This document shows, piece after piece, positions 1 through 64,000 of a stretch of DNA of 64,000 nucleotides. A model generated the notes under the pieces. It saw only the letters and a program-made list of their open reading frames with translations. It was not told the DNA's origin and did not search any database. The position numbers and the translations under genes were made by a program. The DNA lies in the NCBI RefSeq assembly GCF_023055435.1, contig NW_025963890.1, positions 24,304,001 to 24,368,000 on the forward strand. The letters are read 5' to 3'. The stretch comes from Haliotis rufescens (Eukaryota). Each line of letters starts with the position of its first letter. Position 1 is the stretch's first letter.

Positions 1-264
1 AAAAAACAGTAAAATGTCAAAAGTATAGGTTTGGAATCTGTTTCCATTAGATGTGTACATGAGCTACGTGGGATAGGTTTTCCTCAAGAAAAATATTTAT
101 TTGAGCGATATATAACGTCCACCTCCCCAAAATCAATTTTTTAAAACCCCTTTTCTTGTCCTCAGCATTCTTTTGGCAATCAGTGTTTATTTGGGTAATC
201 CAAGGGAGACAACTTGCGCACTATTGTGAAAGAGCTGCATGGGTGGGTGTGAACTGAGCTGTAC

Positions 265-492
265 CTTAGACAGGGCCTGTGAGCGTCTCCGCTTCTGCAC
301 CAGGACATCATCAACTACATCATCCATGCCAGTGCGTGGACGCTGTCTCTCCTCGAACTCTGGGGTCACAAGGAACAGAGGCAGCCATTTTCTCTCTAGA
401 CGTTCCCTCACATACTTTTGTGCCTCCAGGATGACAGAGTTGGGGGGTCGGTCATCCAGTAACTTGCCCCACCCACCTCCTGCAGCCATTAC
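265..492 (-). CDS. RGS22: RGS22-like coding exon L (VMAAGGGWGKLL...EAQKYVRERLERKWLPLFL...SQALSK), phase 0/0; gene continues left of the window
   Basis: gttgcag acceptor, AAG|GTACAG donor, 228 nt. GGGWGK.L and QKYV..RLE..WLPLFL match recalled RGS22 sequence. Confidence 0.92.
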
Positions 493-2507
493 CTGCAACA
501 AACAGACACAACAATTAGCTCATGCAGCAAATGTCCAAGATAATTCTGTACCATTGTTTCATTAATTGTGGACATTATGTTACATGTGTTATTTCACCAG
601 CAGATTATTACACACAAATGACTTTGATGGTTTTATGGTGATTAAATATCATATTTCCATAACTACTTTCTCTTGGATTAATGACATGGTTCATGACAAA
701 TGTTCAGCTGGTTAATGATAACCTTGAAGGTGTTCTAATAAACACAAAACGTTCTACTAATGATCTCAAAATGACTTTAGAATGACCATTCCACATACCT
801 GAATCAACTATAATGGCTCGATATAGTCAACATATTGGAATATTTCCTGAACAGTTCAAACTGGGAGGTTTTAACAGGTCAATTTTCTAAAAAATAAAAA
901 ATGGTTTGTACTAATACAATCTTGAGTGGACTGAAGTGTTCTAGGGTGAAACAAACGTTTGGATTCCAGGACATTACAAGCAGTGTTTGAAGGTGACTGA
1001 ATGTAACTGCAAATGAATATCTTCCACGACATGCAGCAAGACTCCATATACTTACCTTCTCACTCAGAATGCATAGCTGATAGGAAGAATAATCAATCAC
1101 AATTGACAAACAATAGCCAAGCATTAAACGGATGATTCTTTGTGAATTTTATAGAACTTCATACCAGGACAGATATAAATAATAACAAAATCGCGTCCCA
1201 ACATTCGAGTTGCATTTGTTTCCTCAACATTAAATCTTACTGGAACAATGACTGTGTTCACCTTGGTATCTACATCTGTTGAATCAATGCTATCATTTGA
1301 ATTATTGTTCATTTTTTTAAGAATCTGCTATTTTTTTGTTTGGATGTTAGTAAAGTTTTCCCAGGCTATTATGTGTGTTTGTGTAAGACTGAGGTGATGT
1401 GATAGTGTGGCCAGTCCTCTCCACCCTGTTGTTCAATGTGTCGAGTTGGAAAGGGGATTCTCACTGTTATTGTAAGTCCAAAAAGCGAGGCTGTATTGGA
1501 AGTGTGCCGTGTGGTGCATGCACAACTGTTGCTCGTGTTAACACAAACCGTCATCCAGCAGGAAATCTTGTGTTTGGACAGAAACTCTACAGCTGCTGGT
1601 GTACCGCCAGAACAGCTTTTTTCCCTCTATTGTCAACAGCTGGTAATCACTGTCAGGAATTCTCAAACTTTGGAGAATTTCAGAGAAAATTTCAGCATCC
1701 CTCAAGTCATTTTGAAAATCTTCACGAAAATGAAATTAACATACTTTGAAAACTTCTTACTTGAATCAAACTGATTTTCATCAAGAGATGAGAACAGCAT
1801 TTAGTTTCACAGGGGAACTAAAAGTAAGTACACAACTTAGTCATGAAAACTATGAAAAAGAAACAATGAATAAGTTGGAATCACAAAACTCTGAAGCCCA
1901 CGTAACTGTTTTTCATCTCTGCAAAATTATAGAGTTTTGAAGAAAAAACATACAGATGAAACATCGCCAAAGGTCCAAAGGTCAAATACACACATATTGT
2001 TTGTACCCACATTTGATGTATTTAATTAGATAAATTTACACAGAGATACGTGAATATAATTGGAGCAGTCAGCCAAACTGACATTTTAAAAATGGCCACC
2101 ATGACGGCCATTTTCAAAATCAGATTAAAATTCTTCAAAGTTTACAAACACTATTATTTGGATAATATACTGTGCATGTCTCCATCATATAAAGTGGCTT
2201 TAGATGTGGGAAATCACTGGCCAATGTAGAGCCCCATATCCAAATTTGCTAAACATATCACCTGGACAAACAATATTTCATTATGCCTGTTTAAATTAGA
2301 TAAAAATCTGTGTGAAACAGTTTAAGAGATCATTGCGGTGATTACCTATGCCCAATTAAAGAATTCTGATTGGTATAGAGGTTTTAGGGGAGATGTGGAA
2401 AACGGATGGATGATGGTCCGGATGAGGGATGGATGAGGGATAATGTGCCATGACATAAGATCACATTACCAAGTACCATGAGAGCTAATAAAGAAAGGAC
2501 TATATCT

Positions 2508-2710
2508 TTGTTTATTTGTTTGTCTCTCTGTTAACACCACTTCGCAATATGGCGGTCTGTAAATAATGAAGTCTGGACTAGACAATCCATAGATTGACAT
2601 CATGATCTTACAATGACATGCAATAGATCACGTCACCGAGTCAGACCACCCTATCCACTTAGTCGGCAAGCATAGGTTGCTGGGGACCTACATTCTTACC
2701 CAGGATCCCC
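2508..2710 (-). mobile_element. SINE-like family B copy (diverged)
   Basis: GGCGGTCTGTAAATAAT...GTCTGGACTAGACAATCC...GACCACCC...GGCAAGCATAGGTTGCTG similar to the 10138 copy. Confidence 0.68.
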
Positions 2711-3594
2711 AACGATGACTACACTTGTAACTACATACGAGATATAAAAGACAGCGTAGATGTGATATCAATTAGTTCTTAAAAATACATTTTACAAAAT
2801 AGAATGTAAGACTTAACCATCACACAAACATGGGAATGAACCAAGAGTCAAAGGGACTCTTGCACAGGGCAATCTCCATATTCAGACTGGTTATATTGTA
2901 GTTTAAGCATATAATAGCTGTACTAAGATCACTTGCCATAGGGTCCTTCTGCTGTTGTTTCACAGGTAGAATACGGGTATGCTAAACATGGACACAGTCC
3001 AGACTGACAACTTCAATGAATTAAGTCTACATATCAAAGTTTATCACAACCTATACACATATTGCTGGGTTTGGCTCATGCATACACATGTTTTATATCT
3101 TCTTTCTTAAAAACAAATGATACATTGACTATTCACAAAGTGAGATATCATTTTTTTTTGCTTGACTTTCCTAACACATTTTGCCTGAGCTGTTGCCAAT
3201 CCAAAATGGCTGGTTGATATATCAAATTACTTAATGATTAAATTATTTCACCGATATTGCACACGCAGTATACCATGGTGAGTTCAGTTGGCATAAATTG
3301 ACAAATAATTTCTGTTTGGAAAGTACTGGTATGTCATATTGATGTCCTTTGATACCTGCAGATCATCGTGTCTTTCTAATTGCATTTTATTACTTCCTCA
3401 AAGGCCAAATCATTACATGAATCTTATATAGAACATCACTATAAATACCACGCTAAGAGTGGTTTCTCTTCAGATGCAATTTTCCACAATGACCAGGTGC
3501 CCAGGCCTACTTTGTTTTCTTTTTTTTCTCAGAAGGTAGCAGTGTCAAAAACAGTTCCTGTCCACCATGGTGTTACAGCTACCAGTATATCATA

Positions 3595-3676
3595 GTGAGT
3601 GAGTGAGTAAGTATGGTTTTACGCCGCTTTTAGCAATATTCCAGCAATATCACAGCGGGGGACACCAGAAATGGGC
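3595..3676 (-). mobile_element. SINE family A, 5'-truncated
   Basis: (GAGT)n-ATGGTTTTACGCCGCTTTTAGCAATATTCCAGCAATATCAC..GGGGACACCAGAAATGGGC matches the 4628 copy. Confidence 0.75.
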
Positions 3677-4240
3677 GCTGTATCATAAGCCTGGGAAGTT
3701 GGGTTGTTGCAATACGTCGCAATCTCCTGATATAATATGCATCGCGATACTTTGTTCTTGGTGATTATTTTGCGTAAATTTTCATGTTGAAAAAAAAACT
3801 ATTAAAAAGGTTTGAAAATTTCTGAATATCTTGTTCATATTTGAAATAAAAATATCTCATTTCAATCTATAATTTATTTCAGATAAAGCTGGAGTGGCAA
3901 CATAAGTATTTCTATCATAAATACAATAGCAAATTCCGTGTTTGCGAAATACCTTAGATGTGCACCTGAAATTAAATATATTAAATATAAATTACTACAT
4001 GTAGATCCATGTGTGAAACAGTTCAGTGGGTATCACACATCATATCCTTTCAGAATAATATTGCTGCATTGACGTAGTGGTGACACCCCTTCAGGAGAAC
4101 CAACTCTTTAGTTAGACCCACGCATCACTCACATTCACAGATATACAATGTATTCTCAAAACAATATTATCAACTGGATCAAACCAAACATCACTAAAGA
4201 AAGTGTTTACACTGCATGTTTTAACACATCTGCACGATGA

Positions 4241-4356
4241 GGCTAGTGGTTGAAGCTTTTGCTCGTCATGTCAAAGACCCGGGTTCAATTCCACTCATGA
4301 GTACAATGTGTGAAGCCCATTTCTGGTGTCCCCCGCCATGATATTGTGGAATATTA
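4241..4356 (+). mobile_element. SINE family A copy
   Basis: CTAGTGGTTGAAGCTTTTGCTCGTCA...GGGTTCAATTCC...GAAGCCCATTTCTGGTGTCCCCC; inverted relative to 4628. Confidence 0.75.
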
Positions 4357-4627
4357 GAGAATATTTGTGGAAGTAGAGTGCACATTTCAAGTTACCAAAA
4401 TAGACATGCTACATATGCTTTCTCATAAACTTGTCTGCATTATTTCAAGCTATGGTTGATTGGGTATATATTTTATCTATCAGCTCTTGATCATTGTTGA
4501 TTGTGTGGAAAATGTCACAGTACACCATTCAAAAATGAATTCTTCAGAAAAACAGGGGAAGAGCTGCCTTTAAGTGATTGTGTAAATTAGAAATTGAAAG
4601 ACATGAGATTTTGATGCAACTATTTGT

Positions 4628-4790
4628 ATGAGTGAGTGAGTATGGTTTTACACCACTTTTAGCAATATTCCAGCAATATCACGGTGGGGGAACACCAGAA
4701 ATAGGTGTCACACAGTGTACCCATGTCGGGAATTGAACCAAGGTCATCGGCATGACGAGCGAACGCTTTAACCACTAGGCTACCCAACCC
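4628..4790 (-). mobile_element. tRNA-derived SINE family A, (ACTC)n tail
   Basis: Minus strand: GGGTAGCCTAGTGGTTAAAGCGTTCGCTCGTCA (A box), GGTTCAATTCC (B box), body, ACTC tail. Several copies in the window. Confidence 0.8.
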
Positions 4791-6582
4791 GACCGGTGAT
4801 GAAAATATAATACATATTTTTGTAGCTCAAACACAAAACTAAAAAGCATTTTATTAAATCTCAACATATGTATATCACCTTATATTGATTTTGAAATTCA
4901 GTTTCACAGCAAATACCCTGTATGTATGTAGATACAGGGTGGCAGGGTTGAGCAAATTTCTCCTTGTGAAAATTTGTTGATAAAATTGTTAACGTATACA
5001 AGATGTATGCCCCAACAGACCCCACCCCCTTCTACAGGCCTGTTTATAAAGTTAGATTGCTTTGTCTCCATAGAATAACAGTGGAATGTTGGATAAAAAT
5101 ATCTTTATTAGTTAAACACAAATAAATTTGACTGACAACAAATGAATAAGAGTGTGCATGATGTATGACAGCCAATCCTTATGAGATGACAACAGACAGA
5201 GGGAAGCTTCCAAGACTGCTCTCCCCTTATTTCTAAACCCTGCACTCATGATAATACTGCCGTGAAAATGTCTCTCATTTATATAGTCACAACTACAATG
5301 TTACAACCATTGTACACCTCAGCAACACATTCACTCTGCAATGCAGTGTGGACAGGAGGCTCCTATAGTTAGCAATACACCTGAATACATATTGCCTCTT
5401 CATGACAAACAGCCTGAATGTACATGAATGACTGAGGCTCCATGTTCTGGTAATGGAATATAACTGCCGTGGCCTGCATGAACTTCTGGAGAGAGACAAG
5501 CCAATGTCAACAAGCTCAACATTCACACAAGTAATGATTGACTCCTTGGGGTCGAAAATTGGTTCCGAGATCCTTCAAAGATCTGGCAGAAATATCAAGC
5601 AGCTAGTGTTTTTCTCTTCTAGCAAATGTCAGTAACTGGCTGCAGGAAATGCCACGACTCAGTCAGTGACAATATAGGAGAACACACATACTTTGTCCCG
5701 ACGAAATATCACTGCCAAACATTTCATGTTGTCAACACTGTTCAAAATTGCATGCATTCTAGTATATAAGACCTATTTCCTTCACTTTGAATCCCTTATG
5801 TGAATAAATATTTACACCAGTTGCCACTGTTTACAAAGAAAACACATCCTTTTCTTACTGGTGGTTTCTGCAGCTGGGCCACATTTCCTCACACATTGGA
5901 TATGGCAATTACCCACAGAAAAACTGGCAGGCAGGGCATGGTCTAAGGGGGGTAACTCCTGTCATCCTAACTGACAGGGTGCCTGTCTGGCAGGGTCGAG
6001 GTGAGAACAGATATGTTGTTAGTGAATACCTTCACCTGCAAGGTGTTGTTAGCAGTGACAGATGGGATAGCAAGGTATCATGTCATCAGAGGAGGAAGGG
6101 ATATCTGTCACTGCTGATGATATCAACAGGACGTATGCATGTAATTGGCCAGCTATCTCATCACCAACTGGAGATAGTCATCATTTACATGGAGCTCCCA
6201 TCATCAATGCTTGGCTGATTGTAGAGGATAAACAGTGAGAATCTGGTACAGTCTATAACAAAGTACAGTTACTCTATTTCGATAACAGCTATTGTATGTA
6301 GGCAATGATGTGATCAAATGTTTAAAATAAATAAATTTATAAGGCACCAGTGGAGCCAAAAGCCACAGTCATGACATGAAATTGGATATTAATTTATTTG
6401 ACTCTACATCTTAAATGGATTAAAAAACCTAACTGTTACGTATGCAAAAAACTTTAAAAATCAAAGTAACAATAAACAAGTAAACATAAAGTAACAACGC
6501 AAAAATATTAATTGATGAAATACACTTTGTGTGTAGTCTGTGGCCACTGTTAACCCCTTTTACAGAGAACCCATCTTCTCTG

Positions 6583-8252
6583 ACTGGCTGCTTACAGTCT
6601 GGGAGCACAGCTGATCACAGACCTAGAGTACTGGTTGGTTACAGTCTAGGTGTACAGCTGATCACAGGCCTAGAGTACTGGTTGGTTACAGTCTGGGAGT
6701 ACAGCTGATCACAGACCTAGAGTACTAGTTGGTTACAGTCTGGGTGTACAGCTGATCACAGACCTAGAGAACTTGTTGGTTACAGTCTGGGTGTACAGCT
6801 GATCACAGACCTAGAGTACTGGTTAGTTACAGTCTGGGTGTACAGCTGATCACAGACCTAGAGTACTGGTTGGTTACAGTCTGGGAGTACAGCTGATCAC
6901 AGACCTAGAGTACTGGTTGGTTACAGTCTGGGAGTACAGCTGATCACAGACCTAGAGTACTGGTTGGTTACAGTCTGGGTGTACAGCTGATCACAGACCT
7001 AGAGTACTGGTTGGTTACAGTCTGGGTGTACAGCTGATCACAGACCTAGAGTACTGGTTGGTTACAGTCTGGGTGTACAACTGATCACAGACCTAGAGTA
7101 CTGGTTGGTTACAGTCTGGGTGTACAGCTGATCACAGACCTAGAGTACTGGTTGGTTACAGTCTGGGTGTACAGCTGATCACAGACCTAGAGTACTGGTT
7201 GGTTACAGTCTGGGTGTACAGCTGATCACAGGCATAGAGTACTGGTTGGTTACAGTCTGGGTGTACAGCTGATCACAGACCTAGAGTACTGGTGGGTTAC
7301 AGTCTGTGAGTACAGCTGATCACAGACCTAGAGTACTGGTTGGTTACAGTCTGGGTGTACAGCTGATCACAGGCATAGAGTACTGGTTGGTTACAGTCTG
7401 GGTGTACAGCTGATCACAGACCTAGAGTACTGGTTGGTTACAGTCTGGGTGTACAGCTGATCACAGACCTAGAGTACTGGTTGGCTACAGTCTGGGTGTA
7501 CAGCTGATCACAGGCCTGGAGAACTTGTTGGTTACAGTCTGGGTGTACAGCTGATCACAGACCTAGAGTACTGGTTGGTTACAGTCTGGGTGTACAGCTG
7601 ATCACAGACCTAGAGTACTGGCTGCTTACAGTCTGGGATCACAGCTGATCACAGACCTAGAGTACTGGTTGGTTACAGTCTAGGTGTACAGCTGATCACA
7701 GGCCTAGAGTACTGGTTGGTTACAGTCTGGGAGTACAGCTGATCACAGACCTAGAGTACTAGTTGGTTACAGTCTGGGTGTACAGCTGATCACAGACCTA
7801 GAGTACTGGTTGGTTACAGTCTGGGTGTACAGCTGATCACAGACCTAGAGTACTGGTTAGTTACAGTCTGGGTGTACAGCTGATCACAGACCTAGAGTAC
7901 TGGTTGGTTACAGTCTGGGAGTACAGCTGATCACAGACCTAGAGTACTGGTTGGTTACAGTCTGGGTGTACAGCTGATCACAGACCTAGAGTACTGGTTG
8001 GTTACAGTCTGGGTGTACAGCTGATCACAGACCTAGAGTACTGGTTGGTTACAGTCTGGGTGTACAACTGATCACAGACCTAGAGTACTGGTTGGTTACA
8101 GTCTGGGTGTACAGCTGATCACAGACCTAGAGTACTGGTTGGTTACAGTCTGGGTGTACAGCTGATCACAGACCTAGAGTACTGGTTGGTTACAGTCTGG
8201 GTGTACAGCTGATCACAGACCTAGAGTACTGGTTGGTTACAGTCTGGGAGTA
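6583..8252. repeat. 47-bp minisatellite, ~35 copies
   Basis: Unit GGTTACAGTCTGGGTGTACAGCTGATCACAGACCTAGAGTACTGGTT. Confidence 0.97.
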
Positions 8253-8359
8253 CCCTGCGTACTCTCTCACCACATGACAGAACTGCACAGATCAGCATAG
8301 AGTAAAGTTGTCATCTTAACTCAGGTGAGTTATATGTCCACAATCAGTTATACTGATGA

Positions 8360-8394
8360 TGTAATGTAATGTAATGTAATGTAATGTAATGTAA
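8360..8394. repeat. (TGTAA)n microsatellite
   Basis: Direct reading. Confidence 0.9.
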
Positions 8395-8857
8395 AATGTA
8401 GGTTCTTTATCATTTTATTTATATCTAAATGGGCTAAACAATCATAGGTTATTGCTAAAATATATTCTAACACTTCACATTAATGAATGAAATATGTGTG
8501 CAAGTATTGTTTTACCTCTACTTCCACTTTCTAAATAGCTTGCTGACTGGGTCAGATGCCTTGTCCACATGACCAAAGGGTTAACCCTGTCAGCAAGCTG
8601 ACTCCACGCCCTCCTACAGTTGCATGGTATTAACATTTGCGATCAGTTTCATCAGCCCACTGAAATTTCTGATTCTGACCAAGATTTGTGCAGTCTGAAA
8701 TGATGCTACAGTAAGGAGCTCCTTTCCTCCAAAATACTGATTCACTGAATGCTCATCTTGTTCCAAAACAAGTTTCTTTCTTATCAAGTTATTCAAGAAC
8801 TAAATGGTTTGTTCTTCAAATTGGTGACGATAGTGTCAATAATGGGTGTTAGCTCAC

Positions 8858-9190
8858 CTTATCTTGACCCTCCTTCCCAGCAGGACTGTTAGGGCCGAAG
8901 AAGTATTTCTTGTTAAGGTATTTTGTTTTGATCTCCTTGGCTTTCTGATCCCGCTTCTTCTCATCCGAGTGTGTAATTCTCCGCCATGCCTCAGTGTCCA
9001 TCCAACACATCAGGTCCATGCTGGCGTAGTTGTCCGCGAGGAACTGGCGGAAGTGTTCCAGCTCAATACGGTTGTGTATCAGCTTCTCCAGAGTGTAGTC
9101 TCGGAAATCAGGGGGAATGTTCTCCAAGAGACTATCATCATATACAGGGTCCTCGAAGCCTTCCATGGGGTCATCAGGGGTCAACACGCG
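8858..9190 (-). CDS. RGS22: RGS22-like coding exon K (RVLTPDD...ELEHFRQFLADNYASMDLMCWMDTEAWRR...KYFFGPNSPAGKEGQDK), phase 0/0
   Basis: tatttcag acceptor, AAG|GTGAGC donor, 333 nt. RGS domain; YLNKKYFFGPNSPA is a recalled RGS22 motif. Confidence 0.93.
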
Positions 9191-9554
9191 CTGAAATATA
9201 TCAGCGCAATGTCACCATTGAACAGCACCTGTATGTGATATTACTCTCTACATGTCAATCATTCCCTGTCTTTCATATAGTTGAAACACACCTCTCCCTG
9301 TTTCACCAACTTGGGATGAAGCAAAAGAAGAGTCCATAAAATATTTGCTTTAGCTTCATATTGTTTCATAAAAAAAGACTTGCTTTTTCTTCACCTAAAC
9401 ATTAATACATAGTCTTTGAATGACATTTAGAAGTGATACACATAAGGAAGAGAATTTAAGGATGTCAACTTGTACATTATGAGGAACACAATGTTTCGGA
9501 GTATCTACTTACTCCTTCAAAAGGTGAATAAATGCAAGAGGCAGAGAATATATA

Positions 9555-9681
9555 TACTACTCAAAAGAAGTTAAGGATCAGCAGATTCTTTCAAATTACT
9601 ATTGTTAATCTGTAATGGCATGAGAGATTAACTATAGTAATAGAAAATAATTGGGTGATCCTTAACTTCTTTTGAGTAGTA
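9555..9681. mobile_element. Tiny TA-targeting (Tc1/mariner-type) MITE, 127 bp
   Basis: Perfect 26-bp TIR TACTACTCAAAAGAAGTTAAGGATCA / TGATCCTTAACTTCTTTTGAGTAGTA, flanked by TA on both sides. Confidence 0.8.
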
Positions 9682-9898
9682 TATATGTACCTCTAAGGAC
9701 AACAAAAGTAATAAGATAACACAGGTGGAAACCAACAGTTAATTGGCACTGATAGGTGATTTGCAATGGACAAATGGAAGCCAACAGTTAACAGTTAATT
9801 AGCGCTGATTGGATTTCAAACGCACAGTGCTCTTGTGGAGGTTAAACCCAACCTGACTGTTCATGTAGTTGACCAAACATTGACCAACTCCCACTGAC

Positions 9899-9982
9899 CT
9901 CCTTGATGAGGCCTCGCTTCTGTAGGTGTAGCACATACTTGGACCGGGTCTCCAGGTGGCGCTTCACATCAATCAGCTCCAC
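9899..9982 (-). CDS. RGS22: RGS22-like coding exon J (VELIDVKRHLETRSKYVLHLQKRGLIKE), phase 0/0
   Basis: ctgtag acceptor, GAG|GTCAGT donor, 84 nt, open and phase-consistent; read manually. Confidence 0.82.
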
Positions 9983-10137
9983 CTACAGGCAGAAAATGTA
10001 CGACAGTTAATGTTTGTGAAAACCCCTCATAAGTCGATGGCAGACCCTGTGACAGGCTGTTCACATGTCCACGGTGACAGTCATGAGGCTGTGATTGATT
10101 TCTTGACATGCTCTTGGACTATATATTAAGTAATCTG

Positions 10138-10421
10138 TTTGTTTGTTTGTTTGTTTGTTTGTTTGTTATTTAACGCTGCACTCAGCAATATTCCAGCCTA
10201 ATGTTGGTGGTCTGTAAATAATTGAGTCTGGACCAGACAATCCAGTGATTGATATCATGAGCAACAATCTACCCAATTAGGATACAATTACATGCATCAA
10301 CCAAGTCAGCGAGCCTGACCACCCGATTCTGTTAGTCGCCTCTTACTGCAAGCATAGTCGCCTTTTACGGTAAGCATGGGTTGCTGAAGACCTATTGTAC
10401 CCCAGATCTTCATGGGTATGC
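10138..10421 (-). mobile_element. SINE-like family B with (AAAC)n tail and 10-bp TSD
   Basis: (GTTT)n then CAATATTCCAGC...GAGTCTGGACCAGACAATCCAGTGAT...GAGCCTGACCACCCGAT...CATGGGTTGCTGAAGACC. AAGTAATCTG duplicated at 10128-10137 and 10422-10431. Confidence 0.82.
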
Positions 10422-10862
10422 AAGTAATCTGATACTCTCTAGGACATATCTGGTGAAATGGGTTTATTGGTCCGACCTGCTTGTTTCCTGATGTACAAAT
10501 GCATGTCTAGGTGACCTGTACTTTGTGTATGTGGTGTGACTGACACGGGGCTTGAACATGTAGAACATGCTACATGCAGACAACAGAAAGAGATGCATTC
10601 ATTCAGTAGTGAGGGAGTGAGTGAGGTTACTTTTGTGAAAGCTTTTAGCTTATTCCAATAATATTGTGAGGAAGCAGAACTGGGTACCAGGCATAACAAG
10701 CCGCCACATTACTTCACCATTGAATACATTCATTCATGATGATACAGGTTCATCACCTTATCTCCTAAACTCCAAGATGAAGGAACAATGATACTCATGG
10801 TCAGGACATAGTGTGATGAAAGCAGGGCACTGTCAGCCAGTCTGTGGGACATGTGTACCTAC

Positions 10863-11057
10863 CTTGCTGTAGGTCTTCACGTCATCGTTCAGGTTGTAGA
10901 GCCAGGCGTCGTACAGGATTGCCAAGGAGTGCTCTTCTGCTGCATCAAATAGTTCCTCATATGGAGGGTCCAGACAGCGGTATATCTCATCTCTGATTGG
11001 TCCAGAACAACCGATGTCGTACATTGCCCCTCGAACAACATACTGGGAGTACACAGC
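10863..11057 (-). CDS. RGS22: RGS22-like coding exon I (AVYSQYVVRGAMYDIG...PPYEELFDAAEEH...KTYSK), phase 0/0
   Basis: atccccag acceptor, AAG|GTAGGT donor, 195 nt. RGS-domain C-terminal helices (Y..Y....A..DI; LFD.A). Confidence 0.9.
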
Positions 11058-11431
11058 CTGGGGATAAACAGGGACAACATTGTAAAACTCTTCAGCTTAC
11101 ATTTCTTCACATTTGTTCTTGATATTATAGTGTATGAACCACACATCATAATTTCTCCAATATTCTGGTTTCTTTATCTGTGATCTGTATTCTGTATCAT
11201 TTGAATATTGAAAGATGTAGGAAAAGGGAAGCAACCCCTGTAGGAACATGGCCATTTACCCCAACTGTGGTCACAAACCGTCAATTCACACAAAACTCAT
11301 CAACTGGCCATCACAAACTGTCAATTATCACATAACACTCACCAATTGGCTGTGTGTGTTATTGTGTCAATGAACCTCTATGCAAAGTGTGTGACCCTAA
11401 CCCTCTCCCTTCATCTCACAGGGCCACTTAC

Positions 11432-11533
11432 ATGAGCCTTCTTCTCCAGCATGTAGTGGTCGATGACATCCGTGTAGAACAGAAGGTGGTATTCCTGCAC
11501 TTCACGCCAGAAGTCCAGCGCCGACAGCCACAG
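11432..11533 (-). CDS. RGS22: RGS22-like coding exon H (LWLSALDFWREVQEYHLLFYTDVIDHYMLEKKAH), phase 0/0
   Basis: ttttctag acceptor, GTAAGT donor, 102 nt. RGS signature LxFWxEVxxY. Not in the ORF track; read manually. Confidence 0.9.
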
Positions 11534-11804
11534 CTAGAAAAGCAACATCAGCCACAGCAATAAGGTACACAATCCACATGTATTCTGTATGTATCTGTAT
11601 TCTTTATATATTCAAACTGCCACAAAAATGATTGCTAGAAAAACATGTAAACTCTGGCACCACAAAAGTCAGCATTAACAAAATTAACTTTTTCTTGGAT
11701 TTAGGGGATTTCTGTAAGTGATGCAAGACTGTCCTGTGAGCCATCAGTTTCTGGCTTTTACTTTTCTAAACTGACTTGTTTGTACAAAATATTTCATTTC
11801 TTAC

Positions 11805-12189
11805 CTTATTTTTACCTCTCTCAACAAATTTTCTGAAGAAGCCACCTGATGATCTCTCGTGGTGCAGTGCCTGAAGCAGTGCCTCCATTCTCCGGCCTCC
11901 GGTGAACTCTGACACTGTGGACGAACTCTTCACTGAAGCTGCAGAGGTTGGGCGTGCTGGAGTGGTAGGGGACAGCCTGTTGGAAGGAGACACAGGTCTT
12001 GCTGTGCGGCGGGGGGACAGCATACTAGAGGATGGCCGGCCTGACACTGGACGTGCTGTGTGTCGGGGGGACAGACGGTCAGACATCACTGAGGCAGACT
12101 CCCAGGAATCAGATGAATCAGACAAAGCAGAGACTGGACGACTTGCTGGCACCTTTGCAGATTTCTGTCTGGAAACAGCTGACTGAGCT
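11805..12189 (-). CDS. RGS22: RGS22-like coding exon G (AQSAVSRQ...LLQALHHERSSGGFFRKFVERGKNK), phase 2/0
   Basis: tgtttcag acceptor, AAG|GTAAGA donor, 385 nt. Ends in the start of an RGS-like domain. Confidence 0.87.
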
Positions 12190-12470
12190 CTGAAACACAC
12201 AAACACTGGATCATGAAACCTCACAGGTAGGAAAACATTTTTCAACTGTTTTTCCTTATCATATTTGTCATACCACTTCAAAAGCCATTATTTGTGTACG
12301 CAGTAAATGTCACCATGCTGAATGCAATGGCTTGTTTTTAATTTTTGACTTGATATTTATCAAGAAAAATTAAAGATCTGGAAGGGTTCCAATTTAACAA
12401 AGCTTTTCAACAAAACACATTGTAGCATACACATAGTTTACAACACTCAGTATTTCCTTTAGTTAGATAC

Positions 12471-12676
12471 CTTGCAGTAGCCGGAGTCCGCACTCTGGCG
12501 GAGGTGACTCTATCCATCTTGAGTCGGGGAGACAGGAGCTCCTTGGGCTTCTTACTGTGTGTCTTGGCACTCTCCCTCTGGGAGGTGACTGTGCTGGGCC
12601 GGGCATACACTCTCTTCAGTCCGACTGGTGGCGATGTTGGGGCACTGAAGTCTTCCTGACACACTGGCGCCAGCGC
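12471..12676 (-). CDS. RGS22: RGS22-like coding exon F (ALAPVCQEDFSAPTSPP...RVRTPATA), phase 0/2
   Basis: tgcag acceptor, AG|GTATCT donor, 206 nt. GC-rich coding-like composition and phase-consistent; low-conservation region. Confidence 0.78.
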
Positions 12677-12805
12677 CTGCACATGGTGGCATTTATAGTA
12701 TCATCAATGGCTATCAATTGTAAAGTAGAATAGAACAAAATGATGCCCTGTAGGTATGGGAAATATGTGTTATGATCCAAAACCATACTGTGGAGGACAC
12801 GATTG

Positions 12806-15369
12806 GTACGTGTGTCTTGTGTGACACTTACCTCTGTGATGACTGCCGTGTTTGGGCCAGAGGCACACAGATGTGGGGTCTGAAGGGAAGGATGGCTGTA
12901 GTTGGAGGGTTGGACGCGTGTCTTGTGTGACACTTACCTCTGTGATGACTGCCGTGTGTTGAGTACGAGGCACACAGATGTGGGGTCTGAAGGGAAGGAT
13001 GGCTGTAGTTGGAGGGTTGGACGCGTGTCTTGTGTGACACTTACCTCTATGATGACTGCCGTGTGTAGAGTACGAGGCACACAGATGTGGGGTCTGAAGG
13101 GAAGGATGGCTGTAGTTGGAGGGTTGGACGCGTGTCTTGTGTGACACTTACCTCTGTGATGACTGCCGTGTGTTGAGTATGAGGCACACAGATGTGGGGT
13201 CTGAAGGGAAGGATGGCTGTAGTTGGAGGGTTGGACGCGTGTCTTGTGTGACACTTACCTCTGTGATGACTGCTGTGTGTTGAGTACGAGGCACACAGAT
13301 GTGGGGTCTGAAGGGAAGGATGGCTGTAGTTGGAGGGTGGGACGTGTGTCTTGTGTGACACTTACCTCTGTGATGACTGCCGTGTGTAGAGTACGAGGCA
13401 CACAGATGTGGGGTCTGAAGGGAAGGATGGCTGTAGTTGGAGGGTGGGACGCGTGTCTTGTGTGACACTTACCTCTGTCATGACTGCCGTGTGTAGAGTA
13501 CGAGGCACACAGATGTGGGGTCTGAAGGGAAGGATGGCTGTAGTTGGAGGGTGGTACATGTGTCTTGTGTGACACTTACCTCTGTGATGACTGCTGTGTG
13601 TTGAGTACGAGGCACACAGATGTGGGGTCTGAAGGGAAGGATGGCTGTAGTTGGAGGGTTGGACGCGTGTCTTGTGTGACACTTACCTCTGTGATGACTG
13701 CCGTGTTTGGGCCAGAGGCACACAGATGTGGGGTCTGAAGGGAAGGATGGCTGTAGTTGGAGGGTTGGACGCGTGTCTTGTGTGACACTTACCTCTGTGA
13801 TGACTGCCGTGTGTAGAGTACGAGGCACACAGATGTGGGGTCTGAAGAGAAGGATGGCTGTAGTTGGAGGGTGGGACGCGTGTCTTGTGTGACACTTACC
13901 TCTGTGATGACTGCCGTGTGTAGAGTACGAGGCACACAGATGTGGGGTCTGAAGGGAAGGATGGCTGTAGTTGGAGGGTTGGACGCGTGTCTTGTGTGAC
14001 ACTTACCTCTGTGATGACTGCCGTGTTTGGGCCAGAGGCACACAGATGTGGGGTCTGAAGGGAAGGATGGCTGTAGTTGGAGGGTTGGACGCGTATCTTG
14101 TGTGACACTTACCTCTGTGATGACTGCTGTGTGTTGAGTACGAGGCACACAGATGTGGGGTCTGAAGGGAAGGATGGCTGTAGTTGGAGGGTTGGACGCG
14201 TGTCTTGTGTGACACTTACCTCTGTGATGACTGCCGTGTGTAGAGTACGAGGCACACAGATGTGGGGTCTGAAGGGAAGGATGGCTGTAGTTGGAGGGTT
14301 GGACGCGTGTCTTGTGTGACACTTACTTCTGTGATGACTGCCGTGTGTAGAGTACGAGGCACACAGATGTGGGGTCTGAAGGGAAGGATGGCTGTAGTTG
14401 GAGGGTTGGACGCGTGTCTTGTGTGACACTTACCTCTGTGATGACTGCCGTGTGTAGAGTACGAGGCACACAGATGTGGGGTCTGAAGGGAAGGATGGCT
14501 GTAGTTGGAGGGTGGGACGTGCGTCTTGTGTGACACTTACCTCTATGATGACTGCCGTGTGTAGAGTACGAGGCACACAGATGTGGGGTCTGAAGGGAAG
14601 GATGGCTGTAGTTGGAGGGTTGGACGCGTGTCTTGTGTGACACTTACCTCTGTCATGACTGCTGTGTGTTGAGTACGAGGCACACAGATGTGGGGTCTGA
14701 AGGGAAGGATGGCTGTAGTTGGAGGGTTGGACGCGTGTCTTGTGTGACACTTACCTCTGTGATGACTGCCGTGTGTAGAGTACGAGGCACACAGATGTGG
14801 GGTCTGAAGGGAAGGATGGCTGTAGTTGGAGGGTTGGACGCGTGTCTTGTGTGACACTTACCTCTGTGATGACTGCCGTGTGTAGAGTACGAGGCACACA
14901 GATGTGGGGTCTGAAGGGAAGGATGGCTGTAGTTGGAGGGTGGGACGTGCGTCTTGTGTGACACTTACCTCTATGATGACTGCCGTGTGTTGATTAGAGG
15001 CACACAGATGTGGGGTCTGAAGGGAAGGATGGCTGTAGTTGGAGGGTTGGACGCGTGTCTTGTGTGACACTTACCTCTGTGATGACTGCCGTGTGTAGAG
15101 TACGAGGCACACAGATGTGGGGTCTGAAGGGAAGGATGGCTGTAGTTGGAGGGTTGGACGCGTGTCTTGTGTGACACTTACCTCTGTGATGACTGCCGTG
15201 TGTAGAGTACGAGGCACACAGATGTGGGGTCTGAAGGGAAGGATGGCTGTAGTTGGAGGGTGGTACATGTGTCTTGTGTGACACTTACCTCTGTGATGAT
15301 TGCGGTGTGTTGAGTACGAGGCATACAGGAGCGGGGTCTGAGTGGCAGAATTACTGCAGTTGGGGGATT
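12806..15369. repeat. 107-bp satellite, ~24 copies, derived from the exon E tail plus its splice donor
   Basis: Unit = 81 nt homologous to the last 27 codons of exon E + 26 nt starting GTAAGT (minus strand). Confidence 0.97.
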
Positions 15370-15472
15370 GGGGTAGACCTCTTTCCTTCTCTTGAGTAGC
15401 TGCTGATGGTGGTACAGGTAGTATCTGTCTGGATTTGAGGGAGCCATCTGCTTCAGGAGAAATCGAGGTGCC
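15289..15472 (-). CDS. RGS22: RGS22-like coding exon E (APRFLLKQM...LPLRPRSCMPRTQHTAIITE), phase 2/0
   Basis: tttccag acceptor, GAG|GTAAGT donor, 184 nt. Splicing to exon D reconstitutes LYWAPRF; LPLRPxSC motif present. Confidence 0.88.
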
Positions 15473-15596
15473 CTGGAAATTCAATGTATAAATATGAAAA
15501 TCATGAAATCCACATTGTAAGCCAACCTAAAATTGAGTATTATGAGGTATCACAACTAAGAAATTAATACAATGCAGATATATGTTGAGTACATAC

Positions 15597-15758
15597 CAGT
15601 AGAGCACAAGAGGTTCTGCCACCTTGTTCTGAATGGACAATAGTCTGTCTACAGTCCAGCTGGACGGTTCCACCAAACCTAGCAAAGTCTTCCACTCCAT
15701 CGACAGCTCATAGGGAGACCCAGTGTGCTGGTACTTCTCACGCATGTTTGCTAAGTAA
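15597..15758 (-). CDS. RGS22: RGS22-like coding exon D (YLANMREKY...IQNKVAEPLVLY), phase 2/2
   Basis: ccttacag acceptor, GTATGT donor, 162 nt. Phase matches both neighbours (CT|T Leu, TG|G Trp). Confidence 0.9.
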
Positions 15759-15867
15759 CTGTAAGGATACAAAACATTATTAACAAAATAGTTTTACAAG
15801 ATTTAATATCAAAAGAATAGAATATCTTCACCGTCGGGAAAGAACAGTTTCTGAATAGAGATTTAAC

Positions 15868-16376
15868 CAATCTCATTAAAATCAGATCTCAGTTCTTGCT
15901 GCCACTAAACAAAGATCTGAGGACATCCCATTAGAGGTCACGTCAGAACGACCTTTCATCCGACCAATCAGAGCGTCGCTTACCAGATCATGAAAGTGAC
16001 AGTCGGAATGTGATTTCTAATCATGCAGCCTAGAAAACGTTAAAACGGGGTATTCCGAACGATAGTTACGGGCTTAGCGACTGAATCTATACAATCCAGA
16101 CCATATATTAGCCATTCTAGAACGTTCTTTTGTTCAGGTTTCAAATTTTTAAGCGAGAATTTGTCAAAATATGTTTCGAAGCGTAGTCCCCAATTTGAAA
16201 TTAGTGCCGTAAAGCACGAGAAAGCTGCCTTCTGTTTGGCTAATGTCGACTTCTTGTTAGTAATTCCATTGGTCGGTCAGAGTTTGCAAAAGGTCGGTCT
16301 GCGTGATCCATAATGGGATGTCCTCAGATCTTTGTTTAGCGGCAGTGAGAACAAAGATCTGATTTTAATAAGATTG
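15868..16376. mobile_element. MITE with ~100-bp imperfect TIRs and 9-bp TSD (Mutator/MULE-like)
   Basis: CAATCTCATTAAAATCAGATCT...AAACAAAGATCTGAGGACATCCCATTA mirrored at 16309-16376. AGATTTAAC duplicated at 15859-15867 and 16377-16385 (could be read as 11 bp). Confidence 0.85.
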
Positions 16377-16596
16377 AGATTTAACCTACCCGGGAACACT
16401 ATTAAAAAAACAACATGACTAGTAGTATTCATGTGTAACCATGAATCAGTGTTTGAAATGAAAATAAATGCCAGGTTGCCATCAGGACCCACAGACTTTT
16501 GTAGGAGCTAAACTAAACTGACTAAACTGTTCAGACCCTCATTAATAAAAACTGCAGCTAATTGTGACAAATAATTTGGCACATAAATTTACTGCA

Positions 16597-18280
16597 GGCC
16601 CTGAGGACCCCGACAAGTCTTAAACTATGGGCCTGACAAGAGATGTACCTGCCATGAGGACCCCGACAAGTCTTAAACTATGGGCCTGACAAGAGATGTA
16701 CCTGCCATGAGGCCTCGACAAGTCTTAAACTATAGGCCTGACAAGAGATGTACCTGCGATGAGGACCCCGACAAGTCTTAAACTATGGGCCTGACAAGAG
16801 ATGTACCTGCCATGAGGCCTCGACAAGTCTTAAACTATGGGCCTGACAAGAGATGTACCTGCCATGAGGCCTCGACAAGTCTTAAACTGTGGGCCTGACA
16901 AGAGATGTACCTGCCATGAGGCCTCGACAAGTCTTAAACTATGGGCCTGACAAGAGATGTACCTGCCATGAGGCCTCGACAAGTCTTAAACTATGGGCCT
17001 GACAAGAGATGTACCTGCCATGAGGCCTCGACAAGTCTTAAACTATGGGCCTGACAAGAGATGTACCTGCCATGAGGCCTCGACAAGTCTTAAACTATAG
17101 GCCTGACAAGAGATGTACCTGCCATGAGGACCCCGACAAGTCTTAAACTATGGGCCTGACAAGAGATGTACCTGCCATGAGGCCTCGACAAGTCTTAAAC
17201 TATGGGCCTGATAAGAGATGTACCTGCCATGAGGACCCCGACAAATCTTAAACTATGGGCCTGACAAGAGATGTACCTGCCATGAGGCCTCGACAAGTCT
17301 TAAACTATGGGCCTGACAAGAGATGTACCTGCGATGAGGACCCAGACAAGTCTTAAACTCTAGGCCTGACAAGAGATGTACCTGCCATGAGGACCCAGAC
17401 AAGTCTTAAACTATGGGCCTGACAAGAGATGTACCTGCCATGAGGCCTCGACAAGTCTTAAACTATGGGCCTGACAAGAGATGTACCTGCCATGAGGCCT
17501 CGACAAGTCTCAAACTATAGGCCTGACAAGAGATGTACCTGCCATGAGGACCCCGACAAGTCTTAAACTATGGGCCTGACAAGAGATGTACCTGCCATGA
17601 GGCCTCGACAAGTCTTAAACTATGGGCCTGACAAGAGATGTACCTGCCATGAGGCCTCGACAAGTCTCAAACTATGGGCCTGATAAGAGATGTACCTGCC
17701 ATGAGGACCCCGACAAGTCTTAAACTATAGGCCTGACAAGAGATGTACCTGCCATGAGGCCTCGACAAGTCTCAAACTATGGGCCTGATAAGAGATGTAC
17801 CTGCCATGAGGACCCCGACAAGTCTTAAACTATGGGCCTGACAAGAGATGTACCTGCCATGAGGCCTCGACAAGTCTTAAACTATGGGCCTGACAAGAGA
17901 TGTACCTGCCATGAGGCCTCGACAAGTCTTAAACTATGGGCCTGACAAGAGATGTACCTGCCATGAGGCCTCGACAAGTCTTAAACTATGGGCCTGACAA
18001 GAGATGTACCTGCCATGAGGACCCCGACAAGTCTTAAACTATGGGCCTGACATGAGATGTACCTGCCATGAGGCCTCGACAAGTCTTAAACTATAGGCCT
18101 GACAAGAGATGTACCTGCCATGAGGACCCCGACAAGTCTTAAACTATGGGCCTGACAAGAGATGTACCTGCCATGAGGCCTCGACAAGTCTTAAACTATG
18201 GGCCTGACAAGAGATGTACCTGCCATGAGGCCTCGACAAGTCTTAAACTATAGTCCTGACATGAGATGTACCTGCCATGG
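16597..18280. repeat. 52/53-bp minisatellite, ~32 copies
   Basis: Unit GAGGCCTCGACAAGTCTTAAACTATGGGCCTGACAAGAGATGTACCTGCCAT; variant GAGGACCCCGAC. Confidence 0.97.
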
Positions 18281-18329
18281 ACCTAAGGGCAGGCGTATAT
18301 TTCAAACACTACCACAAATCAGTACTTAC

Positions 18330-19615
18330 AGGAGAGTGTGCTCCTCTGACTTGAGCATACGACTCCGGTCAATGTCCACCCAGAGGTTCCAGTGCTTCTC
18401 CCCGAGGGTACCTTCCAGGAAAGCCTTAAACTGCTGGACCCCCTTCAACTTCATCAGGTCATATGTCCGGTGTTTGTGTTTCCTGAAGAAGGTGTCCTGC
18501 TCCTCATAGTCCTCCTCACTGTCCAGGAGGGAATCCACATCACTCTCCTCCTTCTTCTCCTGCAGCTGGGCCAGCTCCTTCTCTGGCTCCTCCAGTTCCA
18601 CCTCTGGGAGCCGAACCTGCCCCTTCTGACTGGGCCCTACAGACAAACGGTCCAGCATATCCATAGTGATGTAGGAGTACTCCTTCTGTGGGAACATTCC
18701 CTGGATCTGAGGATCACTCTCAATACTCCTCTCATCCTCATCAATAATACTAGCAATGCAGCGTTTCAGAATTGCACCAACAATTACTGCTCCTAAGTCA
18801 TCTATACTTTCCACTATAACACTCTCATCTTTTGGGGGAAGATCTTGCTCTGACTGGTTCTCCCTGTCACCTGTCTGCTGAGCATCCTGGTACGTGGACA
18901 GTTCTTCCTCCCTGTCTTCCTCTGTGTCTCCCATGCCAGACTCAGTGTCCGTGGTCTCAGATCGGGGATAGGCATACACCATTGCTCCATGCCTTGACCC
19001 TCTCTGACCATCATCATTAGACATGACACACACAGGTTCAGAGGGGCGAGGAGTGTTGGGTTTGACAGAGCTGCTGGTGAATAGTCTATTGCTGGGTACA
19101 TCATCTTCAGCACTCTCATCAGGGTAAATTCCATGTCTGGAACCAAAGTAGCCACTGCCAAATACAGAACTCTTTGATGGACTCCCAAATCCACTGTCAC
19201 ATCTTCGACTGAGGTCAGTCAGACCCATAACACTCACAGGCCTAGCACTGCTGGGGCGGATAGCACTCTGTGGACGAGACATTGTAGAGAATGTTGTCTC
19301 TGTATTTTGAACCATCTGAGCCTCAGAGAACCAGGCATCGGTGTCAGTAGTGCTTGCATTGCCCATACACACGTACATGTTCTTGATGAGCTCTTCCTTG
19401 GGGTCCACCTTAGGCTCATCATCGTCTTTCTTCTTGGATCGCTTGATGCGAGGTTTGTAGTCTATCTTCATGATGGCAAACTCCTTGGTGTCCTGGCTGA
19501 GTCTGGCCTGTGAGACAATGCTGGCCAGGCGGTACTCCAGGTAGCAGTCACTCTCCAGGAAGGAGGGCAGACGCTCCGCCTTCACCCAGTGGATGCCCTG
19601 CTCCTTGTTCAGTGT
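18330..19615 (-). CDS. RGS22: RGS22-like large coding exon C (TLNKEQGIHWVKAERLPSFLESDCYLEYRL...FKAFLEGTLGEKHWNLWVDIDR), phase 0/2
   Basis: tgcag acceptor, GTAAGT donor, 1286 nt open. Carries RGS22 motifs ERLPxFLESDCYxEYRL and HRTYD...FKxFxxGTLGE..W.LW.DI.R. Confidence 0.93.
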
Positions 19616-19750
19616 CTGCACATGCAAACACAGAGTTACCCACATATTTGGACTAAATGTACCATTACTTCTACTATTTTGTGTTTGTTTATTATTCCAG
19701 GACAAATCCATTATAAAAAAATAGACTTGTTTAGTTGCCTTATTAATTTC

Positions 19751-20014
19751 TTTGTTTGGTTGTTGTTTAAGGCCACATTCAGCAATATTTAAGCTATATG
19801 ATGTTGGTCTGTAAACAATCAAATCTGGACCAGACAATCCAGTGATTGACATCATGAGCATCAATCCAGGCAATTGGGATACAATGACATGCATCAACCA
19901 AATCAGTGAGCCTGACCACCCGATCCCATTTGTCGCCTCTTACGACAAGCATAGTCACCTCTTACTGCAAGCATGGGTTACTGAAGACCTATTCTAACCC
20001 GGATCTTCACGGGT
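19751..20014 (-). mobile_element. SINE-like family B copy in the intron between exons B and C
   Basis: High similarity to the 10138 copy; ends CCCGGATCTTCACGGG. Confidence 0.8.
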
Positions 20015-20044
20015 TTCCAGATAAGTAAACATTTCTTTACTCAC

Positions 20045-20275
20045 AGTGACAGTGAATGATGTATCGATCTCCACCTTCTCCGGTCCCATGGGCTCTTCAA
20101 TGGGGATGAGAGGGATGTCAATGAAGCTGTGCAGTTTGGCCACATGGTACATGCGTGGTGTACGGCGCTGTGACCGGATGGCTGCCTTGATCTGCTGGGC
20201 CAGCTGTTTCTTGGCATTGCTGACCACCTCAAACCCCCCAGTGTCCTTGTTGAAGCACAGCGGCTCAGGGAAACT
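20045..20275 (-). CDS. RGS22: RGS22-like coding exon B (SFPEPLCFNKDTGGFEVV...DTSFTVT), phase 0/0
   Basis: cttcag acceptor, GTGAGT donor, 231 nt = 77 aa. Continues exon A in frame; resembles RGS22 TFSEAIRFNADYGVFEV. Confidence 0.9.
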
Positions 20276-20965
20276 CTGAAGAAGGACATAGCCTAATGAG
20301 TCAGTCATGAAGTCTCTACCAAGAACATAAAGTGTGTTCCTGATGTAAGTCGAGGTGTTGAATCCACACTCATGTTTTCTTGTTTACTAATATAATGTCT
20401 TGGAAGAATTTTATTCCTGAACATGGAATGTACCCAGTCTTATTCATTCTTGAGTTATACATACTTTATCACAGCTTTGTGTGCACACTGAATTCCCCAA
20501 GAGCTGAAAAGTGATGGTTCAACTAAACAATACTGATGTGTCACAGCCCTACTCAGATGTCCATCTGTCTGTGTCTGTGTTTTATTACCCACTCCAGGTC
20601 TACTTTTACTTGACACCAATGGAAATTTCCTTTGTATATTCAATGATATCTGTGTAATCTATACAGGTTAAACAACATCGTAATTATAAGTTGCTGTTCA
20701 ACATCACGTTGCACCTTGGAGAAAACCGCTAGGCCATAACTCAGGTTATATTTTCAGCCCCTGCTTACAATCATGTGACTTGTGATGTTCACTCTTTTAA
20801 TGAGCCTGTAGTTTATCACATTGGCATTGAAACTCAGAACTTGTAATGAAAAAAATATTTTGTTATCTTCCTACCCGTCTTTTCTAATGGTATAAAACCT
20901 GAATGCAAGTTTCTGTTTTGGCCTTGTTAACTGGTTTCTATTGCTGTAATTGTTGTGTTGACATT

Positions 20966-21420
20966 ATGATGATGAATTCTTTAAGATGATGAATTCTTTA
21001 TGATGATGAATTAAATTCTTTAAGATGATGAGTTCTTTATGATGATGAATTCTTTAAGATGATGAGTTCTTTATGATGATGAATTCTTTAAGATGATGAG
21101 TTCTTTAAAATGATGAATTCTTTAAGATGATGAGTTCTTTACAACGATGAATTCTTTATGATGATGAATCTTTTAAGATGAATTCTTTAAGATGATGAAT
21201 TCTTTATGATGATGAATTCTTTAAGATGATGAATTCTTTATGATGATGAATTCTTTAAGATGAATTCTCTAAGATGGTGAATTCTTTATGATGATGAATT
21301 CTTTATGATGATGAATCCTTTAAGATGATGAATTCTTTATGATGATGAATCCTTTAAGATAATGAATTCTTTATGATGATGAATCCTTTACAACAATGAA
21401 TTCTTCGATGATGAATTCTT
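20966..21420. repeat. 17-bp minisatellite
   Basis: Unit GATGATGAATTCTTTA(A/T). Confidence 0.95.
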
Positions 21421-22299
21421 TAGGCAATGTTGAGTGACGGACTCAGTCATGACAGGCATGTTTGGATTTCCCTTTTGTCTAACACCTGAATTCTTTGCAC
21501 AGAACAGGGTAATAAATTTTATATTTAATGATTTGTTGATTCCTAATAAATATAATTGCTCTAAAAAAACAAAAACATTTGGATCTGCCAGCCTTACAAT
21601 GGTTAAAGCTTTAGACAAAATTGTGGAACTGGACACATTCAATCATATTTGCAAACGTGATGCATGTGTGGGAAAAGTTAGTATAAACACAAACCCTACA
21701 AATAGACTAAGTGTTGTACAAATCAAGCAGGTAATTCAGTGGAAATCCCACACCATCATGTGAATCACATCTCAGGCTGTAGGTTTTCCTTTCATCATCA
21801 TAAGCGTATAAAGGACTTAGCATGACAACCTTCAGTATATATCAAACAAACACCACTTCACTGGTGACAGTGACGGGGGACAGCAACATCACAGTCATCG
21901 CAATCCCCACAATCTCTCATTTATCTCTGTGGAAATCACATGTGTGTTATCCTGGATCAGCTTTCAATATTGGTAATGGGCTCACTTATGTCAATACGTA
22001 TAGTTGAAGTTCTATTTATCGTTCTCATTCATCCCAGAGACGGCTGCTAAAAATACAAATGGCTAACATTCATAATAGAAACCTAATATCAGAGAGAATA
22101 AATAGACACGGAGATCAACATATGACCCCTAAACACACAAGAGCAATGGCTTTTGAATGACTAACCTTTGCCTTTTGAATATAGTTGAATGTAGCTTGAG
22201 GTAACCATACCCGGACGGTGAAAAGAGAGTGAGATTAGAGAGAGAGATTCAAACACTACTGCCACCAGTGTAACATGGGCACAACTGGCAGTCACACCA

Positions 22300-23810
22300 T
22301 ACCCAATGTTACAGGGTCCTGACACTATGATGGGACTGAATCACCCAATGCTATAGGGTCCTGACTTTATGATGGGACTGAATCACCCAATGTTACAGGG
22401 TCCTGACACTATGATGGGACTGAATCACCCAATGTTACAGGGTCCTGACACTATGATGGGACTGAATCACCCAATGCTACAGGGTCCTGACACTATGATG
22501 GGACTGAATCACCCAATGTTACAGGGTCCTGACTCTATGATGGGACTGAATCACCCAATGCTACAGGGTCCTGACACTCTGATGGGACTGAATCACCCAA
22601 TGCTACAGGGTCCTGACTCTATGATGGGACTGAATCACCCAATGCTACAGGGTCCTGACTCTATGATGGGACTGAAATCACCCAATGCTACAGGGTCCTG
22701 ACACTATGATGGGACTGAATCACCCAATGCTACAGGGTCCTGACACTATGATGGGACTGAATCACCCAATGCTACAGGGTCCTGACTCTATGATGGGACT
22801 GAATCACCCAATGCTACAGGGTCCTGACTCTATGATGGGACTGAAATCACCCAATGCTACAGGGTCCTGTCTCTATGATGGGGCTGAAATCACTAAATGC
22901 TACAGGGTCCTGTCTCTATGATGGGACTGAATCACCCAATGCTACAGGGTCCTGACTCAATGATGGGACTGAAATCATCCAATGTTACAGGGTCCTGACT
23001 TTATGATGGGACTGAATCACCCAATGTTACAGGGTCCTGACTCTATGATGGGACTGAATCACCCAATGCTACAGGGTCCTGACTCTATGATGGGGCTGAA
23101 TCACCCAATGTTACAGGGTCCTGACTCTATGATGGGACTGAAATCACCCAATGCTACAGGGTCCTGACTCTATGATGGGACTGAAATCACCCAATGCTAC
23201 AGGGCTATGACGCTATGATGGGACTGAATCACCCAATGCTACAGGGTCCTGACTCTATGATGGGACTGAAATCACCCAATGGTACAGGGTCCTGACACTA
23301 TGATGGGACTGAAATCACCCAATGCTATAGGGCTATGACGCTATGATGGGACTGAAATCACCCAATGCTACAGGTCAATGTGACGCTATGATGGGACTGA
23401 AATCACCCAATGCTACAGGTCCATGTGACACTATGATGGGACTGAAATCACCCAATGCTACAGGGCTATGACGCTATGATGGGACTGAAATCACCCAATG
23501 GTACAGGGTCCTGACCCTATGACGGGACTGAAATCACCAAATGCTACAGAGCTATGACGCTATGATGGGACTGAAATCACCCAATGCTACAGGTCCATGT
23601 GACGCTATGATGGGACTGAAATCACCCAATGCTACAGGTCCATGTGACTCTATGATGGGACTGAAATCACCTAATGCTACAGGGCTATGACGCTATGATG
23701 GGACTGAAATCACCCAATGCTACAGTGCTATGATGCTATGATGGGACTGAAATCACCCAATGGTACAGGACAATGATGCTGTGATGGGACTGAAATCACC
23801 CAATGCTATC
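22300..23810. repeat. 42/43-bp minisatellite, ~35 copies
   Basis: Unit CCCAATGCTACAGGGTCCTGACTCTATGATGGGACTGAA(A)TCA; diverges toward the right end. Confidence 0.97.
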
Positions 23811-24344
23811 AGAGCAATAAGTCCTTGTAAACTGTTTATCAGGCATACACTCAATCATATGTTGTTATCAACAGATAACCCTTACATAGGGACATTGTTA
23901 GATCTTTGGATACTTGTATCGAGGAATGTAATAGACATGGTGGCATTCAGTTTTAACTGGTTCTTCACAGCACCGTTATGTACTCCAGATTTACAGCTTG
24001 TTTCAAATTTGCTCCTGTGTCTTGAGAGTATGTGTATTGACAAGGCACTTGTGTCAGGACTTGTGTCAGGACTTGTGTGAGATAGGTATGTGTTACTGTG
24101 AAGGTCGTGTGACCTCCCTCGGAGATAAGACAGACAGGCCATATCATGCCTACAGCACCTGACAAGGACTCTCCACAGGGACGTTGTGCTTCATCTTCCA
24201 GAACCAACACACACTGTCCGTCAACATGTCATAAGTACTACATTCTCTTCATCACAATAGCACACTAAATACCTTTATCCAATAATACACATCACCTAAA
24301 AAATTATATTCCTGAAACCTTGTCATTTAACATAGAGTTATTTA

Positions 24345-26460
24345 TGACATCAGCAGGTGTATATCATACTGGATGGGTGTAGGGTGTCAGCAGTTGTATA
24401 TCATACTAGACAGGTGTATGACATCAGCAGTTGTAGATCATACTAGATGGGAGAAAACATCAGCAGGTGTATATCATACTGGATGGGTGTAAGGTGTCAG
24501 CAGTTGTATATCATACTAGACAGGTGTATGACATCAGCAGTTGTAGATCATACTAGATGGGAGAAAACGTCAGCAGGTGTATATCATACTGGATGGGTGT
24601 AGGGTGTCAGCAGTAGTATATCATACTAGACAGGTGTATGACATCAGCAGGTGTATATCATACTGGATGGGTGTAAGGTGTCAGCAGTTGTATATCATAC
24701 TAGACAGATGTATGACATCAGTAGGTGTAGATCATACTAGATGGGAGAAAACGTCAGCAGGTGTATATCATACTGGATTGGTGTACAATGTCAGCAGGTG
24801 TATATCATACTGGATGGGTGTATGGCCTCAGCAGATGTATATCATACTGGATGGGTGTAAGATGTCAGCAGATGTATATCATACTGGATGGGTGTAAGAT
24901 GTCAGCAGATGTATATCATACTGGATGGGTGTATGACGTCAGCAGGTGTATATCATACTGGATGGGTGTAAGATGTCAGCAGATGTATATCATACTTGAT
25001 GGGTGTAAGATGTTAGCAGGTGTATATCATACTGGATGGGTGTAAGATGTCAGCAGGTGTATATCATACTGGATGGGTGTAAGATGTCAGCAGATGTATA
25101 TCATACTGGATGGGTGTATGACGTCAGCAGGTGTATATCATACTGGACAGGTGTACGATGTCAGCAGGTGTATATCATACTGGATGGGTGTAAAACGTCA
25201 GCAGGTGTATATCATACTGGATGGGTGTATGACGTCAGCAGATGTATATCATACTGGATGGGTGTAAGATGTCAGCAGATGTATATCATACTGGATGGGT
25301 GTAAGATGTCAGCAGGTGTATATCATACTGGATGGGTGTATGGCCTCAGCAGATGTATATCATACTTGATGGGAGTAAGACGTCAGCAGGTGTATATCAT
25401 GCAAGACAGATGTACAATGTCAGCAGGTGTATATCATACTGGATAGGAGTAAGATGTCAGCAGGTGTATATCATGCAAGACAGGTGTACAATGTCAACAG
25501 GTGTATATCATACTGGATGGGTGTAAAATGTCAGCAGGTGTATATCATACTGGATGGGTGTATGATGTCAGCAGATGTATATCATACTGGATGGGTGTAT
25601 GGCGTCAGCAGATGTATATCATATTGGATGGGAGTACGACGTCAGCAGGTGTATATCATGCAAGACAGATGTACAATGTCAGCAGGTGTATATCATACTA
25701 GATGGGTGTAAGATGTCAGCAGGTGTATATCATACTAGATGGGAGAAGACGTCAGCAGGTGTATATCATACTGGATGGGTGTAAAACGTCAGCAGGTGTA
25801 TATCATACTGGATGGGTGTATGACGTCAGCAGATGTATATCATACTGGATGGGTGTAAGACGTCAGCAGATGTATATCATACTGGATGGGAGTAAGACGT
25901 CAGCAGGTGTATATCATGCAAGACAGGTGTACAATGTCAGCAGGTGTATATCATACTGGATGGGTGTAAGATGACAGCAGGTGTATATCATACTGGATGG
26001 TTTATGACGTCAGCAGGTGTATATCATACTGGATGGGTGTATGACGTCAGCAGATGTATATCATACTGGATGGTTGTATGACGTCAGCAGGTGTATATCA
26101 TACTGGATGGGAGTACAACGCCAGCAGGTGTATATCATGCAAAACAGGTGTACAATGTCAGCAGGTGTATATCATAGTGGATGGAAGTACAACGTCAGCA
26201 GGTGTATATCATATTGGATGGGTGTATGATGTCAGCAGATGTATATCATACTGGATGGGAGTAAGACGTCAGCAGGTGTAGATCATCCTGGATGGGTGTA
26301 CAATGTCAGCAGGTGTATATCATACTGGATGGGAGTACGACATCAGCAGGTGTATATCATACTAGATGGGAGTACGACATCAGCAGGTGTATATCATGCT
26401 AGACAGGTGTACGATGTCAGCAGGTGTATTTCATTCAAGACAGTTGTGCATGTGCACAAT
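24345..26460. repeat. 37-bp minisatellite, ~57 heterogeneous copies
   Basis: Unit CAGCAGGTGTATATCATACTGGATGGGTGTAAGATGT. Confidence 0.97.
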
Positions 26461-26469
26461 GTCCACAGT

Positions 26470-28725
26470 TGACTGGCTACTCACAGTGAGAGTGTATGGG
26501 GCAGGGGTGACTGGCTACTCACAGTGAGAGTGTATGTGGTAGGGGTGACTGGCTACACACAGTGAGAGTGTATGGGGCAGGGGTGACTGGCTACTCACAG
26601 TGAGAGTGTATGTGGTAGGGGTGACTGGCTGCTCACAGTGAGAGTGTATGTGGTAGGGGTGACTGGCTACTCACAGTGAGAGTGTATGTTGTAGGGTGAG
26701 TGGCTACACACAGTGAGAGTGTATGTGGTAGGGGTGACTGGCTACACACAGTGAGAGTGTATGTGGTAGGGGTGACTGGCTACACACAGTGAGAGTGTAT
26801 GTGGTAGGGGTGACTGGCTTCTCACAGTGAGAGTGTATGTGGTAGGGGTAACTGGCTACACACAGTGAGAGTGTATGTGGTAGGGGTGACTGGCTACACA
26901 CAGTGAGAGTGTATGTGGTAGGGGTAACTGGCTACACACAGTGAGAGTGTATGTGGTAGGGGTGACTGGCTTCTCACAGTGAGAGTGTATGTGGTAGGGG
27001 TAACTGGCTACACACAGTGAGAGTGTATGTGGTAGGGGTGACTGGCTACACACAGTGAGAGTGTATGTGGTAGGGGTGACTGGCTTCTCACAGTGAAAGT
27101 GTATGTGGTAGGGGTGACTGGCTTCTCACAGTGAGAGTGTATGTGGTAGGGGTGACTGGCTACTCACAGTGAGAGTGTATGTGGTAGGAGTGACTGGCTA
27201 CACACAGTGAGAGTGTATGGGGCAGGGGTGACTGGCTACACACAGTGAGTGTGTATGTGGTAGGGGTGACTGGCTTCTCACAGTGAGAGTGTATGTGGTA
27301 GGGGTGACTGGCTACACACAGTGAGAGTGTATGTGGTAGGGGTGACTGGCTACACACAGTGAGAGTGTATGTGGTAGGGGTGACTGGCTACACACAGTGA
27401 GAGTGTATGTGGTAGGGGTGACTGGCTACACACAGTAAGAGTGTATGTGGTAGGGGTGACTGGCTACACACAGTGAGAGTGTATGTGGTAGGGGTAACTG
27501 GCTACACACAGTGAGAGTGTATGTGGTAGGGGTGACTGGCTACACACAGTGAGAGTGTATGTGGTAGGGGTAACTGGCTACACACAGTGAGAGTGTATGT
27601 GGTAGGGGTGACTGGCTACTCACAGTGAGAGTGTATGTGGTAGGGGTGACTGGCTTCTCACAGTGAGAGTGTATGTGGTAGGGGTGACTGGCTACACACA
27701 GTGAGAGTGTATGTGGTAGGGGTGACTGGCTACACACAGTGAGAGTGTATGTGGTAGGGGTGACTGGCTTCTCACAGTGAGAGTGTATGTGGTAGGGGTG
27801 ACTGGCTACACACAGTGAGTGTGTATGTGGTAGGGGTGACTGGCTACACACAGTGAGAGTGTATGTGGTAGGGGTGACTGGCTTCTCACAGTGAGAGTGT
27901 ATGTGGTAGGGGTGACTGGCTACTCACAGTGAGAGTGTATGTGGTAGGAGTGACTGGCTACACACAGTGAGAGTGTATGTGGTAGGGGTGACTGGCTTCT
28001 CACAGTGAGAGTGTATGTGGTAGGGGTAACTGGCTACACACAGTGAGAGTGTATGTGGTAGGGGTGACTGGCTACTCACAGTGAGAGTGTATGTGGTAGG
28101 AGTGACTGGCTACACACAGTGAGAGTGTATGGGGCAGGGGTGACTGGCTACACACAGTGAGAGTGTATGTGGTAGGGGTGACTGGCTTCTCACAGTGAGA
28201 GTGTATGTGGTAGGGGTGACTGGCTACACACAGTGAGAGTGTATGTGGTAGGGGTGACTGGCTACACACAGTGAGAGTGTATGTGGTAGGGGTGACTGGC
28301 TACTCACAGTGAGAGTGTATGTGGTAGGGGTGACTGGCTACTTACAGCGAGAGTGTATGTGGTAGGGGTGACTGGCTACACACAGTGAGAGTGTATGTGG
28401 TAGGGGTGACTGGCTACACACAGTGAGAGTGTATGTGGTAGGGGTAACTGGCTTCTCACAGTGAGTGTGTATGTGGTAGGGGTGACTGGCTACACACAGT
28501 GAGAGTGTATGTGGTAGGGGTAACTGGCTACACACAGTGAGAGTGTATGTGGTAGGGGTAACTGGCTACACACAGTGAGAGTGTATGTGGTAGGGGTAAC
28601 TGGCTACACACAGTGAGAGTGTATGTGGTAGGGGTGACTGGCTACTCACAGTGAGAGTGTATGTGGTAGGGGTGACTGGCTATACACAGTGAGAGTGTAT
28701 GTGGTAGGGGTGACTGGCTACACAC
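26470..28725. repeat. 38-bp minisatellite, ~59 copies
   Basis: Unit GTGACTGGCTACACACAGTGAGAGTGTATGTGGTAGGG. Confidence 0.97.
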
Positions 28726-29585
28726 AGTGAGAGTGTATGGGACAGGAGGCTTCTCACTGACAGTGAGAGTGTATGGGACAGGAGGCTACTCACTGACAGT
28801 GAGTGTGTATGGGACAGGAGGCTTCTCACTGACAGTGAGAGTGTATGGGACAGGAGGCTACTCACTGACAGTGAGAGTGTATGGGACAGGAGGCTACTCA
28901 CTGACAGTGAGAGTGTTTTGGACAGGAGGCTACTCACTGACAGTGAGAGTGTATGGGACAGGAGGCTACTCACTGACAGTGAGAGTGTATGGGACAGGAG
29001 GCTACTCACTGACAGTGAGAGTGTATGGGACAGGAGGCTTCTCACTGACAGTGAGAGTGTATGGGACAGGAGGCTACTCACTGACAGTGAGAGTGTATGG
29101 GACAGGAGGCTACTCACTGACAGTGAGAGTGTATGGGACAGGAGGCTTCTCACTGACAGTGAGAGTGTATGGGACAGGAGGCTTCTCACTGACAGTGAGT
29201 GTGTATGGGACATGAGGCTACTCACTGACAGTGAGAGTGTATGGGACAGGAGGCTACTCACTGACAGTGAGTGTGTATGGGACAGGAGGCTTCTCACTGA
29301 CAGTGAGAGTGTATGGGACAGGAGGCTACTCACTGACAGTGAGAGTGTATGGGACAGGAGGCTATTCACTGACAGTGAGAGTGTATGGGACAGGAGGCTA
29401 CTCACTGACAGTGAGAGTGTATGGGACAGGAGGCTACTCACTGACAGTGAGAGTGTATGGGACAGGAGGCTACTCACTGACAGTGAGAGTGTATGGGACA
29501 GGAGGCTACTCACTGACAGTGAGACTGTATGGGACAGGAGGCTACCCACTGACAGTGAGAGTGTATGGGCCAGGAGGCTACTCAC
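28726..29585. repeat. 36-bp minisatellite, ~24 copies, starting at the exon A donor
   Basis: Unit GACAGGAGGCTACTCACTGACAGTGAGAGTGTATGG; on the minus strand each unit starts GTGAG(T/A). Confidence 0.97.
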
Positions 29586-29648
29586 CGGCAGGGATAGGTA
29601 GGCATTGAAGTACTCCACAAACAGGTCATCTGTTGCCAGAAAGTCCTC
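29586..29648 (-). CDS. RGS22: RGS22-like coding exon A (EDFLATDDLFVEYFNAYLSLP), phase 0/0
   Basis: Acceptor tttcag (29649-29654 on +) and donor GTGAGT (29580-29585). 63 nt, 21 aa. Closely resembles the recalled N-terminal RGS22 motif EDSLATDDFLVDYFNEFLSLP. Confidence 0.9.
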
Positions 29649-30113
29649 CTGAAACAAACAAATAGAATATGGAACACTACACTGATCTGCAACATGGACC
29701 ACAGATGATTCAGGTGAAGGAGAAAACAGATGGCAAACATTGTAGGGGCCACAGACCCTGGTTAGATCCTCTTCACAATGTGGACAGCCCACTCTTGCTG
29801 CTCCCACAAACAACATTAATAATGGGCTAAGTTATGTGGAAATCTTTCATTGTTATGACAATACAGTTTACTGGACAACAATGTGTCTTCTGCATTTTCA
29901 TTCAAAGATTGACTACCGGTAAGTTAAATTCTAATAACTAACTAACATAGACGGAATACACATGCATCTATATGTTTTTTTAATTATAGTTATCAAATAT
30001 AATAAAAAGGAACCAAGAGACTGTCTTCAATCCTGATACTGCAGTAGTCTAGACTTGCCAAAAAGACTTAGACTTGTATGGGCTAATTAGATATATTTGT
30101 TTCAGGGTCTGTG

Positions 30114-30676
30114 ACATCTTCCCGAGGCAAGAGAGTTAACTGACAATAAAAGTCCAGTTTCCACCCTTGCCGAACTAGGCTGGGATTATGGAGTTACATT
30201 TTGGCTGGGCGAACAAGTCTATGCATAGTCCAATCAAAATCGCGGACCGAAATCGAAATCCGGTTCATAAACTGTCATGCAGAGTTTGGTCGATTGCAGT
30301 ATTTGCAAAGCATGTGCATCGCCAACTCGTTGTCAACAGATATTTTCCAAATCTTTTCATGTTTTTAATCAAGGTGCTCATGTGATTTGATGTACTTCGC
30401 GAAGTAAGAACCGTTTTATCACAAAATAGATCTTGATGGTCGATCAGATCGTCTTGACTGGGTGTCACCATTTTGTTTGAAGCAAATGCATGTGATACGG
30501 GAGGTGGAATCTGATTGGTCCATATAGGAGAGGCATATAGAATAGAATATAGAATGGACATAACTCATAATAGCCACTGGTGGCGCTACGATCGAGCCCA
30601 GGAATTCCAGCCTAGTTCGGCAAGGGTGGAAACTGGACTTGTAAAGTCAGTTAACTCTCTTGCCTCGGGAAGATGT
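30114..30676. mobile_element. MITE with ~70-bp near-perfect TIRs and 7-8 bp TSD
   Basis: ACATCTTCCCGAGGCAAGAGAGTTAACTGAC...CCCTTGCCGAACTAGGCTGG mirrored at 30607-30676. GTCTGTG(A) duplicated at 30107 and 30677. Confidence 0.88.
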
Positions 30677-30787
30677 GTCTGTGACAGACTACACTAGGGT
30701 GTGTTGTGTCCATTGTTTTGGCAGCTTGTTATTCTGTGTTATGACCATGCATTTCAACGTTGATTTGGATGAGAGGAAAGCAATATA

Positions 30788-31455
30788 TCACATATCATAT
30801 CATGTTCCTGTTGTTGGCGACCCCTGTCTCCTTGTGATATACATATCATATCATGTTCCTGTTGTTGGCGACCCCTGTCTCCTTGTGATATACATATCAT
30901 ATCATGTTCCTGTTGTTGGCGTCCCCTGTCTCCTTGTGATATACATATCATATCATGTTCCTGTTGTTGGCGACCCCTGTCTCCTTGTGATATACATATC
31001 ATATCATGTTCCTGTTGTTGGCGTCCCCTGTCTCCTTGTGATATACATGTCATATCATGTTCCTGTTGTTGGCGTCCCCTGTCTCCTTGTGATATACATA
31101 TCATATCATGTTCCTGTTGTTGGCGTCCCCTGTCTCCTTGTGATATACATATCATATCATGTTCCTGTTGTTGGCGTCCCCTGTCTCCTTGTGATATACA
31201 TATCATATCATGTTCCTGTTGGTTGGCGTCCCCTGTCTCCTTGTGATATACATATCATATCATGTTCCTGTTGTTGGTGTCCCCTGTCTTCTTGTGATAT
31301 ACATATCATAATATGTTCCTGTTGTTGGCGTCCCCTGTCTCCTAGTGATATACATATCAAATCATGTTCCTGTTGGTTGGCGTCCCCTGTCTCCTTGTGA
31401 TATACATATCATATCATGTTCCTGTTGGTTGGCGTCCCCTGTCTCCTTGTGATAT
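30788..31455. repeat. 51-bp minisatellite, ~13 copies
   Basis: Unit ATACATATCATATCATGTTCCTGTTGTTGGCGTCCCCTGTCTCCTTGTGAT. Confidence 0.96.
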
Positions 31456-31949
31456 TGACTTCAATGTAACACTATAAGCACTGACAGTCTATATCAGTCT
31501 TGAGGAGGGCACTAACCTATACACACACACTGAGCACTAGGGGTTACTTCGGCCATATCCCCCTCTCCTAAGTATGTTTATGCAAGGAACAAAGACTCCC
31601 ACCCTGGTCCTGTGTGCACAGGTCCCCCACCATGACACACTCTCCCGGCCACGCCAAACATTATTATATAACACTCCGTCCAAGGTCCTCTATACTCTCA
31701 TGTAGGTTCAAAAGGTCACCACATGATCACATGTCTGTCAGGAGGGGTCAGAAATGACTTGTAAATCTATCAATATTTTTCATAACTTTGAAATAAACAC
31801 AACTACGTCAATTGAGGTTAATTTTCTATATACATTATTTTCATCGTATATTTCTGAGATAGTAAATGTGCTACTGAAGGAACTTCTCTGGACTAGGAGA
31901 TGATTTCTCTGGCCTTTATAAGGCATTAATGGATCAGGTAGAGGCAATT

Positions 31950-32160
31950 GCTTAGTCTGTCTTACAGACCCTGATACAAATATATATCAAATACAGCCCA
32001 TGCAAGTCTACAATGTTTGGCAAGTCTAGATTTCTGCAGTATCAGTATCTGAATATGAAGAGAGTCACTGGTCTCCCTTTTATTATATTTTTATTTAGAT
32101 AACTGAACAACTTTGTTTTTCTGTATGATATGTTCATTTCAGCGACTTGATGTTAGTCTA
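31950..32160. mobile_element. Unclassified interspersed repeat; related copies at ~35805-35980 (same orientation) and ~29990-30113 (inverted, interrupted by the MITE)
   Basis: Shared GCAAGTCTA...TGGCAAGTCTAGAT..CTGCAGT...GATGTTAGTCT; reverse complement ACTGCAGTAGTCTAGACTTGCCA at ~30040. Confidence 0.65.
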
Positions 32161-32407
32161 GCAATTGCTATTCCATGGCCTTAAAGAGACATTTCTCAGG
32201 CCTAGTGAAACAGCTTTTCCTTAGCTTTATGTGTTTAGAATATGTTCTTACATTCACAGTATTTTGGGGCATCAATGTCCAAAGAAAGAAAAATGAATGA
32301 GATGCACTTATACAAATTTGGTACCATCATTTGGTCCATGAGTTTCCAATGAGGAGACGCTAACAGCTGCTGGACCAGCGGTGGGACAAGGTGAGTCCCT
32401 GCAAGGA

Positions 32408-32687
32408 ATGAGTGAGTGAGTTGGGTTTAACACTGCCTTGAACAGTATTGCAGTTCTTTCACGGTGTGTCTGCATGATGTCGGAGGACAGGCCAAAGTGA
32501 TGCAGGTCTCAGGAGTTTACCACTTCGGTGAAACCCACGAGCACGGGTATGGTGCTAACAAACCTAGAAACATAATCGGGACGAACGGGGATTCGAACCC
32601 ACAATCATAGTTTTCTAAAATGCCAAAGGAATGCAAATTTGCACAGCGAATTACAGCACCTTAGACGACTGGGCCACCCATGCCCCA
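32408..32687 (-). mobile_element. tRNA-derived SINE family C, apparently full length
   Basis: Minus strand: GGGGCATGGGTGGCCCAGTCGTCTAAGG (A box), GGGTTCGAATCCCC (B box), (ACTC)n tail. Imperfect TSD CCTGCA(A/G)GGA. Confidence 0.78.
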
Positions 32688-33859
32688 CCTGCAGGGAGCT
32701 GATGCAGTACACGAGAGGCAGTACGTGATTTACACCACAAGAGAACCAAACACCAAGTATTCAGCACTCACTCTCTCTCCATTGCCATTTCAAGTGTCCT
32801 CAAACAACACACCGTTCATTCCTCCTCCATCTATGTTATAAATCATTCCCACATAACAAATATATACCAATACAAGTGTGAATGGATTCAATCAGCTGAC
32901 ATTTTAGGCCATGGGCCACATACCTAACTTTACAGTGCTACAATATATATTACCAACACAGTGGATAAAGACACGATATTGCTTATAAAGACTGCTTTAG
33001 CAAACATTCAGCTGTCGGTATCCAACTCATTGTGGCCCTGATTGATGGCAAGGCCTGGACTGTGACAGCGGACTGACAGGGAAACCTAGGTGTGTACAGC
33101 TTCATGTCCACATACTGGTTAAATTGAGCTTGAAAATACAAGCCTTGCTTGTACTTATCAATGATACTTCTTCATTGATATCAGAAATAAAACTTGGGAT
33201 TAGTTGTATAAGCCTTGTGAATGGTATAGGATTAAAGTACTCAAGTACTGAATAGGCCCTTCTTACAATCTACATCGTATGCATCTTCAGTCTATAAAAC
33301 ATTCATTACAGCAGAGCCACTGTACTCTCATTTCAATGTATTATAAAAAATATATTGCTAATATAGACTGGAGATGAAAGCAGTATCACGAAATTAAAAT
33401 ATACTTGATATTTTTTTTATGAATTTAGTAAACAAACATAAGAAAACAAAAGTTAAAATAACTTGACAATTAATAACTGTCAATCAGATAATAGCTGAAC
33501 AAACGCGTTGCATATACTTGAGCCCTACAGACATTCCAACCAATGTGAGAATCAACATGGATATGTTTAACTACATTGATGTTAAGACCATCTATATGAA
33601 AACTTGTTAAACAGCTCTCAAGAAATTATAATAATGCTAATAACAGTATAACGAAGACTACTCTAAATCTGTCACTACCTGGGTAAATGTAAGAGTGATG
33701 TTTGTGTATTGATTAGTATTGATTGTACCATTCATAACGGTTGGCTTGCCTCATACATGTTATGCAAACACTTGATCAGAATACTACACCATTACAGTTC
33801 CAGCCTGTGTGGACTTGTCGTGCAGTCTGTCAGGACCCTGGGGAGGTTACTGCTCCATG

Positions 33860-34126
33860 AGTGAGTAAGTGAGTGAGTTGGGTTTAATGCTACTTTTAAT
33901 AGTATTCCAGTTATATCACAGCATGTCAGCTTAAAGTGGGAGGAAAGCTCGAAGTGATACAGGTCTCAGACGTTTACCACTTCGGTGAAACCCACGAGCA
34001 TGGGTATGGTGCTGACAAACCTTTAAACATAATTGTGGTGAACCACGATTCGAACCCACAATCATAGGTTTTTGGCGTGCCCCAGGGATACAACTCTGCA
34101 CAACGAATCGCGGCACCTTAGACGAC
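33860..34126 (-). mobile_element. SINE family C, slightly 5'-truncated, 12-bp TSD
   Basis: Shares TTTACCACTTCGGTGAAACCCACGAGCA..GATTCGAACCCACAATCATAG..GCACCTTAGACGACT with 32408. TACTGCTCCATG duplicated at 33848-33859 and 34127-34138. Confidence 0.82.
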
Positions 34127-34199
34127 TACTGCTCCATGTATTCACTGATACTACACATCACATCAGGGACTGGTCATGTACCACAGGAGAATGGGTTGG

Positions 34200-34352
34200 A
34201 GTGTGAGTGAGTGGGTGAAGTTTTATGCTGCATTCAGCAATAATCTAACTATATGTTGGTGGGGGACACCAGGAATGGCCTTCACACATTGCATCCATGC
34301 GGGGAATCAAACCTGGGTTAATGGTGAACACTTTAACCACTAGACTGACTAC
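34200..34352 (-). mobile_element. SINE family A copy (diverged)
   Basis: GAGTGAGT...GGGGACACCAGGAATGGCCTTCACACATTG...TTTAACCACTAG. Confidence 0.7.
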
Positions 34353-34480
34353 CTGGCCTGAAAATCCTAAAATCTGTCATCAGAATAATAATAATTTAAA
34401 ACCATGCCCTTATCACTGCTGATTGTGGGAAGTTTGCCATAATATTTGTGATCTGAAACATTAGGTTTATATTCACCTCT

Positions 34481-34716
34481 ACCCGTGAAGATCCGGGGTA
34501 GAACAGGTCTTCAGCAACCCATGCTTGCCGTAAAAGGCGATCGGGTGGTCAGGCTCGCTGACTTGGTTGATGCATGTCATCGTATCTCAATTAAGTGGAT
34601 CGATGCTCATGATGTCAATCACTGGATTGTCTGGTCCAGACTCGATTATTTACAGACCGCCGTCATATAGCTGGAATATTGCTGTGTGTGGCATTAAACA
34701 ACACACAAACAAACAA
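34481..34716 (+). mobile_element. SINE-like family B copy
   Basis: ACCCGTGAAGATCCGGGGTAG...CACTGGATTGTCTGGTCCAGACTC...GCTGGAATATTGC...(AAAC)n. Confidence 0.8.
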
Positions 34717-35471
34717 ATATAATCACCTCACATTGCTTAGTATATCTGTGTTTGATCTGAACATTAAAGGACATTTTGGGTGCACAGGATAATTTTTTTA
34801 TTCATTACCCCGTTATTTCAAAATTACAATTAGCAGATCAATACATCAAGAAATCATAAATGTTGGGTCATAGAAAAAACACATAATTACAGAAATAAAA
34901 TTAATATTGTTCATTACAAAATGATTCAAAATATAGGAACATGTGTCTTGTAATGCCTTCAACCAAAGGCACTGTTAGGAACTACACTTGAATACTCAAT
35001 ACTGGAGTCAATACCCCAGGTGCTATATCTGCATGTTTATTGCCCCTACCACAAAGACAGACAAGTCTTAGCATGGGAACCACCAGCATTACAGATATAT
35101 AGTGATTTGCCTGACACCACACTGCTAGACAACGCACATACTCACCTTTCATAATTATTCACCCATGAAAGTAGAGTTGAGTGATTAAGATTAGAGTTCC
35201 TCTGGCTATTACAGTGAGACGACAGATAGAAATTACCAGGGCGATGGTGTTTGACAGACTAGCCCTAATGTGAATACAATACAGCTGTTCATCTTCTTAT
35301 ACTATTCTGAGAACAGATTTGCTGATGATGCAGTATTGTGTTAACAGATGCCATTGATTTGTTTTCTGATATTTTGCATGTATATGTATACTGAACCGCT
35401 TCTTGATACTGATATCTGTCCATCTTGGAATATCAAATGGTGTATATCCCTACACTTCCCACAATCTTAGC

Positions 35472-35606
35472 TGACTGTGCTGGTGATAGGGTCTTGTGTC
35501 AGTGCTTGTTGCCAACACTGGTGTGTCACTGTGATGAAGATAGGGTCTTGTGTCAGTGCTTGTTGCCAACACTGGTGTGTCACTGTGCTGGATATAGGGT
35601 CTTGTG
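35472..35606. repeat. 54-bp tandem duplication, ~2.5 copies
   Basis: GATAGGGTCTTGTGTCAGTGCTTGTTGCCAACACTGGTGTGTCACTGTG repeated. Confidence 0.85.
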
Positions 35607-36194
35607 AAGACCCTATTTTGTTAAATGTGTATCCCTCATTTGGCGTGAGGGGAAGTGTGGGTGACTGCACAGAAAAAAACGTGTTCAGACATAACTTTGG
35701 TGGGTTTTGGAAAAAAATGGGGTTTGTCTAGTTGTTCTCGATAACATTGTGCATTTTTGACTGTAAGGGTTTTGGCTCATGTCGGAAGGTAATTAGCTTG
35801 TCATACAACCCTTAAACAAATATATCCAAAATAGCATGTGCAAGTCTATGATAGTTGGCAAGTCTAGATTACTGCAGTGTTTGAAAAAGTGAGTTTCTGG
35901 GCTCCAATTTATTATACGTTATTAAGATAAATTAACAACTGTTTTTCTGTAAAATATTTTCAGAGACTAGATGTTAGTCTGGAAGGTATAGCACATGTCT
36001 CATATTATGTGTGGTGCAAGTTTGTCTGTAAACCCAACACTAAAATTTAGTAGATCAGTCTCGTAACCCTGGGCAGTATGATAAGCATGTACTGAGGGGA
36101 GCTATTTGACCCAGGCCATAACATGAGAGCAGGTTAACCCAAAATGAAACGTTGTAACCAGTGCCTTATGGCACAAATTTAAGTTGCATATCTG

Positions 36195-36405
36195 CTTGGG
36201 CTTTTATGGGTTGAGCCCCATCCAGGATTCAAACCCACACTCTCAGAGTTAGGCACCTAGTCGCCAGCACTGTTTTTCTCCTTTCAGAATGTCAAAGATT
36301 TCTGTCTGTTACTGATTTTGTCGTTGACTTTGTGTGCTGGTGATTAGGTGCCTCACTCTGAGAGTGTGGGTTTGAATCCCAGATGGGACTGGACCCAAAA
36401 AGTAC
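36195..36405. mobile_element. Inverted pair of tRNA-like repeat fragments
   Basis: GGATTCAAACCCACACTCTCAGAGTTAGGCACCTAGTCGCCAGCAC (36226-36270) versus GTGCTGGTGATTAGGTGCCTCACTCTGAGAGTGTGGGTTTGAATCC (36334-36379). Confidence 0.7.
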
Positions 36406-37773
36406 TAGAATTTGTATTTTACTAAGAAAGTGTTATGCCAAATGTAACATTTGTTAACAGACAGACATATGTTTTTACACCTCCATAAAGAGTGGCCAAA
36501 CTATGAAGTATTGGCATCTGACTGTTGTCACAGTAAGTGGGATGACGAGAGGGAGAGTATAAGAGAGGGTAATCAAATAACACATACATTTGGGATATAT
36601 ATTTGATTTCATTGATGAAAAATCCAGAAACACGTGATGTTAACTTTATCCCTGCATACAGGCAACAATAGAAAAAGGCTACACACAGAAGATGCATATC
36701 GAAAGGAAACATCAGTAACAGACACCAATATTTGACATTCTGAAAGGAGAAAAACAATAATAAACTTATTTGTAGTCCATGTTCCATGTAAGTACATTCA
36801 ACTGAAGTGACCCTGCGAGGACCCTCACAAGCTGTAAGCAGAGTTTAAAGAGCTCAACCCTAGCAACTATCTAGCAGTCAACGTTAAAATCACACATATA
36901 CTAATGTGATTACTTTAGCAAACCATACAGTCAGAGTGGGTAGTGACAACCAACACACTGACAACAGCAGAAAATACACATGATCTCACCAGCGTTCTCC
37001 CCCATTGTTTAAAGGTGGCCATATCGTGTAGATCCAAGTACTTCCAAACAGTTAAACTTCCACTGGTATCACCATGTTGGCAACTCTCACTTTCTTCCCA
37101 TCATGCTTTGCAAGGCATTTACTCCAGTGGCCAGGCAGCGATTATGGATCTGTTCAGGTGTATTGTCCTCACTAGTAATAACTTCAAGAGAGTGTTTCTC
37201 TCCACACACACACACTGACAGACTGGCCGCTGGCAGGGTAGCTGTACTGCCTGACTGGAGGGGGGGTACCCTTACAACACACTGACACACACAGACAGTA
37301 GGATAAGGCTAGGTAATAAATGCTATCAGAGTTTATACCACAGCTTATCTCTTCAATGAGGAAATAGCTTTTTGGATTTGACAAATCCTATTATTGATTG
37401 TCCATTAGGGTACGTCCACCTATATTGGTATGGGCAGAGCTTGTTAGAGATACTCATACAATACTGTTTTGTAGACTTGATATGTACTCAGATACCTTTC
37501 TGGACAGGTTACAAGTAGTCAAAATATTGGTAACATTATTCCTTGAAAAAACATACAGTTGAACCTTGTTGTGTCGAAATCCTGGTTGTCTCAAACTCAT
37601 TTGGGAGACCCATGTATCCAAATTAAGCCTTACATTCCCCTGATGTCTTGAACCACGGATAACATTTTTCATGGTCCCCATGAGTTTTACACAAGGTTCG
37701 ACTGTATTTAGTATTTCATAATTGCTGTGATAAAATCAGTGTCCACACTTATTTAAACATACTCTGTACTTAG

Positions 37774-37930
37774 GAGTGAGAATGGTTTTATACCACTTTT
37801 TGCAATATTCCAGCAATACCACAGTCGGGGACACCATGAATGGGCTTCACACAAGGTACCAATGTGGGGATTCAAACCCAGGTCTTCAGTATGACGAGGG
37901 GACACTTGACCACGAGGCTACCCCACCGTC
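37774..37930 (-). mobile_element. SINE family A copy
   Basis: ATGGTTTTATACCACTTTTTGCAATATTCCAGCAATA...GGGACACC...GGCTACCCCACC. Confidence 0.72.
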
Positions 37931-38232
37931 CCTGTATGAAAGGGTGTTGGTAGCTTGAATGTAAAGTTGTTACATTGTCACCCTGGTCAGATCTTTGTCA
38001 TAACACCCGGCGCCATCACACTAGCTGTTTTCACTGCCACACAATTGGCTTCTCTGCCATTAATCTCATTGTTATGTCACTTTCTTTGTACATTAATCCT
38101 ACCTTGTGCAAACCTATCAGCATGTATATGTATTAACTCTGTTCTTAGTTCACCCAGTAGTAACCTGATGACAGGGCAAGAAGTAGCCCTGAAACCTCTC
38201 AAGTAATGACGTTGTTGTTTGTTAACGTTTCA

Positions 38233-39000
38233 TGTCCCAAACAGTTTATAGTGTCATATAGAGTCTGTCCCAAACACACTGTATAGTGTCATATACAGAC
38301 TGTCCCAAACACACTGTAGAGTGTCATATAGAGACTGTCCCAAACACACAGTACGGTGTCATATACAGACTGTCCCAAACACACTTGTCATATAGAGACT
38401 GTCCCAAACACACTGTACAGTGTCATATAGAGACTGTCCCAAACACACAATACAGTGTCATATAAAGACTGTCCCAAACACACAGTACAGTGTCATATAG
38501 AGACTGTCCCAAACACACTTGTCATATAGAGACTGTCCCAAACACACTGTACAGTGTCATATAGAGACTGTCCCAAACACACTGTATAGTGTCATATAGA
38601 GACTGTCCCAAACACACAATACAGTGTCATATAAAGACTGTCCCAAACACACAGTACAGTGTCATATAGAGACTGTCCCAAACACACAGTACAGTGTCAT
38701 ATAGAGACTATCCCAAAAACACTTGTCATATAGAGACTGTCCCAAACACACTTGTCATATAGAGACTGTCCCAAACACACTGTATATTGTCATATAGAGA
38801 CTGTCCCAAACACACTGTACAGTGTCATATAGAGACTATCCCAAACACACTGTACAGTGTCATATAGAGACTGTTTCCAACACACTGTACAGTGTCATAT
38901 AGAGACACTGTGTGTTTGGGACAGTCTCTATATGACACTGTACAGTGTGCTTGGGATAGTCTCTATATGACATTGCACAGTGTGTTTGGGACAGTCTCTA
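38233..39000. repeat. 35-bp (and 28-bp variant) minisatellite with an inverted terminal segment
   Basis: Unit GTCATATAGAGACTGTCCCAAACACACTGTACAGT; orientation flips at ~38906. Confidence 0.95.
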
Positions 39001-39485
39001 ACACCATGTCAGCATCAGACTTTCTAAGAGAAATATGGTATCTTCCAATATTCTTAAAAACTATTACAATATCATATCTTATGAGATGAAATATTCTAAT
39101 TTGATCATAAAAGTGTTAAATCAATAATGAATTTGTAACAGTAACAGGAATCGTGATCACTTTTGCATATCCCTCCCCTTGTTTACACATAAAGCAAATT
39201 GGTTTTTTCATTTGGTTTTTAACAGCTGAGCACACATAATGTAGTCCCCCCAGTCATGTCCCCTCACTGCATGGCGTCCAAGAACAGTGGGGTGTGTTAG
39301 TCAACAACTCCATGTGACAGCTGCATGCACTGCCGACTACACAAACACGTCCTTATTAGCTGAGTTGTTACTCCTGACAAGTGGGAGACAGCATATCTAG
39401 ATCCCCATGCACGTCGGTACACAACGACTGTTGTGCATAATGCCTGAAACTACAACCTCTGACATACCTCTTTGCAGCCTTGGCT

Positions 39486-40245
39486 GACAGACAGTGTATA
39501 TATGTACAGGTATGATCTATACTGTACAGATGTCTTGAACAAGGGGAGAATCACAAATATACACTATAGACAGGTGTCTATTATATACAGTGTTATGTCC
39601 TGAGGCTAGACAGACAGTGTATATATGTACAGGTATGATCTATACTGTACAGACGTCCAGAACAAGGGGAGAATCACAAATATACACTATAGACAGGTGT
39701 CTATTATATACAGTGTTATGTCCTGAGGCTAGACAGACAGTGTATATATGTACAGGTATGATCTATACTGTACAGATGTCTTGAACAAGGGGAGAATCAC
39801 AAATATACACTATAGACAGGTGTCTATTATATACAGTGTTATGTCCTGAGGCTAGACAGACAGTGTATATATGTACAGGTATGATCTATACTGTACAGAC
39901 GTCCAGAACAAGGGGAGAATCACAAATATACACTATAGACAGGTGTCTATTATATACAGTGTTATGTCCTGAGGTTAGACAGACAGTGTATATATGTACA
40001 GGTATGATCTATACTGTACAGACGTCCAGAACAAGGGGAGAATCACAAATATACACTATAGACAGGTGTCTATTATATACAGTGTTATGTCCTGAGGTTA
40101 GACAGACAGTGTATATATGTACAGGTATGATCTATACTGTACAGACGTCCAGAACAAGGGGAGAATCACAAATATACACTATAGACAGGTGTCTATTATA
40201 TACAGTGTTATGTCCTGAGGTTAGACAGATAGTGTATATATGTAT
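39486..40245. repeat. 123-bp satellite, ~6 copies
   Basis: Period 123 (GACAGACAGTGTATATATGTACAGG at 39486, 39609, ...). Confidence 0.96.
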
Positions 40246-40252
40246 ATACAAG

Positions 40253-40786
40253 TATATCTCACAGTACACCCTGCTCCAGACACACGTATCTCACAGTACA
40301 CCCTGCTCCAGACACACATATCTCACAGTACACCCTGCTTCAGACACACATATCTCACAGTACACCCTGCTCCAGATACATATCTCACAGTATACCCTGC
40401 TCCAGACACACATATCTCACAGTACACCCTGCTCCAGACACACATATCTCACAGTACACCCTGCTCCAGACACACATATCTCACAGTACACCCTGCTCCA
40501 GACACACATATCTCACAGTACACCCTGCTCCAGACACACATATCTCACAGTACACCCTGCTCCAGACACACATATCTTACAGTACACCCTGCTCCAGACA
40601 CATATCTCACAGTACACCCTGCTCCAGACACATATCTCACAGTACACCCTGCTCCAGACACACATATCTCACAGTACACCCTGGTCCAGACACACATATC
40701 TCACAGTACACCCTGCTCCAGACACACATATCTCACAGTACACCCTGCTCCAGACACACATATCTCACACTTACACCCTGCTCCAT
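40253..40786. repeat. 32-bp (30-bp variant) minisatellite, ~17 copies
   Basis: Unit CATATCTCACAGTACACCCTGCTCCAGACACA. Confidence 0.96.
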
Positions 40787-40805
40787 CATCACATCATTAT
40801 TCCCT

Positions 40806-41605
40806 CATGTCATGTCATCATGCACATTGGCACCTTCAGGGAACCAGGAGGCGTGGCCATGTCATCATCACATAAGCACCTTCAGGGGACCAGGGGGAGC
40901 GGCCATGTCATCATGCACATTGGCACCTTCAGGGGACCAGGAGGCGTGGCCATGTGATCATCACATAAGCACCTTCAGGGAACCAGGGGGAGTGGCCATG
41001 TCATCATGCACATTGGCACCTTCAGGGGACAGGGGGAGTGGCCATATCATCATCACATAAGCACCTTCAGGGGACCAGGGGGAGCGGCCATGTCATCATC
41101 ACATAAGCACATTCTGGGGAGAGGGGGAGTGGCCATGTCATCATCAAATAAGCACGTTCAGGGGACAGGGGGAGTGGCCATGTCATTATCATATAAGCAC
41201 CTTCAGGGGACAGGGGGAGTGGCCATGTCATCATCACATAAGCACCTTCAGGGGACCAGGGGGAGCGGCCATGTCATCATCACATAAGCACATTCTGGGG
41301 AGAGGGGGAGTGGCCATGTCATCATCAAATAAGCACGTTCAGGGGACAGGGGGAGTGGCCATGTCATCATCATATAAGCACCTTCAGGGGACAGGGGGAG
41401 TGGCCATGTCATCATCACATAAGCACCTTCAGGGGACCAGGAGGAGTGGCCATATTATCATCACATAAGCACCTTCAGGGGACCAGGATAGTGGCCACAT
41501 CATCATGCACATTGGCACCTTCAGGGGACCAGGAGGAGTGGCCATGTCATCATCACATAAGCACGTTCAGGGGACCAGGGTGAGTGGCCATGTCATCATC
41601 ACATT
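40806..41605. repeat. ~46-bp minisatellite, ~17 heterogeneous copies
   Basis: Unit CATCATCACATAAGCACCTTCAGGGGACCAGGGGGAGTGGCCATGT. Confidence 0.94.
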
Positions 41606-42769
41606 GGTGTTCAAGCCATATGAGTACAGCTAACTTTTTCTCCAAGTATATAGAATATAGGACAAGTCATTAGATTAGTCCGCTTGATGCAGGTGAGCTA
41701 TGAATCTATAGAGTGTCTGAGATGTAAGCAGTGATTGTGTGGCAATCAATGTCGTAAGATATTGATGCAGCATGTCTGATGCAGACCAGAGGAGCCAAAA
41801 TACAGACAGGATCAGGCAATCAGATCATTAACTGTTCAAAATTTAATTGTTCTTCAAGATGAGAAAGGAACTAAATTGGGATAGTCTTAAAAAAAAGTCA
41901 GTGATCTAATTACAAGTGTCATTTGACGTTACTTTCATGGTCATCTACAGGCTATTGTCATGGTCATCTACAGGCTATTTTCCAGTTCTTAATGTCAGAG
42001 TCATATAGAATGAATTAATCAGTTGTTAAGAGAAGAAGAAAAGAAGCTGATGACGAAACATTATGATGATCATATTAAATGACACGTTATCAGTTACCCT
42101 GGATTCCACTGACAAAGAAAAGATTCAATAAAGTCAAAGTTAAACACGTGATTGTTATAAAATCTTGGACATACAGTTTATTGGCTAGTTCAGAGGATTT
42201 TAAGAAGGGAGTGCACATTATGGAAGTCTTGAAGTGAACACCACGCAGGTTGACACATGATGGTGCCTGAAGAAATGTGCAGTCCTTGTACTTAATGTCT
42301 TCATCTGCCAGTGCTGTTTACACAAGGAATATAATTTTAGAGTTTATACAAAGCCGAGCTGCATCAACTTTGAGACAAAAAAGACCTGTTTCAGTATTGA
42401 AGAAAAGTAGGTTTCTGTTGAGTCAGACAATGTTGCATGTCGTGTGCAGCCTCAATAGAGGATGTTGATACTGGTAGCTTCAATAAAACATGGTTGTATC
42501 TTAGATCTGTGTTGGTCTTCATTTGATGAAATCTCAACTAGCTCCTTTGGTTTCAAAGGCATTCATGATTTAACAAATATTCTTTCTACAATGACTCAAT
42601 TTTGATTTGTGATCAGAGGTTTTTCAAGTCACAATAAAATGCCTATAGCTATGAGTTTCTACACAGTGGTAATATTTTGGTTGTTCATTTCAGCAGCAAA
42701 CTGACTAAAGGTCAACAATACAAAATCTACAACACAAGTAATAACCACTTCCTTCTCTACCACTGCACT

Positions 42770-42951
42770 GCCTCCGTGGTCTAGTGGATACAGCGTCTGC
42801 CCGGAGAGTGGAAGGTTGGTGGGTCGATCCCCAGCCAACATGAAATGTTGGTAGTTGTCGTTTCCCTGACAAGGACTGGTCAACTTGGAGTCAGTAAACT
42901 GTGTCTGAGTTGGGTATCTCAGTGGGCTAGCACTATAAAAGCAGCATTACT

Positions 42952-42998
<47 letters not shown>

Positions 42999-43025
42999 AT
43001 AATCTTGAACGCGACGTTTAACCTG
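42770..43025 (+). mobile_element. tRNA-derived SINE family D with an internal (CA)n microsatellite
   Basis: GCCTCCGTGGTCTAGTGG (A box), GGGTCGATCCCC (B-box like), GCTAGCACTATAAAA, then (CA)n at ~42953-42995. Confidence 0.6.
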
Positions 43026-43877
43026 GTACTGGTACAACAACATAGCATTTGTGGAAAACAAGCTTCAATGTCAGAAATATCTTGTCAGTTCAAAGCCGCT
43101 GGTATCCCTTTGGAATACAACAATATCATTGAACACTATATCATCTGAAGACCACAATGTTGGGAAATGGGTAGACTAAATACTTAGTCTCTGAAAATTT
43201 ATAATTTTGATAGAAACAAACAACTTCATTTAACTTACAACGGAGCCCCTGTGAGATGGGAGATTCAGAACCTGTTGAAAACCTAGACTCTGCTCGGCTG
43301 AGGTGAAAATAATATGCTTAAGGTACTGTGCAAAAGAAATGGGATAAAAAAGCAAAAGCAATAGTATTTTATTAGCTTGCTACAGAATTGCTTGGTATTA
43401 TGCATACACCATTCATGGTGTGTTGTTGCATATCATGTAACCATGAAATTACTTACCAATATATGATCATAGGTGTCAGAATCAGAAACATTAATGGTTT
43501 GAAAATTGACTATACTTTTCAAATTTTAAGTTTGTACTTGTTATGCAATGACTATTATTTAGCTACATCAAACATTTCCAGACCCAAAAGTAGAACATGA
43601 AGTGTGCATACATTTTATACAGCATGCATTATATAAGTCACAACATAAGTCTTATCACATTATGTAAGCAAGGTTGCTTGTGATGAACATAACAATCTCT
43701 CTGATACGGTATCAAGAAACACCAAACCAGCTTCTCCTTCTTTCAGAATCATCTTAACATAAGAGGTCAGCATTAAAATAGATATAATTGTTAACATTGT
43801 TGTCGATCACTAGGTATATATCAAATATGTATGTAACATGTATCGTATCATGAGAGAGTATAATGTCTATCATTAGA

Positions 43878-45218
43878 TCATTTCATGCCATCACTGAATC
43901 CTTCTGCCCCATCACTCAATCATTCCACCATCACATAATCATTTCACTCCATCGCTGAATCCTTCTGCCCCATCACTCAATCATCCCGCCCTCACATAAT
44001 CATTTCACACCATCACTGAATCCTTCTGCCCCATCACTCAATCATTCCACCCTCACATAATCATTTCACTCCATCGCTGAATCCTTCTGCCCCATCACTC
44101 AATCATTCCACCCTCACATAATCATTTCACTCCATTGCTGAATCCTTCTGCCCCATCACTCAATCATTCCACCATCACATAATCATTTCACTCCATCACT
44201 GAATCCTTCTGCCCAATTACTCAATCATTCAACCCTCACATAATCATTTCACTCCATCGCTGAATCCTTCTGCCCCATCACTCAATCATTCCACCCTCAC
44301 ATAATCATTTCACTCCATCGCTGAATCCTTCTGCCCCATCACTCAATCATTCCACCCTCACAAAATCATTTCACGCCATCACTGAATCCTTCTGTCCCAT
44401 CACTCAATCATTCCACCATCACATAATTATTTCACTCCATCGCTGAATCCTTCTGCCCATCACTCAATCATTCCACCCTCACATAATCATTTCACTCCAT
44501 TGCTGAATCCTTCTGCCCCATCACTCAATCATTCCACCCACACATAATCATTTCACTCCATCACTGAATCCTTCTGCCCAATTACTCAATCCTTCAACCC
44601 TCACATAATCATATCACTCCATCGCTGAATCCTTCTGCTCCATCACTCAATCATTCCACCCTCAGATAATCATTTCACGCCATCACTGAATTCTTCTGCC
44701 CCATCACTCAATCATTCCACCCTCACATAATCATTTCATGCCACCGCTGAATCCTTCTGTCCCATCACTCAATCATTCCACCATCACATAATTATTTCAC
44801 TCCATCGCTGAATCCTTCTGCCCATCACTCAATCATTCCACCCTCACATAATCATTTCACTCCATTGCTGAATCCTTCTGCCCCATCACTCAATCATTCC
44901 ACCCACACATAATCATTTCACTCCATCACTGAATCCTTCTGCCCAATTACTCAATCCTTCAACCCTCACATAATCATATCACTCCATCGCTGAATCCTTC
45001 TGCTCCATCACTCAATCATTCCACCCTCAGATAATCATTTCACGCCATCACTGAATTCTTCTGCCCCATCACTCAATCATTCCACCCTCACATAATCATT
45101 TCATGCCACCGCTGAATCCTTCTGCCCCATCACTCAATCATTCCACCCTCACATAATCATTTCACTCAATCACTGAATCTTCTGCCCCATCACTCAATCA
45201 TTCCACCTTCACATAATC
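43878..45218. repeat. 61-bp satellite, ~22 copies
   Basis: Unit ATCATTTCACTCCATCGCTGAATCCTTCTGCCCCATCACTCAATCATTCCACCCTCACATA. Confidence 0.97.
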
Positions 45219-45440
45219 ATGTCAGCATGCGGGGACAGACTTGTCGGCCACGCAAGGATCAGATATGGGAGGGATGATGAGGTTGCTGTGTCAGCATGTG
45301 GGCACAGACTTGTCGGCCACGCAAGGATCAGATATGGGAGGGATGGTGAGGTTGCTGTGTCAGCATGTGGGGACAGACTTGTCGGCCATACAAGGATCAG
45401 ATATGGGAGGGATGATGAGGTTGCTGTGTCAGCATGTGTG
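45219..45440. repeat. 69-bp tandem repeat, ~3.2 copies
   Basis: TGTCAGCATGTGGGGACAGACTTGTCGGCCACGCAAGGATCAGATATGGGAGGGATGATGAGGTTGCTG. Confidence 0.93.
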
Positions 45441-46491
45441 GTGACATTACATTCCCAGCACCTGTCCTGCATTGGACCAGTCCCGGCATCACTCACACAC
45501 CAATCATCAATGTCGCCACACTTCAGGGGAAGTAGCTGCAGCCAATGTTTAGTTAGTGTGGGAACTCACAGATGTTAAACCCTCTTCAAACTATTAAAAA
45601 CAAGTTAATGAGAAATGACAAATAGTCTGCAATATTTACTGTTCATTCTTGAATGTAATTATGTGTATGTATGAATCAAAATGTTTTGTCATTTAAATAT
45701 TGCATCGGTTCCATAATGGAATGTTTTCTGCAATAAATATCATCTTATCTTATCTTATCCAAAGACATACATCTTTGTCATTTCTAAGATTTGGTGTTTA
45801 TTTATAAGTCAGATGTTTATATAAACATGTATTTTAATGTTAAGAAACTCATTCCCAAATGTTTTCAAATAAAATATGAATCACTCAATTATAATTTGCA
45901 GTTTGAGAAATAATGATGATATTTTCTGGTTTATAACACAGTAGTTGACAATAGTTGCACAACAATGTGCACAACACATGGTATCTGTAAAGGCAGACAA
46001 ACAGTCAAAGTGACAGGTCTCTCACAGACAGGCAGTGTGTTGGGGAGATATTATACAACACTTCACTGTCTGTGGGCAGGAGGTGAAAGCCTATTGTTTG
46101 TTGGCTGTAAAAGTAAAGCTGTAGTATTGCTGGAATATTACTAAGGGTGTATGACACTACTCATTCATTAATACATACAATGTGAGTTTCACATGCAAAT
46201 AATTTACAAATGTTGACTGTAATATATTTCTTCAATAAAACTTACAACAAAATAACAAATGGACCTAAAAGTTGGATATTAGAGTTGCAGGGGTCAGCAA
46301 TTGCAATATTACTGTTATGTTGAATAGAACCTGGACCAATATAGGTCAGCAAGTTATCATAACACTACGACAGGGATCAATTTAAGGGACCGGTCAAAGA
46401 TAACGGTGGCAGTTTGGGGAATACTGCACAAGTCTGACTTATCAGGTCAAATACGGTATTTGGGATTACCATCATTTTGTCTCTTCATGCC

Positions 46492-49400
46492 TATTTGGTG
46501 TCAGTGTGTATGTCAGGTATTGATGACAGTGTGTATGTCAGGTATTGATGCCAGGGTGTATGTCAGGTATTGATGCCAGTGTGTATGTAAGATATTGATG
46601 TCAGTGTGTATGTCAGGTATTGATGCCAGTGTGTATGTCAGGTATTGATACCAGTGTGTATGTCAGGTATTGATGCCAGTGTGTATGTAAGATATTGATG
46701 TCAGTGTGTATGTCAGGTATTGATGCCAGTGTGTATGTCAGGTATTGATGCCAGTGTGTATGTCAGGTATTGATGCCAGTGTGTATGTCAGGTATTGATG
46801 CCAGTGTGTATGTCAGGTATTGATGCCAGTGTGTATGTCAGGTATTGATGCCAGTGTGTATGTCAGGTATTGATGCCAGGATGTATGTCAGGTATTGATG
46901 CCAGTGTGTATGTCAGGTATTGATACCAGTGTGTATGTCAGGTATTGATACCAGTGTGTATGTCAGGTATTGATGCCAGTGTGTATGTAAGATATTGATG
47001 TCAGTGTGTATGTCAGGTATTGATGCCAGTGTGTATGTCAGGTATTGATACCAGTGTGTATGTCAGGTATTGATACCAGTGTGTATGTCAGGTATTGATG
47101 CCAGTGTGTATGTAAGATATTGATGTCAGTGTGTATGTCAGGTATTGATGCCAGTGTGTATGTCAGGTATTGATGCCAGTGTGTATGTCAGGTATTGATG
47201 CCAGTGTGTATGTCAGGTATTGATACCAGTGTGTATGTCAGGTATTGATGCCAGTGTGTATGTCAGGTATTGATGCCAGTGTGTATGTCAGGTATTGATG
47301 CCAGTGTGTATGTCAGGTATTGATGTCAGTGTGTATGTCAGGTATTGATGCCAGTGTGTATGTCAGGTATTGATGCCAGTGTGTATGTCAGGTATTGATG
47401 CCAGTGTGTATGTCAGGTATTGATGCCAGTGTGTATGTCAGGTATTGATCCCAGTGTGTATGTCAGGTATTGATGCCAGTGTGTATGTCAGGTATTGATG
47501 CCAGTGTGTATGTCAGGTATTGATGCCAGTGTGTGTGTCAGGTATGGATGCCAGGATGTATGTCAGGTATTGATACCAGTGTGTATGTCAGGTATTGATA
47601 CCAGTGTGTATGTCAGGTATTGATACCAGTGTGTATGTCAGGTATTGATGCCAGTGTGTATGTCAGGTATTGATGCCAGTGTGTATGTCAGGTATTGATG
47701 CCAGTGTGTGTGTCAGGTATGGATGCAAGGATGTATGTCAGGTATTGATACCAGTGTGTATGTCAGATATGGATGCCAGGATGTATGTCAGGTATTGATG
47801 CCAGTGTGTATGTCAGGTATTGATGCCAGGATGTATGTCAGGTATTGATGCAAGTGTGTATGTCAGGTATTGATGCCAGGGTGTATGTCAGGTATTGATG
47901 CCAGTGTTTATGTCAGGTATTGATGCCAGTGTGTATGTCAGGTATTGATGCCAGTGTGTATGTCAGGTATTGATGCCAGGATGTATGTCAGGTATTGATG
48001 CAAGTGTGTAGGTCAGGTATTGATGCCAGGATGTATGTCAGGTATTGGTGCCAGTGTGTATGTCAGGTATTGATTCCAGTGTGTTTGTCAGGTATTGATG
48101 CCAGTGTGTATGTCAGGTATTGATGCCAGTGTGTATGTCAGGTATTGATGCCAGTGTGTATGTCAGGTATTGATGCCAGGATGTATGTCAGGTATTGGTG
48201 CCAGTGTGTAGGTCAGGTATTGATGCAACTGTGTATGTCAGGTATTGATGCCAGTGTGTATGTCAGGTATTGATACAAGTGTGTATGTCAGGTATTGATG
48301 ACAGTGTGTATGTCAGGTATTGATGCTAGTGTGTATGTCAGGTATTGATGCCAGTGTGTATGTCAGGTGTTGATGCCAGTGTGTATGTCAGGTATGGATG
48401 CCAGTGTGTATGTCAGGTATTGGTGCCAGTGTGTATGTCAGGTATTGATGCCAGTGTGTATGTCAGGTATTGATACCAGTGTGTATGTCAGGTATGTATG
48501 CCAGTGTGTATGTCAGGTATTGATACCAGTGTGTATGTCAGGTATGTATGCCTGTGTGTATGTCAGGTATGGATGCCAGTGTGTATGTCAGGTATGGATG
48601 CCAGTGTGTATGTCAGGTATTGATACCAGTGTGTATGTCAGGTATTGATGCCAGTGTGTATGTCAGGTATTGATGCCAGTGTGTATGTCAGGTATTGATA
48701 CCGGTGTGTATGTCAGGTATGTATGCCAGGATGTATGTCAGGTATTGATGCCAGTGTGTATGTCAGGTATTGATGCCAGTGTGTAGGTCAGGTATGTATG
48801 CCAGTGTGTATGTCAGGTATTGATACCAGTGTGTATGTCAGGTATGGATGCCAGGATGTATGTCAGGTATTGATACCAGTGTGTATGTCAGGTATTGATG
48901 CCAGGATGTATGTCAGGTATTGATGCCAGTGTGTATGTCAGGTATGGATGCCAGGTTGTATGTCAGGTATTGATAGCAGTGTGTATGTCAGGTATGTATG
49001 CCTGTGTGTATGTCAGGTATGGATGCCAGGATGTATGTCAGGTATTGATACCAGTGTGTATGTCAGGTATGGATGCCAGTGTGTATGTCAGGTATTGATA
49101 CCAGTGTGTATGTCAGGTATTGATGCCAGTGTGTATGTCAGGTATTGATGCCAGTGTGTATGTCAGGTATTGATACCGGTGTGTATGTCAGGTATGTATG
49201 CCAGGATGTATGTCAGGTATTGATGCCAGTGTGTATGTCAGGTATTGATGCCAGTGTGTAGGCCAGGTATGTATGCCAGTGTGTATGTCAGGTATTGATA
49301 CCAGTGTGTATGTCAGGTATGGATGCCAGGATGTATGTCAGGTATTGATACCAGTGTGTATGTCAGGTATTGATGCCAGGATGTATGTCAGGTATTGATG

Positions 49401-50443
49401 CCAGTGTGTATGTCAGGTATGGATGCCAGGTTGTATGTCAGGTATTGATAGCAGTGTGTATGTCAGGTATTGATACCAGTGTGTATGTCAGGTATTGATG
49501 CCAGGATGTATGTCAGGTATTGATACCAGTGTGTATGTCAGGTATGGATGCCAGGATGTATGTCAGGTATTGATACCAGTGTGTATGTCAGGTATTGATA
49601 CCAGTGTGTATGTCAGGTATGGATGCAAGTGTGTAGGTCAGGTATTGATACCAGTGTGTATGTCAGGTATGGATGCAAGTGTGTAGGTCAGGTATTGATA
49701 CCAGTGTGTATGTCAGGTATTGATGCCAGTGTGTATGCCAGGTATTGATACCAGTGTGTATGTCAGGTATGGATGCCAGGATGTATGTCAGGTATTGATA
49801 CCAGTGTGTATGTCAGGTATGGATGCCAGGATGTATGTCAGGTATTGATGCCAGTGTGTATATCAGGTATGGATGCCAGGATGTATGTCAGGTATTGATA
49901 CCAGTGTATATGTCAGGTATTGATGCCAGTGTGTATGTCAGGTATTGATGCCAGTGTGTATGTCAGGTATTGATGCCAGTGTGTATGTCAGGTATTGATG
50001 CCAGTGTGTAGGTCAGGTATGTATGCCAGTGTGTATGTCAGGTATGGATGCCAGTGTGTATGTCAGGTATGTATGCCAGTGTGTATGTCAGGTATTGATG
50101 CCGGTGTGTATGTCGGGTATTGATACCAGTGTGTATGTCAGGTATGTATGGCAGTGTGTATGTCAGGTATGGATGCCAGTGTGTATGTCAGGTATGTATG
50201 CCAGTGTGTATGTCAGGTATTGATGCCGGTGTGTATGTCGGGTATTGATACCAGTGTGTATGTCAGGTATGGATGCCAGTGTGTATGTCAGGTATTGATG
50301 CCAGTGTGTATGTCAGGTATTGATGCCAGTGTGTATGTCAGGTATTGATGCCAGTGTGTATGTCAGGTATTGATACCAGTGTGTATGTCAGGTATTGATG
50401 CCAGTGTGTATGTCAGGTATTGATGCCAGTGTGTATGTCAGGT
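46492..50443. repeat. 25-bp minisatellite, ~158 copies
   Basis: Unit GTGTATGTCAGGTATTGATGCCAGT. Confidence 0.98.
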
Positions 50444-51649
50444 CTATTGGATCCACAACAACACTGACCTCTCAACCGCATCAGCAGCCACACACCATTG
50501 GGATCAATATGAACCAGGCCGACGTGTGCAGTCGTAAAAAATTGAATAACCAGACCTATTTTTGAATCAAATCAAATCAAATTTCCATTGATTATTCAAG
50601 GTCTGTAACATAATCAATTATTCTCACTGTGAAACTTTATTCCTCTGGAGGGAGACTACATCATCAGATCTGTGTTAGTTAACATTCCTATTCCAAACTG
50701 CACCATGACAGAACACTGATAGCTAATGATTGTTTATGAGTATTCAATATCTTATATGTGTCAGTGATATCTAAAGGTGCTGTGATTTTCAAAAGCTTTG
50801 ATACCTCTTGACATCTGGTCAGTCCAACCCATTATTTATCTCCTGGTCTTGTCTACAGGGTGTTATAGTGAGGATTTTAGGAATGCTTCAAGACATGTGG
50901 CAACTATTAGATCAGGAAATTTGCACACAAAAATTCAAAGATAAAGAATTTGCCATAGGAAGAAATACACTTCATACATGCTTTGATATATCAAGACTTT
51001 TGTCTCAGTTTTGTTGCAGGGAGAAAGTGTGTTGCGTGAATATTCATGTGCTCAAACATCTAGATTCACTGTGAAACATAAACACAGTGCAACCTCAACA
51101 GGTTGATATACAGCTAAAGATGATATAGGCCCATGCTTCCTTCTGTGTCAACTGTTCACCAGCATCAGAGTACATAGTGCTTTACTCAGCCAAATTAATC
51201 ATCCCCTTGTTAAGTCTGCTTGCAGCAGTGATGGTGGCACTGGTTGGTGATACATATCCACATGGCCAGCTACTTCTTAATCTAGTTGAGATTGCTCAGT
51301 GATTTCAGTCACTACACAGAATAAGTAATTCATCCTGATCAAGTGACTGACACTGAAGAGAAATTTACTAAATAATCCCCCTTTGTAATTTGAACGCCAT
51401 TGATTATTTGTGTTGAGAACATCAAACTTGTGCTTCAAATATCTCTTCTGATACATGGAATATTCATGAGTAATTATCTTGTGATTTACAAGCAGTCTGG
51501 GTTTTTCCTGTGTAAATATGTCAATATGTCAAACTTAAAAGTCTTAGATATGGTATAATTTAATAAGTCATAATTATTATAATAACCTTAGTGGTTGTTA
51601 AGAGACAGGACTTTTCAAACCACTGATAAAATTAAGTAAAAAACGTCAT

Positions 51650-54600
51650 ATGGAGCTCTGAAACTCCAGCATCCACTCATCTTGTGGAGCTCTGAAACCC
51701 CAGCATCCACCTGCCTTGTGGAGGTCATACAACTCCAGCATCCGAAGGTCTTGTGGAGGTCATACAACTCCAGCATCAACCAGTCTTGTGGAGGTCACAC
51801 AACTCCAGCATCCACAGGTCTTGTGGAGGTCATACAACTCCAGCATCCACCAGTCTTGTGGAGGTTATACACCTCCAGCATCCACAGGTCTTGTGGAGGT
51901 CATACAACTCCAGCATCCACCAGTCTTGTGGAGGTTATACACCTCCAGCATCCACAGGTCTTGTGGAGGTTATACAACACCGGCATCCACAGGTCTTGTG
52001 GAGGTCATACAACTCCAGCATCCACCGGTCTTGTGGAGGTCATACAACACCGGCATCCACAGGTCTTGTGGAGGTCACACAACTCCAGCATCCACCGGTC
52101 TTGTGGAGGTCATACAACTCCAGCATCCACAGGTCTTGTGGAGGTCATACAACTCCAGCATCCACAGGTCTTGTGGAGGTTATACACCTCCAGGATCCAC
52201 AGGTCTTGTGGAGGTCATACAACTCCAGCATCCACCAGTCTTGTGGAGGTCATACAACACCGGCATCCACAGGTCTTGTGGAGGTTATACACCTCCAGGA
52301 TCCATAGGTCTTGTGGAGGTCACACAACTCCAGCATCCACAGGTCTTGTGGAGGTCACACAACTCCAGCATCCACCGGTCTTGTGGAGGTCACACAACTC
52401 CAGCATCCACAGGTCTTGTGGAGGTCACACAACTCCAGCATCCATAGGTCTTGTGGAGGTCATACAACACCAGCATCCACCAGTCTTGTGGAGGTCACAC
52501 AACTCCAGCATCCACCGGTCTTGTGGAGGTTATACACCTCCAGCATCCACCGGTCTTGTGGAGGTCATACAACACCGGCATCCACAGGTCTTGTGGAGGT
52601 TATACACCTCCAGGATCCACAGGTCTTGTGGAGGTTATACACCTCCAGGATCCACAGGTCTTGTGGAGGTTATACAACTCCAGCATCCACAGGTCTTGTG
52701 GAGGTCATACAACACCGGCATCCACAGGTCTTGTGGAGGTTATACAACTCCAGCATCCACAGGTCTTGTGGAGGTTATACACCTCCAGGATCCACAGGTC
52801 TTGTGGAGGTCATACAACTCCAGCATCCACCAGTCTTGTGGAGGTCATACAACACCGGCATCCACAGGTCTTGTGGAGGTTATACACCTCCAGGATCCAC
52901 AGGTCTTGTGGAGGTTATACAACTCCAGCATCCACAGGTCTTGTGGAGGTCACACAACTCCAGCATCCACAGGTCTTGTGGAGGTCACACAACTCCAGCA
53001 TCCACCAGTCTTGTGGAGGTCACACAACTCCAGCATCCACAGGTCTTGTGGAGGTCACACAACTCCAGCATCCACAGGTCTTGTGGAGGTCACACAACTC
53101 CAGCATCCACCGGTCTTGTGGAGGTCACACAACTCCAGCATCCACAGGTCTTGTGGAGGTCACACAACTCCAGCATCCACAGGTCTTGTGGAGGTCACAC
53201 AACTCCAGCATCCACAGGTCTTGTGGAGGTCACACAACTCCAGGATCCATAGGTCTTGTGGAGGTCACACAACTCCAGCATCCACAGGTCTTGTGGAGGT
53301 CACACAACTCCAGCATCCACCGGTCTTGTGGAGGTCACACAACTCCAGCATCCACAGGTCTTGTGGAGGTCACACAACACCAGCATCCATAGGTCTTGTG
53401 GAGGTCATACAACACCAGCATCCACCAGTCTTGTGGAGGTCACACAACTCCAGCATCCACCGGTCTTGTGGAGGTTATACACCTCCAGCATCCACCGGTC
53501 TTGTGGAGGTCATACAACACCGGCATCCACAGGTCTTGTGGAGGTTATACACCTCCAGGATCCACAGGTCTTGTGGAGGTTATACACCTCCAGGATCCAC
53601 AGGTCTTGTGGAGGTTATACAACTCCAGCATCCACAGGTCTTGTGGAGGTCATACAACACCAGCATCCACAGGTCTTGTGGAGGTTATACAACTCCAGCA
53701 TCCACAGGTCTTGTGGAGGTTATACACCTCCAGGATCCACAGGTCTTGTGGAGGTCATACAACTCCAGCATCCACCAGTCTTGTGGAGGTCATACAACAC
53801 CGGCATCCACAGGTCTTGTGGAGGTTATACACCTCCAGGATCCATAGGTCTTGTGGAGGTCACACAACTCCAGCATCCACAGGTCTTGTGGAGGTCACAC
53901 AACTCCAGCATCCACCGGTCTTGTGGAGGTCACACAACTCCAGCATCCACAGGTCTTGTGGAGGTCACACAACTCCAGCATCCATAGGTCTTGTGGAGGT
54001 CATACAACACCAGCATCCACCAGTCTTGTGGAGGTCACACAACTCCAGCATCCACCGGTCTTGTGGAGGTTATACACCTCCAGCATCCACCGGTCTTGTG
54101 GAGGTCATACAACACCGGCATCCACAGGTCTTGTGGAGGTTATACACCTCCAGGATCCACAGGTCTTGTGGAGGTTATACACCTCCAGGATCCACAGGTC
54201 TTGTGGAGGTTATACAACTCCAGCATCCACAGGTCTTGTGGAGGTCATACAACACCGGCATCCACAGGTCTTGTGGAGGTTATACAACTCCAGCATCCAC
54301 AGGTCTTGTGGAGGTTTTAAACCCTTAGGATCCACAGGTCTTGTGGAGGTCATACAACTCCAGCATCCACCAGTCTTGTGGAGGTCATACAACACCGGCA
54401 TCCACAGGTCTTGTGGAGGTTATACACCTCCAGGATCCACAGGTCTTGTGGAGGTTATACAACTCCAGCATCCACAGGTCTTGTGGAGGTCACACAACTC
54501 CAGCATCCACAGGTCTTGTGGAGGTCACACAACTCCAGCATCCATAGGTCTTGTGGAGGTCACACAACTCCAGCATCCACAGGTCTTGTGGAGGTTATAC
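51650..54600. repeat. 35-bp minisatellite, ~84 copies, with block duplications
   Basis: Unit TTGTGGAGGTCATACAACTCCAGCATCCACAGGTC. Confidence 0.98.
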
Positions 54601-55111
54601 ATACCACCACATACCACCCAAAACATCATCAGCTTATTGATAAAATAATTACTCATTTTTTTAATCAAACAAAACAGTTTCACCCGAAGCATCATTCCTT
54701 CAAATATTTCTATATTTGTTCCTTTTTCTGTTTTTTAGTTTACAGATTTATTTTCAAACTCAAGAGATAACTGGTTGACACAACATAGGAAGGAAGCATT
54801 CTGCTTTGAGTGTTACTTAGAATAGAAAAGATACTTCCCTTCCCATATCAATCTACTTTGGAGTGAAAATATAAAAGTGTAACCAAAGTACTGGTAGTCA
54901 TCTGACTGTCTACAGTCTCTTGAAATGTTCATAATCTGATGCAGCTTGACAAACACCAGGATCCAATAACCAGACATCAACACTGCTAATGACGTTGACA
55001 CCTCCATGATGGATAAATGCCTTCTGTCATGCAAACTACTCACACCGTTCATCGCATGTTGCACACAATCATCTTGCCTTATGCTGTCACTGACAGACAG
55101 GGTGATCGTGG

Positions 55112-58100
55112 TCAAGTCACACCATCAACACTTACAAACTCTCTCGTTCAGAACCTACTCACACCATCCACACCTACAAATTCTCTAGTCAAGAACCTAG
55201 TCACACCAGCCACACCTACAGACTCTCTAGTCCAGAACCTAGTCACACCATCCACACCTACAAACTCTCTAGTCAAGAGCCTAGTCACACCAGCCACACC
55301 TACAGACTCTCTAGTCCAGAACCTAGTCACACCATCCACACCTACAAACTCTCTAGTACAGCACCTAGTCACACCATCCACATCTACAAACTCTCTAGTC
55401 AAGAACCTACTCACACCATCCACACCTACAAACTCTCTAGTCAAGAACCTAGTCACACCATCCACACCTACAAACTCTCTAGTACAGAACCTAGTCACAC
55501 CATCCACACCTACAAACTCTCTAGTCAAGAACCTAGTCACACCATCTACACCTACAAACTCTCTAGTCCAGAACCTAGTCACACCAACCACATCTACAAA
55601 CTCTCTAGTCCAAGACCTAGCCACACCATCCACACCTACAAACTCTCTAGTACAGCACCTACTCACACCATCCACATCTACAAACTGTCTAGTCCAGAAC
55701 CTAGTCACACCAGCCACACCTACAAACTCTCTAGTCAAGAACCTAGTCACACCATCCACACCTAAAAAATCTCTAGTCCAGAACCTAGTCACACCATCAA
55801 CACCTACAAACTCTCTAGTCCAGAACCTAGTCACACCATCAACACCTACAAACTCTCTAGTCCAGAACCAAGTCACACCATCCACACCTACAAACTCTCT
55901 AGTCCAGAACCTGGTCACACCAACCACATCTACAAACTCTCTAGTCCAGAACCTAGTCACACCATCCACACCTACAAACTCTCTAGTCCAGAACCTAGTC
56001 ACACCAACCACATCTACAAACTCTCTAGTCCAAGACCTAGCCACACCATCCACACCTACAAACTCTCTAGTACAGCACCTACTCACACCATCCACATCTA
56101 CAAACTCTCTAGTCAAGAACCTAGTAACACCATCCACACCTACAAACTCTCTAGTCCAGAACCTAGTCACACCATCCACACCTAAAAAATCTCTAGTCCA
56201 GAACCTAGTCACACCATCCACACCTACAAACTCTCTAGTCCTAGACCTAGTCACACCATCCACACCTACAAAATCTCTAGTCCAGAACCTAGTCACACCA
56301 TCCACACCTAAAAAATCTCTAGACCAGAACCTAGTCACACCATCCACACCTACAAACTCTCTAGTCCAGAACCTAGTCACACCAACCACACCTACAAACT
56401 CTCTAGTCCAGAACCAAGTCACACCATCCACACCTACAAACTCTCTAGTCCAGAACCTAGTCACACCAACCACATCTACAAACTCTCTAGTCCAGAACCT
56501 AGTCACACCATCCACACCTACAAACTCTCTAGTCCAAGACCTAGTCACACCATCCACACCTACAAACTCTCTAGTCCAGAACCTAGTCACACCATCCACA
56601 CCTAAAAAATCTCTAGTCCAGAACCTAGTCACACCATCCACACCTACAAACTCTCTAGTCCAGCACCTAGTCACACCATCCACACCTAAAAAATCTCTAG
56701 TCCAGAACCTAGTCACACCATCCACACCTACAAACTCTCTAGTCCAGAACCTAGTCACACCATCCACACCTACAAACTCTCTAGTCCAGAACCAAGTCAC
56801 ACCATCCACACCTACAAACTCTCTAGTCCAGAACCTGGTCACACCAACCACATCTACAAACTCTCTAGTCCAGAACCTAGTCACACCATCCACACCTACA
56901 AACTCTCTAGTCCAGAACCTAGTCACACCAACCACATCTACAAACTCTCTAGTCCAAGACCTAGCCACACCATCCACACCTACAAACTCTCTAGTACAGC
57001 ACCTACTCACACCATCCACATCTACAAACTCTCTAGTCAAGAACCTAGTAACACCATCCACACCTACAAACTCTCTAGTCCAGAACCTAGTCACACCATC
57101 CACACCTAAAAAATCTCTAGTCCAGAACCTAGTCACACCATCCACACCTACAAACTCTCTAGTCCAAGACCTAGTCACACCATCCACACCTACAAAATCT
57201 CTAGTCCAGAACCTAGTCACACCATCCACACCTAAAAAATCTCTAGTCCAGAACCTAGTCACACCATCCACACCTAAAAAATTCTCTAGTCCAGAACCTA
57301 GTCACACCAACCACACCTACAAACTCTCTAGTCCAGAACCAAGTCACACCATCCACACCTACAAACTCTCTAGTCCAGAACCTAGTCACACCAACCACAT
57401 CTACAAACTCTCTAGTCCAGAACCTAGTCACACCATCCACACCTACAAACTCTCTAGTCCAAGACCTAGTCACACCATCCACACCTACAAACTCTCTAGT
57501 CCAGAACCTAGTCACACCATCCACACCTAAAAAATCTCTAGTCCAGAACCTAGTCACACCATCCACACCTACAAACTCTCTAGTCCAGAACCTAGTCACA
57601 CCATCCACACCTAAAAAATCTCTAGTCCAGAACCTAGTCACACCAACCACACCTACAAACTCTCTAGTCCAGAACCTAGTCACACCATCCACACCTACAG
57701 ACTCTCTAGTCCAGAACCTAGTCACACCATCCACACCTACAGACTCTCTAGTCCAGCACCTAGTCACACCATCCACACCTACAAACTCTCTAGTCAAGAA
57801 CCTAGTCACACCATCCACACCTACAGACTCTCTAGTCCAGAACCTAGTCACACCATCCACACCTACAGACTCTCTAGTCCAGAACCAAGTCACACCATCC
57901 ACACCTACAAACTCTCTAGTCCAGAACCTAGTCATGCCAACCACATCTACAAACTCTCTAGTCCAGAACCTAGTCACACCATCCACACCTACAAACTCTC
58001 TAGTCCAAGACCTAGTCACACCATCCACACCTACAAACTCTCTAGTCCAGAACCTAGTCACACCATCCACACCTAAAAAATCTCTAGTCCAGAACCTAGT

Positions 58101-59187
58101 CACACCATCCACACCTACAAACTCTCTAGTCCAGAACCTAGTCACACCATCCACACCTAAAAAATCTCTAGTCCAGAACCTAGTCACACCATCCACACCT
58201 AGAAAATCTCTAGTCCAGAACCTAGTCACACCATCCACACCTACAAACTCTCTAGTCCAGAACCTAGTCACACCATCCACACCTAAAAAATCTCTAGTCC
58301 AGAACCTAGTCACACCAACCACACCTAAAAAATCTCTAGTCCAGAACCTAGTCACACCATCCACACCTACAAACTCTCTAGTCCAGAACCTAGTCACACC
58401 ATCCACACCTACAAACTCTCTAGTCCAGAACCAAGTCACACCATCCACACCTACAAACTCTCTAGTCCAGAACCTGGTCACACCAACCACATCTACAAAC
58501 TCTCTAGTCCAGAACCAAGTCACACCATCCACACCTACAAACTCTCTAGTCCAGAACCTGGTCACACCAACCACATCTACAAACTCTCTAGTCCAAGACC
58601 TAGCCACACCATCCACACCTACAAACTCTCTAGTACAGCACCTACTCACACCATCCACATCTACAAACTCTCTAGTCAAGAACCTAGTAACACCATCCAC
58701 ACCTACAAACTCTCTAGTCCAGAACCTAGTCACACCATCCACACCTACAAACTCTCTAGTCCAGAACCTAGTCACACCATCCACACCTACAAACTCTCTA
58801 GTCAAGAACCTAGTCACACCATCCACACCTACAAACTCTCTAGTCCAGCACCAAGTCACACCATCCACATCTACAAACTCTCTAGTCAAGAACCTAGTCA
58901 CACCATCCACACCTACAAACTCTCTAGTCCAGCACCAAGTCACACCATCCACATCTACAAACTCTCTAGTCCAAGACCTAGGCACACCATCCACACCTAC
59001 AAACTCTCTAGTCCAGCACCTAGTCACACCATCTACACCTACAGACTCTCTAGTCCAGCACCTAGTCATACCATCCACACCTACAAACTCTCTAGTCCAG
59101 AACCTAGTCATACCATCCACACCTACAGACTCTCTAGTCCAGCACCTAGTCATACCATCCACACCTACAAACTCTCTAGTCCAGCAT
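55112..59187. repeat. 42-bp minisatellite, ~97 copies
   Basis: Unit CTAGTCACACCATCCACACCTACAAACTCTCTAGTCCAGAAC (LVTPSTPTNSLVQN in one frame). Confidence 0.98.
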
Positions 59188-59220
59188 ATAAGTACCAGTT
59201 AAGTACCAGTTTCGAATGTT

Positions 59221-59384
59221 GATTGTACTTCATATATGTCACGGGTACTCGGTTATTTAAAGATTGTTCTTCATATATGTCACGGGTACTCGGTTATTTA
59301 AAGATTGTACTTCATATATGTCACGGGTACTCGGTTATTTAAAGATTGTACTTCATATATGTCATGGGTACTAGGTTATTTAAA
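59221..59384. repeat. 41-bp tandem repeat, 4 copies
   Basis: GATTGTACTTCATATATGTCACGGGTACTCGGTTATTTAAA x4. Confidence 0.93.
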
Positions 59385-59434
59385 GCAAGTGTGGTGATGC
59401 ATTTTTAACAAACCAATAAACATTGGCTAAGATA

Positions 59435-60952
59435 AACTCATGGGCAAAAGAAAGTATACACTTTTAAATTGATTTATTCCCCCAAAACTATCAAAGTGAA
59501 CAAAATGGTATAAGGCTTAAAACAGTTGCCCAAGAACTGCAAAATCAGTCTCCAAAACGCAATGCGTTGGCAATATAGATGCACGTGCAGTGGCCAAAAG
59601 TCACCCAACAGCTTTTCCACGTATTCGTAAACTTGCACATGCTGAATTTGTATAAAAAGGGAATGAACCGTTGTTAAGACATCACATGTAATAAAAAAAC
59701 CCAAAGATATGCCACAGTTAACTGTAAAACAAAGATAGAGAGCCATAGAGCAGATGGGAGCCAACCACAACCAGATTGCAAGAAACCTAAACTGTACACG
59801 GGCAACGGTCGCCAGACTGTTTCAACGCTTCAGTCAGACTGGCAGGACACAAGACAGACCAAGATCGGGCAGACCACTAGCGGCAATGCAACACAAAGAT
59901 CGGCACATACCATCTGTGCAACGTGTTTGTCACGGCGACAGAAACGACAGCAACAGTGTTAGGATACTGTATCAGTCGACACACGGTGCTACGACGTCTG
60001 CATGACGCTGGTATTAGAGCTTGCCGTCCCTTCCATGGAATGGTGTTGACCCAGGAACATTGACGTCGAAGACTGCAATGAGCCAGGACAGTAGGACGTT
60101 GGGATGTCTGTGATTGGCAGAGAGTGCTTTTCTGTTGCGAAAGCAGGTTTCAACTGTTTCACAATGATGGTCGAGCTCAGGCATACCATCGCAGAGGGAA
60201 CATTTGGTGCCAGGCTGCATTCAAGAAGTTCATCCCCATGGTGGAGGCGGTGTGATGGTTTGGGATGGAATTTGTGGCAACCAACAGACAAGATTTCTCA
60301 TCATCCGTGGCAACCTCAAAGGCCAGCAATACCTGTTGTGCTTCCATTCCTCTGCCAACAGCAACAGGGAACACTCCTGCAGCATGACAACACTAGACCA
60401 CACACTGCAAGGCTCGTCCAGGACTTCTTGAATACAAACGATATCAACATTCTTCTGTCACCAGCACTCTCACTTGACTTGAACCCAACTGAACACTTGT
60501 GGGATCATCTGAAGCATCAGATCTGAAGACGTCCCCCACCCACCAGCAAACCAACAACAGCTTGCTGACGCTTTAAGATTTAAATGGAATCGGATTCCTG
60601 ATTACATCATCAGGCGGCTGACAACATCAATTAGGCGAGTCTGGGCGTGCATTGGTGCTCACAGTGGTCATACTCATTACTGAGCGTACCAGGTATCTGT
60701 TAAAGACCACAAACTTATCAAGACAGTCCCTGGTTATCTCTGATCATTCCTGTGACCTGTGATCTGCCTACCCCCATGTTCATGTGAACGTCATGTACAC
60801 GTCACCTGTTTTGAGTTTCGCACTGAAATTGTGCATGGACTATTGCATGTGACCCTATTAGCGAATACACCATCATTGAATAATATTCTCTTGTTTGTTT
60901 TCATTTTATTGACCATCAAACATAGGTTTTTACTTTCTTTTGCCCACTAGTT
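59435..60952 (+). mobile_element. Decayed Tc1-family DNA transposon (~1.5 kb) with terminal inverted repeats
   Basis: Left TA|AACTCATGGGCAAAAGAAAGTA and right TACTTTCTTTTGCCCACTAGTT|TA form a ~22-bp imperfect TIR with TA target duplication. Encloses transposase remnants. Confidence 0.9.
59709..60683 (+). pseudogene. Tc1-like DD34E transposase pseudogene (stops and frameshifts)
   Basis: Fragments in different frames: MPQLT...IARNLNCTRATVARL...DRPRSGRP (paired HTH + GRP), GGGGVMVWDGI, LLQHDNTRPH-(34 aa D to E)-DLNPTEHLWDHLK, terminal GHTHY*. Confidence 0.9.
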
Positions 60953-63900
60953 TAGTTCATTGTTAAATTCATTAACATTAACAAAGCTTGAAAATTGGTA
61001 CCATCTACTCTAACAAGTACTCTGATTGTATGTCTATCCCGTCGGAACATTGACAGATGTAAGTATTGTAGAACTAAACATCCGGGTTGCTTCATTTTCT
61101 CTATTGAGGACCATGTGAATCATGGTATTTGCACCAGATTTTTAAGTATTATTGTGTAAATTGTATTGTGTAATTGTTTAGGTATATGAAAGCAAGCACA
61201 TGCAGAGTACAATCAACTTCCATTGATCTTTAAATTGGATCATTAAACCTGAATAGTTTACTCAACTGATGCCATATAAATCATTGCATCCCCTATTATG
61301 AAAAGTTTATGTAATTTCATCATTTTGTCATAGTAGAAAGAGAGAAACCTACTGTGCTAATTTAGCAGTGTCAAAATCTGATTCGATACACGTAAATTAA
61401 GAACTTGAAATCAAACATGTTATGCATGTGTATCTACTTTCAATAGTTGGAGTATCTCCAGCATCTCAACACTAGCTGTAGCGAGCCAGACTCTTCTGGC
61501 AGATACGGGGGGGCATCAACAGGGAAATATACACATGAGTTTCAGAGATTTTTTAACAGATAATTTTAATCAATTACAAACAATATTCCTTCGAACACTT
61601 CTAATCTGGTTCTTTTTGGTGCTCTGAATACATAAGAACAAGGAACTTGGTCTGACAGTACAGATCGAGGTCAAAATGTAAACAGTGCCACAGTAACATA
61701 GCTCAACTGGATATGAAGTCAACCGTTAAACATTTCAACAAAGACAGCCTCTAAACAAAAGTTTCTATAACATCTGTATTCAAATATTTTTGCATAAATA
61801 CTAAATACTTAATTCTATAAATTTGAACAAAATAGAAAGTCATCAAAAAAAGAAATTATACATGCCAAGCTTTTCTAGTCTGACAATTTAAAATCCATTA
61901 CATATGTTCACTTGACTTTCAGTTGAAATTCAAAAACTTTAAAATAATGTTTCTATTTCCTTTCATTGCTAAACAAATATGGAAGTAATAAAAAGGTTGA
62001 TGTGTGCAGGATAAGCAGTTTTTATCATTGAAACAACATAAATCATCCTTCAGACTATTTGACACGCTCACCTTTGTTTACCTGCCACCTCTCACAATTA
62101 ATCAAAATAAAAATGTGCCATGTGTTCTAAGCTTGAAATAACTTCAATAGTGGCGCATAGTCAAGTGATCAGGTTTCATCGACTTCCTTCAAAGAGAGGA
62201 TTGATTACTTTTCACAGAGAAGACAAAAACTGTCGGTGCATGGCTTAGTGACTTGTGTAATCACGACAAGAGAGGTGAGGCAATAAACCCTGCAGATGAT
62301 GCTCAGTGCTATCCCCACCTGAATTATGCAGTGCTGTTCATCCACGCAGGGCCCACAGTTAGATTCCCACAATGCAATATACATGATCTATGTAATGGGT
62401 GACGTATTGGGGGTAGTCCAGTCTCACGTTGCCACTTCAACACCTACTTCAGGCGGACACAAAAGTGCACTTAAAAATCCTAGCTTTAAATTATTCTGGA
62501 TATCTGGGAGAATTTGAACAGGGATGTGTGGTCATTCTAAATAGTTTGTGATTTCCTGGGTATTGATAAGATATGTGTCTGAATAATTGATCATTACAAA
62601 CAAAAGCACTTAAGTATGGTTTGTTGAAAGTTTTAGGTCAACATTTAAGTAAGTCTGGAAGTTTATTCCATGTCATGGAAACTGAGATGGTGGGATAAAC
62701 AGAATTATTCATGAATCATACATTTAGTAAATGCCTTTGCAAAGAAAGTTTGTTCTCTTGGTCAAAGGGAAGAGGAGTAATGTTTTTTTGTGCCATATAA
62801 TATCGTGTATCAATTTAGAAAGTGTTTAATGCTGTTTAAGAAGTTATTTCAGGAAAATGTACAATTTCTTTTTTATATATCAGTTTTGAGCATACCATCT
62901 GTATGACGTTAATGAAATTAATGGAACAGCCAGAAGGCACTTTTTCATATATGGAGATGTCTTTAATCACAGTCCCCAGATAGATGACTGGGAAAGTACA
63001 GAAAAAGGTCATCAATTTATTGTTTAATAATGACAGACATAATTAAATATTTCTGACTTTACATTAAAAACCACCAAATTTGGAGAAAAAATTAAAAAAA
63101 ATCAGGGCAGTCTTTAACTTCCCGACAAAGGTTTAAACATTTAATTAAAATCAACCTACAACGTAGATGACCACTGAAGGGAACAAGTAGCACATCACTT
63201 TCAGCTCCCCTCTTTATTTTGTACTACCAACCATTCTTTAAAGAGATCACTTTCATGAAATATTGTTTGGGACTATTACGGTAGTTACATTTGTGGTTTT
63301 GAAATATATCTGTAAAGATTGTACATAAAAGAGGGAGGTGTTAGTATTAAGGACAATATGCTCTTCACATAACATGATTTAAACTCAGCTTGTATTATAA
63401 ATTCAGTGAATGTCAGGCTGACATTCACGTGGACATAATGCGACAGATCTAAAGCAGTGTGTGTAGCAGGACGTGGAGTCATCCCACAGATGACATCCTT
63501 ACCTTGTCAGCTTGCTGACGGGGTTAACTTCTTTGGTCATGTGGCCAAAGCTCCGACCTTGGTTCAGAAGGTCCGTGGATTGAATCCCATCGCAAGACTC
63601 AGAAATTTTATGGCCGCTACATGTGCATAGCCAACAAATTGTAATCCCTTGAATCATAAATTGGCATCAATGTATGTCGAACCAGATACGTTTGATAAAG
63701 ATCGCTATTTAATATCAGCCATTAAGTGTCATTTCCTTCAACAATACAACTATGGTCCTGAATAAATACACTTCTGCTGGTGATCAAATGACCCCCTGCA
63801 AACCATCTCACATAAATTTTAAAGGGACATAACTCTACACCTACTGTGGACTGAGATTTAAACTCATCATGGAGGCACCACTAAAATATGACTGACTACC

Positions 63901-64000
63901 TTGTCATATGTGATAAATATTACAACACAAAGATGAATAAATTATTTTGAGAAGTGCATCTCAAAAGAATGAGAATTTTCAGATTTATTTGGTTTTGAGT

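What the first reader, a model, noticed from the sequence alone, without database searches (positions are those of the whole stretch)
12806..15369. 107-bp satellite built from the last 27 codons of exon E plus its donor: 23 strong decoy donors
Seen: unit = 81 nt paralogous to NPPTAVILPLRPRSCMPRTQHTAIITE (array reads NPPTTAILPFRPHICVPRTLHTAVITE) plus 26 nt of intron. GAG|GTAAGT is therefore repeated 23 more times (one copy is GAA|GTAAGT), identical to the real donor. Each unit also has acceptor-like CCATCCTTCCCTTCAG and ACTACAG, defining potential 49- or 65-nt pseudo-exons. Using the second donor shifts frame, and reading past it hits TAA at 15178-15180. Inference: the spliceosome must pick the first of 24 near-equal donors, or the array acts as a poison-exon/NMD sink, U1 sponge or recursive-splicing ladder modulating RGS22 output.
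Basis: partly seen in the sequence, partly recalled or inferred. Interest (0 to 1): 0.7.

Follow-up and report, generated by a model that had tools for sequence, protein, structure and literature searches.

The report
Repeated splice donor in abalone RGS22
In an abalone RGS22-like gene, the end of one exon and its splice signal are copied 23 more times into the next intron, but every assembled transcript examined cuts at the first signal, so this is likely a tolerated repeat of a kind already known from human and lancelet genes rather than a regulator.

Summary
A 107-bp unit (last 81 nt of exon E plus 26 nt of intron) fills 12806-15369 on the minus strand of an RGS22-like gene, most like Haliotis rufescens, and gives 24 GTAAGT donors. 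The regulatory reading is not supported. Spliced contigs from 6 of 6 RNA-type runs (3 studies, 2 organisms) and 8 of 8 full-length Haliotis protein models join the first donor (15288) to 12676. No array-type or read-through RNA contig was laid. The copies break a motif conserved in 42 of 42 homologues, 4 of 23 carry 1-nt deletions, and their donors are no better kept than the rest of the unit. A relative's DNA holds the same array. This is the known exon-border minisatellite (human F7, 6-16, CBS, LMNB2, PDGF, ABCA7; lancelet 'mirages'). The scan has noted it many times before, in this genome and others, and a second intron of this gene starts with a donor-bearing array too. Contigs drop rare forms and every single alternative checked ends in a premature stop, so a low-level leak that NMD would remove is not excluded.

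The parts
15289..15472 (-). Exon E of the RGS22-like gene (184 nt); its last 81 nt (15369-15289) are the founding copy of the repeat and encode the conserved PLRP[KR][ST]C motif
   Evidence: tblastn of Haliotis RGS22-like proteins; spliced contigs; alignment of 42 homologues
15283..15291 (-). True 5' splice site GAG|GTAAGT (G of GT at 15288), the one seen in use
   Evidence: loose ends of RNA contigs; diagnostic letters match only this copy
12806..15262 (-). 23 further copies of the unit (19 of 107 nt, 4 of 106 nt), each ending in a pseudo-donor plus 26 intron-type nt; pseudo-donor GT at 15181 ... 12831
15178..15180 (-). In-frame TAA inside the second donor; ends any read-through past donor 2
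15366..15371 (-). 6-nt microhomology (CCAATC) at the upstream edge of the array
12801..12806 (-). Same 6-nt microhomology at the downstream edge; the spacing implies a founding duplication of 108 nt (inferred)
12471..12676 (-). Exon F; its acceptor (8 pyrimidines of 16) receives the first donor
15596..15758 (-). Exon D, joined to exon E across a 124-nt skip in 3 of 3 RNA-type runs

Best explanation
This is an intronic minisatellite whose first unit spans the exon E/intron border of an RGS22-like gene; the assembled transcripts splice from the first donor, and the 23 extra donors are likely silent passengers of a repeat that probably arose by slippage between two short matching words and grew by unequal crossing-over. 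Shown: the anatomy, use of the first donor, decay of the coding sense in the copies, presence of the array in a relative. Inferred: (1) birth by a local duplication between the two CCAATC words; (2) expansion and homogenisation of the interior, with the exon copy left out over its 5' half; (3) occasional exchange between the exon copy's 3' half and the array, which keeps the donor region alike without selection on the decoys; (4) choice of the first donor because it is the first one downstream of exon E's acceptor and defines a 184-nt exon (exon definition / 5'-to-3' scanning, as tested for F7 in PMC1557585); (5) any rare mis-splice has a premature stop and would be removed by NMD.
For: RNA: in 3 of 3 RNA-type runs laid on exon F, the single contig continues at the acceptor with 30 letters that match only the exon copy (0 differences; 2-10 differences to each of the 23 array copies). 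In 3 of 3 other runs laid on exon E at 80% likeness, the single contig leaves at 15288 into exon F, and no array-type or read-through contig was laid, while the DNA run laid in the same call gave 2 array-type contigs, so the lay can detect them. Protein models: 8 of 8 full-length Haliotis proteins join E to F directly, and the 5 H. rufescens isoforms differ only elsewhere. No coding constraint on copies: 8 amino-acid changes in 27 codons against the majority unit, 7 of them on the array side by comparison with three other Haliotis species; the motif kept in 42 of 42 homologues is broken; 4 of 23 copies have a 1-nt deletion. No special donor conservation: 55 of 107 six-column windows of the unit are invariant among the 23 copies. 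Setting: 18 long minisatellite arrays cover 45% of the window, and another intron of this gene begins with a donor-bearing array. Mosaic units: 13 of 15 fixed exon/array differences lie in the first 46 of 107 nt (post hoc p 0.0003; longest difference-free run p 0.015); 4 copies carry the same letters at unit positions 59, 66 and 70 as the relative's exon, and one copy shares the first copy's intron variant.
Against: Logan contigs drop rare variants and no raw mRNA reads or NMD-blocked samples were available, so a leak of a few per cent would be invisible. The stretch around the donor (unit positions 71-101) has no fixed difference between exon copy and array, which selection on decoys would also produce. 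Predicted folding does not hide the decoys: 22 of 23 are predicted more accessible than the true donor (0.19-0.36 against 0.18). Exon F's real acceptor is poorer in pyrimidines (8 of 16) than the array's pseudo-acceptors (11-12 of 16). In human 6-16, CBS and ABCA7 the next one or two donors are used at some level (PMC1557585, PMC5954066).
Confidence: 0.82

Rival explanations
1. Leaky or length-sensitive repeat, as in ABCA7, 6-16 or CBS: the first donor dominates, but donor 2 is used at low level or long alleles promote skipping of exon F, so array length acts as an unselected quantitative variant of RGS22 output through NMD.
For: Donor 2 is identical from -11 to +20 and its use gives a stop 58 nt into exon F. 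Exon F's acceptor is weak. ABCA7: one-unit retention and VNTR-length-dependent skipping of the downstream exon (PMC5954066 passages). The relative's DNA gave only three contigs with modest depth, a weak hint of a shorter array (the tool warns depth is no copy number).
Against: 0 of 6 RNA-type runs gave such a contig; none of 5 H. rufescens isoform models differs here. F7, LMNB2, PDGF and lancelet mirages use only the true site.
Confidence: 0.13
2. Selected regulatory device: poison-exon sink, U1 sponge or recursive-splicing ladder that tunes RGS22.
For: 24 strong donors (8 of 9 consensus positions, as good as any in the gene); C-rich AG sites 49 and 65 nt upstream of each; single pseudo-exon inclusion ends in a premature stop; the array is shared with a relative.
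Against: No array-derived RNA contig. Donor columns are not more conserved than the rest of the unit. Both AGs already exist in the coding copy, and 18 of 357 YAG sites in this gene's non-repeat introns have 12 or more pyrimidines. A recursive site needs AG directly followed by GT (recalled definition); here the AG before each GT is the exon's GAG end, with 8 of 16 pyrimidines upstream. The 2.6-kb intron is short for recursive splicing (recalled: described for very long introns). The same layout recurs in unrelated genes of this genome (AI notes, unchecked).
Confidence: 0.04
3. Assembly artefact: the copy number or the array itself is a product of mis-assembly.
For: Tandem arrays can be mis-sized in assemblies; some units are identical.
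Against: 18 distinct unit sequences among 24; array-type contigs and both array edges occur in a DNA run of another organism.
Confidence: 0.01

Closest known systems
Human F7 intron 7 37-bp VNTR, with 6-16 (IFI6, 25 pseudo-sites), CBS intron 13, LMNB2 (100 bp x 10-15) and PDGF intron 4 (81 bp x 16-18) as cited there (PMC1557585; seen: parts 1 and 4 of 6, i.e. abstract, synopsis, introduction, end of results, first part of discussion; the primary papers on the other four were not read)
   Same: First unit spans an exon-intron border; the donor is repeated down the intron; the most upstream donor is used. LMNB2 and PDGF have similar unit lengths and 6-16 a similar number of pseudo-donors.
   Different: Mollusc gene; 81 nt of coding sequence per unit (F7 has 4); the exon copy has diverged to 81% from the array; use of donors 2-3, seen in 6-16 and CBS, was not seen here in contigs; length polymorphism not shown here.
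Lancelet 'mirages' (Adh3, troponin C, globins BflGb6/BflGb9, PGBD5) (PMC3087553 and PMC3902484; seen: passages)
   Same: Tandem copies of an exon-intron boundary in an invertebrate; long units (150-160 bp in the globins); concerted evolution of the interior with the boundary copies excluded; no interference with normal splicing reported.
   Different: More copies (24 against 3-6 for BflGb6); different phylum; haplotype and somatic instability not tested here.
Human ABCA7 intron 18 25-bp VNTR (PMC5954066; seen: passages)
   Same: Repeat begins at the donor and repeats it; one-unit retention would shift frame; about 24 copies in the reference.
   Different: ABCA7 shows measurable one-unit retention and length-dependent skipping of the next exon; neither is seen here, and the data to test length dependence were not available. 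The ABCA7 unit starts at the GT, which is closer to the second array of this gene (28724-29585).

Membership tests
Exon-border minisatellite ('mirage' / F7-type) | Head-to-tail tandem array whose first unit spans an exon-intron boundary | tested here: met
   exon border
Exon-border minisatellite ('mirage' / F7-type) | Splice signal reiterated in the copies | tested here: met
   23 of 23 copies keep GTAAGT
Exon-border minisatellite ('mirage' / F7-type) | Authentic site used, copies silent or minor | tested here: met
   6 of 6 RNA-type runs, contigs only; 8 of 8 full-length protein models
Exon-border minisatellite ('mirage' / F7-type) | Concerted evolution of interior copies with the boundary copy excluded | tested here: met
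   array-array 96%, exon-array 81%; last copy is also the most distant of the 23
Exon-border minisatellite ('mirage' / F7-type) | Variable copy number between alleles (VNTR) | tested here: inconclusive
   only one assembly; a relative's contig depths hint at fewer copies but are no copy number
Poison exon / AS-NMD element | Inclusion would create a premature stop | tested here: met
   (computed on the sequence; single alternatives only)
Poison exon / AS-NMD element | Inclusion isoform is observed | tested here: not met
   0 of 6 RNA-type runs; contigs drop rare forms
Poison exon / AS-NMD element | Inclusion rises when NMD is blocked, and is regulated | not testable with these tools
   no such runs listed
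Poison exon / AS-NMD element | Splice signals conserved beyond neutral expectation | tested here: not met
   55 of 107 six-column windows are as invariant as the donor hexamer
Recursive splice site (definition recalled) | Pyrimidine tract plus AG directly followed by GT, inside a very long intron | tested here: not met
   AG before each GT is the GAG exon end with 8 of 16 pyrimidines; intron 2612 nt
Recursive splice site (definition recalled) | Intermediates or saw-tooth coverage in nascent RNA | not testable with these tools
   only contigs and small-RNA raw reads were listed

The most novel reading that the evidence does not exclude
The array is a length-tunable splicing rheostat and a sequence reservoir for a ciliary/sperm gene: a founding in-frame 108-nt duplication lost one base so that every slip to a downstream donor now feeds NMD, allele length sets how much RGS22 message is lost (as for ABCA7), and recombination swaps sequence between the array and the poorly constrained 3' end of exon E while the conserved motif upstream blocks it.
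Probability: 0.07. Interest if true: 0.5.

Novelty: new member of a known kind. Interest (0 to 1): 0.13.

Why it matters
As it stands it matters little: it is one more exon-border minisatellite, showing that first-donor choice also holds in a mollusc with 23 competitors identical from about -11 to +20. It is a clean natural substrate for testing 5' splice-site scanning outside mammals, because the real and decoy copies can be told apart by letters at -12 and -16. It would matter more if array length changed RGS22 output, since mouse RGS22 is a radial-spoke component needed for coordinated ciliary beating (PMC13443885, abstract; a section heading also names impaired sperm motility) and abalone are farmed; no evidence for that was found.

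Tried and rejected
No RNA holder was listed as on record as RNA; the runs used are 'RNA?' guesses, accepted as spliced cDNA because their contigs skip introns that the DNA runs contain. Structural masking of decoys: rejected as the reason for first-donor use, since predicted accessibility is not lower for decoys. Stronger first donor: rejected, the 9-mer is the same in 22 of 23 copies. Coding use of the copies: rejected. Idea that the array evolved a better pyrimidine tract: the three purine/pyrimidine differences there are at third codon positions and could not be polarised; left open. Copy number from contig depth in the relative: not accepted, the tool states depth is no copy number. Frame columns of the first table used an exon start one base off and were replaced; the pseudo-exon lengths and translations do not depend on that start. 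Literature: a search for Haliotis + minisatellite + intron + tandem repeats gave 2 papers, neither relevant by title and abstract start; a five-term VNTR/NMD search gave 1 irrelevant paper; the 10 listed of 222 RGS22 papers do not concern this repeat by title. These searches cover only the held library. PMC10078293 and PMC2812944 were seen as passages only and add general context. No supplements were opened. No splice-site scoring program was available; donor and acceptor strength are simple consensus and pyrimidine counts.

Full report
Observation. The array is as described. Tandem Repeats Finder gives period 107, 23.8 copies, 95% matches at 12803-15341. On the minus strand there are 24 GTAAGT donors, with the G of GT from 15288 to 12831; 23 are GAG|GTAAGT (the real one and 22 copies) and one is GAA|GTAAGT. 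Each unit is 81 exon-like nt plus 26 intron nt; 19 of the 23 array units are 107 nt and 4 are 106 nt. Donor 2 would add 107 nt and stop 58 nt into exon F; donors 3-24 all include the TAA at 15180-15178. A single 49- or 65-nt pseudo-exon would also shift frame and stop in exon F. A DNA search of the own genome scored one candidate region and found 23 matches, all within this array (lower bound).

The gene. The large upstream exon finds 35 RGS22-like proteins, best a Haliotis rubra protein. Its cluster has 9 members, 8 full length, from four Haliotis species; the H. rufescens isoform X1 matches the window at 1162 of 1190 aligned residues. Exon E is 15472-15289 and exon F 12676-12471. All 8 full-length models join E directly to F, and the five H. 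rufescens isoforms differ only in other regions. These are gene models, not independent proof. Mouse RGS22 is a radial-spoke component of motile cilia (PMC13443885, abstract and outline seen).

Which donor is used. The run search listed 14 RNA-type holders (RNA status guessed by the tool), 4 DNA-like holders and 6 additions, nearly all as assembled contigs. On the exon F flank, 3 of 3 RNA-type runs (X1, X3, X6; two studies) gave one contig each, which skips the F/G intron and continues at the exon F acceptor with 30 letters. These match the exon copy exactly and differ from each of the 23 array copies at 2-10 places. On the exon E flank, at 80% likeness, 3 of 3 further runs (X5, X7, and X10 from another organism) gave one contig each, which joins D to E across a 124-nt skip and leaves at 15288 into exon F. 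No RNA contig read through the donor or carried array-type letters. The DNA run in the same call gave two array-type contigs, so the lay could detect them. Limit: contigs show presence, not absence, and transcripts with premature stops would be depleted.

History of the array. The copies are 96% identical to each other and 81% to the exon copy. Against the majority unit the exon differs by 8 amino acids in 27 codons. Seven are changes on the array side, because H. rubra, H. asinina and H. cracherodii keep the exon's residue. One, I24, is a change in the exon: the array and those three species have V, as does the exon of organism D. The first half of the unit encodes PLRP[KR][ST]C, present in 42 of 42 full-length homologues across molluscs, nemerteans, an annelid and a brachiopod; the array breaks it in every copy. 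So the copies are not under coding constraint, and the array was seeded before the V-to-I change. Organism D's DNA holds array-type units and the same downstream edge (compared by eye), so the array predates that split. The word CCAATC sits at both edges, 15371-15366 and 12806-12801, which suggests a founding duplication of 108 nt between two microhomologies, later shortened by one base (inferred).

Are the decoys kept by selection? Among the 23 copies, 17 of 107 columns vary; 55 of 107 six-column windows are invariant and 68 of 107 nine-column windows have at most one variable column. Intact donors are therefore what homogenisation alone gives. One result points the other way: 13 of the 15 fixed exon/array differences lie in the first 46 nt and none in positions 71-107 (post hoc p 0.0003; longest-run p 0.015). 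Exchange explains this without selection: four copies (14647, 14112, 13579, 13258) have array-type first halves but the same letters at unit positions 59, 66 and 70 as organism D's exon, and the copy at 13579 shares the first copy's intron variant and the following junction. This is inference; selection on decoys is not formally excluded.

Pseudo-acceptors and structure. The two AGs are inherited from the coding sequence (15337 and 15353 in the exon copy). In the array they have 12 and 11 pyrimidines of 16, but only 4 and 3 T; 18 of 357 YAG sites in this gene's non-repeat introns reach 12. From an adjacent donor they would bound introns of only 58 or 42 nt. Exon F's real acceptor has 8 of 16 pyrimidines, which is a point in favour of possible leak. 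Predicted local folding leaves 22 of 23 decoys more accessible than the real donor, so masking is not the reason for first-donor use. Position is the likely reason.

Setting. Eighteen long minisatellite arrays cover 29,096 of 64,000 bases. A 36-bp array starts exactly at the donor of another exon of this gene (29585), and with its 38-bp neighbour places 25 more GTGAGT hexamers in that intron. The scan's earlier notes hold 25 findings with these words in at least 20 genomes (8 shown) and 47 that fit in this genome (8 shown). They are unchecked AI notes and are not counted as support; one led me to the lancelet papers, which I then read as passages.

Known kinds. PMC1557585 (parts 1 and 4 of 6 read) describes human minisatellites whose first unit spans an exon-intron border: F7, 6-16 (25 pseudo-sites, two proximal ones also used), CBS (two also used), LMNB2 (100-bp unit, only the true site) and PDGF (81-bp unit, likewise), and shows by mutation that the most upstream functional donor wins. 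PMC3087553 and PMC3902484 (passages) describe lancelet 'mirages', with concerted evolution that excludes the boundary copies and no aberrant mRNA. PMC5954066 (passages) is the case where such a VNTR matters: ABCA7 shows one-unit retention and length-dependent skipping of the next exon. The abalone array meets the defining features of this kind, except length polymorphism, which could not be shown.

Verdict. Real, correctly described, and a new member of a known kind. Most likely a tolerated repeat with silent pseudo-donors (0.82); low-level or length-dependent leak (0.13); selected regulatory device (0.04). Interest 0.13.

Noticed in passing
window 28724-29585 and 26470-28775, minus strand: A 36-bp array starts exactly at the donor (CCG|GTGAGT, 29585) of an upstream RGS22 exon and repeats GTGAGT 15 more times; the adjoining 38-bp array, which looks derived from it, has 10 more. 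Second donor-bearing array in the same gene, ABCA7-like in that the unit starts at the GT.
   Followed up: partly
whole window: 18 long minisatellite arrays (units 17-123 bp) cover 45% of the 64 kb, with strong strand skews.
   Followed up: partly
window 15300: The exon encodes I where the array, three other Haliotis species and organism D have V: the array preserves the older state of the exon.
   Followed up: yes
window about 12748, minus strand: An AG with a better-looking pyrimidine tract lies about 71 nt upstream of exon F's weak real acceptor (read); it would be out of frame and was not seen in the contigs.
   Followed up: partly
window 38250-39000: A 35-bp array is followed directly by about 2.7 copies of its reverse complement, a possible fold-back.
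   Followed up: no
window 22301-23808, plus strand: A 42-bp array, antisense within an RGS22 intron, gives Met-rich open frames of 14-residue repeats; probably incidental.
   Followed up: no
window 16598-18279: A 52-bp array begins about 50 nt downstream of the donor at 18329 and carries an AG|GTACAT word in each unit; it is not exon-derived.
   Followed up: partly
upstream of window 29651: H. rufescens models have two alternative N-termini; the first 20 residues of isoform X1 were not located in the window by tblastn.
   Followed up: partly
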